Translations under genes and position numbers: made by a program
Notes under the pieces: model-generated
Seen by the model: only the letters and a program-made list of their open reading frames with translations
What the model was told of the DNA's origin: nothing
The model's database searches: none
Shown: positions 1 through 64,000 of the stretch, piece after piece
How the letters are laid out: every line of letters begins with the position of its first letter
Position numbering within the stretch: the first letter of the stretch is position 1
Assembly: GCA_947166565.1 (NCBI GenBank)
Contig: CAMVEL010000007.1
Coordinates: 7,323-71,322 of the forward strand
DNA from: an uncultured Erysipelotrichaceae bacterium
GTDB lineage: Bacteria > Bacillota_I > Bacilli_A > RFN20 > CAG-826
Length of the DNA: 64,000 nucleotides
Direction of reading: 5' to 3'

Positions 1-9314: not shown

Positions 9315-12044
9315 TTAGGCCACCTCGTCTGGGGTGACCACTTCTTCAACGGCTTCTTCCTCGCCTTCGGATTCGATGACATCGTCATTATCGACGGTGC
9401 CTTCTTCGAATTCGTCTTCATCGCTCACATCAGAATGCGGGATGATGGCAACCGAAGCAACCCTGGCGCTATCTTCGACGGAGATGATCTTGACGCCCAT
9501 GGTATTGCGGGAAGCGATCTTGACCTCGGATAGAGGTGTGCGGATAACGATGCCCTTTGTCGTGACGACAAGAAGGTCTTCGTCGCCGTTGACGGCCCTG
9601 ACGATAACGAGCTTGCCGGTTTTTGGAGAAGCTTTGACGGTAATAACGCCTTTGGCACCACGTTTGGTGAGGCGGTATCCATCATAATGGCGGCCATCCT
9701 CGGTATCGGTGTCTTTGGCGTAGGAGATTTTTCCATAGCCGCGGTTAGTGAGGACAAGGATCTTGTCGCCTTCGCCTTGGACGGCGATGCCAACGATTTC
9801 GGAACCGTCGCCAAGATCCATGCCACGGACGCCGGCGGCGGTACGACCCATCGCACGGACGTCTTCTTCATGGAAGCTGACGAGTTTGCCGTTGCTTGAA
9901 GCAAGGGCGACGATATCGTTGCCGCAGGTACGTTTGACGTCGAAGAGGTCATCGCCTTCGCGTAGACCAACAGCGATCTTACCATTGGAATGGATGGAGG
10001 CGAATTCCTTTAAGGACGTGCGTTTGACGATACCATTCTTCGTAACAAAGAAGAGGTAGTTGTCTTCTGGATAATCTTCGCATGGCATGATGGCGACGAC
10101 TTTCTCATCCTTATCGAGGTTGAGGAAGTTTTGGGCCGGGACGCCTTTTCCTGTCCTACCAGAATCTGGAATCTGGTGGCCGCGTAAGCGATAAACCTTG
10201 CCCAAAGATGAGAAGAAGAGGATGTCGGTATGGGTCTTCGTGTGCTTAATGAGCCTCACGATGTCGTTGCCGACGGTCTTCATGCCGGTGACGCCGACAC
10301 CGCCGCGGTGTTGGGCGGAGAAGGTGTCGTCATCGACCCTTTTGATATAACCGTTCTTGGTAAGGGCGATGATGATGTTCTTTTGTGGGATGAGGTCCTC
10401 GTTTTCGATATCGGCGGCCGCATCGGAAATCTCCGTACGTCTCCTATCGCCAAAGCGAGATTTGATTTCCTCAAGCTCGACGATCATCTGGTCGATGATG
10501 TTGTCCCTGGAGGAAAGGAGACGGTTGTATTCGGCGATGTTCGCTTCAAGAGTGCTCTTTTCGGCGTTGAGTTTGTCTTGCTCCATACCTTGCAAACGGC
10601 GGAGGGTCATCGCAAGGATCGCGTCGCATTGAGGTTGGGTCAATCCGAATCTCCCATTCAAACGTAGCGAGGATTCCTCATCGTTTTTCGAGTCACGGAT
10701 GATGTGAATGACTTCGTCGATGTTATCGTGAGCAAGGATCAAGCCTTCGACGATGTGGAGGCGATCGGTGTCTTTCTTAAGGAGGAATTTGGTCCTTCTG
10801 GTAATAACGGAGACCTGGAATTCAACGTAGTCCTTAAGGAGAGGGATGATGCCCAAGGTCTTTGGGGCCCCATCTTCAAGGCAGAGGTTGATGATACCGA
10901 AATTGCATTGAAGGGCGGTATGCTTAAGCAAATTGTTCGCGACGACTTCGGGAATGGTGTCTTTCCTGATGTCAATTACGACACGGATCTCGCCTTTTGA
11001 TGATTCGTCGCGGATACCGGTGATGCCATCAATGACCTTATCGCGGACCAATTGACCAATGTTTTCGACAAGGGCCGATTTGTTGACTTGATAAGGGATT
11101 TCGGTGACGATGATTTGGGATTTGCCGTTATCAAGGTCATCGATATGGTATTTGGCGCGGACCGTGACGGTGCCGGTTCCGGTGGTATAGGCATCGAGGA
11201 TTCCCTGTCTTCCAAGGATAATACCGCCGCCTGGGAAATCCGGACCAAAGAGGTATTCGGTCATGATTTCCTGAGGGGTGATTTCGGGATTCTTGGCAAC
11301 CGCGATGGTCGCGTTGATCGCCTCAGTTAGGTTATGTGGAGCCATGTTGGTGGCCATACCGACCGCGATACCCTGGGACCCATTGACGAGGAGATCAGGG
11401 AAGCGAGATGGCAAAACCTCTGGTTCGACTTCGGTGCCGTCGTAGTTAGGCATGAAGTTGACGGTATCCTTATCGATATCGCGAACCATTTCGAGGGAGA
11501 GCTTGTTCATCCTGGCCTCGGTATAACGCATAGCCGCGGGTTCATCGCCGTCGATGGAACCGAAGTTTCCGTGTCCATCAACAAGGGGATAACGCAACGA
11601 GAAATTCTGCGCCATACGGGCAAGCGTTCCATATAGGGCGGAGTCGCCGTGGGGGTGATATTTACCCATGACGTCACCAACGATACGAGCGCATTTCTTA
11701 TGTGGCTTATTCGGAGTGATGCCGGCTTCGTTCATGCCATAGATAATTCTGCGTTGGACTGGTTTCAAACCATCGCGAACATCGGGGATTGCACGGGAAA
11801 CGATGACGGACATAGAGTAATCAAGGAAGGCGGTTCGGACTTCTTTGACGACATCCCTATCAATCATCTCGGGGATGATTCCGCTTTTAGCCGCCTCTTC
11901 GCCAAACATCGCATCCGCGCTTTGGGCGCCTTCGCGATTGCCGGCGACGACCGTGATGCCCTCACGGTTTTCTTCGGTTTCGGATTCTTCTTCGTTTTCC
12001 TCAGCTTCTTCTTCGAGGATATCTTTTTCTTCTTCGTTAATCAT
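9315..12044 (-). CDS. gyrA: DNA gyrase subunit A. It has an acidic N-terminal extension of about 50 aa and an acidic C-terminal tail.
   Basis: AMRYTEARM with the active-site Tyr and the QRRIIYGM motif are present. A strong GGAGG RBS lies 9 nt before ATG 12044. Confidence 0.95.
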
Positions 12045-12065
12045 TCGAAAATCCCTCCTTTTTCA

Positions 12066-15212
<3,147 letters not shown>

Positions 15213-15216
<4 letters not shown>

Positions 15217-15431
15217 CTGGTAACCTCGAATCTTTGACCAAGGACCTCGACGATTTCTCCTCCTCGGAGTTTTCTACCCCTACGGTTGTCGAGCTCACCA
15301 TCGATGAGGACTTCGTTCTTTTGAAGGAAGAACTTCGCCTCGGCTCCGTTATCGATTATTGAAACGAATTTGAGGAATTGACCGAGGGTTATGTATTCGG
15401 TCGTGATTTTCACCTTCTTGATTCCGTCCAT
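15213..15431 (-). CDS. yaaA: S4-domain RNA-binding protein YaaA
   Basis: It is 72 aa with an S4 fold (RRGRKL). It sits in the conserved position between dnaN and recF. Confidence 0.85.
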
Positions 15432-15546
15432 AAAAGGCCCTTTCTAAGACACGGATATAGTTTACTACATAGTAGTAAAAAGCGCTAGGGTTTTCCTAAC
15501 GCTTTTTTAACTTTTTTTCTTTGGATTTTTTTAGGCTCGAGAAGGC

Positions 15547-16668
15547 TTAATAAGCATGCATTGGAGTGATTAATTCAATGGCCGAATCATCTTTGGGGTC
15601 TTTGACGACGAAAGGCCTCATTTCGGCTTGGAAGCAAATCGTGACATCCTCGGTTTTTAGAGCTTTGATGGCATCGATGACGAAAAGGGAATTGAAGGTA
15701 ACTTCCAATCTTTCGCCTTCATAGGAGAATGTTTTGATTGGCTCGTTGCCAGATCCATGGCGGTCGCTCTTAACGGAGACTTCGACATGGTCTTCGCTCA
15801 TGGAAAGTTTAACCGCGTATTCCTTATCGGCCGAAAGAACGGCGATACGGCCCATGGCGTTTAGCAATTCTTGGGAATTGACTTGGAGTTTGTAGTTGCA
15901 AACGGTTGGGATAATCGAACGGGTGACTGGATAATCTCCAGGGATAAGCCTTGTAGAAACAACGTTGCCATCGAACATAAAGAGGGCTTTCTTATCCGAG
16001 ATGAAGATCCTCGTTTCCAAGGCACCTTCCATCAAACGGACGATATCTGTGAGAATCCTAGCGGGGATATTCGTGCGGAAGGAAACGTCGCTATCGATCT
16101 TCACTGATTTCCTAGCAAGCCTCGCAGAATCCGTTGCGGTCGCGGTCAAAACACCGTCTTTGGCCTCCAAATTCAAAGCCGTTAAAATGGCCCTTTGTTC
16201 TTTGCCGGAGGCGGCGAAGGCGCTTTGGGAAACCAAATCCGCAAGTACGTTGCAAGGGATGGTGAGTTCGGTTCCGCTCGGTTCTAAGTCGATGTCTGGG
16301 TATTCGTCCGCGGAAGCGCAATTGATTCTGAATAGAGAATGCCCGTCTTCTATTTTCGCGACTGCGTTATCGACGATATCGAGGAAAACCATTTCCCCTT
16401 CCATTCTTCTGACGATTTCGGTCATCATGCGGGCGTCTACCATCGCGGAGCCACGAACCGCATTAGTAATAATCGTGCGGTCGCCTAATATGTAGGGAAC
16501 CGTTGAACGGATCGTTATTTCGTTATTGGATCCAGTAACTTCCATACCGCGTTCAGTTAGATCCAATTTAAAATTCGAAAGGACGGCTACCGGATTCTTT
16601 GGGGCGATAGCGTGGTAGGCGTTTGTTAGCGCCGCGAGGAAACGTTCTTTGTTAATCGTTAGACGCAT
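15547..16668 (-). CDS. dnaN: DNA polymerase III beta sliding clamp
   Basis: Full-length three-domain beta clamp of 373 aa. Confidence 0.95.
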   Translation of the reverse strand: MRLTINKERFLAALTNAYHAIAPKNPVAVLSNFKLDLTERGMEVTGSNNEITIRSTVPYILGDRTIITNAVRGSAMVDARMMTEIVRRMEGEMVFLDIVDNAVAKIEDGHSLFRINCASADEYPDIDLEPSGTELTIPCNVLADLVSQSAFAASGKEQRAILTALNLEAKDGVLTATATDSARLARKSVKIDSDVSFRTNIPARILTDIVRLMEGALETRIFISDKKALFMFDGNVVSTRLIPGDYPVTRSIIPTVCNYKLQVNSQELLNAMGRIAVLSADKEYAVKLSMSEDHVEVSVKSDRHGSGNEPIKTFSYEGERLEVTFNSLFVIDAIKALKTEDVTICFQAEMRPFVVKDPKDDSAIELITPMHAY

Positions 16669-16718
16669 AATTAATTCCTTTCATTCAAATTCTTTTTTCT
16701 TTTAATAGAGTTAAGCGG

Positions 16719-16736
16719 TGTGGATTGTGTGGATAA
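16719..16736. promoter_or_regulatory. Tandem DnaA boxes in the dnaA-dnaN intergenic part of oriC (incC-like). An adjacent AT-rich stretch (16785-16812) is a likely DUE.
   Basis: TGTGGATTG lies at 16719-16727. The perfect consensus TGTGGATAA lies at 16728-16736. Confidence 0.7.
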
Positions 16737-16809
16737 CTCGCCGTTTGGCTGTTCCTTATGATACCACCTTCCGCATTGGATTCATATCCTTTTATTTAAT
16801 AAATAAACC

Positions 16810-18177
16810 TTATTTGGATAATTTGTTTTTTATCTCGTTTATGGCTGTCCCCATATCCGGGTCGTTTTTCAACTCTCTTTCCACTTTCGAGATACCGCTC
16901 AAGACGGTGGAATGATCCTTACCGCCAAATGCTTGACCTATCTTAATCAAGGGTGTTCCGAGCATTTCCCTATCGAGATACATAGCGATATGACGGGCCA
17001 TGGCCACGCGGCTTGTGCGTATCTTGCCGGTGATTTGGGATGGGGTTAATGAATAGTAATTAGCCACTGCAGCAATAATCTTGTTTTCCGTCAATTCATC
17101 CTGGCTTTCGTGAGCTTCTATCAAAGACCTTATAGCTTCCGAAACGACGCTCATGGTGATGTGCTTTGTTGGCTTGATGTTGATCGTGTAGAAGACCAAT
17201 CTCGTTAATGCACCCTCGAGATCCCTTACGTTGGAACAGAACTTCCTAGCGAGGAAGGAAATGACTTCTTCATCGAAGTCCTTTACGTCTAACCCATGCA
17301 TGGGTATCTTCGATTTCAATATGTTCTCACTAGTTTCAAGATCCGGTTTATCAATGCTTAGGACTAAGCCCTGCGAGAACCTCGATTTGAGTCTTTCGTC
17401 AATTCCGTCTAGATTATTTGGATGCTGATCGGAGGTAATGACAACCTGCTTGTTCGCGTTGATCAACGTTTGGAAAGCATCGAAGAACATTTCCATCGTT
17501 TTGGCTTTCTGCTTCAATAGTTGAATATCGTCAATCAAAAACAAATCAACGTCTTTTCTAAAGAAATCCGTGAAGGATTTAACGCCCTTATAACCGGTCG
17601 CGTATTTCACGTATTCGTTGATGAAATCCGAAGTGGAAAGGAAGAGGACCCTGGCTCCCGGGTTTTTCTCTCTAACAGCATTGCCGATCGCTTGCAAAAG
17701 GTGGGTTTTGCCTAAACCTGGGCCAGAGTATAGAAGCAAAGGGTTATAAAGCTGACCCGGCGTGGAAGCGATCATCAAAGACGCTTGATAAGCCTCTCTA
17801 TTCGATGGTCCGACAATAAAATTGTCGAAAGTGAACTGTTTATTTAAATGCGAAGAAGTGAAATATTGAGGAATCGAATCGTCTTTTGCTTCTTGGGTTT
17901 GACTTGAAGAGGAAGAAGCCACGAATTCAGCGTGGAAATCGGTTCCGGTGACATTATGGAGAACCTCGTCGATGGTTTCCGAGAATTTAGATTTCAAAAC
18001 GGCTGCCGCAACGGGAGTTGAAACGTTTACCGTAATAACATTATTATCTACGCGTGTGGCGTCCGTGCCTGCGAAAAAGCTATCGAAAATCCTTTGTTCG
18101 ATTTTGCCTTTTAATTCCTTCAGGGTCAGTTCCCAGATTGCCTTAAGTTCAGAAATGGTTTCATTCATAATATTCAC
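16810..18177 (-). CDS. dnaA: Chromosomal replication initiator DnaA
   Basis: AAA+ Walker A GPGLGKTHL and the C-terminal DNA-binding domain are present. It is 455 aa. Confidence 0.97.
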   Translation of the reverse strand: MNIMNETISELKAIWELTLKELKGKIEQRIFDSFFAGTDATRVDNNVITVNVSTPVAAAVLKSKFSETIDEVLHNVTGTDFHAEFVASSSSSQTQEAKDDSIPQYFTSSHLNKQFTFDNFIVGPSNREAYQASLMIASTPGQLYNPLLLYSGPGLGKTHLLQAIGNAVREKNPGARVLFLSTSDFINEYVKYATGYKGVKSFTDFFRKDVDLFLIDDIQLLKQKAKTMEMFFDAFQTLINANKQVVITSDQHPNNLDGIDERLKSRFSQGLVLSIDKPDLETSENILKSKIPMHGLDVKDFDEEVISFLARKFCSNVRDLEGALTRLVFYTINIKPTKHITMSVVSEAIRSLIEAHESQDELTENKIIAAVANYYSLTPSQITGKIRTSRVAMARHIAMYLDREMLGTPLIKIGQAFGGKDHSTVLSGISKVERELKNDPDMGTAINEIKNKLSK

Positions 18178-18189
18178 CTCCGGTATTTT

Positions 18190-18470
18190 GACATTTCCAC
18201 AATAAAAAGCAACTAAAATTTTAACATCATTGATTTTTCCACAATTTAACTTATATTCGGCAAAAAATGGCCTATTTATGGAGTTTTCAACTTTTCCACA
18301 TTGTGGATTAAATGTGGTAAAAATTACCCATATTCAAACCGTTGTGGAAAACTTATTTTTGCTAGGTGTTGCCAACATAGAAAACAGCTTCTTTTACATG
18401 CTGCAAAACGAAGAAATTAGACATTTCCCACAATTATCAACAAAATGCAATCAACATGGCTGTGGGAACG
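18190..18470. other. oriC: oriC: AT-rich region with at least seven DnaA-box-like 9-mers, mostly TTTTCCACA/TGTGGAAAA variants
   Basis: Boxes lie at 18194-18202, 18235-18243, 18292-18300, 18302-18310, 18343-18351, 18424-18432 and 18461-18469. The region sits between dnaA and rpmH. Confidence 0.8.
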
Positions 18471-18614
18471 CTGTTTCGAAGAGGTTTTTTGGATGGAAAA
18501 CGAGGATAAAAACAATGGGGATATTTTTTGTTAATCTTTCGGATTTCCCATCTCCAAATTCTTTCGATGCCGAAATTGGTGTTTTTTGGTGTTGTTTGCC
18601 CGCGGTCGCGCCCG

Positions 18615-18620
18615 TATAAT
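18615..18620 (+). promoter_or_regulatory. -10 element TATAAT for the rpmH-rnpA operon
   Basis: CCCGTATAAT lies 33 nt upstream of the rpmH ATG. Confidence 0.5.
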
Positions 18621-18652
18621 ATGCAACGCATCTCAGAAAGGAGAGATTAGCC

Positions 18653-18790
18653 ATGGGAAAGAAAACATACCAACCCTCCAAAGTGAAACACGCTCACAAA
18701 GCCGGATTCCGTGCTCGCATGAAAACTCATTCCGGTAGAAAGATCTTGGCCAAACGTCGCGCCAAGGGACGCGTTCGCCTCGCCGCCTAA
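18653..18790 (+). CDS. rpmH: 50S ribosomal protein L34
   Basis: It translates as [45 protein letters not shown] and is preceded by a GGAGAG RBS. It is too short for the ORF track. Confidence 0.95.
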
Positions 18791-18808
18791 GGCGTTTTCC
18801 TTTTGCCT

Positions 18809-19150
18809 ATGAAGCGAGAACTCAGGGTTAGAAAACACCAAGAATTCGATCGCATCATAAAAGGCGGGAAGAAGATCAAATCCCCCCATTTCAGCTTTTA
18901 TTACGTCGAGGCAGACCCTGCCCAAAAACACTCAAGAATCGGATTGGCCGTATCTAAAGCCAACGGGAAAGCCATCAAAAGAACCCGTATAAAAAGACAA
19001 GTACGCGCCATGCTCACTAAGCGAAATGATTATGGGGATCCGATCGATCTCATCATCGTGATTCGCCCTTCCTACTCGGAAGAGGCGTTTCACGGAAACG
19101 AGGCCGAATTGAACGAATGCCTCAACAAAATCAAGGAATTACTACATTGA
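18809..19150 (+). CDS. rnpA: RNase P protein component
   Basis: It begins MKRELRVRKHQEFDRII and is a basic protein. The listed start at 18803 is a TTG, so ATG 18809 is preferred. Confidence 0.9.
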   Translation: MKRELRVRKHQEFDRIIKGGKKIKSPHFSFYYVEADPAQKHSRIGLAVSKANGKAIKRTRIKRQVRAMLTKRNDYGDPIDLIIVIRPSYSEEAFHGNEAELNECLNKIKELLH

Positions 19151-20829
19151 AACACTCATCGCATAAAAAGTTGTTTGGGGTCCTTGGCATTGGCTTAGGT
19201 CTGATACTTCTTTCAGGTTGCACCGCGAATTTCTGCTCGGAAGATGATAAAGCCCAAATGGCTTATCCTTATGAACAAGGGGTTACGGTTTACTGCACCA
19301 AGGAAGAATATGATTCTTTTAAGGAAGCCAACAAAGAGCTCATTGCCCTAGAGGAAACCCAGAACATCGCCGGTAAGGCAATCGATGGCAACGATAACGT
19401 TTATAGCTATGTCCCTTATAAGGTAGATAGCAACGGGCGTGCCATTTTTTCCGCCGCCAAAGCGAAGAATCTTCAAGATGCCGTTTTGGAAAACGCCTAT
19501 AAATCCGGATATAACCTACCATCTGTAAAATATTGGGCGGAAATAGATAAATACGTTCTTGAAGCGGCTATGTATATGGCAGAACTTCAACAAAATAACG
19601 TTGTTCCGAAATTTAACGTTGAAGATGCAACGAATGTCGCGACCCCCGCTTTTAAAGCCGCGGTCGTCGTTGCCGATCCAACCGAATCCAAATGGTCTAT
19701 TAACCCATATACCAAATCAGATTCGGATATTATCAACGATGAATCGGCGATTCTTCGCAAATCCGTACTCCGTAATTTCGGCCATGTTAAATTCTCCGGG
19801 AAGGATTCCAAATTCTTCGAAAACATCAAATTCTGGAGAAATAAGCTCTATGGCGATTTAGGAAGGGATAACGTTCCCACCGAAGATTTCCAAACACTAT
19901 ATGTGAATACAATCGGGAATCGAGTTCAAAACAACCGTTCCTGCATCGCGACCAAAGACGGCTATTATGGCCATTATGGAACGAACGCGAACTGGGAAGT
20001 TGCGATTTCTAGGAAAGACTGGGGATATGCCTGGAGCAAAGGGTTCCTTGAAGGCTTGTTGATTTTCCCTGTTTCCTGGTTAGTCGATACCTTCGCTTTC
20101 TCCTTCGATGCCAATTTGACTGGATTCGGTCAGATTTGGGCGTTGATTCTTGTTACCCTTATCGTTCGTCTTTTGTTGCTTGGAATCGGATTCCGCTCCA
20201 CCTTATCGCAGCAGAAGATGCAGGCCTTAAAACCTGAATTGGATAAGATTCAAGCCAAATATCCTAACGCGAATACCAACCAAGCCGAAAAAGCACGCCT
20301 AGGACAAGAACAGATGGCCCTTTATCGCCGCAACGGCATTCACCCGTTTGGATCGATGCTTATCATGATTGTCCAATTCCCTGTCTTTATCTGCGTGTGG
20401 GCTGGTTTACAAGGTTCCGCCGCATTATCCACAGGCCAAATCTTCAATATGCGTCTATCCGATAACATCAACAACATCCTCTTTAACGTCAGTGGGGCGT
20501 GGTATACGAACGTCAATGGCTGGTGGACGGCTCTTGTCCTCTTCATCTTGATGGCTACGGTCCAGATTTTCTCGATCATCTTGCCGCGCATCATTCAAAA
20601 GAGGGCCTCCAAGAAAGTTGCGAAGACAAGCGTGAATCCTAACGCTAACGATCAACAAAGACAAATGAGGCTCATTTCCTACATGATGGTTGGCTTCACG
20701 GTTATCATGGGCTTTATGTTACCGTCCGCTATGGGCGTCTATTGGTTAATTTCTGGTCTTATCTCCATGATTCAAACCCTTATCATGCAGACATTGCTAG
20801 CTAGAAAACCAAAGCAAAGGAGAAAATAG
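19117..20829 (+). CDS. yidC: YidC/Oxa1 membrane insertase lipoprotein with a roughly 300-aa extracytoplasmic N-domain. The start is uncertain: ATG 19117 or TTG 19147.
   Basis: It has a lipobox LLSGC and a C-terminal 5-TM YidC core with a basic tail. It overlaps the rnpA 3' end. Confidence 0.85.
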   Translation: MPQQNQGITTLKHSSHKKLFGVLGIGLGLILLSGCTANFCSEDDKAQMAYPYEQGVTVYCTKEEYDSFKEANKELIALEETQNIAGKAIDGNDNVYSYVPYKVDSNGRAIFSAAKAKNLQDAVLENAYKSGYNLPSVKYWAEIDKYVLEAAMYMAELQQNNVVPKFNVEDATNVATPAFKAAVVVADPTESKWSINPYTKSDSDIINDESAILRKSVLRNFGHVKFSGKDSKFFENIKFWRNKLYGDLGRDNVPTEDFQTLYVNTIGNRVQNNRSCIATKDGYYGHYGTNANWEVAISRKDWGYAWSKGFLEGLLIFPVSWLVDTFAFSFDANLTGFGQIWALILVTLIVRLLLLGIGFRSTLSQQKMQALKPELDKIQAKYPNANTNQAEKARLGQEQMALYRRNGIHPFGSMLIMIVQFPVFICVWAGLQGSAALSTGQIFNMRLSDNINNILFNVSGAWYTNVNGWWTALVLFILMATVQIFSIILPRIIQKRASKKVAKTSVNPNANDQQRQMRLISYMMVGFTVIMGFMLPSAMGVYWLISGLISMIQTLIMQTLLARKPKQRRK

Positions 20830-20832
20830 TAT

Positions 20833-21438
20833 ATGAAAGAGTTTACAGCCAAAACGGTTGAAGAAGCTGTCAAAAACGCTTGCGAAGAACTCGGTGTTTC
20901 TGAAAATCACCTCGTCTATCAAATCAAAGAGGAAAAGAAATCCCTCTTCAAAAAAGCTGCTACCATCGCCGTTTACGATATCGAAGACGCGAGGATTTAT
21001 GCGGAAGAATACCTCAAAAACGCCATCACCCCTATGGGAATTGACGTTGAGACCTCTTCCATCGTCGAAGACGAAATCATTAAGGTCGTCCTTGATTCCG
21101 ACCATAACCCAATTCTTATCGGAAAAGGCGGAAGAACGCTACAGGCCCTCAACGAATTGACCAAACTCGCCGTTTCCAACAAGTTCCGTAAGAGATATCG
21201 TGTTCTCCTTGATGTCGCTGATTACAAGACCGACAAATACGAAAAAGTCACCCGCATCGCCATCAGGGTTGCCAAAGAAGTCCGCCGCACCAAAGTTGAT
21301 GCCGAACTTGATCCGATGACTCCAGACGAAAGACGCGTGGTTCACAACGCTCTTTCCTCCTTCAGAGGCGTCAGGACCGAATCCATTGGCGAAGGCAACA
21401 ATCGCCACGTCTGTGTCCGTTACGACGGAGACCGCTAA
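20833..21438 (+). CDS. jag: Jag/KhpB RNA-binding protein with KH and R3H domains
   Basis: It has a KH GKGG motif and the conserved position after yidC. Confidence 0.85.
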   Translation: MKEFTAKTVEEAVKNACEELGVSENHLVYQIKEEKKSLFKKAATIAVYDIEDARIYAEEYLKNAITPMGIDVETSSIVEDEIIKVVLDSDHNPILIGKGGRTLQALNELTKLAVSNKFRKRYRVLLDVADYKTDKYEKVTRIAIRVAKEVRRTKVDAELDPMTPDERRVVHNALSSFRGVRTESIGEGNNRHVCVRYDGDR

Positions 21439-21444
21439 ATAATC

Positions 21445-21478
21445 CCCTTTGGATTGATGAAGTCCAAAGGGTTTTTTC
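21445..21478 (+). terminator. Rho-independent terminator after jag
   Basis: A 9-bp stem CCCTTTGGA / TCCAAAGGG is followed by TTTTTT. Confidence 0.75.
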
Positions 21479-21507
21479 TTGATTGAATCGCGTATAATTT
21501 ACCTGCT

Positions 21508-22830
21508 ATGGAACCTATCATCGCTTTAGCTACACCCCCATTAAAAAGTGCGCTTGCCCTAATTCGTCTTTCTGGTGATGGGGTTTTTGAAGCGGTTGCT
21601 AAATCTATGCGTAAAGACCCGGAAAACTTTTCTAAAAAGAAGATATGGGTTGGCTATTTGTACCATGAAGAGGAAATCATAGACGAAGTCGTTGCCTTCG
21701 TTTACCCTGCTCCAAATTCCTTTACGGGAGAGGACGTGGTCGAGATTTCGTCACATGGATCGATGATCATCGTTAAAGAGATCCTCACGCATTTCTATGC
21801 GCTCGGCATCAGACAAGCCGTTAACGGAGAGTTCTCTTCGCGCGCGTTTTATAATGGTAAGGTTGATTTGGTCGAAGCCGAAGCGATCAACGACATGATT
21901 AACGCGACTACGAAGGAATCTAAGAACTTGGCCCTTCTTTCCCTAAAGGGAGACACCTGTAAACTAATATTCCCTATCTTAAATTGGATAGATGAGACTT
22001 TGGCTACGCTTGAAGTGAATATAGATTATCCGGAATACACCGATATTGAAGAAACCAATTTCAAAGAAATCAAAGCCCAAATAGAAGAGAAAATATCCGA
22101 TCTTAAAAAACTCATAAAAGAAGGCAATCAAGGCAAAATAATAAGAAACGGTATCAAAATTGCTCTTATTGGAGAACCAAACGTTGGGAAGAGTTCGCTT
22201 CTCAATGCTTTGCTAAACGAAGACAAGGCAATCGTTTCCCATATTCCCGGCACCACAAGAGATGTTGTTGAAGGAGATCTTTCCTTAAACGGGATACCTT
22301 TGCACCTTCTTGATACCGCAGGTATCAGGGAATCTGATGATTACGTCGAGACCCTTGGTATTTTAAAAAGCCGCAAATCCATTGAGGAGGCCGATTTGAT
22401 TATTTGGCTAAGCGATGCCTCCAATAAAGAAGAAAACCAAAAGGCCTTTGAAGAGGTTTGCAAGGGTAAAAAACTAATACATGTCTTCAACAAATCCGAT
22501 TTAATTGAAGGAAAAGATGACGGGAAATTATATGTTTCCGCAGCCAAGAACGACATCGAGCCTTTGAAGAAGGCCATTATCGATATCCTCGGCCTTGATG
22601 ATAGCTCTTTCGAAACGCCAAGTTTCTCTAACGCTAGGGAGCTTTCTCTTTTGGAGAAAATCAAAATAACTTTGGAAGAATGCAAAGACTCTATTGAGAA
22701 TGGAATGACAAGCGATTTGATTTCCGCTTCGTTGCAAGAAGCGAGACTATACGGGAAAGAACTTATCGGTCAGGATGTATCCATGGATTTAAGCGATGAG
22801 ATTTTTTCTCGCTTCTGCGTAGGAAAATAA
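21508..22830 (+). CDS. mnmE: tRNA modification GTPase MnmE
   Basis: The G1 motif GEPNVGKSS and the C-terminal CVGK motif are present. TATAAT lies 10 nt upstream with no SD. Confidence 0.93.
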   Translation: MEPIIALATPPLKSALALIRLSGDGVFEAVAKSMRKDPENFSKKKIWVGYLYHEEEIIDEVVAFVYPAPNSFTGEDVVEISSHGSMIIVKEILTHFYALGIRQAVNGEFSSRAFYNGKVDLVEAEAINDMINATTKESKNLALLSLKGDTCKLIFPILNWIDETLATLEVNIDYPEYTDIEETNFKEIKAQIEEKISDLKKLIKEGNQGKIIRNGIKIALIGEPNVGKSSLLNALLNEDKAIVSHIPGTTRDVVEGDLSLNGIPLHLLDTAGIRESDDYVETLGILKSRKSIEEADLIIWLSDASNKEENQKAFEEVCKGKKLIHVFNKSDLIEGKDDGKLYVSAAKNDIEPLKKAIIDILGLDDSSFETPSFSNARELSLLEKIKITLEECKDSIENGMTSDLISASLQEARLYGKELIGQDVSMDLSDEIFSRFCVGK

Positions 22831-22834
22831 AGAG

Positions 22835-23611
22835 ATGCCTTACTTAGATTCGCATTGCCACCTTAATGACGAAAAGCTCATTGAAGATTTAGACGGAGTT
22901 ATTCAAAGAGCCAAAGAAGCTGGTTTAAAGGCTGTTTTGGTTATTGGATATGATATCGATAGCTCTAAAAAGGCAATAGAAATCGCGCATGCATTCGAAG
23001 GCGTTTACGCCGCGGTTGGGATTCACCCAGAGAATTTTGAAGGCCTTTCCTTTGAAGCCTTAGAGTTAATTGAGGAAATGGCCAAAGACGAAAAGGTGGT
23101 TGCCATTGGTGAAATAGGCTTAGATTACCATTGGTATAAAGAAATAGAACATAGAGCAAAACAAAAAGAATGGTTTATCAAGCAGATAGACATGGCAAAC
23201 CGTCTTGGGCTTCCTTGCTCAATTCACGCTAGAGAATGCTTGGGAGACATGTTTGAGATATTAAAGGCCCATCCTATTAAGGCCAATGCCGTTTTACATT
23301 GCTATTCCGGCTCTAAAGAGATGCTTCGAGAATTTGCTAAGCTTGGCTACTACTTCGGCTTCGATGGACCTATAACTTATAAAAACGCCGTGGAACCTCG
23401 CGAATGCGTAAAGGCTTGTCCGTTAGATCGCATTCTGGTCGAAACAGATTCCCCTTATTTGGCCCCCGTTCCTTTTAGAGGCAAGACAAATGAGCCGAAA
23501 AACATACCACATATCGTAGATAAGGTTGCTGAAATCAAAGAAACCAGCGTTGAGGAGATTACGAAAAATGTGTGGAACAATTTCTGCACATTGTTTCATG
23601 TGAAACCATGA
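22835..23611 (+). CDS. tatD: TatD family metal-dependent DNase
   Basis: The N-terminal SHCHL motif is present. It is 258 aa. Confidence 0.9.
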   Translation: MPYLDSHCHLNDEKLIEDLDGVIQRAKEAGLKAVLVIGYDIDSSKKAIEIAHAFEGVYAAVGIHPENFEGLSFEALELIEEMAKDEKVVAIGEIGLDYHWYKEIEHRAKQKEWFIKQIDMANRLGLPCSIHARECLGDMFEILKAHPIKANAVLHCYSGSKEMLREFAKLGYYFGFDGPITYKNAVEPRECVKACPLDRILVETDSPYLAPVPFRGKTNEPKNIPHIVDKVAEIKETSVEEITKNVWNNFCTLFHVKP

Positions 23612-24150
23612 ATAAAAAGGTTTATGAAGGCGTTATAGTGGTGGAAGGAGCCACCGATAAGTTGCTTCTGGAATCTTTCCTCGATACAACAATTGTAACC
23701 ACCAATGGCTCAGATGTTCCACATGAAACAATTAACTATATTAAAGAGCTTGCCAAAACACACTCTGTGGTGGTCTTAACTGATCCTGATAGTCCTGGGA
23801 AAAGAATTAGGGATATCCTTAATTTGGAGATTCCTGGACTCTATCATGCCTACATCCCCAAAGAGAAGGCTATAAAGAAGAATAAAGTCGGTGTTGCCGA
23901 ATCTGATAAAGAGACCATTTTGGAGGCATTAATGCATGCATGTCCCTCTCCTTCTTCTTCCAAGAAAGGGAATTTATCGATACAAGACCTTGTTGATTTA
24001 GGTCTAATCGGAAACGACGGTTCTAGTGGGAAAAGGGATATAATTGCGAAGAAGTTCCATATAGGACACGGAAACGGAAAAGCAACTTTGAAAATGCTCA
24101 ACTCCCTTGGGATTACAAAAGAACAATTAGAGGAAGCCTTGGATGAATAA
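23608..24150 (+). CDS. rnmV: Ribonuclease M5 (Toprim)
   Basis: The Toprim motif VIVVEGATDK is present. The start is set to the internal MNKKVYEG, overlapping the tatD stop. Confidence 0.85.
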   Translation: MNKKVYEGVIVVEGATDKLLLESFLDTTIVTTNGSDVPHETINYIKELAKTHSVVVLTDPDSPGKRIRDILNLEIPGLYHAYIPKEKAIKKNKVGVAESDKETILEALMHACPSPSSSKKGNLSIQDLVDLGLIGNDGSSGKRDIIAKKFHIGHGNGKATLKMLNSLGITKEQLEEALDE

Positions 24151-24970
24151 AGAAGAATATTTTGAAAAAATAAAGGAATACTCTCTTCTTGCCAAAAAGG
24201 AGATTGGACAAAACTTCCTAATTGACCATCGCGTTGCCGAAAGGATCGTCGATGAAGCAAAGATAGCCGAAGGCGACAAAGTTCTTGAAATTGGCTGCGG
24301 CGCTGGGAGCCTAACCTATTTTTTGGCTCATTCCTTAGGAACGATCGATGCAATCGATATCGATGAAGCCATGCTTACCAAAGCCAAAAATGATTTTGAG
24401 AAAGCCGAAAACATCAGGGTCTTTAACGGAAACGCGATGAGGTTTGATTATTCCCCATATTCTTTGATCGTTGGAAACCTGCCTTATTACATTACTTCCG
24501 GAATTGTCGAAAAGGTTCTTTTGGGCGCTAATAATGCGAGGCGTGTAGTCTTTATGGTTCAAAAAGAGGCTTTAGATAGGCTTTTGGCAAAACCCAACAC
24601 AAAAGAATATGGGCCTCTAGCGATTCTAATCGAATTATCGGGGAAGGCCACTAAATTATTTAACGTATCAAGAAACAGTTTTAGTCCTATCCCCCACGTG
24701 GAATCCGCCGTCTTCAAAATAGAGCTCAACCATGAGGTGAATTTACTGCAAGATGTCTATCGTTTGGCAGAATCTCTATTCCTTCAAAGAAGAAAAACAA
24801 TCTACAACAACCTCAAAAACTACTTGGGAAACGGCGATTTAGCAAAAGACATTCTTAAAAAGAATGAAATCGAATTTACAACTCGACCTGAACAATTATT
24901 CCCCAGCCAATATCTTCATCTTTGCGAAGCAATAAAAAATAGTAGAATATCTACACGCCATGAACGTTAA
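24143..24970 (+). CDS. rsmA: 16S rRNA (adenine1518/1519-N6)-dimethyltransferase RsmA/KsgA
   Basis: The GQNFL motif and the SAM-binding motif EIGCGAGSLT are present. Confidence 0.93.
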   Translation: MNKEEYFEKIKEYSLLAKKEIGQNFLIDHRVAERIVDEAKIAEGDKVLEIGCGAGSLTYFLAHSLGTIDAIDIDEAMLTKAKNDFEKAENIRVFNGNAMRFDYSPYSLIVGNLPYYITSGIVEKVLLGANNARRVVFMVQKEALDRLLAKPNTKEYGPLAILIELSGKATKLFNVSRNSFSPIPHVESAVFKIELNHEVNLLQDVYRLAESLFLQRRKTIYNNLKNYLGNGDLAKDILKKNEIEFTTRPEQLFPSQYLHLCEAIKNSRISTRHER

Positions 24971-25808
24971 GTCATATGCCAAAATTAATCTCTCCCTTCG
25001 TGTTGTGGGAAGGAGGGAAAACGGCTATCACGACCTTGAAATGGTCAACCTCCCAATAGAACTCCACGACATTCTCGAAATTTCCATCCTTCCAGATGGA
25101 AGCCCGGATACTTTCGTCACCTGCGATGATATTAGGCTTAATTCCATGAGAGCCAATCTTTGTACAAAGGCCATCGCGGCTTTAAGGGCCAAATATCGCT
25201 TTAAAGAGAACTTTCGCATCCATATCCATAAGGAAATTCCTTTTGCCGCCGGGCTTGGCGGCGGAAGCAGCAATGCCGCTGCCACTATGATGGCCCTCAA
25301 CAAATTGCTCAAATTGGGCGCGACCGAAAGCGAATTGGCGGAAATCGGACTCTCTTTGGGCGCCGATGTCCCTTATTTCATCTACACCAAACCCGCCAAA
25401 GTTACGGGAATTGGGGAAATCATCGAGCCAATTAAAGTTAAGAAAACCTATTATTGCCTAATTGTTAAGCCAGAAAAGGGCCTTTCCACTGACGACGTCT
25501 ATAAGAAATGCGATTCTTTCCAAAGATATGAAATAAACACCGATAAGATCATCGAAGGACTCCGTCTTGGAGACGACCTTTTGATTGAACAAAACATGGG
25601 CAACGATTTAATGCCGCCAGCATCTTCTTTGCTTCCAGATGTAGGGGAAATTTATTCTCAGTTAAGAAAAGCCGGCTTTGGAATTGCCTGCATGTCCGGC
25701 TCCGGATCATCTTTGTTCGCCTTATCCACCGATGCCAAAAAAGTAAGGGACGTCTATCGTCGTTTTGAAAAAACAAACTATACCGCTATCGTAACCAAAA
25801 CTATGTAA
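24960..25808 (+). CDS. ispE: 4-diphosphocytidyl-2-C-methyl-D-erythritol kinase
   Basis: GHMP kinase motif PFAAGLGGGSSNAAA. Confidence 0.9.
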   Translation: MNVKSYAKINLSLRVVGRRENGYHDLEMVNLPIELHDILEISILPDGSPDTFVTCDDIRLNSMRANLCTKAIAALRAKYRFKENFRIHIHKEIPFAAGLGGGSSNAAATMMALNKLLKLGATESELAEIGLSLGADVPYFIYTKPAKVTGIGEIIEPIKVKKTYYCLIVKPEKGLSTDDVYKKCDSFQRYEINTDKIIEGLRLGDDLLIEQNMGNDLMPPASSLLPDVGEIYSQLRKAGFGIACMSGSGSSLFALSTDAKKVRDVYRRFEKTNYTAIVTKTM

Positions 25809-25818
25809 GGAGGTTACT

Positions 25819-27207
25819 ATGGAACTATCTGCCATTATCCTCGCGGGAGGAAAAGGGGCGAGAATGAAATCTCTTCGCCCTGATTTTTCTAAAGCGGCCA
25901 TGCCTATTTTGGGCAAACCAATGATTTTATACGTAATCGACGCTTTAAAGGGTTTGGAACCAATAGGGCTTGTTGCCGTTATTGGGCCAAAAGATACAGT
26001 TATTGAAGGAATCATTAAAAACGAAACCGCCATTATCCATGAACCCAATCAAAAGGGGACCGGCTCTGCTTTAAGATCGGCCCAAGAGGCAATAAAGGAA
26101 AAGGGTGGAATCACCATCGTTTGTAGAAGCGACACCCCTCTTATCACCACCAAAACTCTTAAGGCTTTGGTCTCAAGCCATCTTACCAACCATAACGATG
26201 TAACTGTTCTTTCTGCTAATTATGATGACCCATACGGATTCTCAAGAATCAAAAAAGAGCAAGGGCGTGTCCTCAAAATCGTTAATCAGCGCGATTGTTC
26301 TTTGGAAGAGGACACCATACACGAAGTCAATGCCGGCATCTATGTATTTAATAACTTCGTTTTAGAAGAAGGTTTTGAGAGATTCTTCAAAGAGGAATCT
26401 AATCAGGAACCTTCGATTAGCGATCTCATTAACGTCCTAATTGAAAATCAAATGAAGGTCGGCGTCTTCCTTTCCGCGGACAAGATGGAAACTATCGATG
26501 TTAACGATAGATACGTTTTGTCCAAAGCCGAAAAGGCGATGCGCGAAAGGATTAATAAGCGCTTAATGCTTTCTGGCGTCACCATTGCTGATCCGGATAC
26601 TACATATATAGGCGCGGATGTCGTTATTCAAAACGATACGACAATCTACCCAAACACCACCATTTTTGGAGATTCTAGGATTGGAAGAGATAACTTAATT
26701 GGTCCCGACACTTACCTAAATAATGTAAAAATCGGTAATCAAAACAAAATTACCTTCTCGCACATCGATGATTGCGTAATAGGGTCTTTCAACGAACTTG
26801 GCCCCTACCTTAGAATGCGTAATGGGTGCGTTATCAAAGATAAAACTCTAATTGGCAATTTCAACGAATTGAAGAACGCCCGTGTCGGCAGCGTTTCCAG
26901 GGCTTCCCACCTATCTTATTTAGGCGATGTGACGATTGGCGAAGACGTCAACATCGGATGCGGAACTATAGTCGCGAATTTCGATGGAGTAAACAAATTC
27001 AGCAGCGTTATCAAAGATAAAGCCTTTGTAGGATCTGGCTCCACCATAATTTCTCCCGTAACGGTTGGAGAGGATGCTTTTATCGCCGCGGGAAGCGTTA
27101 TAAACCATGATGTTGGCGACGGAGATATGGGTATAGCCAGGGCGAGACAAGAGAACAAGGAAAAATATTCCGCCGTCCTAAAAAACAAGGCGTTGAGCAA
27201 GAAATAG
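25819..27207 (+). CDS. glmU: Bifunctional GlmU (UDP-GlcNAc pyrophosphorylase / GlcN-1-P acetyltransferase)
   Basis: The N-terminal LAGGKGARM motif and C-terminal hexapeptide repeats are present. Confidence 0.93.
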   Translation: MELSAIILAGGKGARMKSLRPDFSKAAMPILGKPMILYVIDALKGLEPIGLVAVIGPKDTVIEGIIKNETAIIHEPNQKGTGSALRSAQEAIKEKGGITIVCRSDTPLITTKTLKALVSSHLTNHNDVTVLSANYDDPYGFSRIKKEQGRVLKIVNQRDCSLEEDTIHEVNAGIYVFNNFVLEEGFERFFKEESNQEPSISDLINVLIENQMKVGVFLSADKMETIDVNDRYVLSKAEKAMRERINKRLMLSGVTIADPDTTYIGADVVIQNDTTIYPNTTIFGDSRIGRDNLIGPDTYLNNVKIGNQNKITFSHIDDCVIGSFNELGPYLRMRNGCVIKDKTLIGNFNELKNARVGSVSRASHLSYLGDVTIGEDVNIGCGTIVANFDGVNKFSSVIKDKAFVGSGSTIISPVTVGEDAFIAAGSVINHDVGDGDMGIARARQENKEKYSAVLKNKALSKK

Positions 27208-27253
27208 GCCTAAATGCTCTTTAAGAATTTGTTTTTTTCAATATAATTGCGGC

Positions 27254-28627
27254 ATGAAAAGCAAGAAGCACCTTTCGTTTTCAACTAAAGTTGTGGCCGT
27301 AGTTTCGGGCTTCCTTTTGGTTGTTGATTTAGCGATCGGGACCATAATGATGGTCACCTCAATAAAAAGGATGCAAGGCGTTATCCAAAATAAGGTTCTT
27401 GAGGTTTCCGCAACAGCCGCCGCGCTTCTTGATGGCGATTCCATAAAAGCTCTCACAAAAGACGACCACGATAACAAAACCGAGCCATACATGAAGGCTT
27501 ATAACACCCTTTCGGCCTTCAAGACCAGCGCTGTCGACGGACATGGTGAGCTCGCTTTCATTTATGTTCTCGTCCAAAGGGAAGATAACAAAATCGTCTT
27601 TTCCATCGACCCAAGCGATGATCCCGGCGTTTTCCTTGAAGAGGAAACCATATATACCACCGCTTTGTTAAATGCCTTCAAAGGTCAACCTGGTTTCGAT
27701 GATCAGGCTTATCAAGATAGATGGGGCCTTCTTTATACTGGCTATGCCCCCATATTTGGTTCAGACAAAGAGACCGTTAAAGCCGTCGCCTGCGCAGACG
27801 TTTGGGCTAGTTGGTATCAAAGGGAAGTTACCACCAACGGCCTTGCGATGTTCATCATGACCTTCGTCACCATTCTTCTAGGCGGAGGCGTCGCTTTGAC
27901 TTTGGCCGGGAGGATTAAGGGTCGCCTTGACGCTTTGAACGGCGAGATGATTGATTTGCAAGAAGACGTTGAATTGCTTTTGAAGGATATTAGGGAGCCC
28001 GCTAATATCTATGGCATCGATACCAAAGACGAAAGCGAGACAATTGGGGAGATTGCCGCGCTTAAAGAACAAATCGGATCAGCCAGGATTGGACTAAAGA
28101 AATACATTGCTTATATGCATAAGCAGGCCTATACCGATCAATTGACCGGAATTGGCAATAGGAATGGCTATTTTGAAAAGACCTCCGCTTTGGACGAGAA
28201 GATTAAAAACGGCGAGAATCCCAAGTTTTCCCTCGTTCTTTTCGATATCGACCTCCTCAAGGAAGTTAACGATAGTTATGGTCATGAAGTCGGTGACAAA
28301 AATATTGAATCCATTGGGAAGGCCGTTTCTAAAATCTTCGGAGAAGGCCGTTCCTTCCGTATCGGCGGGGATGAAATCGCCGTTATCTTGGAAGATATAA
28401 ACGAAGAAGAAACCAAAAAACTCATAGAGGAATTCGAAGTCACCTTTGCCAAGGAGAACCCTGATGGCATTGCTAAATACGGATTCAGCACCTCCAAAGG
28501 TTATGCGTCCTTTGACCCAGAAATTGACGAAGATTATTCGAATGTCTTCAAGAGAGCGGACAAGAACATGTATGCCGAAAAGGCTAAATACCATAGCAAG
28601 ATAAAAGCGAAAAAGGAAAAGAAATAA
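27254..28627 (+). CDS. Membrane-anchored sensor diguanylate cyclase (GGDEF domain, variant GGDEI)
   Basis: Two TM segments flank an extracytoplasmic domain. DQLTGIGNR and RIGGDEIAV motifs are present. Confidence 0.85.
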   Translation: MKSKKHLSFSTKVVAVVSGFLLVVDLAIGTIMMVTSIKRMQGVIQNKVLEVSATAAALLDGDSIKALTKDDHDNKTEPYMKAYNTLSAFKTSAVDGHGELAFIYVLVQREDNKIVFSIDPSDDPGVFLEEETIYTTALLNAFKGQPGFDDQAYQDRWGLLYTGYAPIFGSDKETVKAVACADVWASWYQREVTTNGLAMFIMTFVTILLGGGVALTLAGRIKGRLDALNGEMIDLQEDVELLLKDIREPANIYGIDTKDESETIGEIAALKEQIGSARIGLKKYIAYMHKQAYTDQLTGIGNRNGYFEKTSALDEKIKNGENPKFSLVLFDIDLLKEVNDSYGHEVGDKNIESIGKAVSKIFGEGRSFRIGGDEIAVILEDINEEETKKLIEEFEVTFAKENPDGIAKYGFSTSKGYASFDPEIDEDYSNVFKRADKNMYAEKAKYHSKIKAKKEKK

Positions 28628-28658
28628 GGAAGGGAAAAATGAACCCTTCCTTTTCTTT
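28627..28658 (+). terminator. Rho-independent terminator of the GGDEF gene
   Basis: Stem GGAAGGG / CCCTTCC followed by TTTTCTTT. Confidence 0.7.
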
Positions 28659-28700
28659 AAAAAGCCTTTAATTTTTAAATTTCGTTTGATTTTTGCAAAG

Positions 28701-28730
28701 AAAAACCCCGTCGCTTTGATGGCGACGGGG
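28701..28730 (-). terminator. Rho-independent terminator of ppdK
   Basis: Stem CCCCGTCGC / GCGACGGGG followed by a U-run on the minus strand. Confidence 0.8.
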
Positions 28731-28747
28731 CGTTCATTTAAGAAACC

Positions 28748-31396
28748 TTATTTGCTCTTGTTGAGGATGGCAGCTTGGGCCGCGGCAAGGCGGGCAAGTG
28801 GGACACGGAACGGAGAGCAAGAGACATAGTCGAGACCGACTTTGTCATAGAAGATGATGGACGCTGGGTCGCCACCGGTTTCGCCACAGACACCGATGAG
28901 GAGGTTTGGGTTGGTGGCGCGACCACGTTCAACAGCGATCTTAACGAGTTCGCCAACGCCTTCGATATCGATGGTCTGGAATGGATCGAATTCGTAGATC
29001 TTCTTCTGCTGATAGGTTGGGAGGAACTGGCCAGAGTCATCACGGGAGAAGCCCATGGTGAGCTGGGTGAGGTCGTTGGTTCCGAAGGAGAAGAACTCTG
29101 CTTCCTGAGCAAGTTTGCCGGCCTGGAGAGCGCCTCTTGGGACCTCGATCATGGTACCGACGTGGTAGACGAGCTTCTTGTCGTGGAGGCCCATTTCCTT
29201 TTCGACGGCATTGACGACGACGTCTTTCGCAAACTTGAGTTCGCGGAGTTCGCCGGCAAGAGGAATCATAATTTCTGGTTCGACGTCTTTGCCGATTTCG
29301 GCAGAAGCCTTGTAGGCGGCTTGGACGATAGCCTTGGCAAGGGTCGCATAGATTTCCGGATAAGCGACGCAGAGACGTACGCCACGGAAGCCCATCATTG
29401 GGTTGGCTTGCTGGAGCTGATTGATACGATCGACGACTTTCTGTTCGGAGACGCCAAGCTTGGCGGCGAGGTCGGCGATGTTCTTCTTGTCACCAAGTTC
29501 TGGGAGGAACTCGTGTAGTGGTGGGTCAAGGAGACGGATGTTGACAAGCGAATCTGGGTTGGCGAGATACATCTTGTAGAAGTCATCCATCAAGAATGGA
29601 CGGATTCTCTCAAGGGCGGCTTCGCGTTGCTCGGTCGTGTCGGAAAGAATCATGGCACGCATATTGAGGATGCGGTCATCCGCGAAGAACATACGTTCGG
29701 TGCGGCATAGACCAATGCCTTCGGCACCAAACTTCTTGGCGTTGTTGGCATCTTCTGGAGTATTGCAGTTGGCGCGGATCTTGAGGCGACGATATTTGTC
29801 GGACCAAGCCATCATACGGCCAAAGTCACCACCGAGATCGGCGGGGATCATTGGGATGGAGCCTTCGTAGACGGCACCGGTGGAGCCGTTGACGGAGATG
29901 ACGTCGCCTTCTTTGTAGACCTTGCCGTTGACGGTCATGGTCTTGGCTTCTTCGTTGATGATTGCAGAGGTGCAACCGGCAACGCAGCATTTACCCATGG
30001 AACGGGCAACGACAGCGGCGTGGGAAGTCATGCCACCGCGAGCGGTGACGATAGCTTCGGAGTTAACCATACCGATGATATCCTCTGGGGAGGTTTCGGC
30101 ACGGCAGAGAACGACCTTGACGCCTTTGTCATGGAGTTCTTTGCACTCCTCGGCGGTAAAGACGATTTGTCCGGTTCCAGCGCCTGGAGAGGCTGGGAGA
30201 CCAACGACGAATGGGGTGACTTTCTTTTCTTCGGCTGGGTCGAAGGTTGGGTGGAGAAGGTCATTCAATTGCTTTGGCTCGACGCGAAGAACGGCTTCTT
30301 CTTCGGAGATGAGGCCTTCGTCGACGAGATCGCAGGCGATCTTGAGGGCGGCGCGAGCGGTACGCTTACCATTACGGGTCTGTAAGAAGTAAAGGACGCC
30401 TTTTTCGATGGTGTATTCCATGTCTTGCATATCACGGAAATAGTTTTCCATCTTCTTGATTGTTTCAATGAATTGCTTGTAGACGTCTGGCATACGCTTG
30501 GCAAGTTCGTCGATATGGAGCGGGGTGCGAACACCGGCGACGACGTCTTCGCCCTGAGCGTTTGGAAGGAATTCGGCGTAGATTTTCTTTTCACCGGTGG
30601 ATGGGTTACGGGAGAAGGCAACACCAGTTCCGGAATCTTCGCCCATGTTACCGAAGACCATCGTTTGAACGTTGACGGCGGTTCCCCATTCATATGGGAT
30701 GCCGTTCATCAAACGATAGACGTTGGCGCGTTCGTTGTCCCAGCTACGGAAGACGGCGGAAACCGCTTCGCGGAGTTGGACGTATGGATCGGAGGGGAAT
30801 TCCTCTCCGAAGACGCTGCGATAGTATTCCTTGTAAGCCTTGACGAGCTCTTTGAGTTGAGGAACGGTGACTTCGGTGTCGAGTTTGTAGCCGTTGTCCT
30901 CTTTGATTTTGTCAAGCATCGCATCCATTTTGGTGCGTGGATGACCTTTGGCGATGTTCGTGAACATCAAGATGAAACGACGATAGGAGTCCCAAGCGAA
31001 CCTTTCGTTGCCGGTGGCGGCGATGAGTTCTTCGACGGTCTTATCGTTGGAACCAAGGTTGAGGATGGTATCCATCATGCCAGGCATGGACATCCTGGCG
31101 CCGGAACGGACGGAGACGAGCAAAGGCATTCCCTTTCCTCCTCCGAAGGATTTTCCGGAGTTCCTTTCAATTTCGTGGACGTGGTTCACGATGTCTTCCC
31201 ACACATAATCCGGGATGTTCTTTCCGGATTCATAGTAGAGGTTGCATGCTTCGGTGGAGATGGTGAAGCCCTGAGGAATGTTAATTCCAGCGGCGGTCAT
31301 CTCAGCAAGGCCGAAGCCCTTTCCACCAAGGATCTCTTTGCCGATTTTGGCTTCGCGAGCCTCCTTGAAGGAGTAAACATACTTCTTATTTGCCAT
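28748..31396 (-). CDS. ppdK: Pyruvate, phosphate dikinase
   Basis: It is 882 aa with the phospho-His motif GGMTSHAAVVARSMG and a PEP-utilising C-terminal domain. Confidence 0.96.
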   Translation of the reverse strand: MANKKYVYSFKEAREAKIGKEILGGKGFGLAEMTAAGINIPQGFTISTEACNLYYESGKNIPDYVWEDIVNHVHEIERNSGKSFGGGKGMPLLVSVRSGARMSMPGMMDTILNLGSNDKTVEELIAATGNERFAWDSYRRFILMFTNIAKGHPRTKMDAMLDKIKEDNGYKLDTEVTVPQLKELVKAYKEYYRSVFGEEFPSDPYVQLREAVSAVFRSWDNERANVYRLMNGIPYEWGTAVNVQTMVFGNMGEDSGTGVAFSRNPSTGEKKIYAEFLPNAQGEDVVAGVRTPLHIDELAKRMPDVYKQFIETIKKMENYFRDMQDMEYTIEKGVLYFLQTRNGKRTARAALKIACDLVDEGLISEEEAVLRVEPKQLNDLLHPTFDPAEEKKVTPFVVGLPASPGAGTGQIVFTAEECKELHDKGVKVVLCRAETSPEDIIGMVNSEAIVTARGGMTSHAAVVARSMGKCCVAGCTSAIINEEAKTMTVNGKVYKEGDVISVNGSTGAVYEGSIPMIPADLGGDFGRMMAWSDKYRRLKIRANCNTPEDANNAKKFGAEGIGLCRTERMFFADDRILNMRAMILSDTTEQREAALERIRPFLMDDFYKMYLANPDSLVNIRLLDPPLHEFLPELGDKKNIADLAAKLGVSEQKVVDRINQLQQANPMMGFRGVRLCVAYPEIYATLAKAIVQAAYKASAEIGKDVEPEIMIPLAGELRELKFAKDVVVNAVEKEMGLHDKKLVYHVGTMIEVPRGALQAGKLAQEAEFFSFGTNDLTQLTMGFSRDDSGQFLPTYQQKKIYEFDPFQTIDIEGVGELVKIAVERGRATNPNLLIGVCGETGGDPASIIFYDKVGLDYVSCSPFRVPLARLAAAQAAILNKSK

Positions 31397-31596
31397 TTTT
31401 TCCTCCTAATGACTGAAGTAGGGCTAGGTTGCCCAACGGGTTAAGTGTATCACATAGAGGCTTATTCATTGAATAAGGAAGTTGAATAATAGGCCACGTA
31501 AGCCATTTATTTTTTATGAAAACGCTTCGAAAGCCCCTTTTGGGCAAATGTCATCAAGTTGCTTTTATCAGTTTTTGTCCTAAGATTAATAATGAT

Positions 31597-33153
31597 ATGA
31601 AAAACAATGACGATTTGGTTTTGACGATAGATTTCGGGACGCAGTCGGTGCGTGTTTCCATTTTCGATAGTCATGGAAATGTTTTGGCTCAGGAAAAGCA
31701 ACATTACGAAAAACCCTATTTTTCGACCAAGCCTGGCTATGCCGAACAATACCCAAACGTCTATTTCGATAAAATGGCCGAGGCAAGCAAGCGGATAATA
31801 TCCGAACATTCTGAGCTTGTAAAAAAAATTAAAGGTCTTTCCATGACTTGCTTCCGCGATACCGCGGTCTATCTTGATAAAAACAGGAACATCATCCGCC
31901 CAACCATCCTTTGGCTTGACCAACGTTATGCCAAATGCGAGAAAAAGCTCCCTCTCCTCTCCAGGGCCGCCTTTAAGTTGGTGGGCATGGATGAGGTAAT
32001 TAGAATGAACCGTCGCAGAACGGCGATGAACTGGATCAAGGAAAACGAACCGGAGAACTTTGAAAAAATTGATAAGTATGTGGCGATTTCCACATATTTC
32101 ATTTACCGTCTAACCGGAAATCTAAAGGATTCCGCGTCTGATTACACGGGCCATTACCCAATAGATTTCAAAAAAGGACAATTCTACAAAAAGCCCGAAA
32201 AACACCTACAGGGTCAAATATTTTCCATAAAAAAGGGACAACTGTGCGAGCTCGTTCCGGGTTTATCACTATTAGGGAATGTTACCGAAGAAGCTTCCAG
32301 ATTAACCGGAATCCCGGCAGGGCTACCGATGTATGCCGCTGGTAGCGACAAGGCTTGCGAAACCTTGGGGTCTGGGGTTATTGATGAGACTTCTCTTGCC
32401 GTATCCCTAGGTACCGCCTGCACCATTGAGACGACGATGGAGCGCTATGTGGGGCCGGATAAGTTCCTTCCCGCTTATCCGTTTGTTTTGCCAAACCACT
32501 TCAATATGGATTTCCAAATCTACCGTGGATTTTGGATGATCAATTGGTTCCTTAAGGAATTTGGGGCCCAAACGATAGCCGATTTGATGGCGGAGGAGCA
32601 AGGGGACCCAACTAGGTTTAACGAAGGTCTTAAATCGGTTCCCCCTGGTTCCGATGGTCTTTTGCTTCAGCCATATTGGGGCTCCCAATTGGATAGGCCC
32701 CTTGTCAAAGGCGCGATTGTCGGGTTCTCCGATTCCACGACCCAGATGCACTTCTACCGTTCCTTAATCGAAGGCATTGCCTTTGAACTTAGGGGAGCGA
32801 AAGAAAGATTTGAGAAAAACCTCAAGCACCCATTCGATAAAATCCATATCGCTGGAGGTGGCGCCGTTTCGGACGAAGTGTGCCAAATTATGGCGGACAT
32901 CCTCTATTTGCCGGTCTCTAGAGCCCAAACGATTGAAACCTCTTCTTTAGGTGCGGCCATGTCCGCTTATATCGCCATGGGAACATATACCGTTAAAGAA
33001 GCCAAGGAAAATATGCTTAGGGAAACCAAGACCTTCGAACCAAACCCCGAAAATAAAAAGACGTATGACGACCTCTACCAAAACGCTTATTCCAAGCTTT
33101 ACAGTAGTTTGTCGGACATCTACGCCTTCTTGTTCAAGTTCAACGATAAATAA
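31597..33153 (+). CDS. FGGY-family carbohydrate kinase (xylulokinase/glycerol-kinase-like)
   Basis: The N-terminal motif is LTIDFGTQSVR. The start is set to MKNNDDLV rather than the extended 31516 start. Confidence 0.8.
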   Translation: MKNNDDLVLTIDFGTQSVRVSIFDSHGNVLAQEKQHYEKPYFSTKPGYAEQYPNVYFDKMAEASKRIISEHSELVKKIKGLSMTCFRDTAVYLDKNRNIIRPTILWLDQRYAKCEKKLPLLSRAAFKLVGMDEVIRMNRRRTAMNWIKENEPENFEKIDKYVAISTYFIYRLTGNLKDSASDYTGHYPIDFKKGQFYKKPEKHLQGQIFSIKKGQLCELVPGLSLLGNVTEEASRLTGIPAGLPMYAAGSDKACETLGSGVIDETSLAVSLGTACTIETTMERYVGPDKFLPAYPFVLPNHFNMDFQIYRGFWMINWFLKEFGAQTIADLMAEEQGDPTRFNEGLKSVPPGSDGLLLQPYWGSQLDRPLVKGAIVGFSDSTTQMHFYRSLIEGIAFELRGAKERFEKNLKHPFDKIHIAGGGAVSDEVCQIMADILYLPVSRAQTIETSSLGAAMSAYIAMGTYTVKEAKENMLRETKTFEPNPENKKTYDDLYQNAYSKLYSSLSDIYAFLFKFNDK

Positions 33154-33765
33154 TTAGTCGATTCTTTCGCCGACTAAAGCCATTCCAAGAATCACGTCGC
33201 TAGAAACGACCGGAGATTTTTTGCCGTCGTTGACCAACCTTAGAAAGTTGTTCGCGATGATGTCGGTTAGGCCCAACGCGATTTCCTTTGGATCTCCTGG
33301 GATGATTTTCTTCTCTTTTTGTCCTTGCTCAATAAGAACGCAGACGGTTTCGTAGAGGTTATTTTCCGAAATAAATGGAATTATGGTTTCGGGAACGTCC
33401 TCGATTTGGCTTGTTTGGCAAGCAAGCCAAGCGGTGTTGAAGACGCTTGGTCCGGCGGTCCACACGCTATTGAAGAAAGAGAGGAGGACTTTAAGCCCTG
33501 CTACTCCTTTGGCCTCAAGGGCTTTATGGCATGGGGCGTAATAAGAGGAAGGGACGATTATTTCGTCAACGATGGCGGCGAGAATCTCCGCTTTGTTATC
33601 GAAATAATGGTAGAAGAGTCCATGGGAGCATCGGGCGTCTTTGGTGATATCATCAACCGAGGCCTCGTTGTAACCCTTGGTGGCAAACACGCGGATTGCG
33701 GCACGAATTATCTTGGCACGACGACGGTCTTTGATTTGCTGATTCTGTTCATCTGTACGTGGCAT
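33154..33765 (-). CDS. TetR/AcrR family transcriptional regulator
   Basis: The N-terminal HTH VDDITKDARCSHGLFYHYF is present. The start is probably MPRTDEQ. Confidence 0.85.
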   Translation of the reverse strand: MPRTDEQNQQIKDRRRAKIIRAAIRVFATKGYNEASVDDITKDARCSHGLFYHYFDNKAEILAAIVDEIIVPSSYYAPCHKALEAKGVAGLKVLLSFFNSVWTAGPSVFNTAWLACQTSQIEDVPETIIPFISENNLYETVCVLIEQGQKEKKIIPGDPKEIALGLTDIIANNFLRLVNDGKKSPVVSSDVILGMALVGERID

Positions 33766-33834
33766 GGTTGTTCCTTTTCTTGAAGTCAATCAAAACAGTG
33801 CACCGAAAAATATAAAGGGTTTTATTTTTTTATC

Positions 33835-33861
33835 AACAATAAAATGGTTGTTTTTATTGTT
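33835..33861. promoter_or_regulatory. Palindrome AACAATAAAA-N7-TTTTATTGTT upstream of tetR. It is a candidate operator.
   Basis: Perfect 10-bp inverted arms in the tetR 5' region. Confidence 0.3.
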
Positions 33862-33901
33862 ATTGTGCGCAACATACTATTCTTTGGGAAAACGGAAGGT
33901 C

Positions 33902-34856
33902 TCAATGGTTGGCTTCGGATTCGATTTCCTTTTCTTCCGGAGTCTGTTTCTTTAGGGTTTTGGACACAAGGAAAAGTGTCAACGCTCCGATAACGACAAA
34001 GAGTATTCCGCCGACAAGCCAGTGCCACCACTGATTTGTGACGGGGTTGAAATAGGCATCCCAGATTTGGTTGTTGATAAACATCGCCACAAGCGATCCA
34101 AGGACAAAGCCCAAAACGATGTTGAAGGTCGTATCATGAAATTTGGCGATAACCCGCTTCATTAATAATGAAGCCAAGACGATTCCGACGATGATACCGA
34201 CTAGCAAGCACGCGGTAAGGATCAAGCCGGTTCCAAGCCTGCTATGGTCACGAATCATGGACGCATCGCCCATATAAAGGTTGAGGACGGGTTGATAAAG
34301 GCCGAAGATGAAGAGAATCATTGCCCCGGAAATGCCGGGAATTATGCAAGCCCCCATCGCGATTAAGCCAATGACGATGGTCAAAGGATAAATCCAAACG
34401 TTTTCGTTTGGGGAAAGGAAGGCCGCTTCGATATCGAACCAGTTATAGATCTTAGAAAGAACGGAGAGCAAACCGATTCCAGCGGCAATCAGGAAGCCTA
34501 ATGCTATTAAGGCGAAATCCTTTATCCCAAGCGTGTGCGAGCGCACTTCCTTCAAGATGACCGGTAATCCACCAACGGTAAAACCGGCGCAGACCAAAAC
34601 GATTATGAATGGAACCTTATCCCAGGACAAATGCTCCAAATAGAGCAAGGCAATGCCCGCGATTAACCACCCAAGCATAATCGGTAGGAGAATCAAAATG
34701 GATTTCCAAAATTGCTTTCTTAGGGTGCTAACTCCCCCGATTAATTTGTCGTAAATACCAACCGTAATTCCGATTGTTCCGGCGCTAACACCAGGCAATA
34801 ATCCGATTCCTAGTGCGCCGCCTTTAATAAAATCTAATAACCAATTTTTAATTTTC
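33902..34856 (-). CDS. DUF368-family polytopic membrane protein (PopT-like putative undecaprenyl-phosphate translocase)
   Basis: Two internal repeats carry PGVSAGT and PGISGAM motifs, with 8 or more TM segments. Confidence 0.5.
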
Positions 34857-34917
34857 ATGGCAGGAAGCATAACACTAAAAGCCATAAAGCGGTAGTTTGT
34901 GATACACTTTCCACGCT

Positions 34918-35460
34918 ATGAAAACAATTGTCCTTTATGAATCAAAATATGGCTCAACCGAGCAATACGCCAAAGACATCGCCAAAGCCGTTAACGCGGA
35001 ATGTATGCCTTTGAAGAAATTCCGTTTCAAAAACATCGAAGATTATGACACCGTCGTTTTTGGTGGATGGGTTAGAGGCGGGGTAATCCGCGGGATCGAT
35101 CAATTCCTCTCCCATTATGACGAGATGGAGAATAAAAACGTTATCGTTTTCGCGGCTGGCATGGCTATGTCCAATCCAGATACCCGTGCTTTATTGATTT
35201 CATCTAACTTGCTCGATATGTATCACATCAGGTTCTATCAGATGCAGGGCAAGTTTGATTATAGCAAGCTCAACCCTATTGAGAAGATGATGATCAAGGC
35301 CTCCATCACCCGTATGGAAAACGATCCAAACCTCGGTGATTTCGAAAAGGCAAACCTAAGCAGGATAATGGACACCCCAATCACCGGTTACGATGAGGAT
35401 TCGGTTCAAAAAGTGATACGTGTCCTCAATAAAATTTCGTTAGAGACCCCTCAAGCATGA
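34918..35460 (+). CDS. Flavodoxin-like protein
   Basis: N-terminal SKYGSTEQYAK flavodoxin signature. It is 180 aa. Confidence 0.6.
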   Translation: MKTIVLYESKYGSTEQYAKDIAKAVNAECMPLKKFRFKNIEDYDTVVFGGWVRGGVIRGIDQFLSHYDEMENKNVIVFAAGMAMSNPDTRALLISSNLLDMYHIRFYQMQGKFDYSKLNPIEKMMIKASITRMENDPNLGDFEKANLSRIMDTPITGYDEDSVQKVIRVLNKISLETPQA

Positions 35461-36020
35461 AATTAATCGTCGGTTTAGGAAACATAGGTAAGAAATATGA
35501 GCACACCCGTCATAATATGGGTTTCGATGCTCTAGATGCCTTTGCCGAAATGGCAGGCGTCGATTTCGATCGTGAAAATTTCAAAGGAACCTACGGAATA
35601 TTGAAAAAGGAACCGTTCCCGGAACCCGTTATGCTTCTTAAACCATCGACTCTGATGAATTTGTCTGGCGAGTCCGTCAGGGCCGCGGTCGATTATTTCA
35701 AAATCGACATTGCCGATATTCTTGTCATCTATGATGATATGGACATCCCCGAAGGGAAAATCAGGCTTCGCCCAGATGGATCTGCCGGTTCCCATAATGG
35801 CATGAAAAACATCATCCTGCACCTTGGAACCGATGCTTTCAAACGATTGAGAATCGGAATCGGGGAACCCGCCTTCTCAGGAATCGATTATGTGTTAGGG
35901 AAACCTACCAAAGAAGGGCAAGAGAAGATAGATGAAGCCATAAAAGAAGCGACCCATGCTATCAAAGATTACCTTCTTAACGGTTGGGATTACGCGATGA
36001 ATCACCACAACAAGAAATAG
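35457..36020 (+). CDS. pth: Peptidyl-tRNA hydrolase
   Basis: It begins MKLIVGLGNIGKKYEHTRHNMGF. Confidence 0.95.
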   Translation: MKLIVGLGNIGKKYEHTRHNMGFDALDAFAEMAGVDFDRENFKGTYGILKKEPFPEPVMLLKPSTLMNLSGESVRAAVDYFKIDIADILVIYDDMDIPEGKIRLRPDGSAGSHNGMKNIILHLGTDAFKRLRIGIGEPAFSGIDYVLGKPTKEGQEKIDEAIKEATHAIKDYLLNGWDYAMNHHNKK

Positions 36021-36105
36021 GAGGGAAAAACCAACGGACTTACTTGGAGAGATAATTAGACTTCCAATTACCTCCCCCTATCGAAAAGGAAAGGGGCGTT
36101 TTCTC

Positions 36106-39100
36106 GTGGAGGAAAACCTCGGATGCCCCCTCCTTGTGGCCTCATTGTTCGCCAAAAGAAAAGAGAATTTCGCGATTGTTTCCAACAACCAATATTCAGC
36201 ACAGAGGACGTATGAATTTCTTTTGAATTTCTTTTCGGAAGACGAAGTCGTTTTCTTCCCTTCCGACGAGCTCCTTAGAGCGGAATCTTTAGCTTCATCC
36301 AGAGAACTTCTTTCCCAAAGGCTTTATGCGATGGGAAAACTCGTAACCGAAGGCCCCCATATATTGGTTACCCATCCTTCCGCTTTGTTAAGGTTCCTGC
36401 CGGAGAAGAAAAGATTCATTGAGGAATGCCGTCAAATCCATGTAGGGGATGAAATAGATTTAAAAACGATTAAATCCCAACTCGTGGAGATGGGCTATGA
36501 GTCGGTGAATAAAATTGAGCACTCTCTTCAGTTTGCTTCGAGGGGCGATATCCTTGATATCTACTCCGTTAATTACCTCTCCCCTATACGAATCGAGTTT
36601 TTTGGCGATGAAGTTGAATCGATCCGCCTTTTCGATGTTTCCACCCAAGAATCTAAATCGACTTTAAAGGAATGCCTGATTCTCCCGGCGACCGATATAT
36701 TCCTCAATGACGACGAAACGACAAATTTTGCTATTAAATTAAAGAAGCAAATCGATTTGGATAGCGAAAGGCTAGGCCCCGTCTTGGGCGAAAAGGAAAG
36801 AGAATCCTGCATGGCGGATCTCGAGTATTTCATTTCCAAAAACTATAAGCAAAACCTCTACAAGTATTTTGGGTTCGCCTTAGGAAAATCTAATTCGATC
36901 ATCTCTTATTTCGACCCCGAGGTCATATACGTTGCTAACGGTGACCAATTCAAGGAATCGACAACAAACCTGAACTTCGAAGCCCATAGCTACCTTGGTG
37001 AATATCATGAGGAAGGATTGACTTGTTCGGGCCTTGAACAATACATGACTCCTTCAGAAGCTTTTGGAAGCAGGAAGGTCGTGGCATCAAGGCCGTTTTC
37101 AACCTATCCCGATACCCAAATATTTAACGTCCACAAGATCGCGATCGTTGGGAGAAACATGGCTTCGATCGTCCCCACGATCCAAAGTTATCTTAGGCAA
37201 AACGACCATGTGGTTTTGGCTCTTTCCGAACCCCAGCAAAGAAAGACAATCATCTCTTTTTTGAACGATGCATCGATACCCTTCGAAGAAGTGAAAAACC
37301 TTGCAATTCCCAAAGAAAAACTTGGGATTTGCACGGTTTCTTTATCCGAAGGATTTGAAATTCCTGCGTTAAAATTAGCCTACCTTTCATCTAACGAACT
37401 GTTTGGTAAAAGGAGTGTCAGCTCACGTTTTACGACGAGGTTCAAAGAGGCCACAATCCTTAAATCATACGAAGACTTGAAACCCGGCGATTACGTCGTC
37501 CATGAATATAACGGCATCGGTCAGTTTATTGATGTTACAACTATCCTTGACGAAGGCATCCATAGGGACTTCCTCCAAATTGCCTATGCCGGAGGAGAGT
37601 ATCTTTACGTTCCCTTAGAACAATTTAGGTTGGTTCGTAAATATTCCGGTAGGGAAGGGGCCGCCCCTAAGCTTTCCCGCCTTTCGGGATCCGATTGGAA
37701 GAAACGCAAAGAAGGAATCAAAAAGAAGATCGACGATTTGGCCGATAGGTTGATAGCTTTGTATGGAACTAGGGCCAAAGAAGGCGGATTTGCCTTCCCT
37801 AAAGACGATGAATTCCAACGCCAATTCGAGGAAGAGTTCCCCTATGAATTGACCCGCGATCAAAAAGAAGCCCTTGTTGATATCAAGAGGGATATGGAAT
37901 CCCCCGAAGCCATGGATCGGCTTGTCTGCGGAGACGTTGGGTTCGGAAAAACGGAAGTGGCCTTCTGCGCCGCATTCAAAGCGATATCCGCGGGGAAGCA
38001 AGTTGCTATGCTTGCTCCAACTACTCTACTTGCTAGGCAACATTATGATGTAGCCATCGGGAGGTTTGCGACTTTTGGAGTAAAGATTGCTCTTTTCTCC
38101 AGAATGGTCTCTCCTGCCGAGCAAAAAGAGGCAATCGAAAAACTAAAGAACGGCCAAATCGATTTGGCCATTGGAACCCACCGTCTTTTATCTAAGGAAA
38201 TAGCCTTCAAAGACCTTGGTTTATTGATAGTCGATGAAGAGCAAAGGTTCGGCGTCGAGCAGAAAGAAAGAATCAAGGAAATTAAAAATCAGGTGGATGT
38301 CCTCACTCTTTCCGCCACTCCAATACCTAGAACATTGCAAATGTCTTTAGCGGGGATCCGCCCAATCTCGGAGATCAATTCCCCTCCTCAAGATCGCATG
38401 CCTATCGAAACGCACGTCGTCCCTTTCAAGGAATCCGTCGCCGATGAACTAATCCAAAGGGAGCTATCCAGGGGCGGACAGGTTTTCTATCTCCATAATA
38501 GGGTGGATAGCATCTTCGCGGTTGCCTCGAAGATGGCAAGACGCATTCAAGGCGCTTCCATCGGGGTGGTCCATGGACAAATGGAAAAAGAACAAATCGA
38601 AGACACCATGGAGAAGTTTTATGAGGGAGAAATCAATATATTGATTTGTACGTCCATCGTCGAAAATGGAATCGATGTTCCTAACGCGAATATGATTATC
38701 GTCGAAAACGCTTCTATCTTTGGGCTATCACAGCTTTATCAAATAAAGGGCCGCGTTGGCCGCGGCAACCGCATAGCCTATGCGTATTTGATGTATCCCC
38801 AAGGGAAAAACATGAACGAAAACGCGAGAAAACGTCTTTCCGCCATCCAGGAATTTACCGAATTAGGATCGGGATACAAAATTGCGCAACGCGATTTGAT
38901 GATTAGAGGCGCCGGCGACATTTTGGGTTCTGAGCAAGCCGGCTTTATCGATTCCATTGGTTTGGACCTTTACTTGAAGCTACTAGACGAAGCGGTTGCG
39001 AGCAAGAAGAGCGGTATATTGCCTCCGGAAGTTAAACCAAATCGCTTATTCCGATTGGATGCTTATATCCCAAAACAATACGCCTCCAAGTCAGATAAGA

Positions 39101-39501
39101 TTCAGCTTTACCAAGAATTGGAAGAGATTAAGACAATGGAACAATTGGGTTCTTTCCAGAAAAAGATGAAGGACATATATGGAAAATTGCCCGAGGAAGT
39201 CGTTTTGCTCATTACCAAAAAACGCATCGATATCCTTGGCGAAAAAGAGGAATTCGAATCCTTGGAAGAATATGATGACCGCGTCGTCATCTCCCTTTCC
39301 GACCACTTCTCGAGGATTGATGGAATCGGGAATGATCTTTTCAATTTGGTGGTTCCGTATCTTTCCTTCATCCGAGCGGGTTTTTCGGGAAAGAAATTAT
39401 CGATAACGGTTAAGAAGGTCAACGACGATTGGATCAACGATTTGGAAAAAGTCATGAAGGCCGTCGATAAGGCCTATCTAAACAGGACCAAAGCAAATTA
39501 G
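36106..39501 (+). CDS. mfd: Transcription-repair coupling factor Mfd
   Basis: It is 1131 aa with UvrB-homology, DEEQ helicase motifs and a TRG domain. It has a GTG start. Confidence 0.95.
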   Translation: MEENLGCPLLVASLFAKRKENFAIVSNNQYSAQRTYEFLLNFFSEDEVVFFPSDELLRAESLASSRELLSQRLYAMGKLVTEGPHILVTHPSALLRFLPEKKRFIEECRQIHVGDEIDLKTIKSQLVEMGYESVNKIEHSLQFASRGDILDIYSVNYLSPIRIEFFGDEVESIRLFDVSTQESKSTLKECLILPATDIFLNDDETTNFAIKLKKQIDLDSERLGPVLGEKERESCMADLEYFISKNYKQNLYKYFGFALGKSNSIISYFDPEVIYVANGDQFKESTTNLNFEAHSYLGEYHEEGLTCSGLEQYMTPSEAFGSRKVVASRPFSTYPDTQIFNVHKIAIVGRNMASIVPTIQSYLRQNDHVVLALSEPQQRKTIISFLNDASIPFEEVKNLAIPKEKLGICTVSLSEGFEIPALKLAYLSSNELFGKRSVSSRFTTRFKEATILKSYEDLKPGDYVVHEYNGIGQFIDVTTILDEGIHRDFLQIAYAGGEYLYVPLEQFRLVRKYSGREGAAPKLSRLSGSDWKKRKEGIKKKIDDLADRLIALYGTRAKEGGFAFPKDDEFQRQFEEEFPYELTRDQKEALVDIKRDMESPEAMDRLVCGDVGFGKTEVAFCAAFKAISAGKQVAMLAPTTLLARQHYDVAIGRFATFGVKIALFSRMVSPAEQKEAIEKLKNGQIDLAIGTHRLLSKEIAFKDLGLLIVDEEQRFGVEQKERIKEIKNQVDVLTLSATPIPRTLQMSLAGIRPISEINSPPQDRMPIETHVVPFKESVADELIQRELSRGGQVFYLHNRVDSIFAVASKMARRIQGASIGVVHGQMEKEQIEDTMEKFYEGEINILICTSIVENGIDVPNANMIIVENASIFGLSQLYQIKGRVGRGNRIAYAYLMYPQGKNMNENARKRLSAIQEFTELGSGYKIAQRDLMIRGAGDILGSEQAGFIDSIGLDLYLKLLDEAVASKKSGILPPEVKPNRLFRLDAYIPKQYASKSDKIQLYQELEEIKTMEQLGSFQKKMKDIYGKLPEEVVLLITKKRIDILGEKEEFESLEEYDDRVVISLSDHFSRIDGIGNDLFNLVVPYLSFIRAGFSGKKLSITVKKVNDDWINDLEKVMKAVDKAYLNRTKAN

Positions 39502-39563
39502 AAGCAAAATGTGCAAAATTCGATATACTAATCACATACCCTTAAAAGGGAATGTGGTAGAAT

Positions 39564-39824
39564 TTGGCCATGAGGATTGATAAATTCTTAAAAGTCAGCC
39601 GCCTCATTAAGAGGCGCGAAGTCGCAAAAGAGCTTTGCGATGGAGGCTTTATAGAGGTGAATGGGAAAACGGCAAAACCGTCCTCGGAAGTTAATCCGGG
39701 CGATCTTCTAACTTTGCACTTAGGCAGAAGAACGTTGACGGTTAAGATTAACGAAGTCCGCCCGTTTGCCAACAAAGATCAAGCCGATTCACTATATGAA
39801 GTCGTCAATGACTCAGTTAACTAG
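39564..39824 (+). CDS. rqcP: S4-domain ribosome quality-control protein RqcP (YabO/Hsp15-like)
   Basis: It is 86 aa and begins MRIDKFLKVSRLIKRR. Its position after mfd is conserved. Confidence 0.85.
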   Translation: MAMRIDKFLKVSRLIKRREVAKELCDGGFIEVNGKTAKPSSEVNPGDLLTLHLGRRTLTVKINEVRPFANKDQADSLYEVVNDSVN

Positions 39825-39835
39825 GAGGAACAACC

Positions 39836-41092
39836 ATGTTAGATCACAAATTCGATAAGAAAGCCACCTACCTCTTATCTGGAACCTTTGGCCCGGATTC
39901 AATGGCTTTGCTCGACATGCTCCGCAAAGAAGGCGTTACCTTCGTTGTTTGTTGCGTCAACTACCACAAATTCGATGCCTCCAATGATGACTTCAATCGC
40001 CTAAAGGATTATTGCGCAGAAAAGGAAATCCCTTTCGAAGGCTTTGATACCGATGGTCTTCCCGCCGCTTCCCAAATGAAGGAAAACGAAACCTTCAACG
40101 ATTGGGCGAGGCGCGTCCGTTATTCTTTCTTCAAAACCATTTACGATAAATATAATGCCGCGGCCCTTCTTATCGCCCACCAACAGGACGATTTGATCGA
40201 AACCTACCTCACCCAAAAAAGAGGCGATGGCAAAGTCGCCCATTATGGTCTAGCCCGTTCTGCGACCGTTGATGGGATGATCGTCCTTCGCCCGCTTCTT
40301 GATTTCTCCCATGAGGACCTAATCGACTATAACCATGAGAACCGTGTCCCCTTTTCCGCGTCAAACGATAATTTCCAAAACCAGTTTACCCGTTCGCCTA
40401 TTCGCCGCGAAATCGCCGCGATGAGTGAAATCGACCGTGAACGTATTCTCCAGGAAATGAGGGAGGAGAACGACGAAACCGAAAGGTTGACCGAAGCCAT
40501 CAACAAAAAGATCGATAGCGGAGAGGAATTAGAAATCCGCGCCTTGATCGCTCTTCCATATGATGAATTCGTCTCTACTTTGATGCGCTTTGTCTCTAAT
40601 GCGGATACCCCTGTCCACTTAACCGTTTCGAAGATTCAGGAAATCCGCAAATTCTGCCTTGCTCCTCAGCCAAACCTCTCCATGAAAGTGGCCGAAGGGG
40701 TTTATATCATCAAGGAATATGATGTTCTTACGATTGGTAGGAATTTCGACAAACTTCCATACACGTATCACTTAGATGCCCCTGGAATCTTGAAAACCGA
40801 GAATTTCGATATCGACTTTACGATGGGTGCGGAAGACCGTGGAATTCATGCGGAAGATTATCCTCTCACCATCAGAACCGCACTTCCTTCGGATACTTAT
40901 GAAGTCCATGGGTATCTATATACCGTCAGATCGCTTTTCTCCAATTGGAACATGCCAGTTCGTTTGCGTTATATTTGGCCGGTTTTCGCGAACAAAGACG
41001 GGAAAATCATCTATGTGCCACGTTACCGCATCAACTTCAGGGAATATCACACTTCCATTTTGACGATGCATTTGAAAGAGGAAGAAAAATAG
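39836..41092 (+). CDS. tilS: tRNA(Ile)-lysidine synthetase TilS with an atypical PP-loop (SGTFGPDS)
   Basis: An N-terminal PP-loop ATPase fold is followed by substrate-binding domains. It sits immediately upstream of ftsH, as in Bacillus. Confidence 0.8.
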   Translation: MLDHKFDKKATYLLSGTFGPDSMALLDMLRKEGVTFVVCCVNYHKFDASNDDFNRLKDYCAEKEIPFEGFDTDGLPAASQMKENETFNDWARRVRYSFFKTIYDKYNAAALLIAHQQDDLIETYLTQKRGDGKVAHYGLARSATVDGMIVLRPLLDFSHEDLIDYNHENRVPFSASNDNFQNQFTRSPIRREIAAMSEIDRERILQEMREENDETERLTEAINKKIDSGEELEIRALIALPYDEFVSTLMRFVSNADTPVHLTVSKIQEIRKFCLAPQPNLSMKVAEGVYIIKEYDVLTIGRNFDKLPYTYHLDAPGILKTENFDIDFTMGAEDRGIHAEDYPLTIRTALPSDTYEVHGYLYTVRSLFSNWNMPVRLRYIWPVFANKDGKIIYVPRYRINFREYHTSILTMHLKEEEK

Positions 41093-41169
41093 AAAGACAA
41101 AACTTGTCTTTGCCGTATAATGGCCGAGCATCGACATTTTTAGAAACAGTTTAGAAAGGAGGATCATGT

Positions 41170-43374
41170 ATGAACGATGGAAAACAACCTAAAAGAAGCA
41201 TAATTGGCTTCATTCTCCCCTATATCATTACCGCCGTCGGCATTTTCCTTTTAATTTGGTTTTTCACCAGAAATCTATTTGGTGGGCCCGATATTGGTAG
41301 GCTCAATACTTTTGATGAGGATTTCCTCGGTTATAGTTTCGTCAAAGGCGAGGGCGATACCGTCAAAGAAAACTACTCCGAATATGGAATCATCAAAAAG
41401 CGTATCTACACTGCGGTTGTCCGCGAAGGCCAAAAGACCGTTTATGTTAGTGGCTCCTATTTCGATGAGAATCAGAATTCCAAAGCTTATACCGTTCAGA
41501 TTGAATCCGCTAAATTCAACGAATCCTTTGAAACGGTGGTCAAAATTGACGGCTTTTCCACGCCTGTTACTGTTACCCACCAAAGCTATGCTTCTTTGTT
41601 CCAACTTCGTACGGTTGAAGCTAAGGCCGCTTTCCCCAAGGCCGATACTTACTATGCGGTTGAAGACGCTTTCCAAGTAAGTTTCTGGGAAGCTTGGGGC
41701 CCAACGATACTTTATGTTGGTATCACATTGCTTATAGCAATATTCATTATCGTTAGAATGAACAGAATGGTTAATGGCGCCAATAGCGGAGCTATGACCT
41801 TCAATAAATCCCCCGCAAGGCGAGCGGATAACACCAAGGTTCGTTTTGATGATGTCGCTGGATGCGATGAGGAAAAGGCCGAAATGGTCGAGCTCGTTGC
41901 TTATCTAAAAGATCCAAAGAAATTCTCCCGTTATGGCGCGCGTTTGCCTAAGGGCGTTTTGATGATTGGTCCTCCAGGAACCGGTAAAACCCTTTTGGCT
42001 AAGGCGGTTGCTGGCGAAGCCGGAGTTCCTTTCTATAGCATTTCCGGTTCCGACTTTGTCGAGATGTATGTTGGCGTTGGTGCGGGGCGTGTGCGCGATT
42101 TGTTCCGTAAAGCCAAAGAAACCGCCCCTTGCTTAATATTTATTGATGAAATCGATGCCGTCGGTCGTCAACGTGGCGCTGGCTTAGGCGGAGGCAACGA
42201 CGAACGCGAGCAGACCCTTAACCAGTTGCTAGTTGAGATGGATGGTTTTGAGGCTAACTCCGGTATTCTTGTCATCGCCGCGACAAACCGTGACGATGTC
42301 CTTGATCCGGCTTTACGTCGTGCAGGTCGTTTCGACCGCACCATTACGGTCTCTTTGCCAGACAAAGATGGGCGCGAAGCCATCCTTAAAGTCCACGCTA
42401 GAAACAAAAAGATTGACCCATCCGTCGATTTTGCTGCTCTTGCTAAGAGAACCGTTGGTTTCTCAGGCGCCGACCTTGAATCTATTCTTAACGATGCGGC
42501 CATTTTGGCGGTCAGGGGCAACAAACTAAATATCGGCATGGCTGAAATCGATGAGGCCATTGATCGCAGGATTTCCGGCCCAGCCAAGAATTCTCGTTCT
42601 ATGTCTGAACACGAGAGAAAACAAATCGCCTACCATGAGGCAGGTCACGCCGTTATCGGAATCCATGTTCCTTATAGCGATAAAGTTCAGAAGATCACCA
42701 TTGTCCCGCGCGGCAACACAGGTGGGCATGTCTTGATGACCCCCGAGAACGATCGCTTCCTCATGACCAAGAATGAGTTGATAGCCCGTATCACCGGTTA
42801 TTTAGGTGGACGCACCTCCGAAGAGATTTTCTTTAAGGACGTCTCTACAGGGGCGAGCAACGACATTGAAGTCGCTACCAGGATTGCACGCGCGATGGTT
42901 ACCGAATACGGTATGTCCGACTTAGGCCCAATCCAGTATGAAAGAGATACTGGTTCGGTCTTCTTAGGAAGAGACTATGCTTCGACTCAGAAGAACTTCT
43001 CCACTCAGGTCGCTTTCGAAATCGATAAAGCTGTTCGCGAAATTGTTGATTCCTGCCACGAGAAGGCTTTCGAAATCTTAACCCAATATAAACACGAAGT
43101 TGAGATGATCGCCGAGACCCTTCTCGATAAGGAAACCATCACGGCAGAAGAGGTTGATTACCTTGTTAAGAACGGTCATTTGCCTCCGGTTGAAAAACCT
43201 GTTGTTGAACCAGAAAAACCTGCAGAAACTGAATTAAAACCAGAAAACGCAGAGATTTCTGAGGAAAAACCTGTTCAAAAAGAAGAGGGTGAAACCGAAA
43301 AGGCTGCCGATGAAGTTCCCGCGGAAAAAGCAGTCGATAATCCTCCTTCCGAAGAGGGCGAAAAACCAGAATAA
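41170..43374 (+). CDS. ftsH: ATP-dependent zinc metalloprotease FtsH
   Basis: It has two TM segments, Walker A GPPGTGKT, the SRH, and HEAGHA. The C-terminal tail is P/E-rich. Confidence 0.96.
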
Positions 43375-43381
43375 ACAGCTT

Positions 43382-43411
43382 GGCCAACGGGTAATCTGTT
43401 GGCCTTATTTA
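43382..43411 (+). terminator. Rho-independent terminator of ftsH
   Basis: Stem GGCCAAC / GTTGGCC followed by TTATTTA. Confidence 0.7.
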
Positions 43412-43419
43412 TATAGAGC

Positions 43420-44391
43420 ATGAAGATTGGAACGATTGAATTGGATGGCCCTGTTGTAATAGGGCCGATGGCGGGTGTTACCACCCTAGCATATCGCGAA
43501 TTTATGAAAGGTTTTGGCGCGGGCTTGACCGTGTCAGAAATGATTTCCGATTGCGGCATCGATTATAAAAACGCTAGGACTTTTGAGTATTTGAAAACAA
43601 GCGAAAAGGAAAGACCTGTCGCCTTGCAACTTTTTGGTTCTTCAATTGAATCGTCCACCAAAGCCGTAAAGATAATTGAAGAAAATGCAGAATACGACAT
43701 TCTTGATTTAAACTTCGGATGTCCAGTTCCTAAAGTAACAAAGACCGGCGCCGGAAGCGCTTGGCTATTAAATCCAAAAGCGCTTGGGGAATACGCTGAA
43801 GCAATTGTAAAAACGTCCACAAAGCCAGTTACGGCAAAGATTCGGCTTGGATGGGACGACGATTCAATAAATGTTTTTGAAGTTAGTCATATTTTAGAAA
43901 AAGCAGGGATAGCCGCGATTGCCGTCCATTGCAGGACTAAGGCTCAAGGATATTCCGGAAAAGCTCGTTATGAAGCCATCAAGGGTCTTCAGGACGAATT
44001 ATCGATTCCTTTAATTGTTTCTGGTGATATTTTTGCCGCGGAAGACGCCCTAAGGGCGAAACAAATAACTAATTGCCAAGGCATAATGGTTGCAAGAGGA
44101 GGATTGGGAAACCCTTTCCTTGTGACCCAAATAAATGCCTTGTTTAGAGAAAACAAGATATTGCCAAATCCGAGTCTTTCGGATCAGGTCGCTTACGCGA
44201 AAGACCTAACAGAACGATTGATTAACCTTAAGGGCGAGTATATAGGCGTACGCGAATTAAGAGGACACCTCCCTCATTTTTTCCGTTCCCAAACCGGGGT
44301 CAAAGCCTTTAGGATAAAACTCGCGACCATTTCAACGAAGGAAGAGATCTTCGCTGTATTCAATTCGATATTGCGGAGTGTAAAAGAATGA
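43420..44391 (+). CDS. dusB: tRNA-dihydrouridine synthase
   Basis: TIM-barrel Dus motifs PMAGVT and LNFGCP. Confidence 0.9.
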   Translation: MKIGTIELDGPVVIGPMAGVTTLAYREFMKGFGAGLTVSEMISDCGIDYKNARTFEYLKTSEKERPVALQLFGSSIESSTKAVKIIEENAEYDILDLNFGCPVPKVTKTGAGSAWLLNPKALGEYAEAIVKTSTKPVTAKIRLGWDDDSINVFEVSHILEKAGIAAIAVHCRTKAQGYSGKARYEAIKGLQDELSIPLIVSGDIFAAEDALRAKQITNCQGIMVARGGLGNPFLVTQINALFRENKILPNPSLSDQVAYAKDLTERLINLKGEYIGVRELRGHLPHFFRSQTGVKAFRIKLATISTKEEIFAVFNSILRSVKE

Positions 44392-44864
44392 GGGCGGAAC
44401 ACGGTTTTCCTCCTCTTTTTGATAAAGAATCGACCGTTTTGATATTAGGCTCTTTTCCAAGCGTTGCTTCTAGAAAACAAGAATTTTTCTATGGGCATCC
44501 TCAAAATCGTTTTTGGAAAGTGCTAAGTCTATGTTTTAATGAGGAAACCCCAAAATCAATCAAAGAAAAGATCTCTTTTTGTAAAAGAAACCATATAGCT
44601 TTGTATGATTCGATAGAATCTTGTGAAATCATCGGTTCCAGTGACTCCTCTATTACTGATGTCAAGCCAGCTGATTTAAGCGAAATCTATGACACGTCCC
44701 CTATAAAATTAATAATATTTAATGGTAACGCAAGCGAGAAATGGTTCAAAAGATACCAAAGCGTTCCTGAAGGGATTGAAGAAATCAAAATGCCTTCTAC
44801 TTCTCCAGCAAACGCTGCTTTCAGCCTAGAAAAGCTGGTTCAAGAATGGAAAAAGGCTTTTTAA
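44388..44864 (+). CDS. Family-6 uracil-DNA-glycosylase-superfamily enzyme (hypoxanthine/deoxyinosine DNA glycosylase-like)
   Basis: Motifs ILGSFPS and HPQNRFW. It is 158 aa. Confidence 0.65.
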   Translation: MRAEHGFPPLFDKESTVLILGSFPSVASRKQEFFYGHPQNRFWKVLSLCFNEETPKSIKEKISFCKRNHIALYDSIESCEIIGSSDSSITDVKPADLSEIYDTSPIKLIIFNGNASEKWFKRYQSVPEGIEEIKMPSTSPANAAFSLEKLVQEWKKAF

Positions 44865-44899
44865 GTCTATTTTTCTTTTCTTGAAAAGAAACTAAAAAG

Positions 44900-45385
44900 G
44901 TGGATAATAGTTCGGTGCCGAACAATATGAATGTCATCGATCGGGAAAAATCAATTAGAAGGAATCTGAATTCCTTGGTAAAAGTCTCTTCCAAAAGCGT
45001 GGGGGCTTACCTTTCAAGTAATCTTCCAACCGATTTAACCGAATCCGAATACATCCTCCTTGGATACATTTCCCTAAACGAAGGCAAAAGTACTTGCGAT
45101 ATAGCTTCGTCGATGGGCCTTGCCAAGGGAACTGTATCAGAAACAATCAAATCTTTGATTGAAAAAGGATTCGTTTTTACAAAACGGTCTGAAAACGATA
45201 AGCGCAGATTTTTTCTTTATCCTACCGAAAAAGCCAAGAAAAGGCATGAGGATGTTAAAACCTGCTTTAAAGAGATAGACAATTCGTTTGAAAAGGGGAT
45301 TACCACGGAAGAAAAAGAGATTTTTATCCGCGTATTAGAGAAAATAGAAAACAACATCGTTGAAGGAGGGAAAAATGGCCAGTGA
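44900..45385 (+). CDS. MarR family transcriptional regulator
   Basis: The wHTH region SSMGLAKGTVSETIKSLIEKGFV is present. It lies upstream of an ABC exporter pair. Confidence 0.8.
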   Translation: MDNSSVPNNMNVIDREKSIRRNLNSLVKVSSKSVGAYLSSNLPTDLTESEYILLGYISLNEGKSTCDIASSMGLAKGTVSETIKSLIEKGFVFTKRSENDKRRFFLYPTEKAKKRHEDVKTCFKEIDNSFEKGITTEEKEIFIRVLEKIENNIVEGGKNGQ

Positions 45386-47228
45386 AGAACAACGCATCCT
45401 CGAAGAGGTCGATAAGAAAAATCGGGCCGAAATCGAGAGATTAAAGGGCGTACATGTTATCAAAACCCTTAAGCAATACGCGCGTGGATATTGGAAACAC
45501 GCGGTATTGGCTTGGGTGCTTTGCGTGGTGGAGGTCGGATGCGAAATCGCAATACCCTTCCTTGCGCAATTCATTATCAATTACATAAACATGATGGAGG
45601 GGACCGTAACATTTACGGACCCAATGTCGACGAATTTGGCTTTAACTAGCTCCATTATGGCTACTTTGGCGGTCATTAGCGCTACTTGCGGAATAGTTGC
45701 GGGGTTTGCCGCGGCCAAAGCCTCGGCGGGATTTGGCAAAAACCTTAGACAAGCAATGTTCTATAAGATACAAACCTTCTCCTTTGCTAACATTGATAAA
45801 TTCTCGACCGCCTCTTTGGTAACTCGCCTTACAACGGACGTCACCAACGTCCAATTTGCCGTTCAGATGATTTTGAGACTGGTCGTGCGCGCGCCTCTAA
45901 TGATCATATTTGCCTTCTCCATGGCCGTCTCCATTTCTTGGCAGCTTAGTTTGGTATTCGTGGCTGTTGTTCCTCTTTTGGCCTTTGTCTTGTTCTTTAT
46001 TGCCATTAAGGTTCACCCAACTTTTGTAAAAGTGTTTAACGCATACGACGATTTAAATGCTTCAGTTGAAGAAAACCTCAACGGAATACGTGTTGTTAAA
46101 AGCTTTGGCAGAGAGTCTTTTGAAACCGAAAAATTCGGGCATGTCTCCTATTTTATTTATAAGAACTTCGTCCATGCCGAGAAGATTCTCGCTTTTAATG
46201 ACCCTTCGATGCATTTAGCGGTTTACGCGTGCATGATCGTTATAGCTTTCTTCGGGGCAAGAATGATTGTTTCGACAGGAAACGCCCAAACCGGCTTTAC
46301 CGAGGGTAACTTAACTTCTTTGATTTCGTATATCATGCAAATCATGATGTCATTGATGATGATTTCCATGGGATTCGTCATGATTATCATTTCCAGAAAC
46401 TCCGCCGAACGTATTTCCGAAGTATTGATTGAAGAACCATCTTTGAAAAACAAAGAGAATCCAATTATGGAAGTCCCAAATGGTCAAGTCGACTTTGAGA
46501 GTGTCGGTTTTAGATATAACGCAAAATCGGAAAAAGAAGTCTTAGAAAACATCAATGTTCATATTCCTTCTGGGTCGGTTGTTGGCATAATCGGTGGTAC
46601 GGGGTCCTCAAAATCTTCTTTTGTTAATCTAATTGCTAGACTTTACGACGTTAGCAGAGGAGCAGTTAAGGTTGGAGGGAACGATGTTAGGGATTACGAC
46701 CTACACGCATTGCGTGATTCGGTAGCAGTTGTCTTGCAGAAAAACGTTTTGTTTAGCGGGACCGTGCGCTCAAATTTACTTTGGGGTAACAAAGATGCAA
46801 CAGACGAAGAAATAAAACATGCCGCTAAACTTGCCTGCGCAGATGAATTCATTGAAAGGATGCCAAAAGGCTACGATTCGCCTATAGAACAGGGTGGCAC
46901 TAATGTGTCTGGGGGCCAAAGGCAAAGGCTTTGTATAGCTAGAGCCCTTCTAAAGAGCCCCAAAATATTGATTTTGGATGATTCTACGTCCGCGGTTGAT
47001 ACCCATACGGATTCGTTGATCCGCGCCTCTTTCAAGACAGAGATTCCAAACGTTACCAAGTTTATTGTTTCTCAACGCGTCCTTTCCATTAAGGATGCAG
47101 ACTTAATTTTGGTCTTTGATAAAGGCCAAATCGTGGGCATGGGTAAGAACGACGATCTCATCAAAACCTGCCCAATCTATAAAGAACTGCATGAGACTCA
47201 ACTGGGAGGAGGTGATTTCGATGAATAA
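45375..47228 (+). CDS. ABC exporter subunit (TMD-NBD half-transporter, heterodimer partner 1)
   Basis: A 6-TM domain is followed by the Walker A GGTGSSKSS, the signature VSGGQRQRLCIARAL, and Walker B ILDDSTSAVD. Confidence 0.9.
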   Translation: MASEEQRILEEVDKKNRAEIERLKGVHVIKTLKQYARGYWKHAVLAWVLCVVEVGCEIAIPFLAQFIINYINMMEGTVTFTDPMSTNLALTSSIMATLAVISATCGIVAGFAAAKASAGFGKNLRQAMFYKIQTFSFANIDKFSTASLVTRLTTDVTNVQFAVQMILRLVVRAPLMIIFAFSMAVSISWQLSLVFVAVVPLLAFVLFFIAIKVHPTFVKVFNAYDDLNASVEENLNGIRVVKSFGRESFETEKFGHVSYFIYKNFVHAEKILAFNDPSMHLAVYACMIVIAFFGARMIVSTGNAQTGFTEGNLTSLISYIMQIMMSLMMISMGFVMIIISRNSAERISEVLIEEPSLKNKENPIMEVPNGQVDFESVGFRYNAKSEKEVLENINVHIPSGSVVGIIGGTGSSKSSFVNLIARLYDVSRGAVKVGGNDVRDYDLHALRDSVAVVLQKNVLFSGTVRSNLLWGNKDATDEEIKHAAKLACADEFIERMPKGYDSPIEQGGTNVSGGQRQRLCIARALLKSPKILILDDSTSAVDTHTDSLIRASFKTEIPNVTKFIVSQRVLSIKDADLILVFDKGQIVGMGKNDDLIKTCPIYKELHETQLGGGDFDE

Positions 47229-49149
47229 GAGACCAAAATTGGATTTTAAGACTACCATGTCATTGTTTTTCCGCCTTTTAGGTCGTATGTTTAGGGGCCA
47301 CCCCGTCATGTTTTTGCTTTGCATCCCGACAATTATCGTCGGGGTTGCGGTTCAATCAATCGGCGCTTTGTTCATTGGTCAAATTTTGATTAACCAGTTC
47401 ATTGAACCATCAATTGCCGCTGGCAGATCGCCAGATCAAATTGTTGGCGTAGTTAACTTGTTTGGGAACGCCATCGAAGTAAGCCTTCTAACTGCCGTTT
47501 TGGCAATGGCAAGCTTATATCTTTTGGGTGTGGTGTGCGTCTTCCTTTATCGCGTTATGGCTTGCATTGTTGGACAATCTGCCCAAATGGGTATCCGCAA
47601 CGAGCTGTTTGAGAAAATGGAAAGCCTCCCATTAAAATATTTTGATACGCGCATACACGGGGACATAATGTCCGTTTATACAAACGACGTTGATACGTTG
47701 CGCGAATTAACCTCAAGGGTCCTTCCAACCGTTGTGCAAATGCTATTTGCCATGCTTATCGCGTTAATTACGATGATTTCGACGGGTTCATGGCCTTTGC
47801 TCTTGGTGGTCTTAGGTTTCTTTGTCGTTATTCTTACGACGATTACAATCGTAACAAAACAGTCTTCAAAATATTTCATTGCCCAACAAAGAATTCTTGG
47901 TCAGACAAACGGTTATATTGAGGAAATGATATCCGGGCAGAAGGTTGTTAAGGTCTTTAATCATGAAGAAGAGAACAAGGAAGGGTTTGACAAGCTCAAT
48001 GAATCGTTGTGCAAAAACGTCACTAAATCCTCTCAGTTCTCGTCTATTCTTGGTCCAATCACCAACAACCTAAGTAATTTGATGTATGTCGTGCTTGCTT
48101 CCGTTGGAGCCGCCGGAATCTCTGCAGGAATTGATGGTTTATCCATCGGGACCATCGTTTCCTTCCTTTCTTTAGGGAGAAGCTTCATTATGCCAATTGC
48201 CCAACTTGCGAGCCAGATCAATATGATTATAGTCGCGATGGCGGGCGCACAACGTATTTTTGCCATGATCGATGAAACGCCCGAAACAGACCAAGGGTAT
48301 GTTTCTCTCGTTAATGCGAAAAAAGGTCCTGATGGTCAGCCAGTTGAAGTCGAAGAAAAAACCGGACTATGGGCGTGGAAACATCCGCACACAGATGGTT
48401 CTGGAACGACTTATACATGGCTTGCCGGGAAAATAACTATGGATCACGTAGACTTTGGATATAACAAAGAGAAAATAGTTCTTCATGACGTCTCTTTATA
48501 TGCCAAACCAGGACAAAAAGTTGCTTTTGTGGGTCCGACAGGGGCGGGCAAAACCACGATAACGAACTTATTAAACCGTTTTTACGATATAGAAGACGGA
48601 AAGATTCGTTTCGATGACATCAATATAAACAAGATCAAAAAGAAAGATCTCCGCAGGGCCATGGGGATGGTTTTGCAAGATACGAATCTTTTTACCGCGA
48701 CGGTTAGGGAAAACATTCGTTACGGAAACCCAGATGCTACTGATGAAGAAGTCGAAAACGCAGCAAAATTAGCAAACGCAGACGGATTTATCAGAATGCT
48801 CCCAGAAGGATATGATACAGTCTTAAGGTCCGCTGGAGCAGACTTGTCACAAGGTCAAAGACAATTACTATCCATTGCCCGTGCGGCTTGTGCAAATCCT
48901 CCGGTGTTGATTCTCGATGAAGCTACTTCTTCAATCGACTCAAGAACAGAGAAGATTGTCGCAAAGGGAATGGACGCCATTATGGAAGGCAGAACTGTCT
49001 TTGTCATAGCCCACCGCTTGTCCACCATTCAAAACAGCAACGTCATCATCGTTCTCGAGAACGGTCATGTCAGCGAGAAAGGCAACCATGAGCAACTGCT
49101 GGCAGCCAAAGGGAAGTATTACCAGCTTTACACGGGTGGAAAGCAGTAA
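47221..49149 (+). CDS. ABC exporter subunit (heterodimer partner 2) with a roughly 45-aa insertion between the TMD and NBD
   Basis: Walker A GPTGAGKTT, signature LSQGQRQLLSIARA, Walker B ILDEATSSID. It overlaps partner 1 by 8 nt. Confidence 0.9.
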   Translation: MNKRPKLDFKTTMSLFFRLLGRMFRGHPVMFLLCIPTIIVGVAVQSIGALFIGQILINQFIEPSIAAGRSPDQIVGVVNLFGNAIEVSLLTAVLAMASLYLLGVVCVFLYRVMACIVGQSAQMGIRNELFEKMESLPLKYFDTRIHGDIMSVYTNDVDTLRELTSRVLPTVVQMLFAMLIALITMISTGSWPLLLVVLGFFVVILTTITIVTKQSSKYFIAQQRILGQTNGYIEEMISGQKVVKVFNHEEENKEGFDKLNESLCKNVTKSSQFSSILGPITNNLSNLMYVVLASVGAAGISAGIDGLSIGTIVSFLSLGRSFIMPIAQLASQINMIIVAMAGAQRIFAMIDETPETDQGYVSLVNAKKGPDGQPVEVEEKTGLWAWKHPHTDGSGTTYTWLAGKITMDHVDFGYNKEKIVLHDVSLYAKPGQKVAFVGPTGAGKTTITNLLNRFYDIEDGKIRFDDININKIKKKDLRRAMGMVLQDTNLFTATVRENIRYGNPDATDEEVENAAKLANADGFIRMLPEGYDTVLRSAGADLSQGQRQLLSIARAACANPPVLILDEATSSIDSRTEKIVAKGMDAIMEGRTVFVIAHRLSTIQNSNVIIVLENGHVSEKGNHEQLLAAKGKYYQLYTGGKQ

Positions 49150-49250
49150 TTATTTCTAACTTTATATGAAAATATATAAGGAAGAGAAAAACTAGTATAA
49201 TAACGCATTATTTACAAAACAAAATATAAATTCCTTAAATATATTCTAAA

Positions 49251-49277
49251 AAGCGCCGAATAAAAGGCGCTTTTTTC
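49251..49277 (+). terminator. Rho-independent terminator of the ABC exporter operon
   Basis: Stem AAGCGCC / GGCGCTT followed by TTTTTT. Confidence 0.8.
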
Positions 49278-49565
49278 AACAACTTATGGCTATAGATGAT
49301 TATAGTTGTTTCTCGATGGCCCCTCGGCATGGTGATGGCTGACATAAGGGCAGAATTCGATCGTTCAGAGAAAAAACCTGTGTGGTTTTTTGAAGGCATT
49401 TTAACCAACTGTAAACCCAAAAAATGAATAATGACAATTTTTTATATTGAGCAAATAGTTAAAATGATGAATGGTTGGGCTCCTTCTCAAACTTGGCCAG
49501 AAAATAGGTCTCTTTTCTTTGTAAACTAATTCCTTTTAAGTAAACTAAAATGTATAATTAGAATT

Positions 49566-50531
49566 ATGAATATCTTAAATATAGTTAATATCGCTGAAAG
49601 CCAATTTAAAAAGACTAAATCACTATCAAGTGCCTTAAAAGGTTATTACACCTTCACCAAAGGGGTTTATTATGGGGCTTCTTTTGTTATAGCGAGGGCC
49701 ACAACTTCTTTTTCCCTTGACGAAATTCGGGCACATTATGCTGAATTGTCTGAATCTTTTGACCTTCCTGTTTGCCTTTATTTGCTTTCTAGCTCCTCTT
49801 ACGCCATTAAAGCTTTGGCAAGAGACGGTATACCCTTTTATGTTGAAGATCGCTTTGCCTACATTCCTTTTCTTTCCATGCTCGGTAAAAAGAAGAACGA
49901 AAAGAATTTGACTAATCCGAAAAAACTATCGATGGTTTGTCAACATTTTGTTTTGTATTGCATGTTCAACGATATTCGATCCGTTTCGGTCACCAAGGCG
50001 TCTGAACTTATTGGATTATCGAAAATGTCGCTTTCCAAAGCTTTTGACGAACTCGAATCCTTGCAACTTCCCGTTAGAGAGGAAGGGAGAGTAAGGCTTT
50101 TTAGATGGGATCTTCCATGGGGCAGTTTGTTAAAAATTTTGCTCCCGAAAATGACGTCCCCGGTTAAAAACGAATATCGCTTGTCGGAAAAGATCGATCT
50201 ACCGAATTCTTTCTTGTCTGGCATCTCGATGCTTGCGACCAAAACTCAACTTGGCGATAACAATTATCAGACTGTTGCTGTAGCAAAAAATAAAGAAACC
50301 ATCGATAGAATTCAAGAAATTGAGGTTGTTCCATATTTTGAAAAACCAGCGCAAATTATAACTACGATGAGCTATGTTGTTTCCTATCAAAATGAAACTA
50401 CAATTGACCCTGTTTCCGCCTGGCTTTCCCTTCCGGACAATTATTTTGAAGACGCTCGCGTTGTCTTTGAAGTGGGGAGATTGTTCTCGAGGGTCATAGA
50501 TGGCTGGGAGGCTTCGTGGCCGCTTAAATGA
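49566..50531 (+). CDS. Hypothetical protein with an internal HTH-like segment, located in an AT-rich island
   Basis: It is 321 aa. A putative HTH VTKASELIGLSKMSLSKAFDEL is present. TATAAT lies 8 nt upstream of the ATG with no SD. Confidence 0.5.
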   Translation: MNILNIVNIAESQFKKTKSLSSALKGYYTFTKGVYYGASFVIARATTSFSLDEIRAHYAELSESFDLPVCLYLLSSSSYAIKALARDGIPFYVEDRFAYIPFLSMLGKKKNEKNLTNPKKLSMVCQHFVLYCMFNDIRSVSVTKASELIGLSKMSLSKAFDELESLQLPVREEGRVRLFRWDLPWGSLLKILLPKMTSPVKNEYRLSEKIDLPNSFLSGISMLATKTQLGDNNYQTVAVAKNKETIDRIQEIEVVPYFEKPAQIITTMSYVVSYQNETTIDPVSAWLSLPDNYFEDARVVFEVGRLFSRVIDGWEASWPLK

Positions 50532-50608
50532 CTATATTTGCATTTACCGCGTTTAAAAAACGCGCGAAATGCTGTATCCTTCTTTAGCCCTATTTAAGGA
50601 GTTTGCCG

Positions 50609-52093
50609 ATGGAAGAAAAAATGAATGATCAAGAATTAGCCCGCTTCAATAAGCTGGAAAGATATAAAGAACTTGGCGTCGATCCCTTTGGGAAGCGTTA
50701 CGAATGGAAAGACAAAATTGCCGATATTCGTGCTCAATACGGCGCTTTAAGCGATGAAGAACTTAGCGAAAAGCAGATTACTGTTAACGTTGCCGGAAGG
50801 CTAATGGCCATCCGCTTAATGGGCAAGGCCAGTTTTGTCAATTTAAGAGACGATACTGATGCCATCCAAGGTTGGATTGGACTCAACGTTGTCGGCGAAG
50901 AAGGCTATACGGTTTTTAAGCTTGCTGATACGGGCGATATCGTTGGTCTTGAAGGCACGCTCATGCGTTCTAGAACAGGCGAGCTTACCATCAGAGTTAC
51001 CAAGTTCACCCACATCTCCAAATGCCTTAAGCCACTCCCAGAAAAGTATCATGGCCTAACCGACACCGAAGAGAGGTATCGCCACCGTTACTTAGACATG
51101 ATCATCAACCCAGAGTCCAGGAGAATCGCGGTTTTACGTTCTCATATCGTTTCGGAAATCCGTCGTTATTGTGATGCCCTTGGCTTCTTGGAAATCGAGA
51201 CTCCGATTCTCTCGCCAATCGCAGGGGGCGCGGCCGCTAAACCATTCATTACTCACCACAATGCCCTCGATAAGGATTTCTATCTTCGCATCGCGACCGA
51301 GTTAAACCTAAAAAAGGCAATGATTGGTGGCATTGACCGCGTCTATGAAATCGGGCGCATCTTCCGCAACGAAGGAATCGATACCCGCCACAATCCGGAA
51401 TTCACCACCATTGAGCTTTATCAGGCTTATGGGGACCTCCGTTCCATGATGGAATGGACCGAAGGTCTATTCAAAGACGTCTGCGAGAAGGTTTTGGGCC
51501 AAGACAAAATCACTTGGGGAGAGGTCGAGATCGATTTCTCCAAACCCTTCCGTTCCATCTCCATGGCCGAAGCCATTTTGGAAAAAACCGGCATCGATTT
51601 CCGTGAAGATATTCCATTTGAAAAGGCCGTCGAACTAGCTAAAGAACACAAAGTTCCTCTTCAAAAAACATGGAATTCCACCGGTTATATCATGCAGGCA
51701 TTCTTTGACGAATTCGTTGAGAAGACGCTTATCCAACCGACCTTTATCCATACATACCCAATAGAGGTTTCACCATTAACCAAGAAGACCGAAGATCCAA
51801 GATTCGTTGACCGTTTCGAACTCTTTATCGGTGGGTTTGAGTTTGGCAATGCTTACTCTGAACTCAATAATCCCTTTGACCAGCTTGAAAGATTCGAAGC
51901 CCAACTTGCCGCTAGAGATCGTGGAGATGAAGAGGCTAACGATATCGACAATTCCTTCCTTGATGCCATGCGTTATGGCATGCCTCCAGCTGGTGGAATT
52001 GGTGTCGGTATTGACCGTATGTGCATGCTTTTCTGCAACGTCCAAAACATTCGAGAAGTCATCCTCTTCCCAACGATGAAAGACGAAAAATAA
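50609..52093 (+). CDS. lysS: Lysyl-tRNA synthetase (class II)
   Basis: An OB anticodon-binding domain and class II motifs 1-3 are present. The AAGGAG RBS is 7 nt before ATG 50609. The listed start is a TTG at 50603. Confidence 0.95.
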   Translation: MEEKMNDQELARFNKLERYKELGVDPFGKRYEWKDKIADIRAQYGALSDEELSEKQITVNVAGRLMAIRLMGKASFVNLRDDTDAIQGWIGLNVVGEEGYTVFKLADTGDIVGLEGTLMRSRTGELTIRVTKFTHISKCLKPLPEKYHGLTDTEERYRHRYLDMIINPESRRIAVLRSHIVSEIRRYCDALGFLEIETPILSPIAGGAAAKPFITHHNALDKDFYLRIATELNLKKAMIGGIDRVYEIGRIFRNEGIDTRHNPEFTTIELYQAYGDLRSMMEWTEGLFKDVCEKVLGQDKITWGEVEIDFSKPFRSISMAEAILEKTGIDFREDIPFEKAVELAKEHKVPLQKTWNSTGYIMQAFFDEFVEKTLIQPTFIHTYPIEVSPLTKKTEDPRFVDRFELFIGGFEFGNAYSELNNPFDQLERFEAQLAARDRGDEEANDIDNSFLDAMRYGMPPAGGIGVGIDRMCMLFCNVQNIREVILFPTMKDEK

Positions 52094-52120
52094 AAGCCAA
52101 AAAACAATTATAAAAACAAA

Positions 52121-52156
52121 AAGCAGTTTTGGGTAAAACTCAAACTGCTTTTTTGT
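52121..52156 (+). terminator. Rho-independent terminator of lysS
   Basis: Stem AAGCAGTTT / AAACTGCTT followed by TTTTT. Confidence 0.75.
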
Positions 52157-52254
52157 CAATTTATTTCGGATTTTTATTTGTAAATGATGCTATTTTTGAA
52201 CTTCTTTCAGAAGTCGTTGATTATCGTCGTTTACATCACTATAATACCAACGCT

Positions 52255-52345
52255 CTCTTCCGAAGGAAAAGAGGCGCATGACTTCTATGGTCGCACGGGT
52301 TCCCTCCCGAGGCGATCCGATTAGTCCGAAACTAGGAGGTGCAAA
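52255..52345 (+). promoter_or_regulatory. Structured rpsF 5' leader. It is a candidate S6:S18 autoregulatory element in which CCCUCC sequesters the SD.
   Basis: The anti-SD CCCTCC (52302-52307) is complementary to the SD GGAGG (52334-52339). There is an additional upstream hairpin. Confidence 0.35.
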
Positions 52346-52350
52346 AGATT

Positions 52351-52638
52351 ATGGGAAAGTACGAGATTATGTACATCCTCTCTGCCGAACTCGACGAAGC
52401 CGCTCGTAAAGCAGAGATCGAGAAGCTCCACGGCATTCTTACCAACGATGGTATCGAAGTTAAGAACGTCAATGAGTGGGGAGTCCGTGATTTTGCCTAT
52501 CCGATCAAAAAGCAGACCAAAGGCTACTATGTCGTCGTCAAAGTTGCTGGCGAAGCCGAAGGCCTCAAAGAATTTGATCGTTTGGCCAGGTTGGATAATG
52601 CCGTTATTCGGTTCCTTATCACCGTCGACAAAGAATAA
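52351..52638 (+). CDS. rpsF: 30S ribosomal protein S6
   Basis: It begins MGKYEIMYIL. The listed GTG at 52339 is replaced by ATG 52351. Confidence 0.95.
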   Translation: MGKYEIMYILSAELDEAARKAEIEKLHGILTNDGIEVKNVNEWGVRDFAYPIKKQTKGYYVVVKVAGEAEGLKEFDRLARLDNAVIRFLITVDKE

Positions 52639-52658
52639 CACCTGTAGGAGGCAATATT

Positions 52659-53105
52659 ATGCTTAATTCCGTAGTGCTCGTTGGCCGCTTAACCCGCGAC
52701 CCAGAACTCCGTAAAACTCCGAACGGCTCTAGCGTTGCGAGTTTCCGCTTGGCTAGTGACGATTCCTTCTCGAAGAATGGAACAGAAAAAACGACAATCT
52801 ACATTGACGTTACAGTCTTTGGAGCCCGTGCTGACACCGTTGCGAAATATATGCGCAAAGGAAGCATGGTCGGCGTTACAGGTCGCTTAAGCCAAAGAAA
52901 ATACGTTTCCAACAAAACCAATACTGAGGTTACCGTGACAGAAATCATCGCCAACGGCGTTGAATTCATTGGGCCTAAGGCCCAAGACGCTGACGACTCT
53001 GGTTATCAACCAGACGTTCCAGCGCCATCTGCCCCGGCCACCCAGGTATCTGAATCATCCAACCTTGACGGGGTTGATATCGTCGACGACGACCTCCCCT
53101 TCTAA
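52659..53105 (+). CDS. ssb: Single-stranded DNA-binding protein
   Basis: An OB fold and the acidic C-terminal tip DDDLPF are present. Confidence 0.95.
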   Translation: MLNSVVLVGRLTRDPELRKTPNGSSVASFRLASDDSFSKNGTEKTTIYIDVTVFGARADTVAKYMRKGSMVGVTGRLSQRKYVSNKTNTEVTVTEIIANGVEFIGPKAQDADDSGYQPDVPAPSAPATQVSESSNLDGVDIVDDDLPF

Positions 53106-53135
53106 GGAAGGAACATTAAGAAAGGACAAACAAGA

Positions 53136-53360
53136 ATGGCTTTTAAGAAAATGCGTTCTCGCAAGAAGCAGTGCTATTTCAAAAAGAACCACATCAAGTT
53201 CATCGATTATAAGGATGTCGAAACCCTCAAGAAATTCGTTTCTTCCGATGGCAAGATTACCCCTCGTTCCATCACCGGCACGAGCGCCAAATATCAGCGT
53301 GAACTTGCGGTTGCGATCAAGAACGCCCGTTATATGGGTCTTCTCCCAGTCGTTAAGTAA
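53136..53360 (+). CDS. rpsR: 30S ribosomal protein S18
   Basis: It is 74 aa with the basic stretch [10 protein letters not shown]. Confidence 0.95.
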
Positions 53361-53420
53361 ACTAGCCTGCTTGTCGCAGGACGAACCCGATTCCCCGATT
53401 TAGGACAAAACGGATTCACC

Positions 53421-53470
53421 TCGACGACGAAGCAACAAACCATCAAGACCGTCCCACGTGGGCGGTTTTC
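53421..53470 (+). repeat. Repeat copy A (tail-head junction) with the terminator hairpin CCGTCCCACGTGGGCGG+TTTTC. It probably terminates the rpsF-ssb-rpsR operon.
   Basis: It matches copy C in 45 of 46 positions. Confidence 0.8.
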
Positions 53471-53503
53471 TTATGTTTCTCCTCTTGCTAGTAGTATAAT
53501 TGG

Positions 53504-53620
53504 CTTGGGAATGATGTCTCCCATCTAGAAATAGAGAACCGCAATGAAGTGCTGATGACGTCTATGACTTGTTTTGTCATAGAAATCAGCGCTTTTGTTT
53601 CTATGGCAGATGGGAGGTAT
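53504..53620 (+). promoter_or_regulatory. Candidate fluoride riboswitch (crcB motif), with the aptamer at about 53506-53568 and a translational expression platform
   Basis: The P1 stem is GGGA/UCCC. Its loop GAUGUC can form a pseudoknot with GACGUC, which follows the conserved GCUGAUGAC-UCUAUG. The AACCGC and short P3 segments are present. Downstream, AGAUGGGAGG (the SD) is complementary to CCUCCCAUCU on the 3' side of P1. Confidence 0.55.
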
Positions 53621-53622
53621 CG

Positions 53623-54813
53623 ATGAATATATTTCTGTCTTTGTTTATTATTTTTGGTGGTGGGATCCTCGGTGGGTTTTTATTTGAGAAGATCAAACTC
53701 CCCAAACTGGTGTGGTATATCATTCTCGGGATTCTTATTGGACCATCTTTGTTCAATATCGTTGATGATACGTTGCTGTCGGTTTCGTCTCATCTAAGGC
53801 AAATCGCTTTGGTCATCATATTGACCAGGTCAGGCCTATCTTTGAACATTAAGAACCTAAAGAAAATAGGGCGACCTGCGATATTGATGTGCTTTTTACC
53901 CGCTTGTTTTGAAATTGCGGGCATCACGATATTTGGCCCAATGCTCCTCGGGATATCCTATTTCGAAGCCTTGCTTCTTGGCTCGGTCTTGGCGGCCGTT
54001 TCGCCGGCGGTAGTGGTTCCGAGAATGATTCGCCTAATGGAAGAAGGATATGGAAAAGAACACTGCGTGCCCGAACTTGTGATGGCGGGGGCATCTTGTG
54101 ACGACATCTTTGTAATCGTACTTTTCTATTCGTTCAAGAATCTGATCGCAACGTCCACCTTTGACGCTTGGAGCGTCGGGCAAATCCCCATTTCGATCGT
54201 CTCCGGTGTCATTTTGGGCATCGGAGTAGGCTTCTTGATGGTTTTAGCCATTCGATACATGAAACTAAATAGAATCGTCCATGTCATTTTGATGCTCGGT
54301 CTCTCCTTTGGGATGCTCGCCCTCGAGAATGCCTTGAAACCGTATTTCAGCGTTTCGTCTCTATTAGCCATCATCGTCATGGCATTTGTGGTGGGCGTCT
54401 TTAAAAAAGAGGAAGCGAAGGAGATGCAGAAATCCTATAACGGCTTATGGCAAGGTTTTGAAATCCTATTGTTCGCTCTCGTTGGCATTGCGGTCGATGT
54501 TCGTTACGCTTTTTCAAAAGAAGGGGCAGTCATCGTTGGGCTGGTTTTCATTGCGTTGGTATTTAGAAGTTTAGGCGTGTTTTGCAGCATAATTGCAACG
54601 AAATTCGCTTGGAAAGAAAAACTATATATCGTCGTTTCTTATCTCCCTAAGGCGACCGTTCAAGCATCGATTGGGGCGATTGCTTTGTCCGAAGGCCTTG
54701 CTTGCGGCACGTTGGTGCTGACCGCTGCGGTGGTGGCAATATTGATAACCGCTCCATTGGGTGCGATATTGATGGATAACCTGAAAAACAAATTGCTTAA
54801 GAGGGAGGCGTAG
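53623..54813 (+). CDS. CPA1-family cation/proton antiporter (Na+/H+ exchanger family)
   Basis: It has about 12 TM segments and a Na_H_Exchanger-like fold. The start is set to MNIFLSL, which follows the GGGAGG SD. The listed start at 53569 is an upstream in-frame extension. Confidence 0.75.
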   Translation: MNIFLSLFIIFGGGILGGFLFEKIKLPKLVWYIILGILIGPSLFNIVDDTLLSVSSHLRQIALVIILTRSGLSLNIKNLKKIGRPAILMCFLPACFEIAGITIFGPMLLGISYFEALLLGSVLAAVSPAVVVPRMIRLMEEGYGKEHCVPELVMAGASCDDIFVIVLFYSFKNLIATSTFDAWSVGQIPISIVSGVILGIGVGFLMVLAIRYMKLNRIVHVILMLGLSFGMLALENALKPYFSVSSLLAIIVMAFVVGVFKKEEAKEMQKSYNGLWQGFEILLFALVGIAVDVRYAFSKEGAVIVGLVFIALVFRSLGVFCSIIATKFAWKEKLYIVVSYLPKATVQASIGAIALSEGLACGTLVLTAAVVAILITAPLGAILMDNLKNKLLKREA

Positions 54814-54834
54814 TTCCTTCGACTCTTTTATAGG

Positions 54835-54937
54835 CAAGAAGCAACAAATCAACAGGACCGTCCCACGTGGGGCGGTTTTTTCATGCTCGTCCGCCCCTCG
54901 TCCTGGAGTTTTCAGAAGCCATCGACGTCGAAGCTAC
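54835..54937 (+). repeat. Repeat copy B (full unit: hairpin + CCCTCGTCCTGGA module + CATCGACGTCGAAGC tail)
   Basis: About 75% identical to copy D over roughly 85 bp. The hairpin is GACCGTCCCACGTGGGGCGG+TTTTTT. Confidence 0.75.
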
Positions 54938-54968
54938 TTTATATACTTGTATATAACTCGTTCTGGCT

Positions 54969-54996
54969 AGCCCCGGTCGTCCCACGTCTCACGATC
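54969..54996 (+). repeat. Degenerate additional hairpin-module copy (CGGTCGTCCCACGTCTCACGATCGTCC)
   Basis: It shares the CGTCCCACGT core with copies A, B and C. Confidence 0.4.
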
Positions 54997-55170
54997 GTCC
55001 TTGTGCCGGCAAATTGTTAGGCGTCGTTGGAATCGTGTCACATGGCTCGAATATGGGCTTCGTCGGAGAGAGCGGAGTTTGTTCTTTTTCGGAGAATTGG
55101 CGTCGTCATGGGACAGCTTGTGTGTCAGGACGAGAGCAATTCTCCTCGTTCATACGAAGATCGTTCTCCC

Positions 55171-55220
55171 CGAAACACGAAGCAACAAACCAACAAGACC
55201 GTCCCACGTGGGCGGTTTTC
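55171..55220 (+). repeat. Repeat copy C (tail-head junction), abutting the 3' end of the minus-strand ABC-2 operon
   Basis: CGAAGCAACAAACCAACAAGACCGTCCCACGTGGGCGGTTTTC. Confidence 0.8.
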
Positions 55221-55224
55221 TATT

Positions 55225-56016
55225 TCACGATCCCGTGGACTCGTAACGCCTGGCGCATAACGTCCAGATCAACGTGGCCAAAGCGAAGAAAGCAATCGCT
55301 GCTCCGACAATGATCAAGCTCAACAAGTAGGGGTTGTAACTCCCATAGAGCAAAGTATCGACCGGCAGGGAAATGAATAAGCCAAATGGCAAGATGAAGA
55401 TCAGGATGAAGCGGATCGCCTGGGGGTAGATGGCGATCGGGTATTTCGCGTAGATCGTGAAGTTATAGACGATTTGCAGCAGGGGTCCGCTTTTCTTGAA
55501 GATGAAGGCCAAGGAAGATAAAGCGATCTTGAAGGAAGTGATGATGATCGCCCCGAAGATCGCCCCGATGATCAAGACGAAGATCGCCCCAAAACTGACC
55601 GATGTCTGGAGGTTCAGCCCGCAGATGGTGATCATGGTGACCCCGACGATGATCTCGCCGAAACCATCGGGCTGGAACGTCTCCGCGAACATCTGGAAGA
55701 TCACGGGCACAGGACGCAGGAAGTGCCGGTCCATATCGCCCAATTGGACCCTTCGATAAGCAACCAGCCAGAATTCGTCGCTGAAGAGGTGATCCAAGGC
55801 GATCGGAAGCATCGAAAAACCATAGAAGAAACCGACTTCCGCGGGAGTATATCCCTTCAAAGAAGGGATGGCTTGGAGAATGAAGAAGATGGAACCCAAG
55901 GAGCAGGCATTGGAAATCAAAAAGGAAAGGATTGAGATGATCGAGTCCTTCTTATATTCCAAGCGGGACATCATGCTGCGCTTGATGCAGGTGAGATAAA
56001 GCTTCACGTATCGCAT
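55225..56016 (-). CDS. ABC-2 type transporter permease (COG3694-like)
   Basis: It is a 263-aa protein with 6 TM segments, the last gene of the ATPase-permease-permease operon. Confidence 0.7.
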   Translation of the reverse strand: MRYVKLYLTCIKRSMMSRLEYKKDSIISILSFLISNACSLGSIFFILQAIPSLKGYTPAEVGFFYGFSMLPIALDHLFSDEFWLVAYRRVQLGDMDRHFLRPVPVIFQMFAETFQPDGFGEIIVGVTMITICGLNLQTSVSFGAIFVLIIGAIFGAIIITSFKIALSSLAFIFKKSGPLLQIVYNFTIYAKYPIAIYPQAIRFILIFILPFGLFISLPVDTLLYGSYNPYLLSLIIVGAAIAFFALATLIWTLCARRYESTGS

Positions 56017-56017
56017 C

Positions 56018-56857
56018 TTATCCTCCCTGCACCGTCACGATCTTGATCGCGTGGTTGAATAGCAATTTGCCGATGAGTTCCAATAGGACCCACCATCCGA
56101 AAGAGATGAGGATCACTTTTCCGCATTCGAGGTAATCGTATTTCATCATGAGGATGAGAATCGGGTTCTGGCTCATGCCCGCGAAGGGCATGTAGCTTAC
56201 GATTTCGCGGAAGATATTGGGGAAAAACGCGATCGGAAGCAAGGTGCCGGATAAGAAGGCGATCACCGTCGTCTTGAGCGCGTTTAAACCCCAGGCCGCG
56301 GTGGTGTAGAAGCACAAGATCCCGAAGATATAGGAAATCGCCCCATTCAATAAGCAGGCGAGGACGCTGGCGACGAGGAACAATAGGAAATGGGCGATGA
56401 AATCCCAGATTGAAGCCACGGGAAGATAGCCGATCCCAATGAGTACCCCGAGGCCCGCGGCGTACAAAGGAATCCCAAAGACCAGCGACATCATGAGGAA
56501 CGCTCCAATGTTCGAGGCGATGAATTTCCCGCGGTAGGAAATCGGCTTGATGAGGAAGTTTCCAATCGTCCCTTGCCGGATATCGCGGTTGATGAACCAC
56601 ACGGTATCGTCATTGAACGTCACGAAGCCGAAGATCGTCGTCAATACCACATAAACGATCATCTCTTTGTAGGTGAAGCCGTTGATCGAAGAATCGATCC
56701 CGCCTTCGCTACTTTGATAAACGGCGAGCCAAAGGAAAATGAGACAAGCCACTTCGGCGACGGTGACGATCGCCCAGGTGATGATGTTGAAGCGGTAGGC
56801 CATCACATCGATGGCCGACGCGCGGGCGAATGGCTTATATTTCCTCAGCCTACTCAT
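56018..56857 (-). CDS. ABC-2 type transporter permease (COG4587-like)
   Basis: It has 6 TM segments. The start is set to ATG 56857 (MSRLRKY), 4 nt after the ATPase stop. The listed start at 56878 is a TTG. Confidence 0.7.
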   Translation of the reverse strand: MSRLRKYKPFARASAIDVMAYRFNIITWAIVTVAEVACLIFLWLAVYQSSEGGIDSSINGFTYKEMIVYVVLTTIFGFVTFNDDTVWFINRDIRQGTIGNFLIKPISYRGKFIASNIGAFLMMSLVFGIPLYAAGLGVLIGIGYLPVASIWDFIAHFLLFLVASVLACLLNGAISYIFGILCFYTTAAWGLNALKTTVIAFLSGTLLPIAFFPNIFREIVSYMPFAGMSQNPILILMMKYDYLECGKVILISFGWWVLLELIGKLLFNHAIKIVTVQGG

Positions 56858-57854
56858 GTTCTTCTTCCTGCTGGGCAAGGATCTTCTTCACGACGTCTTC
56901 GATTGAGATGTCCGTGATTTTCATATCGATCGCGTGATATTGGGAGAAAGAGTATTGGATGATGTGCTCGAGCACGACCTTGTCCGCGTCAAATTTGAGC
57001 ATGACCTTATCTTTATGGTCTTCATCCAACTCCATCATGACGTCTTCGGAGAATGGTTTCACTTCATTCGGATCGACGCTCGGGGGGATGGTCAAGGTCA
57101 GGGTCTTGATGTTCCCGAACCGCCGCTTGATATTCCCCAACGGGCCATCATAGATGATCTTCCCTTTCTCGATCATGATGATGCGCGAGCAGAGGTTCTC
57201 AATGTCCGCCATATCATGGGTAGTGAGGACGACGGTGGTGTGGTATTTCGCGTTCAACGCGTGGATCGCCGTGCGGATCTTGTCTTTGACAAGGACATCC
57301 ATGCCGATGGTAGGTTCATCAAGGAAGAGGATCTTCGGGTTATGAAGCATCGATGCCGCCAAATCCGCGCGCATCCTTTGCCCTAAGGAAAGAGTGCGGA
57401 CCGGCTGATTCATGAATTCGTCGACGCCGAGGACGGAGGATAGGAATTGGATCCTTTCCTCATAATCGGAATCCGACACTTGATAAACCTCTTTGAGCAC
57501 TTTGAATGACTCGATCAAGGGGATGTCCCACCATAACTGGCTCTTCTGCCCGAAGACGACCCCGATGTCTTTGGCGACGATCCGGCGCTTCAGATAGGGC
57601 TCTTTGTCGTCGATCAATACCTTTCCGGAGGTGGGGGTGAGGATGCCGCACATCATCTTGATCGTGGTGGATTTCCCCGCGCCATTGGAGCCGATGTAGC
57701 CGACGATCTCGCCTTCCATGATGTCGAAAGAGACGTCATCGACGGCGCGGATCTCCGTGTATTTCCGGGAGAACAAAGTGGCAAGCATCCCAACGAGGCC
57801 TTTGCCCCTTATGGGTTTCCGAAAGATTTTGCTTAGGTTTTGGACTTGGATCAT
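56850..57854 (-). CDS. ABC transporter ATP-binding protein (COG4586-like)
   Basis: Walker A GSNGAGKST, signature LSLGQRMRADLAAS, and Walker B ILFLDEPTIGMD are present. The start is set to MIQVQNLSKIF at 57854. Confidence 0.85.
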   Translation of the reverse strand: MIQVQNLSKIFRKPIRGKGLVGMLATLFSRKYTEIRAVDDVSFDIMEGEIVGYIGSNGAGKSTTIKMMCGILTPTSGKVLIDDKEPYLKRRIVAKDIGVVFGQKSQLWWDIPLIESFKVLKEVYQVSDSDYEERIQFLSSVLGVDEFMNQPVRTLSLGQRMRADLAASMLHNPKILFLDEPTIGMDVLVKDKIRTAIHALNAKYHTTVVLTTHDMADIENLCSRIIMIEKGKIIYDGPLGNIKRRFGNIKTLTLTIPPSVDPNEVKPFSEDVMMELDEDHKDKVMLKFDADKVVLEHIIQYSFSQYHAIDMKITDISIEDVVKKILAQQEEEHE

Positions 57855-57915
57855 GTTGAGAATACCTTTGGTATCGTTCCTTATTGTACCGCAGCGGGCA
57901 AGGCAAAAGAAAGAA

Positions 57916-57999
57916 GCGTCCCTCGTGGACGGTTCTTTCGTCGTCGTGTGTCCCTCGTCCTGGAAATATTGGAAATCATCGACGACGAAGCAACAAACC
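57916..57999 (+). repeat. Repeat copy D (full unit, variant hairpin CGTCCCTCGTGGACGG), lying in the 5' region of the ABC-2 operon
   Basis: GCGTCCCTCGTGGACGGTTCTTTCGTCGTCGTGTGTCCCTCGTCCTGGAAATATTGGAAATCATCGACGACGAAGCAACAAACC. Confidence 0.75.
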
Positions 58000-58122
58000 G
58001 ACATTATTCAGGCGACTACTATGTTTATAAATGTAGAAAGTGTGGCGCAGCCTGGACAAAACATATTAGCTAACCATCACTTTATCGTTTGCTTAAGTTA
58101 AGTCGTCCATAGTGGCGATTCT

Positions 58123-58674
58123 TTATCTATATGATACGGAATACGCTGTTTTTTGTGTTCCGTTAAGCGGCTCGCCTTTATATGTTCCTTTAGCAGTAGC
58201 TTGAAGCAAATAATCAGTAAGGTAGCCATAGTTATTATAGGTTTGGCTTTCAATGGTTCTGATGGTTCTTTCTTCTATTGTTTCTGTATAATCAACATAA
58301 GCTTTAAATGGCTCTATAAAATATTGATATCCAAGATCCTTGCTATCTTCGCTTTCTTCTGCTTTTTTAAATTCATCTTTTATGGTTCTGTTTATTTCAT
58401 CAGTAAGATCATATTCATATTTTTCATCAGGAAGGAATTTGTTTTGTTCATCGTTCCATGAATAATTGAGCGTTGCGTTAATTGTTTGCCCCTCTCCAGA
58501 TAAGTCATCAAAATATGTAATTTTCAGTGTGGCGTGAGAATGATGATTATTCTCTATTTCTTGTATCTTTTGATAAAACTCTGAGTACTCAACCTTTTTT
58601 GGGCTATTGTTATTGTTACACGCCACTAAAGAGAGTGTTGAAATAAAACAAAATACTAAAAATCCCTTTTTCAT
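58123..58674 (-). CDS. Hypothetical lipoprotein (AT-rich gene)
   Basis: The signal peptide is MKKGFLVFCFISTLSLVAC with a lipobox. The mature part is Asn- and Glu-rich. No family was recognised. Confidence 0.6.
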   Translation of the reverse strand: MKKGFLVFCFISTLSLVACNNNNSPKKVEYSEFYQKIQEIENNHHSHATLKITYFDDLSGEGQTINATLNYSWNDEQNKFLPDEKYEYDLTDEINRTIKDEFKKAEESEDSKDLGYQYFIEPFKAYVDYTETIEERTIRTIESQTYNNYGYLTDYLLQATAKGTYKGEPLNGTQKTAYSVSYR

Positions 58675-58830
58675 AAAAATACCCTCAAATCGACATAGAT
58701 ATTTTAACATGGGACACGTAGATCATCTACAAAGTGATTGCGGCAAAAAGTTCCACGAACCTAAATGATAAAAATTGTTGCTAATTTGTTGCAAACTTTG
58801 TGCTAACATACGAATAATAAAGGAATTTTT

Positions 58831-59094
58831 ATGGAAAAAGTTTATAGAGTTGTTATGGTCTATCCGGACGGTCATGTCGAAGATGTCCAGGAAGAATTCA
58901 AAGAAGGCAAGGAAGCTCTTGAGTATGGGAACAATCTTTTGGCCCAGGTCTATAACACCGAAAGCGTATCCCGTCCGTCTACCAGCGGAATCGACGATGG
59001 CTTTGGCTTCAAGGAAAAGATCGAACCGTATTTCATGATCGTTGAAGTTCGCGGAAAAAAGATCCGCATGGTTTACGATAGCCATTTCCGTTAA
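58831..59094 (+). CDS. Small hypothetical protein (87 aa)
   Basis: It has an AAAGGAA RBS, coding-like composition and its own terminator. Confidence 0.5.
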   Translation: MEKVYRVVMVYPDGHVEDVQEEFKEGKEALEYGNNLLAQVYNTESVSRPSTSGIDDGFGFKEKIEPYFMIVEVRGKKIRMVYDSHFR

Positions 59095-59111
59095 TCACCA
59101 AACGCTTTATG

Positions 59112-59136
59112 ACCGCCTTCCGAAGGCGGTTTTTCC
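59112..59136 (+). terminator. Rho-independent terminator
   Basis: Stem CCGCCTTC / GAAGGCGG followed by TTTTT. Confidence 0.8.
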
Positions 59137-59185
59137 TTAAGGGGATGTTATAATTTGTTCTACTGAACAAAAAGAGGCTAGGCAT

Positions 59186-59863
59186 ATGACCGAAATCCAG
59201 GAATACCTCATTAACAACAAAGACGAGGGATATAGGGCCTTTACTTTGCCCTTAATTCCTAATGTCGAGCCATCTTCTTTTATTGGGGTGAGACTCCCCA
59301 TAATCAAGAAATACGTGAAAGAAGTGGGAGGAACCCTCAAAGAAGCCTTTTTAGATGACCTCCCACATCAATATCACGAAGAAAACATCCTTCACGCCTT
59401 TATCCTTTCTAATCTCAAAGATTATGACGAATGCATTAAGCGAATTGACGCTTTCCTTCCTTATGTTTCCAATTGGTCTGTATGCGATGCCATTTGCAAC
59501 AAACATTTGGCGAAACATAAAGATGAATTGTTGAAAGAGATTTACAAATGGCTTAAGAGCAAAGAGGTTTATCGGGTTAGGTATGCGGTTAAGTGCCTCA
59601 TGAATTATTTCCTTGGCGAGGATTTCCGCGAAGAGCATCTTTTAAAAGTCCAAGAGGTTAGGTTGAACGACTATTACGTTCAAACGATGATCGCCTGGTA
59701 TTTAGCTACCGGATTAGCGAAGAATTACGATTCTTTCATCAAGACGATTGAAGAAAAAAGATTCGACCCATGCATTCATAATAAGGCAATTCAGAAGGGC
59801 GTCGAATCCTTCCGCGTGAGCGATGAGCATAAGGCTTATTTAAAGACCTTGAAGATAAAATAG
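59186..59863 (+). CDS. DNA alkylation repair protein (AlkD/AlkC-like HEAT-repeat glycosylase family)
   Basis: It is 225 aa and carries a NWSVCD motif. Confidence 0.65.
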   Translation: MTEIQEYLINNKDEGYRAFTLPLIPNVEPSSFIGVRLPIIKKYVKEVGGTLKEAFLDDLPHQYHEENILHAFILSNLKDYDECIKRIDAFLPYVSNWSVCDAICNKHLAKHKDELLKEIYKWLKSKEVYRVRYAVKCLMNYFLGEDFREEHLLKVQEVRLNDYYVQTMIAWYLATGLAKNYDSFIKTIEEKRFDPCIHNKAIQKGVESFRVSDEHKAYLKTLKIK

Positions 59864-59964
59864 ATTCAACGATTAGGGACGAATGAACAAAGCTTTTGAC
59901 GGAAAAGGTGGTCTTTAGCGTACGTTTATCTATATAATTCATGCGTTGTACTTGGAGGAAACCC

Positions 59965-60930
59965 ATGAAAAAGTATTTAGGTACGATAATCACCGCGCTG
60001 GTCGTCTTGACCTTAAGCGTGCTCGGCTTCGTCTTCTGCCCCCCAAATCTCAATTCCGTTCAGGCGGAGACGCTCATGATTCTTGCAATAGTCTGCGGAG
60101 GTGCCGTGGCTTATTGCTTCATCGTTGGGGAAATCAGCCGTAACAATTCGCAAATGGATAAGCTTTGGAGCATCATGCCAATCGCTTATGCATGGATCGT
60201 CGCCGCCAAAGGAGATATGAGACCACGCCTCGTTATCTTCGCTATCATCGTTACTTTGTGGGGAATCCGTCTAACGATCAACTTTGCCCGCAAAGGCGCC
60301 TACAGCATCAAGTTCTGGGCCGGCGAAGAGGATTACCGTTGGCAGGTATTGCGTAAGAGCAAATACCTTTCCAACAAAGTCGCTTGGGCTTTTTGGGATC
60401 TATTCTTCATTTCCTTCTATCAAAACGTCTTGGTTCTTGCAATCTGCGTGCCAGCCCTCGCCGTTATGAGTTCCGATGCCCAGCTTGGGGCTTGGGACTA
60501 TGTGGCCTTCGCCGCCGCCCTTGGTTTCTTGCTTCTTGAGCTTGCCGCCGATGAGCAGCAGATGGCCTTCCATACCACCAAGAAGAAACTTCTCGCCGAA
60601 GGCAAAAAGCTTGAAGAACTCCCTGAGCCATTTAACAAAGGCTTCAATACCACGGGGTTATGGGGACACGCAAGACACCCCAACTACCTTGGTGAACAAG
60701 GCGTTTGGCTATCTTTGTATTTCATTGTCCTTGGAGCGGGAGCCGCTAACTACGGCGTCTTCAACTGGACGATGATTGGACCGCTCTTCCTAATCTTCCT
60801 TTTCCTTGGAAGTTCCGCCTTTGGCGAAAGCGTCTCCAACGCCAAATACCCCGAATTCCACATCTATATGGAACACGTTTCCAAATATGTTCCTTTATGG
60901 AAATACAATCCTGAAAAATATAAAGAATAA
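59965..60930 (+). CDS. DUF1295 / steroid-5-alpha-reductase-like integral membrane protein
   Basis: An HPNYLGE motif and multiple TM segments are present. The start is set to MKKYLGT. Confidence 0.65.
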   Translation: MKKYLGTIITALVVLTLSVLGFVFCPPNLNSVQAETLMILAIVCGGAVAYCFIVGEISRNNSQMDKLWSIMPIAYAWIVAAKGDMRPRLVIFAIIVTLWGIRLTINFARKGAYSIKFWAGEEDYRWQVLRKSKYLSNKVAWAFWDLFFISFYQNVLVLAICVPALAVMSSDAQLGAWDYVAFAAALGFLLLELAADEQQMAFHTTKKKLLAEGKKLEELPEPFNKGFNTTGLWGHARHPNYLGEQGVWLSLYFIVLGAGAANYGVFNWTMIGPLFLIFLFLGSSAFGESVSNAKYPEFHIYMEHVSKYVPLWKYNPEKYKE

Positions 60931-60953
60931 TTGACCCATCCGTCCTTGAAACC

Positions 60954-61481
60954 ATGGATTATATATTGGAAACAAAACGGCTTTTTCTTCGCGAAATGAC
61001 GGATGAAGATTTTTCCTCGCTTAAAAAGGTGATCGGCGATTCCGAGAACATGGTTTATTATGCCAAACCCTATGACGATGAAGGCGTGCAACGCTGGATC
61101 GATTGGTGTAAGGACTCCTATAAGAAAAACGGTTTTGGCCTATGGGCCGTAATCCTTAAGGAAACCGGTGAAATGATCGGCGATTGCGGAATCTCTATGC
61201 AGCCAATCAACGGTGGCTTGCTTCCTGAAATCGGATATCACCTAAGGAAGGATTATCACCGTCAAGGCATCGGTAAGGAAATGACGAAGGCCGTAAGGGA
61301 CTATTTCTTCGAACATTTCGATTTCGATGAAGTCTATTCCTATATGGAGGAAGATAACATCCCTTCATATAAAACCGCGGAAGCTAACGGCATGACTTTC
61401 CGAAGCATTTACAAAAGTGGGAATTTCGGGGCGTGCCGCGTCTATTCAATAACTAGGGACGAATGGAAAAGGATTAAATAG
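60954..61481 (+). CDS. GNAT family N-acetyltransferase (RimJ/RimL-like)
   Basis: Acetyl-CoA-binding motif HRQGIGKEM. Confidence 0.8.
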   Translation: MDYILETKRLFLREMTDEDFSSLKKVIGDSENMVYYAKPYDDEGVQRWIDWCKDSYKKNGFGLWAVILKETGEMIGDCGISMQPINGGLLPEIGYHLRKDYHRQGIGKEMTKAVRDYFFEHFDFDEVYSYMEEDNIPSYKTAEANGMTFRSIYKSGNFGACRVYSITRDEWKRIK

Positions 61482-61490
61482 AACAATTAA

Positions 61491-61527
61491 AATTAAAGGC
61501 CCGAATCAAACGGGCCTTTAATTTGTT
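61491..61527. terminator. Bidirectional rho-independent terminator between convergent genes
   Basis: The stem AAAGGCCCG / CGGGCCTTT is flanked by A-runs and T-runs on both sides. Confidence 0.75.
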
Positions 61528-61534
61528 TAATTGA

Positions 61535-63004
61535 TTAGGCGTTTAGGCTGTAATGGTCGCGTATGCGCGCACATTCCTCCGCGGTTAAGCGCATGATTGT
61601 GCCGTGGCGCTTGGTTAAACGATCCCAGCTGTAATCCTTATCTTCACCGGCGGAAAGCATGCGCCACGAACCGTTCTCGTTATGGATGTCTTCGATGTTG
61701 GTCGTAGCAAAAGGAAGATACCCTGCACCGGAATTCATGTATTGGTCGCCCATAAGACCATATTCGGGGACGTCTTGATTGGTCCTGTCGTCGCGGTTAT
61801 AGATGAACCATTCCGGTCCTTCTAGGTTTTTGTTGGAAGCAGGAGCGGAACCTCCCCATCCACCAGAAACCTTAAAGCCCGTATCAGCGAGATTGCCAAT
61901 TCTCTCCCAACTTTCATGATCGAAGAGATTCGTGGTTTTTTGAATGAGGATACCCCCTCCATCGACGTTGTTATCCCCGTCTTTGACGGCGGAATAATAA
62001 GTGCTTCCCAAACGGAGGATAGAGGCATCGATGACGATGCGTCTGCCTTCGTCCTGATTGTTGATTAAAAGTTTAGGCTCGGAGATATGAATGAAGTCGC
62101 GGGTTGTTACATAGTAAATAGCGTCTTTCTCGATCTTTTCCGAGTGGTCTTCGTTGACTAAGCAGGAAGCGAAGAAGATGACGTATTGCCCACTTTCCTC
62201 GTGGTAGATCATCTCGGGGGCCCAGGCCATCCCGGCGTTAGAAGGCGCAACCTCCAATAGACGTGACTCACTCCAATTTATTAAATCGCGGGATTCCCAG
62301 AAAACGAGTGAATGGCTACCGTTTTTTGAGAATTTGTCGTTCGTGTTCGCGCCCCAACCACCGCGAGTATAGACTGATAAGTCGGTCGCGACGATGAAGA
62401 AACGGTCGCCTTCTGGCGAACGCATCATAAATGGATCGCGAACGCCGTGTTCGCCGACAGTGCTTGAAAGAATGGGGTTGTTCCTCGTGCTTAAATCCTT
62501 GAAATGGAGACCTTTCCCTTGGTCGGCGAAGGCGAAATACATCTGTTCGCCAACGGCGATTTTCTCTCCGTTTTCCTCTTTTCCGTCTTCACTGATGAAA
62601 TGTCCGAACATATAGCCGACGTAATCTTCGTCCTTGATGTTCTTTTCTAGGGCTTTGACGGTCACTGTTTGGGCAAAGGAAGCGCAGCTTTTCTTTTCCT
62701 CGTCTTTGATAGTCGCGGTAAGCTTGACCTCGGTGTCGGTTTCCTTGCGGTGGACGACGCCAGCTTCCATTTGTTCTTCTTTCTTATCGGAGATAACTGC
62801 GGGGTCGCTGCTCTTCCATTCTATTTGTTTTCCATCGACTTCCGTCGGCAAATAGATGTTTCCATATATTTCGTTAGCGTTAGCAATGGTTAGTTCCTTT
62901 ACCAGTTCCTCATCCATTGGATCGCATGGCTTTTCGCCGTTCCCGCACGAAATGAGTCCGGCGCATAAAAGGCCTGCAAAGAATAAGCTTGATTTCCCGT
63001 TCAT
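61535..63004 (-). CDS. Glycoside hydrolase family 43 lipoprotein (beta-xylosidase/arabinanase-like) with an N-terminal Ig-like region
   Basis: It has a lipobox LISC and GH43 five-bladed-propeller motifs (DPF, WGP, LEGPEW). Confidence 0.75.
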   Translation of the reverse strand: MNGKSSLFFAGLLCAGLISCGNGEKPCDPMDEELVKELTIANANEIYGNIYLPTEVDGKQIEWKSSDPAVISDKKEEQMEAGVVHRKETDTEVKLTATIKDEEKKSCASFAQTVTVKALEKNIKDEDYVGYMFGHFISEDGKEENGEKIAVGEQMYFAFADQGKGLHFKDLSTRNNPILSSTVGEHGVRDPFMMRSPEGDRFFIVATDLSVYTRGGWGANTNDKFSKNGSHSLVFWESRDLINWSESRLLEVAPSNAGMAWAPEMIYHEESGQYVIFFASCLVNEDHSEKIEKDAIYYVTTRDFIHISEPKLLINNQDEGRRIVIDASILRLGSTYYSAVKDGDNNVDGGGILIQKTTNLFDHESWERIGNLADTGFKVSGGWGGSAPASNKNLEGPEWFIYNRDDRTNQDVPEYGLMGDQYMNSGAGYLPFATTNIEDIHNENGSWRMLSAGEDKDYSWDRLTKRHGTIMRLTAEECARIRDHYSLNA

Positions 63005-63186
63005 AGAATAAACCTCTTCACTAAGTTAAAAACATATTAGGAAGCCTTTAATTACATTTAAACGACATTTTTGCGGAGTTGGCATCGATTTATTAAAGCA
63101 TAGGCCATTTCTTTGGGGGCTTCCTTCTAGGAACTGCTGATATTTGAGATTGCTATTGATGGGGAAAGGCGGATAATCAAAGGGCT

Positions 63187-64000: not shown

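What the first reader, a model, noticed from the sequence alone, without database searches (positions are those of the whole stretch)
53421..57999. Local family of 85-100 bp hairpin-bearing repeats bracketing two transporter cassettes of different GC content
Four copies of a modular repeat occur within 4.6 kb, plus degenerate fragments in the 410-bp gap between 54814 and 55224. The modules are a hairpin built on the palindromic core CCCACGTGGG followed by a T-run, a CCCTCGTCCTGGA module, and a CATCGACGACGAAGCAACAAACC tail. Copies A (53421-53470) and C (55171-55220) are 45 of 46 identical. Together they flank the riboswitch and CPA1 antiporter gene. Copies C and D (57916-57999) flank the GC-rich ABC-2 trio on the opposite strand. 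The layout looks like repeat-mediated insertion or duplication of cassettes, with the repeat doubling as a terminator. It could also be a REP/BIME-like element family specific to this lineage.
Basis: seen in the sequence. Interest (0 to 1): 0.6.

Follow-up and report, generated by a model that had tools for sequence, protein, structure and literature searches.

The report
Hairpin-bounded gene cassette array after rpsR
The repeats are real: they are copies of the terminator hairpin of the ribosomal protein S18 gene, plus pieces of a ~365-bp palindromic spacer, and they mark the borders of swappable gene cassettes that have recently moved between distantly related uncultured rumen bacteria.

Summary
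Observation confirmed. All four copies lie at the stated coordinates, far above chance, and nowhere else in the 64 kb.

R and L are ~60-nt imperfect inverted repeats. hp is homologous to the native rpsR terminator of a sister clade that lacks R, M2 and L.

About 90 related loci show a hypervariable cassette array between rpsR and a conserved distal flank.
- The ABC-2 trio is ~98% identical in at least 8 different contexts.
- CPA1 is 94–98.7% identical in genomes whose SSB is only 40–63% identical.
- Ends of shared blocks pile up at hp about 40-fold over expectation.
- Empty and occupied sites differ by exactly "cassette + one hp".
- An outgroup species has an invariant locus.

No recombinase is linked to any array. 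The most likely mechanism is recombination at the repeated hairpin/E copies, used as portable homology. An unlinked site-specific recombinase, or Tn7/MIC-like transposition of R…L units, cannot be excluded. A genome-wide REP/BIME family is not supported.

The parts
53136..53360 (+). rpsR (ribosomal protein S18), last gene of rpsF-ssb-rpsR. It is the proximal anchor of the array.
   Evidence: Pfam Ribosomal_S18, E 2e-25. R modules start 7 or 10-13 nt after its stop codon in about 17 species.
53372..53444 (+). R module, A-type variant (TGTCGCAGGACGAAC...CGACGACGAAGCAACAAACC).
   Evidence: nhmmer match of 53364-53472 to the right half of the unit, E 3.8e-11. Aligned with other R copies.
53445..53471 (+). 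hpA: hairpin AAGACCGTCC-CACGT-GGGCGGTTTT plus T-run. It is the terminator of the rpsR operon and the left border of the CPA1 cassette.
   Evidence: Terminator scan finds 10 pairs and a loop of 5. RNA fold gives -13.2 kcal/mol for the hairpin. Blocks shared with relatives end at 53444.
53498..53571 (+). Fluoride riboswitch aptamer, which travels with the CPA1 gene as one cassette.
   Evidence: Rfam RF01734, 37.5 bits against a gathering score of 34. The same riboswitch plus gene is found in L016, L023, L024, L028, L034, L053 and L058.
53623..54813 (+). CPA1-type Na+/H+ exchanger gene (cassette 1 cargo).
   Evidence: Pfam Na_H_Exchanger, E 9.5e-44. The protein is 94-98.7% identical in genomes whose SSB is 40-63% identical.
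54836..54880 (+). CA-rich tail plus hpB (copy B). It is the terminator of CPA1, the right border of cassette 1 and the start of element E.
   Evidence: Family D1 at 82%. Fold -17.2 kcal/mol, z -2.9. Block ends fall at 54873/54879.
54881..54999 (+). M2 module. It holds CCCTCGTCCTGGA (54895-54907, the complement of the start of R), CATCGACGTCGAAGC, and the perfect palindrome TTATATAC-TT-GTATATAA (promoter-like).
   Evidence: Conserved in more than 30 loci, always in the order hp-M2-L. Sequences.
55000..55117 (+). L module. It always ends ...GTCGTCATGGGACA and is an imperfect inverted repeat of R.
   Evidence: nhmmer hits in most loci. Inverted repeat I2. Self-match of the unit on the opposite strand.
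55118..55194 (+). R module, canonical type. It starts TGTGTCAGGACGAG after a 5-nt spacer GCTTG and ends with the tail CACGAAGCAACAAACCAACAA.
   Evidence: With L it folds into a ~130-nt rod: -80.7 kcal/mol and z -3.9 on the + strand, against -65.4 on the - strand.
55195..55221 (+). hpC (copy C), the left border of the ABC-2 cassette. The right arm GGGCGGTTTTCT always travels with the cassette.
   Evidence: Junctions in L001-L010. Block ends at 55209-55219. The - strand fold is poor, z about 0.
55225..57854 (-). ABC-2 trio: permeases at 55225-56016 and 56018-56860, ATPase at 56850-57854. This is cassette 2 cargo, of foreign composition.
   Evidence: Pfam ABC2_membrane_6 twice and ABC_tran. GC3 0.74-0.75 against ~0.5. 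About 98% nt identity in at least 8 different contexts.
57909..57939 (.). hpD (copy D), a hairpin stable on both strands and the right border of the ABC-2 cassette. The left arm GAAGCGTCCCTCGT travels with the cassette.
   Evidence: Fold -17.8 kcal/mol on + and -15.8 on -. Junctions. Block ends at 57918-57934.
57940..58003 (+). A truncated M2 start (TTTCGTCGTCG...CCCTCGTCCTGGA at 57952-57964) fused to the 3' end of an R module (CATCGACGACGAAGCAACAAACCGACA). This is the distal end of the array.
   Evidence: Family D3. In L053-L055 a full R abuts the same distal flank...AACAAACCGACA|TTATTCAGG.
58004..60930 (.). Conserved distal flank: an AT-rich 195-aa gene, a 120-aa gene, DNA_alkylation and DUF1295.
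   Evidence: 94-96% nt identity to L053-L055, although the cassettes in between are different. Pfam.

Best explanation
The four repeats are boundary elements of a hypervariable gene-cassette array that starts at the terminator of the rpsF-ssb-rpsR operon.

Anatomy:
- The core piece is that terminator itself, here called hp: a CA-rich tail, a GACCGTCC/GGGCGG hairpin and a T-run.
- In this clade hp is embedded in a ~365-nt palindromic element E, in the order R-hp-M2-L.
- Each cassette is a self-contained transcription unit with its own promoter, sometimes a riboswitch, its gene(s) and a terminator. Each sits between two co-oriented hp copies.
- The window reads: rpsR-R-hpA-[fluoride riboswitch + CPA1]-hpB-M2-L-R-hpC-[ABC-2 trio, inverted]-hpD-(M2/R remnant)-distal flank.

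Shown: cassettes are gained, lost, swapped and passed between genera, and the breakpoints fall at hp and at other module borders.

Inferred mechanism: the repeated hp/E copies act as portable homology.
- Recombination between two flanking copies deletes or circularises a cassette together with one repeat.
- Incoming DNA then integrates at any resident copy. A circle does so by one Campbell-type crossover; a linear fragment does so by two crossovers or by homology-facilitated illegitimate joining.
- These steps use host recombination functions, not a cassette-encoded enzyme.

On the + strand hp also terminates transcription of the upstream unit.
For: Anatomy:
- Repeats and modules are documented.
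- hp is homologous to the native rpsR terminator of a sister clade without R, M2 or L: TCTCTAACAAAAACTAAGCCGTCC-AATAA-GGGCGGCTTTTTTG.

Cassette exchange:
- The ABC-2 trio is 96-99% identical in L001-L010, with at least 8 different left or right contexts. Homology always changes inside hp.
- CPA1 is 94-98.7% identical at protein level where SSB is 40-63% and RpsF 62-74% identical. Same-genus strains with 99% SSB have only 94% CPA1.
- ABC-2 GC3 is 0.75 against ~0.5 for housekeeping genes.
- Strains with identical RpsR carry different arrays.
- The outgroup locus is invariant in 10 of 10 places.

Breakpoints:
- 87 of 287 internal ends of blocks (at least 90% identical and at least 400 nt long) lie within 15 nt of an hp centre. 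Only 0.7% of the sequence is that close.

Empty against occupied sites:
- L068 and L070 differ by exactly [MNT/HepT cassette + a second hp].
- L077 has an insert followed by a duplicated ~110 nt of rpsR plus hp.
- The flanking direct repeats vary in length: ~35 nt, ~150 nt, and 45-365 nt in the E clade. That is what crossovers in whatever homology the incoming DNA carried would give.
- L002 looks like a simple hpB x hpC deletion.

No recombinase:
- None is found in the window ORFs tested.
- None is found in about 90 related loci, apart from stray IS elements.

Terminator role: and the group II introns directly behind hp.
Against: - Outside the E clade, and in L001, L005, L006 and L008, the only shared sequence is ~25-40 nt. 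That is short for RecA-dependent recombination, yet the same borders recur.
- Breakpoints sit at module edges (hp, the L|R junction, the M2|L border, the centre of the M2 palindrome) rather than spread through the modules. This is more like defined sites.
- R and L look like transposon ends (TGT...ACA). Their spacer is most often 5 nt, and there are some 5-bp flank duplications.
- The hp arms are nearly invariant, so a crossover cannot be placed more finely than ~23 nt. The data therefore cannot separate homologous from site-specific exchange.
- No whole genome was available, so an unlinked recombinase cannot be ruled out.
- Termination itself is not measured.
Confidence: 0.5

Rival explanations
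1. An integron-like system. An unlinked, trans-acting site-specific recombinase recognises the hairpin, or the folded L-R-hp palindrome (an attC analogue). It excises cassettes as circles and inserts them at the rpsR terminator, which serves as the attI/attB analogue.
For: - The array is made of co-oriented cassettes, each with a 3' imperfect palindrome of ~130-190 nt.
- Cargo is typical of chromosomal integrons: MNT/HepT, HipAB, DUF4160/DUF2442, GNAT, RhuM.
- Some cassettes start within ~14 nt of the hp T-run with no room for a promoter, for example the 169-aa NTP_transf cassette in L034, L001 and L025.
- Borders are sharp at hp in 8 contexts.
- Occupied sites equal empty sites plus cassette plus one hp.
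- Transfer occurs across genera with only ~25-40 nt in common.
- hp has the 10-5-10 geometry of a tyrosine-recombinase core site.
- The fold is asymmetric between strands, as for attC.
Against: - No integrase lies next to any array. None is found in the window ORFs tested or in ~90 loci.
- There is no GTTRRRY/RYYYAAC core.
- Many cassettes carry their own promoter or riboswitch, and one is inverted.
- hp loops differ between partners.
- Flanking duplications vary in length, ~35 to ~150 nt.
- The L-R rod shows almost no covariation: 1 of 45 pairs, with a positive covariation term.
Confidence: 0.22
2. R...L units are non-autonomous transposons: a MITE when empty, a 'mobile insertion cassette' when loaded. 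They would belong to a Tn7/Mu-like family with an attachment site a fixed distance downstream of rpsR. Arrays would arise from successive insertions at that site, with hp as an internal terminator next to the R end.
For: - R always begins TGTG/TGTC.. and L always ends ..GGGACA. The ends match at 19 of 25 positions as inverted repeats (my own by-eye alignment of the two ends read), and each end carries repeated ACGARRNNNNTTCTCC-type motifs.
- R starts 7 or 10-13 nt after the rpsR stop codon in about 17 species.
- Units lie in one orientation, in tandem.
- The L|R spacer is 5 nt in 12 of 22 R1 junctions.
- The 5 nt before the first R equal the L|R spacer in the window/L054 (GCTTG) and in L047 (GCTAA).
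- Single elements are flanked by GGGGC/GGGGC (L012) and TTATA/TTATA (L052).
- The CPA1 unit occurs as R-hp-CPA1-L(44 nt) in L011, L033, L034 and L053.
- Inserts in the sister clade also start TGTTG.AGG.
Against: - No autonomous copy was found: no TnsA/B/C, TniQ, or rve-type gene bounded by R and L. The only transposases are unrelated stray IS3, IS4 and InsA-like genes.
- Spacers range from 1 to 8 nt, and several single elements have no duplication (L019, L018, L043).
- The model does not explain hp-to-hp cassettes that lack R and L, such as ABC-2 in L001 and L070.
- The TTATA case is also explained by an extension of the palindrome.
Confidence: 0.18
3. A lineage-specific REP/BIME-like structural or regulatory repeat: an mRNA-stabilising 3' rod plus terminator, or a ~250-nt small RNA transcribed from the M2 palindrome. 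It would only happen to lie between variable genes and would play no part in their mobility.
For: - The elements are a modular mosaic of palindromic units and linker motifs at gene 3' ends, like BIMEs.
- The + strand rod is stable, -80.7 kcal/mol with z -3.9, and G·U pairs favour the + strand.
- M2 carries a promoter-like palindrome, and L is always followed by an R-type arm plus a terminator (R1, R2 or R3).
- R-hp also occurs behind an ftsZ-like gene in L017.
Against: - The window has no copy outside the 4.6-kb array, and the exact-hairpin scan found only 19 stretches in 17 MAGs.
- Breakpoints of horizontally exchanged blocks are enriched ~40-fold at hp.
- There is no Rfam family and no covariation.
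- E is 85-96% identical between species whose housekeeping genes are ~66-75% identical at DNA level. It therefore moves with the cassettes.
Confidence: 0.06
4. Cassettes are made or moved through group IIC introns and reverse transcription. Introns home behind terminator hairpins, and recombination or RT copying between intron copies joins genes to hairpins, as was proposed for the origin of integron cassettes.
For: - ORF-less group II introns are inserted about 8 nt behind hp in L058, L061, L062 (two copies) and L064. Rfam gives group-II-D1D4-3 at 93 bits and Intron_gpII at 52 bits.
Against: - The introns occur in only one species group.
- There is none in the window or in most arrays.
- Cassettes include their promoters, which an RNA intermediate would not carry.
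- No reverse transcriptase gene was seen.
Confidence: 0.04

Closest known systems
Chromosomal integron cassette arrays (attC/VCR repeats) and CALINs (attC clusters lacking an integrase)
   Same: - Co-oriented array of small accessory cassettes, rich in toxin-antitoxin and acetyltransferase genes.
- Each cassette is followed by an imperfect palindrome of ~130-190 nt that is similar within an array.
- Cassettes differ between strains and are shared between species.
- The cassette border lies at the 3' foot of the palindrome.
   Different: - No IntI next to the array.
- No R''/L''/L'/R' boxes and no GTTRRRY core.
- Many cassettes have their own promoter, riboswitch and terminator.
- The platform is the terminator of a ribosomal protein operon 35 kb from oriC.
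- The host is a Bacilli lineage, a group in which integrons are, to my knowledge, essentially unknown.
REP/BIME (bacterial interspersed mosaic elements) of enterobacteria
   Same: - Mosaic of short palindromic units and linker motifs in alternating orientation.
- Extragenic, at gene 3' ends, with a possible terminator or mRNA-stabiliser role.
- Known recombination hot spots and targets of mobile elements.
   Different: - BIMEs are dispersed in hundreds of copies per genome and are associated with RAYT transposases.
- Here the copies are confined to one locus and coincide with cassette borders.
Tn7-like elements at attTn7-type sites, and mobile insertion cassettes (MIC231) / MITEs
   Same: - TGT...ACA ends with repeated internal motifs.
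- Orientation-specific position a fixed short distance downstream of a conserved essential gene.
- Tandem accretion into an island of accessory and defence cargo.
- Units without a transposase.
   Different: - No autonomous element or TnsABC/TniQ genes were found.
- The 5-bp duplication is inconsistent.
- Cassette borders at hp are not explained.
pdif modules (XerC/D-site-bounded modules on Acinetobacter plasmids)
   Same: - Gene modules without their own recombinase, bounded by short partially palindromic sites.
- The same module is found in many contexts.
- A host-encoded recombinase is presumed.
   Different: - pdif sites are 28-bp 11-6-11 Xer sites in alternating orientation.
- Here the sites are GC-rich terminator hairpins, all co-oriented, with no resemblance to Firmicute dif.
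Integration of SaPI4-family islands at the 3' end of rpsR in staphylococci (PMC8407400), and tandem cargo arrays such as tycheposons
   Same: - The same target gene end (rpsR) acts as a hub for islands.
- Partial duplication of the rpsR 3' end is seen in L016 and L077.
- Arrays of cargo are flanked by att-like repeats.
   Different: - Those elements carry a tyrosine integrase and a 15-bp core.
- Here there is no integrase, and the repeat is the terminator hairpin or E, not the coding end.
Minimal mobile elements of Neisseria / repeat-anchored homologous exchange after transformation
   Same: - Alternative cassettes at one chromosomal site, exchanged by homologous recombination in conserved flanks.
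- No element-encoded enzyme.
   Different: - Here the anchors are short repeated intergenic elements inside the array, not the flanking conserved genes.
- Exchange spans genera whose flanking genes are too diverged to serve as anchors.

Membership tests
Integron / CALIN | Tyrosine integrase IntI adjacent to the array (integron) or at least in the genome (CALIN) | tested here: not met
   No Phage_integrase hit among 43 window ORFs scanned. None in the Pfam lists or scans of ~90 related loci. The rest of the genome could not be examined.
Integron / CALIN | attC sites with R''(RYYYAAC)-L''...L'-R'(GTTRRRY) boxes | tested here: not met
   By reading, the hairpin foot is ..AAGACCG/CGGTTTTCT and the tail is GAAGCAACAAACC. 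Neither fits the core or inverse core consensus. No attC covariance model was available.
Integron / CALIN | Array of co-oriented cassettes, each ending in an imperfect palindromic site | tested here: met
   L016, L034, L024, L058, L053 and the window.
Integron / CALIN | Mostly promoterless cassettes expressed from a platform promoter | tested here: inconclusive
   CPA1, MNT/HepT, GG-peptide and aa-ABC cassettes carry their own promoters or riboswitches. The 169-aa NTP_transf cassette starts ~14 nt after hp with no visible promoter.
REP/BIME | Mosaic of short palindromic units plus linker motifs in extragenic 3' regions | tested here: met
   The hp, hp-like, R, M2 and L grammar.
REP/BIME | Dispersed through the genome in tens to hundreds of copies | tested here: not met
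   There are 4 hp copies in 64 kb, all within 4.6 kb. The exact-hairpin scan found 19 stretches in 17 MAGs, about 16 of them in rpsR arrays. A whole-genome count for this organism was not possible.
REP/BIME | Cognate RAYT (Y1 HUH) transposase | not tested
   No Y1_Tnp hit appeared in any scan, but genomes were not searched.
MITE / MIC / Tn7-like | Terminal inverted repeats | tested here: met
   TGTGTCAGGACGAGAGCAATTCTCC against the complement of GGAGAATTGGCGTCGTCATGGGACA matches at 19 of 25 positions (my own by-eye alignment of the two ends read; inverted repeat I2 gives 76% over 25 nt). The ends are sharply bounded in all copies.
MITE / MIC / Tn7-like | Target-site duplication of fixed length | tested here: inconclusive
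   Five-bp matches occur in L012 and L052, and in the window/L054 and L047 as spacers. There is none in L019, L018 or L043, and spacers range from 1 to 8 nt.
MITE / MIC / Tn7-like | Autonomous relative encoding the transposase between the same ends | tested here: not met
   None in ~90 loci. The IS3, IS4 and InsA-like genes present have other ends.
pdif / Xer modules | 28-bp XerC-6 bp-XerD sites, alternately oriented around each module | tested here: not met
   All hp copies are co-oriented. The hp sequence is unlike the Bacillus dif consensus, which I compared from memory.
Intrinsic (Rho-independent) terminator | GC-rich stem-loop followed by a U-run directly downstream of a transcription unit | tested here: met
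   hp is homologous to the rpsR terminator in the sister clade. Terminator-homing group II introns sit behind it.
Intrinsic (Rho-independent) terminator | Measured termination | not testable with these tools
   Needs Term-seq, 3' end mapping or a reporter assay.
Fluoride riboswitch (RF01734) | Covariance-model score at or above the curated cut-off, upstream of a fluoride-related transporter | tested here: met
   37.5 bits against 34 at 53498-53571, 52 nt upstream of the Na_H_Exchanger gene.

The most novel reading that the evidence does not exclude
The rumen Bacilli that carry these arrays have an integron analogue. This would be a cassette-capture platform whose attachment site is the terminator hairpin of the rpsF-ssb-rpsR operon, and whose cassette sites are the hp / L-R-hp palindromes. 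It would be served by a recombinase or transposase encoded elsewhere in the genome and belonging to no family currently linked to cassette arrays. It would explain the exchange of riboswitch-controlled transporters, toxin-antitoxin pairs and bacteriocin-like peptides across genera.
Probability: 0.2. Interest if true: 0.85.

Novelty: new variant of a known kind. Interest (0 to 1): 0.6.

Why it matters
It shows a previously undescribed route of gene flow in abundant but uncultured rumen and gut Bacilli. Complete, self-regulated transcription units are exchanged between genera at one origin-proximal site. Examples are a fluoride riboswitch with its antiporter, a lysine riboswitch with an amino-acid ABC transporter, ABC-2 exporters, toxin-antitoxin pairs and double-glycine leader peptides. 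The borders of these units are copies of a ribosomal-operon terminator.

If the exchange is purely homology-driven, a terminator and a small palindromic element can act as a portable recombination anchor, giving an integron-like outcome without an integrase. If a dedicated enzyme exists, it would be a new cassette system in a phylum where integrons are essentially absent.

In practical terms, the locus breaks metagenome assemblies, since several contigs end right after rpsR. It is also a ready marker for strain-level variation.

Tried and rejected
- **Known RNA family for the repeat.** Rfam at the gathering score and at E up to 10 over 53300-55300 gave only the fluoride riboswitch.
- **Selection on the L-R rod structure.** RNAalifold on 13 copies found 1 of 45 pairs with a compensatory change and a positive covariation term. 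This gives no support and does not refute either, because the copies are too similar.
- **Copies on plasmids, phages or viral contigs.** No match in PLSDB or INPHARED in distant mode, and no exact match in IMG/VR for two patterns.
- **A linked recombinase.**
  - Pfam scans covered 43 window ORFs and about 50 ORFs from related loci, plus the precomputed Pfam lists of 5 context look-ups.
  - These found only a stray IS3 (L039, with a fragment in L030), an IS4 (L060) and an InsA-like zinc ribbon (L032/L042).
  - Recurrent ~400-aa ORFs without Pfam hits are unrelated to each other and look like lipoproteins or membrane proteins.
- **A small protein encoded in E.** The reading frames are not conserved between copies, and start codons and indels vary (reading).
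- **M2 palindrome as a dif site.** It resembles only the first ~10 nt of the Bacillus dif XerC arm, compared from memory. The locus is 35 kb from dnaA/oriC, not at the terminus.
- **Literature.** No paper was found on such arrays. rpsR is known as an integration hub for SaPI4-type islands in staphylococci.
- **First CPA1 look-up.** The look-up of encoding contigs with the 396-aa CPA1 protein found nothing on record.

Full report
**1.

The four copies lie at 53421-53471 (A), 54836-54937 (B), 55171-55221 (C) and 57914-57999 (D).
- A and C are 98% identical over 45 nt. B and D share a 68-nt stretch at 75%.
- The hairpin core occurs five times in the window at up to 3 mismatches, all at these sites. 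Shuffles expect 0.07.
- The tail occurs 8 times against 1.9 expected.
- CCCTCGTCCTGGA occurs twice, which alone is not significant.
- A profile search with the 225-nt unit finds nothing else in the 64 kb.

The flanked genes are as described.
- A fluoride riboswitch (RF01734, 37.5 bits against 34) sits upstream of a Na_H_Exchanger gene.
- Two ABC2_membrane_6 permeases and an ABC ATPase lie on the opposite strand.
- The composition differs: GC3 is 0.54 for CPA1, 0.74-0.75 for the ABC-2 genes and ~0.5 for lysS, ssb and dnaA.

**2. What the repeat really is**

Comparison with related DNA came from three kinds of search:
- context look-ups with window proteins;
- one exact-pattern scan each of species genomes and of metagenomes;
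- look-ups with RpsR homologues.

- hp is GACCGTCC-loop-GGGCGG followed by a T-run.
- M2 starts TTCGTCGTCG..CCCTCGTCCTGGA (the complement of the start of R). It contains CATCGACGTCGAAGC and the perfect palindrome TTATATAC-TT-GTATATAA.
- L ends GGAGAATTGGCGTCGTCATGGGACA and is an imperfect inverted repeat of R.

In species with an 'empty' locus the order is rpsR-R-hp-M2-L-unique DNA (L019, L012, L018).

The window reads: rpsR-R-hpA-[riboswitch + CPA1]-hpB-M2-L-R-hpC-[ABC-2 trio]-hpD-(M2 start fused to an R tail)-distal flank. The 410-bp 'gap with degenerate fragments' is therefore one intact element.

The L-R-hp stretch folds into a long rod plus terminator. Its energy is -80.7 kcal/mol (z -3.9) on the + strand and -65.4 on the - strand. 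hpC does not form well on the - strand, because its G·U pairs become C·A mismatches there.

Thirteen copies show almost no covariation, 1 of 45 pairs. Selection for structure is therefore neither shown nor excluded. Rfam has no family for the element.

**3. The hairpin is the rpsR terminator**

A sister clade (RpsR 74% identical) has no R, M2 or L. Its rpsR is followed by TCTCTAACAAAAACTAAGCCGTCC-AATAA-GGGCGGCTTTTTTG. This is clearly the same CA-rich tail plus hairpin plus T-run.

ORF-less group II introns are inserted about 8 nt behind hp in L058, L061, L062 and L064. Rfam scores are 93 bits for D1-D4 and 52 bits for domains V-VI. From established knowledge, bacterial class C introns home behind terminator stem-loops. 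This is independent support that hp behaves as one.

**4. The repeats delimit mobile cassettes**

The ABC-2 permease, with an identical 263-aa sequence, is on record on 22 contigs that were read. The trio is 96-99% identical to the window in L001-L010, but its flanks differ in at least 8 ways:
- another species' rpsR, 72.6% nt identity, with SSB 52% (L004);
- the 3' end of CPA1 with copy B fused to copy C (L002);
- unrelated genes (L001, L005, L006, L008);
- M2 on the other side (L006-L008).

In every case the right arm of hpC and the left arm of hpD stay with the cassette, and the last difference from the window lies in the hairpin loop or outer arm.

CPA1 is 94-98.7% identical at protein level in genomes whose SSB is 40-63% and RpsF 62-74% identical. 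Same-genus strains (SSB 99%) have only 94%.

Strains with the same RpsR carry different arrays.
- L053-L055 share with the window the CPA1 cassette and the distal flank: 58 kb onward, 94-96% identical.
- Between these they hold a lysine-riboswitch amino-acid ABC transporter, a 396-aa gene, a hexapeptide acetyltransferase and a GG-leader peptide, instead of the ABC-2 trio.

Across all loci, 87 of 287 internal ends of shared blocks (at least 90% identical, at least 400 nt) lie within 15 nt of an hp centre. Only 0.7% of the sequence is that close. Further clusters fall at the L|R junction and the M2|L border.

The cleanest empty/occupied pairs are in the sister clade.
- L068 and L070 differ by exactly an MNT/HepT cassette plus a second hp, inserted after the T-run.
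- L077 has a 402-aa membrane-protein gene followed by a duplicate of the last ~110 nt of rpsR plus hp.

An outgroup species shows the same rpsR-gdpP-rplI-dnaB locus in 10 of 10 places, with no array.

Cargo includes:
- toxin-antitoxin pairs: MNT/HepT, HipAB, DUF4160/DUF2442, PhdYeFM;
- GNAT acetyltransferases, RhuM, ORF6N, and TIR-domain and Cas4-like proteins;
- GG-leader peptides and transporters.

**5. How it most likely works**

Shown: hp and E copies are the borders of units that are gained, lost and exchanged across genera. No recombinase travels with them.

Inferred: the copies serve as portable homology. Several points argue for this.
- The flanking direct repeats vary in length: ~35 nt in L070, ~150 nt in L077, and 45-365 nt in the E clade. 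Campbell-type or double crossovers in whatever homology the incoming DNA carries would produce exactly this.
- L002 looks like a plain hpB x hpC deletion.
- E is 85-96% identical between species whose housekeeping genes are ~66-75% identical at DNA level. It therefore offers 100-365 bp of good homology.

I put this at about 0.5. Three things hold me back.
- In several contexts the only shared sequence is 25-40 nt.
- Breakpoints sit at module edges rather than inside modules.
- R and L have the look of transposon ends: TGT...ACA, repeated internal motifs, a fixed 7-13-nt distance from the rpsR stop, a spacer that is most often 5 nt, and a few 5-bp flank duplications.

Because the hp arms are nearly invariant, crossovers cannot be placed more finely than ~23 nt. 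Homologous and site-specific exchange therefore cannot be told apart with these data.

The rivals are:
- an unlinked site-specific recombinase, an integron analogue (0.22);
- Tn7/MIC-like transposition of R...L units (0.18);
- a purely structural or regulatory repeat (0.06);
- intron/RT-mediated cassette formation (0.04).

**6. Comparison with known systems**

The array works like a chromosomal integron or CALIN, but fails the defining tests: there is no IntI and no attC core boxes, and many cassettes have their own promoters.

It is built like a BIME, but is not dispersed.

Its R...L units resemble Tn7-like or MIC elements, but no autonomous partner or consistent duplication was found.

It is unlike pdif modules in site sequence and orientation.

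rpsR as an island hub is known from SaPI4-type elements, but those carry an integrase.

I file it as a new variant of a known kind: a repeat-bounded cassette hot spot. It is not a member of any of these families.

**7. Context**

The window contains dnaA, dnaN, recF and the gyrase genes. The array therefore lies about 35 kb from oriC, co-oriented with replication and with the highly expressed rpsF operon.

The organism is an uncultured rumen/gut member of the Bacilli. Related MAGs are labelled Bacilli, Erysipelotrichaceae, Mollicutes or Ca. Enteromonas.

**8. Verdict**

- The cassette interpretation is supported, and the terminator role is plausible.
- The genome-wide REP/BIME reading is not supported.
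- The mechanism is unresolved between homology-driven and enzyme-directed exchange.
- Interest is 0.6. If a dedicated enzyme exists (about 0.2), the system would deserve about 0.85.

Noticed in passing
window 14143-19116: recF (14143-15216), dnaN (15547-16668) and dnaA (16810-18177) lie on the minus strand, followed by a ~940-nt gap before the next + strand gene. This is probably oriC. The cassette array therefore lies ~35 kb from the replication origin.
   Followed up: partly
L058 11747-12350; also L061 10670-11268, L062 10670-11261 and 11446-11928, L064 10670-11148: ORF-less group II introns (Rfam group-II-D1D4-3 at 93 bits, Intron_gpII at 52 bits) are inserted about 8 nt after the hp T-run, between hp and M2. 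This fits terminator-homing class C introns. No reverse transcriptase was seen nearby.
   Followed up: partly
L053 12002-12179 and L034 6810-6987: A lysine riboswitch (RF00168, 65-67 bits) heads an amino-acid ABC transporter cassette (SBP_bac_3/BPD_transp_1/ABC_tran). This cassette occupies the place of the ABC-2 trio in same-genus strains. Cassettes carry their own riboswitches.
   Followed up: partly
L024 2016-2303; L016 ~530-830 (minus strand); L053 17432-17731; L033 and L031 96-aa ORFs: Small cassettes encode ~96-aa peptides with a double-glycine type leader (…LxDEQLEAVSGG) and a Cys-rich C-terminus, which look bacteriocin/RiPP-like. In the sister clade the gene right after rpsR is a C39-family peptidase (L068 10288-10959).
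   Followed up: no
window 58123-58710 (minus strand): A very AT-rich 195-aa gene (GC 0.32, GC3 0.255, no Pfam hit, lipoprotein-like N-terminus) sits just beyond the array. It is conserved at 94-96% nt in L053-L055, although its composition looks foreign.
   Followed up: partly
L016 ~250-300 and L077 2250-2360: Partial duplicates of the rpsR 3' end lie inside arrays: the last ~17 codons in L016 and ~36 codons in L077. These are att-like duplications of the kind left by elements that integrate into gene 3' ends.
   Followed up: partly
L018, L023, L028, L029, L031, L034, L040, L045, L053 (after L); L028, L029, L048, L051, L053, L060: L is followed by at least two other arm-plus-terminator types besides R-hp. 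R2 is TGTTCTCAGGCTCTCGTCC…CAACGGCAAACGCAAACACATCA + GGCGTCTCGAAAGAGGCGTCTTTT. R3 is TGTTGTTGGACA / TGTAGTCGTCCAAAG… plus its own hairpin. All start with TGT.
   Followed up: partly
L021, L023, L028, L029 (upstream of R): A further conserved ~100-nt stretch (…GGAGGATGCGAATCCTTGCCCCAAGCGGGATATGTGAGCCTATCG…) precedes some R modules. It has no Rfam match at the gathering score, and its nature is unknown.
   Followed up: no
L017 267-371: An R-hp pair lies directly downstream of an ftsZ-like gene (N-terminal motif GVGGAGNNAVNRM, my reading). The R-hp module is therefore not strictly confined to the rpsR locus.
   Followed up: no
L064, L065, L066 and other contigs: Several metagenome contigs end within a few hundred bases after rpsR. 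This suggests that the repeat-rich, strain-variable array routinely breaks short-read assemblies.
   Followed up: no
window 2580-2665 (minus strand) and 59111-59133: A bacterial small SRP RNA (RF00169, 51.8 bits) lies at 2580-2665. A separate terminator hairpin, GACCGCCTTCCGAAGGCGGTTTT, lies between the 120-aa gene and DNA_alkylation. It shares the outer stem of hp, but not the tail or loop.
   Followed up: no

What the first reader, a model, noticed from the sequence alone, without database searches (positions are those of the whole stretch)
53504..54813. Candidate fluoride riboswitch controlling a CPA1 cation/proton antiporter through SD sequestration
The leader contains the elements of the crcB motif. 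Helix P1 is GGGA/UCCC with loop AUGAUGUC. An AACCGC segment and a 3-bp P3 are present. The sequence GCUGAUGACGUCUAUG follows, and its GACGUC can pair with the P1 loop GAUGUC to give the characteristic pseudoknot. Immediately downstream, AGAUGGGAGG (the SD) is perfectly complementary to CCUCCCAUCU on the 3' side of P1. Ligand-stabilised P1 would therefore free the RBS, which makes this an ON switch. A TATAAT lies about 6 nt before the aptamer. Na+/H+-antiporter-family genes are a known but poorly understood class of fluoride-riboswitch targets. The ORF caller's upstream start at 53569 would translate part of the riboswitch.
Basis: partly seen in the sequence, partly recalled or inferred. Interest (0 to 1): 0.55.

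Follow-up and report, generated by a model that had tools for sequence, protein, structure and literature searches.

The report
Ordinary fluoride riboswitch before antiporter gene

Summary
Rfam's fluoride model RF01734 hits 53498-53571 (+) at 37.5 bits (threshold 34, E 8.9e-07). P1, a 3-bp P3, the pseudoknot and a TATAAT 6 nt upstream are all present. The 11-nt "insertion" is the optional hairpin already in the 2010 crcB seed alignment. Of 78 testable relatives of the downstream gene (44-99% identity; Bacillota and Bacteroidota), 73 carry the aptamer upstream, and the fold covaries.

The mechanism needs revising. A canonical intrinsic terminator (53549-53592, -19.7 kcal/mol, then UUUUGUUUCU) uses the aptamer's 3' part as its 5' arm, and almost all relatives share this. 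The SD-masking helix is real here: 14 bp, duplex -28.6 kcal/mol, about 3 sd beyond shuffles. But it is confined to this species group and shows no compensatory changes. I read it as a transcriptional ON switch with a lineage-specific translational back-up.

"CPA1" is doubtful. The protein has an invariant DD motif, and its closest solved relative is NHA2/SLC9B2 (E 7.7e-45).

Fluoride riboswitches before Na+/H+ antiporter genes, and overlapping terminators, are already published. The finding is correct, already known, and of low interest.

The parts
53495..53500 (+). TATAAT -10 box of the cassette's own promoter. The predicted transcript starts at about 53507, the first G of P1. The -35 is weak.
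   Evidence: Sequence. A -10-like hexamer lies 6-11 nt before P1 in most related leaders, and the L008 clade has the extended form TGATATAAT. The consensus promoter scan did not call it.
53498..53571 (+). Fluoride riboswitch aptamer as delimited by Rfam RF01734 (crcB motif).
   Evidence: 37.5 bits against a gathering score of 34, E 8.9e-07, full model 1-64. A clade model R1 gives 57 bits at 53507-53565.
53507..53522 (+). P1 hairpin: GGGA (53507-10), loop AUGAUGUC (53511-18), UCCC (53519-22). Loop bases 53513-53518 form the 5' strand of the pseudoknot.
   Evidence: cmscan alignment. P1 is paired in 100% of cells in 49 distinct relatives.
53524..53535 (+). Optional hairpin UCUA-GAAA-UAGA between P1 and the linker. 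Rfam treats it as an insertion.
   Evidence: RNAfold finds a hairpin at this site in 64 of the 65 parsed Bacillota leaders, with many different stem sequences; L030 pairs only by eye. All 6 pairs show changes on both sides. The same optional hairpin columns exist in the 2010 seed alignment.
53537..53552 (+). AACCGC linker plus the 3-bp P3 (GCA 53541-43 with UGC 53550-52, loop AUGAAG).
   Evidence: cmscan alignment. P3 is 93.2% paired, and all 3 pairs show changes on both sides.
53553..53566 (+). Conserved 3' tail UGAUGACGUCUAUG. Bases 53557-53562 (GACGUC) form the 3' strand of the pseudoknot.
   Evidence: Sequence. The pseudoknot is paired in 100% of cells, and 4 of 5 pairs change on both sides across relatives.
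53549..53592 (+). Intrinsic terminator hairpin. 5' arm GUGCUGAU..UCUAUGAC overlaps the P3 3' strand, the junction and the pseudoknot 3' strand. Loop UUGUUUU. 3' arm GUCAUAGA.AUCAGCGC. It cannot form together with the folded aptamer.
   Evidence: dG -19.7 kcal/mol. It replaces P3 in the minimum-energy fold as soon as base 53592 is transcribed. The same arrangement occurs in almost all of the 69 leaders. The simple scan missed it because of its internal loop and bulge.
53593..53602 (+). Terminator U-tract UUUUGUUUCU. It starts 30 nt before the start codon.
53513..53536 (+). 5' strand of the SD clamp: GAUGUCUCCCAUCU (53513-26) plus AUAGAG (53531-36). It covers part of the P1 loop, the P1 3' strand and the optional hairpin.
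   Evidence: Minimum-energy fold of 53504-53640: -52.7 kcal/mol, z -5.78. Duplex -28.6 kcal/mol, against -18.0 for the next-best SD context in the window. Only 4 of 1000 SD-preserving shuffles reach it.
53599..53621 (+). 3' strand of the SD clamp: UUCUAU (53599-604) plus AGAUGGGAGGUAUC (53608-21). It contains the SD GGGAGG (53612-17).
   Evidence: In the unconstrained ensemble the probability that the SD is unpaired is about 0.
53623..54813 (+). Cation/proton antiporter gene, 396 aa, NHA2/SLC9B-like, with the DD motif at D160-D161. The true start is ATG 53623, not TTG 53569.
   Evidence: PF00999, E 9.5e-44. Nearly all of the 120 closest homologues are 396 aa. PDB best hit is NHA2 7b4l, E 7.7e-45, over residues 6-394. 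DD, SPA..P and PKATVQA are invariant in 12 diverse relatives.
54836..54880 (+). Downstream terminator of the gene. It lies within copy 2 of a 45-nt direct repeat; copy 1 (53427-53471) ends the upstream rpsR unit.

Best explanation
**What it is.** This is a canonical fluoride riboswitch (crcB motif, RF01734) that turns on a single-gene cassette encoding an NHA2-like cation/proton antiporter.

**Without fluoride.**
- Transcription starts at about 53507, just after a TATAAT box, so the RNA begins with P1.
- The pseudoknot is not locked.
- The segment 53549-53568 (P3 3' strand, junction, pseudoknot 3' strand) pairs instead with 53576-53592.
- That forms an intrinsic terminator, and RNA polymerase stops in the U-tract at 53593-53602, 30 nt before the start codon.

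**With fluoride.** Fluoride is bound as a Mg2+-F- cluster (established knowledge of the class). The P1-loop/3'-tail pseudoknot (53513-18 with 53557-62) holds the terminator's 5' arm, and polymerase reads through into the gene.

**Second layer, in this species group only.** In a full-length RNA without bound ligand, the P1 loop, the P1 3' strand and the optional hairpin pair with the SD region. This is a 14-bp helix plus a 6-bp extension that encloses the terminator hairpin, so leaky read-through transcripts would be translated poorly. A folded, ligand-bound aptamer withholds that strand.

**Shown and inferred.**
- Shown here: family membership by score, the structural elements, their covariation across relatives, the terminator and its conservation, the thermodynamic strength of the clamp, and the near-constant linkage of aptamer and gene.
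- Inferred: fluoride binding itself, termination efficiency, the transcription start site, and any effect of the clamp on translation.

**Physiological role (inference).** The antiporter adjusts cytoplasmic pH and cation balance under fluoride stress. One possibility is that it imports H+ to shrink the pH gradient that drives HF/F- accumulation.
For: **Aptamer**
- RF01734 scores 37.5 bits against a gathering score of 34.

**Linkage to the gene**
- 68 of 80 loci encoding relatives of the antiporter have an RF01734 hit above threshold directly upstream on the same strand.
- A clade model adds 5 more. Two loci lack upstream DNA, so the total is 73 of 78.

**Covariation over 49 distinct aptamers**
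- 95.1% of cells are paired, against 77.6% in shuffles.
- The covariation score is 0.403, against 0.111 in shuffles (0 of 500 reach it) and at most 0.082 with slid partners.
- The pseudoknot is 100% paired.

**Terminator**
- dG is -19.7 kcal/mol, followed by UUUUGUUUCU.
- The same aptamer-overlapping hairpin and U-tract occur in almost all leaders.
- Growing-transcript folds switch from P3 to the terminator at 53592.
- Published descriptions match: terminators overlap the crcB motif and predict an ON switch (PMC2864571), and a full covariation model shows the terminator's conserved overlap with the aptamer (PMC12667848).

**Clamp**
- The minimum-energy fold is -52.7 kcal/mol, z -5.78.
- The duplex is -28.6 kcal/mol, against a mean of -11.2 and a next-best of -18.0 for the 27 SD contexts of the window (own site included in the mean). 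Only 4 of 1000 SD-preserving shuffles reach it.

**Known gene class**
- Na+/H+ antiporters are the next-most common fluoride-riboswitch-associated genes after the exporters (PMC11139923).
- C. difficile has one fluoride riboswitch ahead of a CLC plus NhaP-type antiporter operon (PMC11477304).
Against: - The Rfam score is only 3.5 bits above threshold. The optional hairpin is scored as an insertion and P3 has only 3 bp.
- The -35 element is weak, and the promoter scan did not call the site.
- The U-tract is interrupted (UUUUGUUUCU).
- No experiment shows ligand binding or termination for this RNA.
- The clamp lacks comparative support:
  - z is about -3 in most of the >=93%-identity group.
  - z is about -0.4 to -2.5 in the neighbouring clades (about 78-86% identity and their metagenome relatives).
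  - z is about 0 or positive in most distant relatives.
  - L107 and L131 keep the identical 5' strand but have an uncompensated, diverged SD strand.
- With roughly 10-15 independent lineages examined, one lineage at p of about 0.004 is not overwhelming.
- In the modelled ON state the SD is still partly paired to codons 3-5 (probability unpaired 0.07-0.67).
Confidence: 0.8

Rival explanations
1. This is the first reader's model: a purely translational ON switch. The RNA is always made in full. Without fluoride, the P1 3' strand pairs with the SD. With fluoride, P1 and the pseudoknot hold that strand and free the ribosome-binding site. The hairpin and U-tract are not a working terminator.
For: - The 14-bp helix covering the SD is the outer helix of the minimum-energy fold (z -5.78).
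- It is far stronger than for other SD contexts in the window or for SD-preserving shuffles.
- The U-tract is imperfect.
- Translationally acting fluoride riboswitches are mentioned in the literature (PMC11477304: 'inducing the transcription or translation').
Against: - The hairpin-plus-U-tract overlapping the aptamer is conserved across almost all relatives in several phyla.
- The clamp is not conserved.
- The clamp's 3' strand is transcribed only after the terminator, so the termination decision comes first.
- Complementarity between SD and P1 3' strand is partly automatic, because CUCCC resembles the anti-SD sequence.
Confidence: 0.12
2. The aptamer is a decaying relic. The sequence still resembles the crcB motif but no longer binds fluoride usefully, and the gene is expressed constitutively or under other control.
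For: - The Rfam score is close to threshold (37.5 against 34).
- P3 is reduced to 3 bp.
- Scores in this clade (35-39 bits) are lower than in distant relatives (45-52 bits).
Against: - All highly conserved consensus positions are retained.
- The pseudoknot is intact.
- The leader is 100% or nearly identical across several species-level genomes and metagenome contigs.
- The low score is explained by the known optional hairpin being scored as an insertion.
- Terminator overlap is maintained.
Confidence: 0.03
3. This is a variant-specificity aptamer. The antiporter-linked subclass (invariant GGGAAUGA core plus the hairpin) might sense another ion relevant to a cation/proton antiporter, such as Na+ or Li+, rather than fluoride.
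For: - Other cation/proton antiporter genes are controlled by Li+ and Na+ riboswitches (PMC9646797, listed).
- The subclass is very uniform in sequence.
Against: - The conserved core matches the fluoride consensus at the strongly conserved positions.
- The optional hairpin also occurs in non-antiporter crcB RNAs of many phyla.
- In C. difficile one fluoride riboswitch precedes an operon holding both a CLC-type protein, the class shown to export fluoride, and an NhaP-type antiporter.
- Bacteroidota members of the same gene clade use the hairpin-less canonical form.
Confidence: 0.03

Closest known systems
Transcriptional fluoride riboswitches with an aptamer-overlapping intrinsic terminator (archetype: Bacillus cereus crcB; PMC11077080, PMC8752731, PMC12667848)
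   Same: - It has a pseudoknotted aptamer followed by an intrinsic terminator.
- The terminator's 5' arm is the aptamer's 3' tail, so the two folds exclude each other.
- Fluoride turns expression on.
- The terminator stem covaries with the aptamer tail across relatives.
   Different: - The downstream gene is an antiporter, not crcB.
- The optional P1-linker hairpin is present.
- P3 has only 3 bp.
- In this species group an extra long-range helix also covers the SD.
Fluoride riboswitches upstream of Na+/H+ antiporter genes (Baker et al. 2012 as summarised in PMC11139923; C. difficile CD0656-7 in PMC11477304)
   Same: - The riboswitch class and the gene class are the same.
- The antiporter is annotated 'NhaP-type Na+/H+ or K+/H+ antiporter', as JGI names close homologues here.
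   Different: - Here the antiporter stands alone in a single-gene cassette bracketed by terminators.
- In C. difficile it follows a CLC-type gene in one operon.
crcB motif seed alignment of Weinberg et al. 2010 (PMC2864571, supplementary file crcB.sto)
   Same: - It contains rows of the same subclass, for example gut-metagenome BAAV01024370 (GGGAAUGAU.GUUCUCCCC..UGGGA..UUCCAAAA..CCGC).
- It has dedicated columns for the optional hairpin between P1 and the linker.
   Different: Nothing essential. The window's copy is one more instance, from a rumen Bacillota lineage.
NHA2 / SLC9B2 (PDB 7b4l, 7p1i)
   Same: - It is the closest solved relative of the protein: E 7.7e-45, aligned over residues 6-394.
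- It shares the SPAVVVP, DD and PKATVQA motifs.
   Different: - NHA2 is a eukaryotic protein of about 535 aa with an N-terminal extension of about 115 residues.
- No link between NHA2 and fluoride was found in the held literature.
Li+ and Na+ riboswitches controlling cation/proton antiporter genes (PMC9646797)
   Same: An ion-sensing ON riboswitch lies in front of a cation/proton antiporter gene.
   Different: The aptamer folds are unrelated. No such Rfam family matched here.

Membership tests
Fluoride riboswitch (crcB motif, Rfam RF01734) | Covariance-model score at or above the curated gathering score | tested here: met
   37.5 bits against 34; E 8.9e-07 for the whole window; full-length match to model positions 1-64.
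Fluoride riboswitch (crcB motif, Rfam RF01734) | P1 hairpin whose loop pairs with the 3' tail to form a pseudoknot | tested here: met
   P1 is 53507-10 with 53519-22. The pseudoknot is 53513-17(18) with 53558(57)-62, 5-6 bp. Across 49 relatives both are 100% paired, and 4 of 5 pseudoknot pairs change on both sides.
Fluoride riboswitch (crcB motif, Rfam RF01734) | Second helix (P3 in Rfam's order) flanked by the conserved AACCGC and GCUGAUGA segments | tested here: met
   AACCGC is at 53537-42 and GCUGAUGAC at 53551-59. The helix has only 3 bp here. It is 93.2% paired across relatives.
Fluoride riboswitch (crcB motif, Rfam RF01734) | Located in the 5' leader of a gene class known to be fluoride-regulated | tested here: met
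   It lies 51 nt upstream of a PF00999 antiporter gene. This gene class is named in PMC11139923 and PMC11477304. 73 of 78 relatives keep the linkage.
Fluoride riboswitch (crcB motif, Rfam RF01734) | Selective Mg2+-dependent binding of fluoride and fluoride-dependent gene activation | not testable with these tools
   This needs in-line probing, ITC and reporter assays.
Terminator-type (transcriptional) expression platform | Stable hairpin followed by a U-tract, mutually exclusive with the aptamer, upstream of the start codon | tested here: met
   The hairpin is 53549-53592 (dG -19.7 kcal/mol), followed by UUUUGUUUCU. It overlaps the P3 3' strand and the pseudoknot 3' strand and is conserved in almost all relatives. 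Actual termination was not tested.
SD-sequestering (translational) expression platform | SD pairs with a strand that the ligand-bound aptamer withholds | tested here: met
   14 bp, 53513-26 with 53608-21, covering SD 53612-17. The duplex is -28.6 kcal/mol, and 4 of 1000 SD-preserving shuffles reach it.
SD-sequestering (translational) expression platform | The pairing is conserved or covaries among relatives | tested here: not met
   z is about -3 in most of the >=93%-identity group only. It is weaker or at chance elsewhere. L107 and L131 have the same 5' strand with an uncompensated SD strand. No double-sided changes were seen.
CPA1 (NhaP/NHE-type) antiporters | Na_H_Exchanger fold (Pfam PF00999) | tested here: met
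   E 9.5e-44 over residues 16-382. This domain is shared with CPA2 members, so it does not discriminate between the two.
CPA1 (NhaP/NHE-type) antiporters | ND (Asn-Asp) ion-binding motif rather than the DD of CPA2 (established knowledge of the families), and closest similarity to CPA1 proteins | tested here: not met
   The motif is ...AGASCDDIF..., with D160-D161 invariant in 12 diverse relatives. It aligns to the DD of NHA2 and NapA. PDB ranking: NHA2 7.7e-45, NapA 6e-08, MjNhaP1 1.5e-06. NCBIfam hits are all far below cut-off and mixed between NhaP2-like, CPA2 and CPA1 models. JGI names homologues 'NhaP-type', so the label depends on the scheme used.

The most novel reading that the evidence does not exclude
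The antiporter clade may not be a general housekeeping Na+/H+ exchanger. It may instead be a dedicated fluoride-stress effector. Three observations point that way:
- 73 of 78 relatives across two phyla are gated by a fluoride aptamer.
- It is the closest bacterial relative of animal NHA2/SLC9B2 among solved structures.
- It keeps a strictly invariant DD site.

Its role could be to import H+ in exchange for Na+ or K+. That would shrink the transmembrane pH gradient that drives weak-acid (HF) accumulation of fluoride, rather than 'counteracting acidification' as usually assumed. In this rumen lineage it would also be controlled at two levels, transcription termination plus SD masking.
Probability: 0.2. 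Interest if true: 0.45.

Novelty: already known. Interest (0 to 1): 0.15.

Why it matters
- It gives a clean annotation for an uncultured rumen Bacillota genome: a fluoride-inducible antiporter cassette, a corrected start codon (ATG 53623, not TTG 53569), and a mapped terminator.
- It adds little to riboswitch biology. The aptamer, its optional hairpin, the overlapping terminator and the link to Na+/H+ antiporter genes are all published.
- Two modest points go beyond routine annotation:
  - This NHA2-like, DD-motif antiporter clade is almost always fluoride-gated. That makes it a well-defined target for the still open question of what these antiporters do under fluoride stress.
  - This species group shows a possible second, translational layer added to a transcriptional fluoride switch.

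Tried and rejected
- **Consensus terminator scan.** It did not report the leader's terminator, because the stem has an internal loop and a bulge. I found it by folding.
- **First protein scans.** They failed because I used ATG 53624; the correct position is 53623.
- **MAFFT and the covariance-model alignment.** Both put the window clade's 8-nt P1 loop one column out of register. A first padded alignment split P1's 3' strand wrongly. I fixed the parser, hand-corrected L070, and imposed the register with N-padding before counting pairs.
- **Extra hairpin as a new subclass feature.** I considered this and rejected it after reading the 2010 seed alignment, which already has it.
- **Compensatory changes in the SD clamp.** I searched 80 genome loci and 16 metagenome leaders from one metagenome scan (54 hits, mostly chance 18-mer matches). 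I found none.
- **Founding papers.** Baker 2012 (PMC4140402, PMID 22194412) and Ren 2012 (PMC3744881) are not held. Statements about the Mg2+-F- binding site therefore rest on secondary sources and general knowledge.
- **Literature search for NHA2 plus fluoride.** It gave nothing relevant.
- **Rfam at a permissive threshold on the 340-nt unit downstream of the gene.** It found nothing.
- **Not attempted.** I did not scan the rest of the window for crcB/Fluc or CLC-F genes. I also did not test whether the optional hairpin is enriched in antiporter-linked switches relative to other fluoride switches.
Full report

Yes. A scan of the whole window against Rfam at curated thresholds gives two hits. 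One is an SRP RNA far away. The other is RF01734 (fluoride riboswitch, crcB motif) at 53498-53571 on the + strand: 37.5 bits against a gathering score of 34, E 8.9e-07, matching the full model. A permissive local scan finds nothing else there.

- P1 is GGGA/UCCC (53507-10 with 53519-22), with loop AUGAUGUC.
- AACCGC lies at 53537-42.
- P3 has 3 bp (53541-43 with 53550-52).
- The tail GCUGAUGACGUCUAUG lies at 53551-66.
- The pseudoknot pairs GAUGUC with GACGUC (53513-18 with 53557-62; six pairs, one a U.G).
- TATAAT lies at 53495-53500, 6 nt before P1.
- The SD GGGAGG lies at 53612-17 and the ATG at 53623.

Three details need correcting:
- The strand opposite the SD reads UCUCCCAUCU, not CCUCCCAUCU, so the 10-mer has one wobble. 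The helix is in fact longer, at 14 bp (53513-26 with 53608-21).
- The SD segment is not "immediately downstream". It starts 42 nt after the tail, with another structure in between.
- The 11 nt that Rfam treats as an insertion fold into a small hairpin, UCUA-GAAA-UAGA (53524-35).

The TTG at 53569 is not the start codon. Nearly all of the 120 closest database homologues (93-98% identity) are 396 aa, which matches ATG 53623.

**2. Comparative evidence**

I used the 396-aa protein to fetch 80 loci from one genome per species. Identity ranged from 99% down to 44%. The loci came from rumen and gut Bacilli, Erysipelotrichaceae and Anaeroplasmataceae MAGs, Lachnospiraceae, Oscillospiraceae, Tissierella, Clostridium, and several Bacteroidota.

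- Rfam at gathering threshold finds RF01734 directly upstream, on the same strand, in 68 of them.
- Two of the remaining loci have no upstream DNA.
- A covariance model built from these aptamers recovers five more (L060, L023, L049, L033, L073) and finds no second copy in the window.
- The linkage therefore holds in 73 of 78 testable loci.

I aligned 49 distinct aptamers in a hand-registered alignment. N-padding was needed because both MAFFT and the model alignment misplaced the 8-nt P1 loop. The pair count gives:
- 95.1% of cells form standard pairs, against 77.6% in shuffles.
- The covariation score is 0.403, against 0.111 in shuffles (0 of 500 reach it) and at most 0.082 with slid partners.
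- P1 and the pseudoknot are paired in every sequence, and four of the five pseudoknot pairs change on both sides.
- All six pairs of the small hairpin change on both sides. One caveat applies: its columns were registered with per-sequence folding, which favours the structure.

The hairpin is present in essentially every Bacillota leader and absent in the three Bacteroidota ones. It is not new. The original 2010 crcB seed alignment has dedicated columns for an optional hairpin at exactly this site in many phyla, including a gut-metagenome row of this same subclass.

**3. The expression platform**

Folding the leader shows more than that.

The segment AAGUGCUGAUGACGUCUAUGAC-UUGUUUU-GUCAUAGAAAUCAGCGC forms a hairpin (53549-53592) of -19.7 kcal/mol, followed by UUUUGUUUCU (53593-53602). 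Its 5' arm is the P3 3' strand, the conserved junction and the pseudoknot 3' strand. The terminator and the folded aptamer therefore exclude each other.

Folds of the growing transcript keep P1, the small hairpin and P3 up to 53585. They switch to the terminator as soon as 53592 is made. The same design recurs in almost all 69 leaders, with the stem covarying with the aptamer tail: a hairpin whose 5' arm is GCUGAUGAC..., then a U-tract. Only L061 lacks a U-tract.

This is the architecture described for the class:
[quoted passage not shown] **4. Is the SD helix more than chance?**

In this sequence, yes.
- The minimum-energy fold of 53504-53640 is -52.7 kcal/mol (z -5.78). Its outer helix is the 14-bp P1-loop/P1-3' strand with the SD region. 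A 6-bp extension (53531-36 with 53599-604) encloses the terminator.
- The duplex energy is -28.6 kcal/mol.
- The 27 SD-plus-ATG contexts heading long ORFs in the window (this gene's own site included) average -11.2, and the next best reaches -18.0.
- Shuffles that keep GGGAGG fixed average -18.1 (sd 3.4), and 4 of 1000 reach -28.6.

So the helix exceeds the trivial complementarity between any GGAGG and P1's CUCCC.

Comparatively, however, it is local.
- z is about -3.1 to -3.7 in most of the species group at >=93% protein identity (L001, L002, L004, L006, L007, and metagenome contigs L122 and L133). L005 is an exception at -1.4, and L003 could not be scored.
- z is about -0.4 to -2.5 in the neighbouring clades (about 78-86% protein identity, plus metagenome relatives L092, L107, L116 and L126). 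Most of these retain AUUUCUAUG, which is complementary to the small hairpin.
- z is about 0 or positive in most of the more distant relatives.
- Variation inside the helix is either wobble-neutral (L003, L005) or disruptive (L005, L007).
- L107 and L131 keep the identical 5' strand but have AGAUUGGAGAAUAC on the SD side, with no compensation.

I therefore treat the clamp as physically real here and plausibly functional as a second layer that silences read-through transcripts. It is not the conserved mechanism.

A modelled ligand-bound state (aptamer helices enforced, pseudoknot bases withheld) pairs the freed terminator 3' arm with UUUCUAUGGCAGA. The SD is then only weakly paired to codons 3-5, with a probability of being unpaired of 0.07-0.67, against about 0 in the free fold.

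**5. Promoter and unit structure**

A -10-like hexamer sits 6-11 nt before P1 in most lineages. It is TATAAT in the window and TGATATAAT in the L008 clade. This supports a dedicated promoter with transcripts starting at about P1. The -35 in the window is weak, and the simple scan did not call the site.

The rpsR terminator (53445-53469) lies just upstream and another terminator (54856-54880) just downstream. The cassette is therefore a single-gene unit.

**6. The protein**

- Pfam: Na_H_Exchanger, E 9.5e-44.
- NCBIfam: only sub-threshold, mixed hits.
- Solved structures: the best match by far is NHA2/SLC9B2 (7b4l, E 7.7e-45, residues 6-394 aligned). NapA follows at 6e-08 and the CPA1 protein MjNhaP1 at 1.5e-06.
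- The alignment shows shared SPAVVVP, DD and PKATVQA motifs.
- D160-D161 are invariant in 12 diverse members of the clade, including two without an aptamer.

From established knowledge of these families, DD is the CPA2/NHA-type signature and ND the CPA1 signature. "CPA1" is therefore not supported, although JGI names homologues "NhaP-type". The label depends on the classification scheme and does not affect the main conclusion.

**7. What is known**

- C. difficile has one fluoride riboswitch ahead of a CLC plus NhaP-type antiporter operon (PMC11477304).
- Overlapping terminators and the optional hairpin date from 2010.

Any Rfam-based annotation pipeline would label this site. I found no paper in the held library that links NHA2 homologues to fluoride. 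The physiological role of these antiporters remains inferred: pH homeostasis according to the review. My alternative is H+ import that collapses the pH gradient driving HF/F- accumulation, and that is an inference only.

**8. Verdict**

The best explanation is a canonical fluoride ON riboswitch that acts mainly through an aptamer-overlapping intrinsic terminator. This species group adds an SD-masking helix. The switch controls an NHA2-like cation/proton antiporter.

My confidence that it is a fluoride riboswitch is about 0.9, and about 0.8 for the full statement. Novelty: already known. Interest: low (0.15).

Noticed in passing
window 53427-53471, 54836-54880, 55177-55221 (+): There are three direct copies of a 45-nt element (ACGAAGCAACAAACCAWCAAGACCGTCCCACGTGGGCGGTTTTCT). 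Copies 1 and 3 are 98% identical; copy 2 is 82%. Each ends in a terminator hairpin. They occur nowhere else in the 64-kb window and bracket the riboswitch-antiporter cassette.
   Followed up: partly
window 54881-55221 (+); L003 2464-2849; L005 2466-2846; L002 4946-5313: A unit of about 340 nt lies between repeat copies 2 and 3. It is conserved at 81-89% in related genomes but sits upstream of the riboswitch in L003 and L005, and downstream of the antiporter in the window and L002. It has no Rfam match at E<=1 and a fold z-score of -2.56. All three + frames are open, and it carries an AT-rich palindromic box at about 54939-54958. It could be an unannotated small RNA or a module that recombines between the repeats.
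   Followed up: partly
window 53300-54900 compared with L001-L007: The riboswitch-antiporter cassette is 94-96% identical in nucleotides to L001-L004. The flanks are at most 81% identical or do not align by megablast. In other relatives (L013, L016, L018, L019, L021) a tRNA gene lies just upstream of the aptamer instead of rpsF-ssb-rpsR. The cassette seems better conserved, or more mobile, than its surroundings.
   Followed up: no
window 2580-2665 (-): There is a bacterial small SRP RNA (RF00169, 51.8 bits). It is the only other Rfam hit in the window at gathering threshold.
   Followed up: no
L039, L044, L063, L067, L069: Five relatives of the antiporter have no detectable fluoride aptamer anywhere in about 7 kb, with either Rfam or the clade model. 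The DD motif is nevertheless kept in the two I aligned (L044, L067). How these copies are regulated is unknown.
   Followed up: no
L047 about 2790-2960: After the riboswitch terminator, the leader of this Agathobacter locus holds about six tandem copies of a roughly 18-nt unit (GAGCTTTTTTGCTTTATT). The unit repeats the terminator's 3' end and U-tract, and it lengthens the leader to 232 nt.
   Followed up: no
L052 2127-3000: Here the aptamer lies 874 nt upstream of the antiporter, with another ORF in between. By eye that ORF looks nitroreductase-like, but I did not scan it. This suggests a two-gene fluoride-controlled operon in that lineage.
   Followed up: no
L006 4389-4566; L017 2143-2235; L030 1489-1580: Other riboswitches sit next to the antiporter cassette in relatives. 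A lysine riboswitch lies just downstream in L006. A SAM riboswitch lies upstream in L017, and a THF riboswitch upstream in L030.
   Followed up: no
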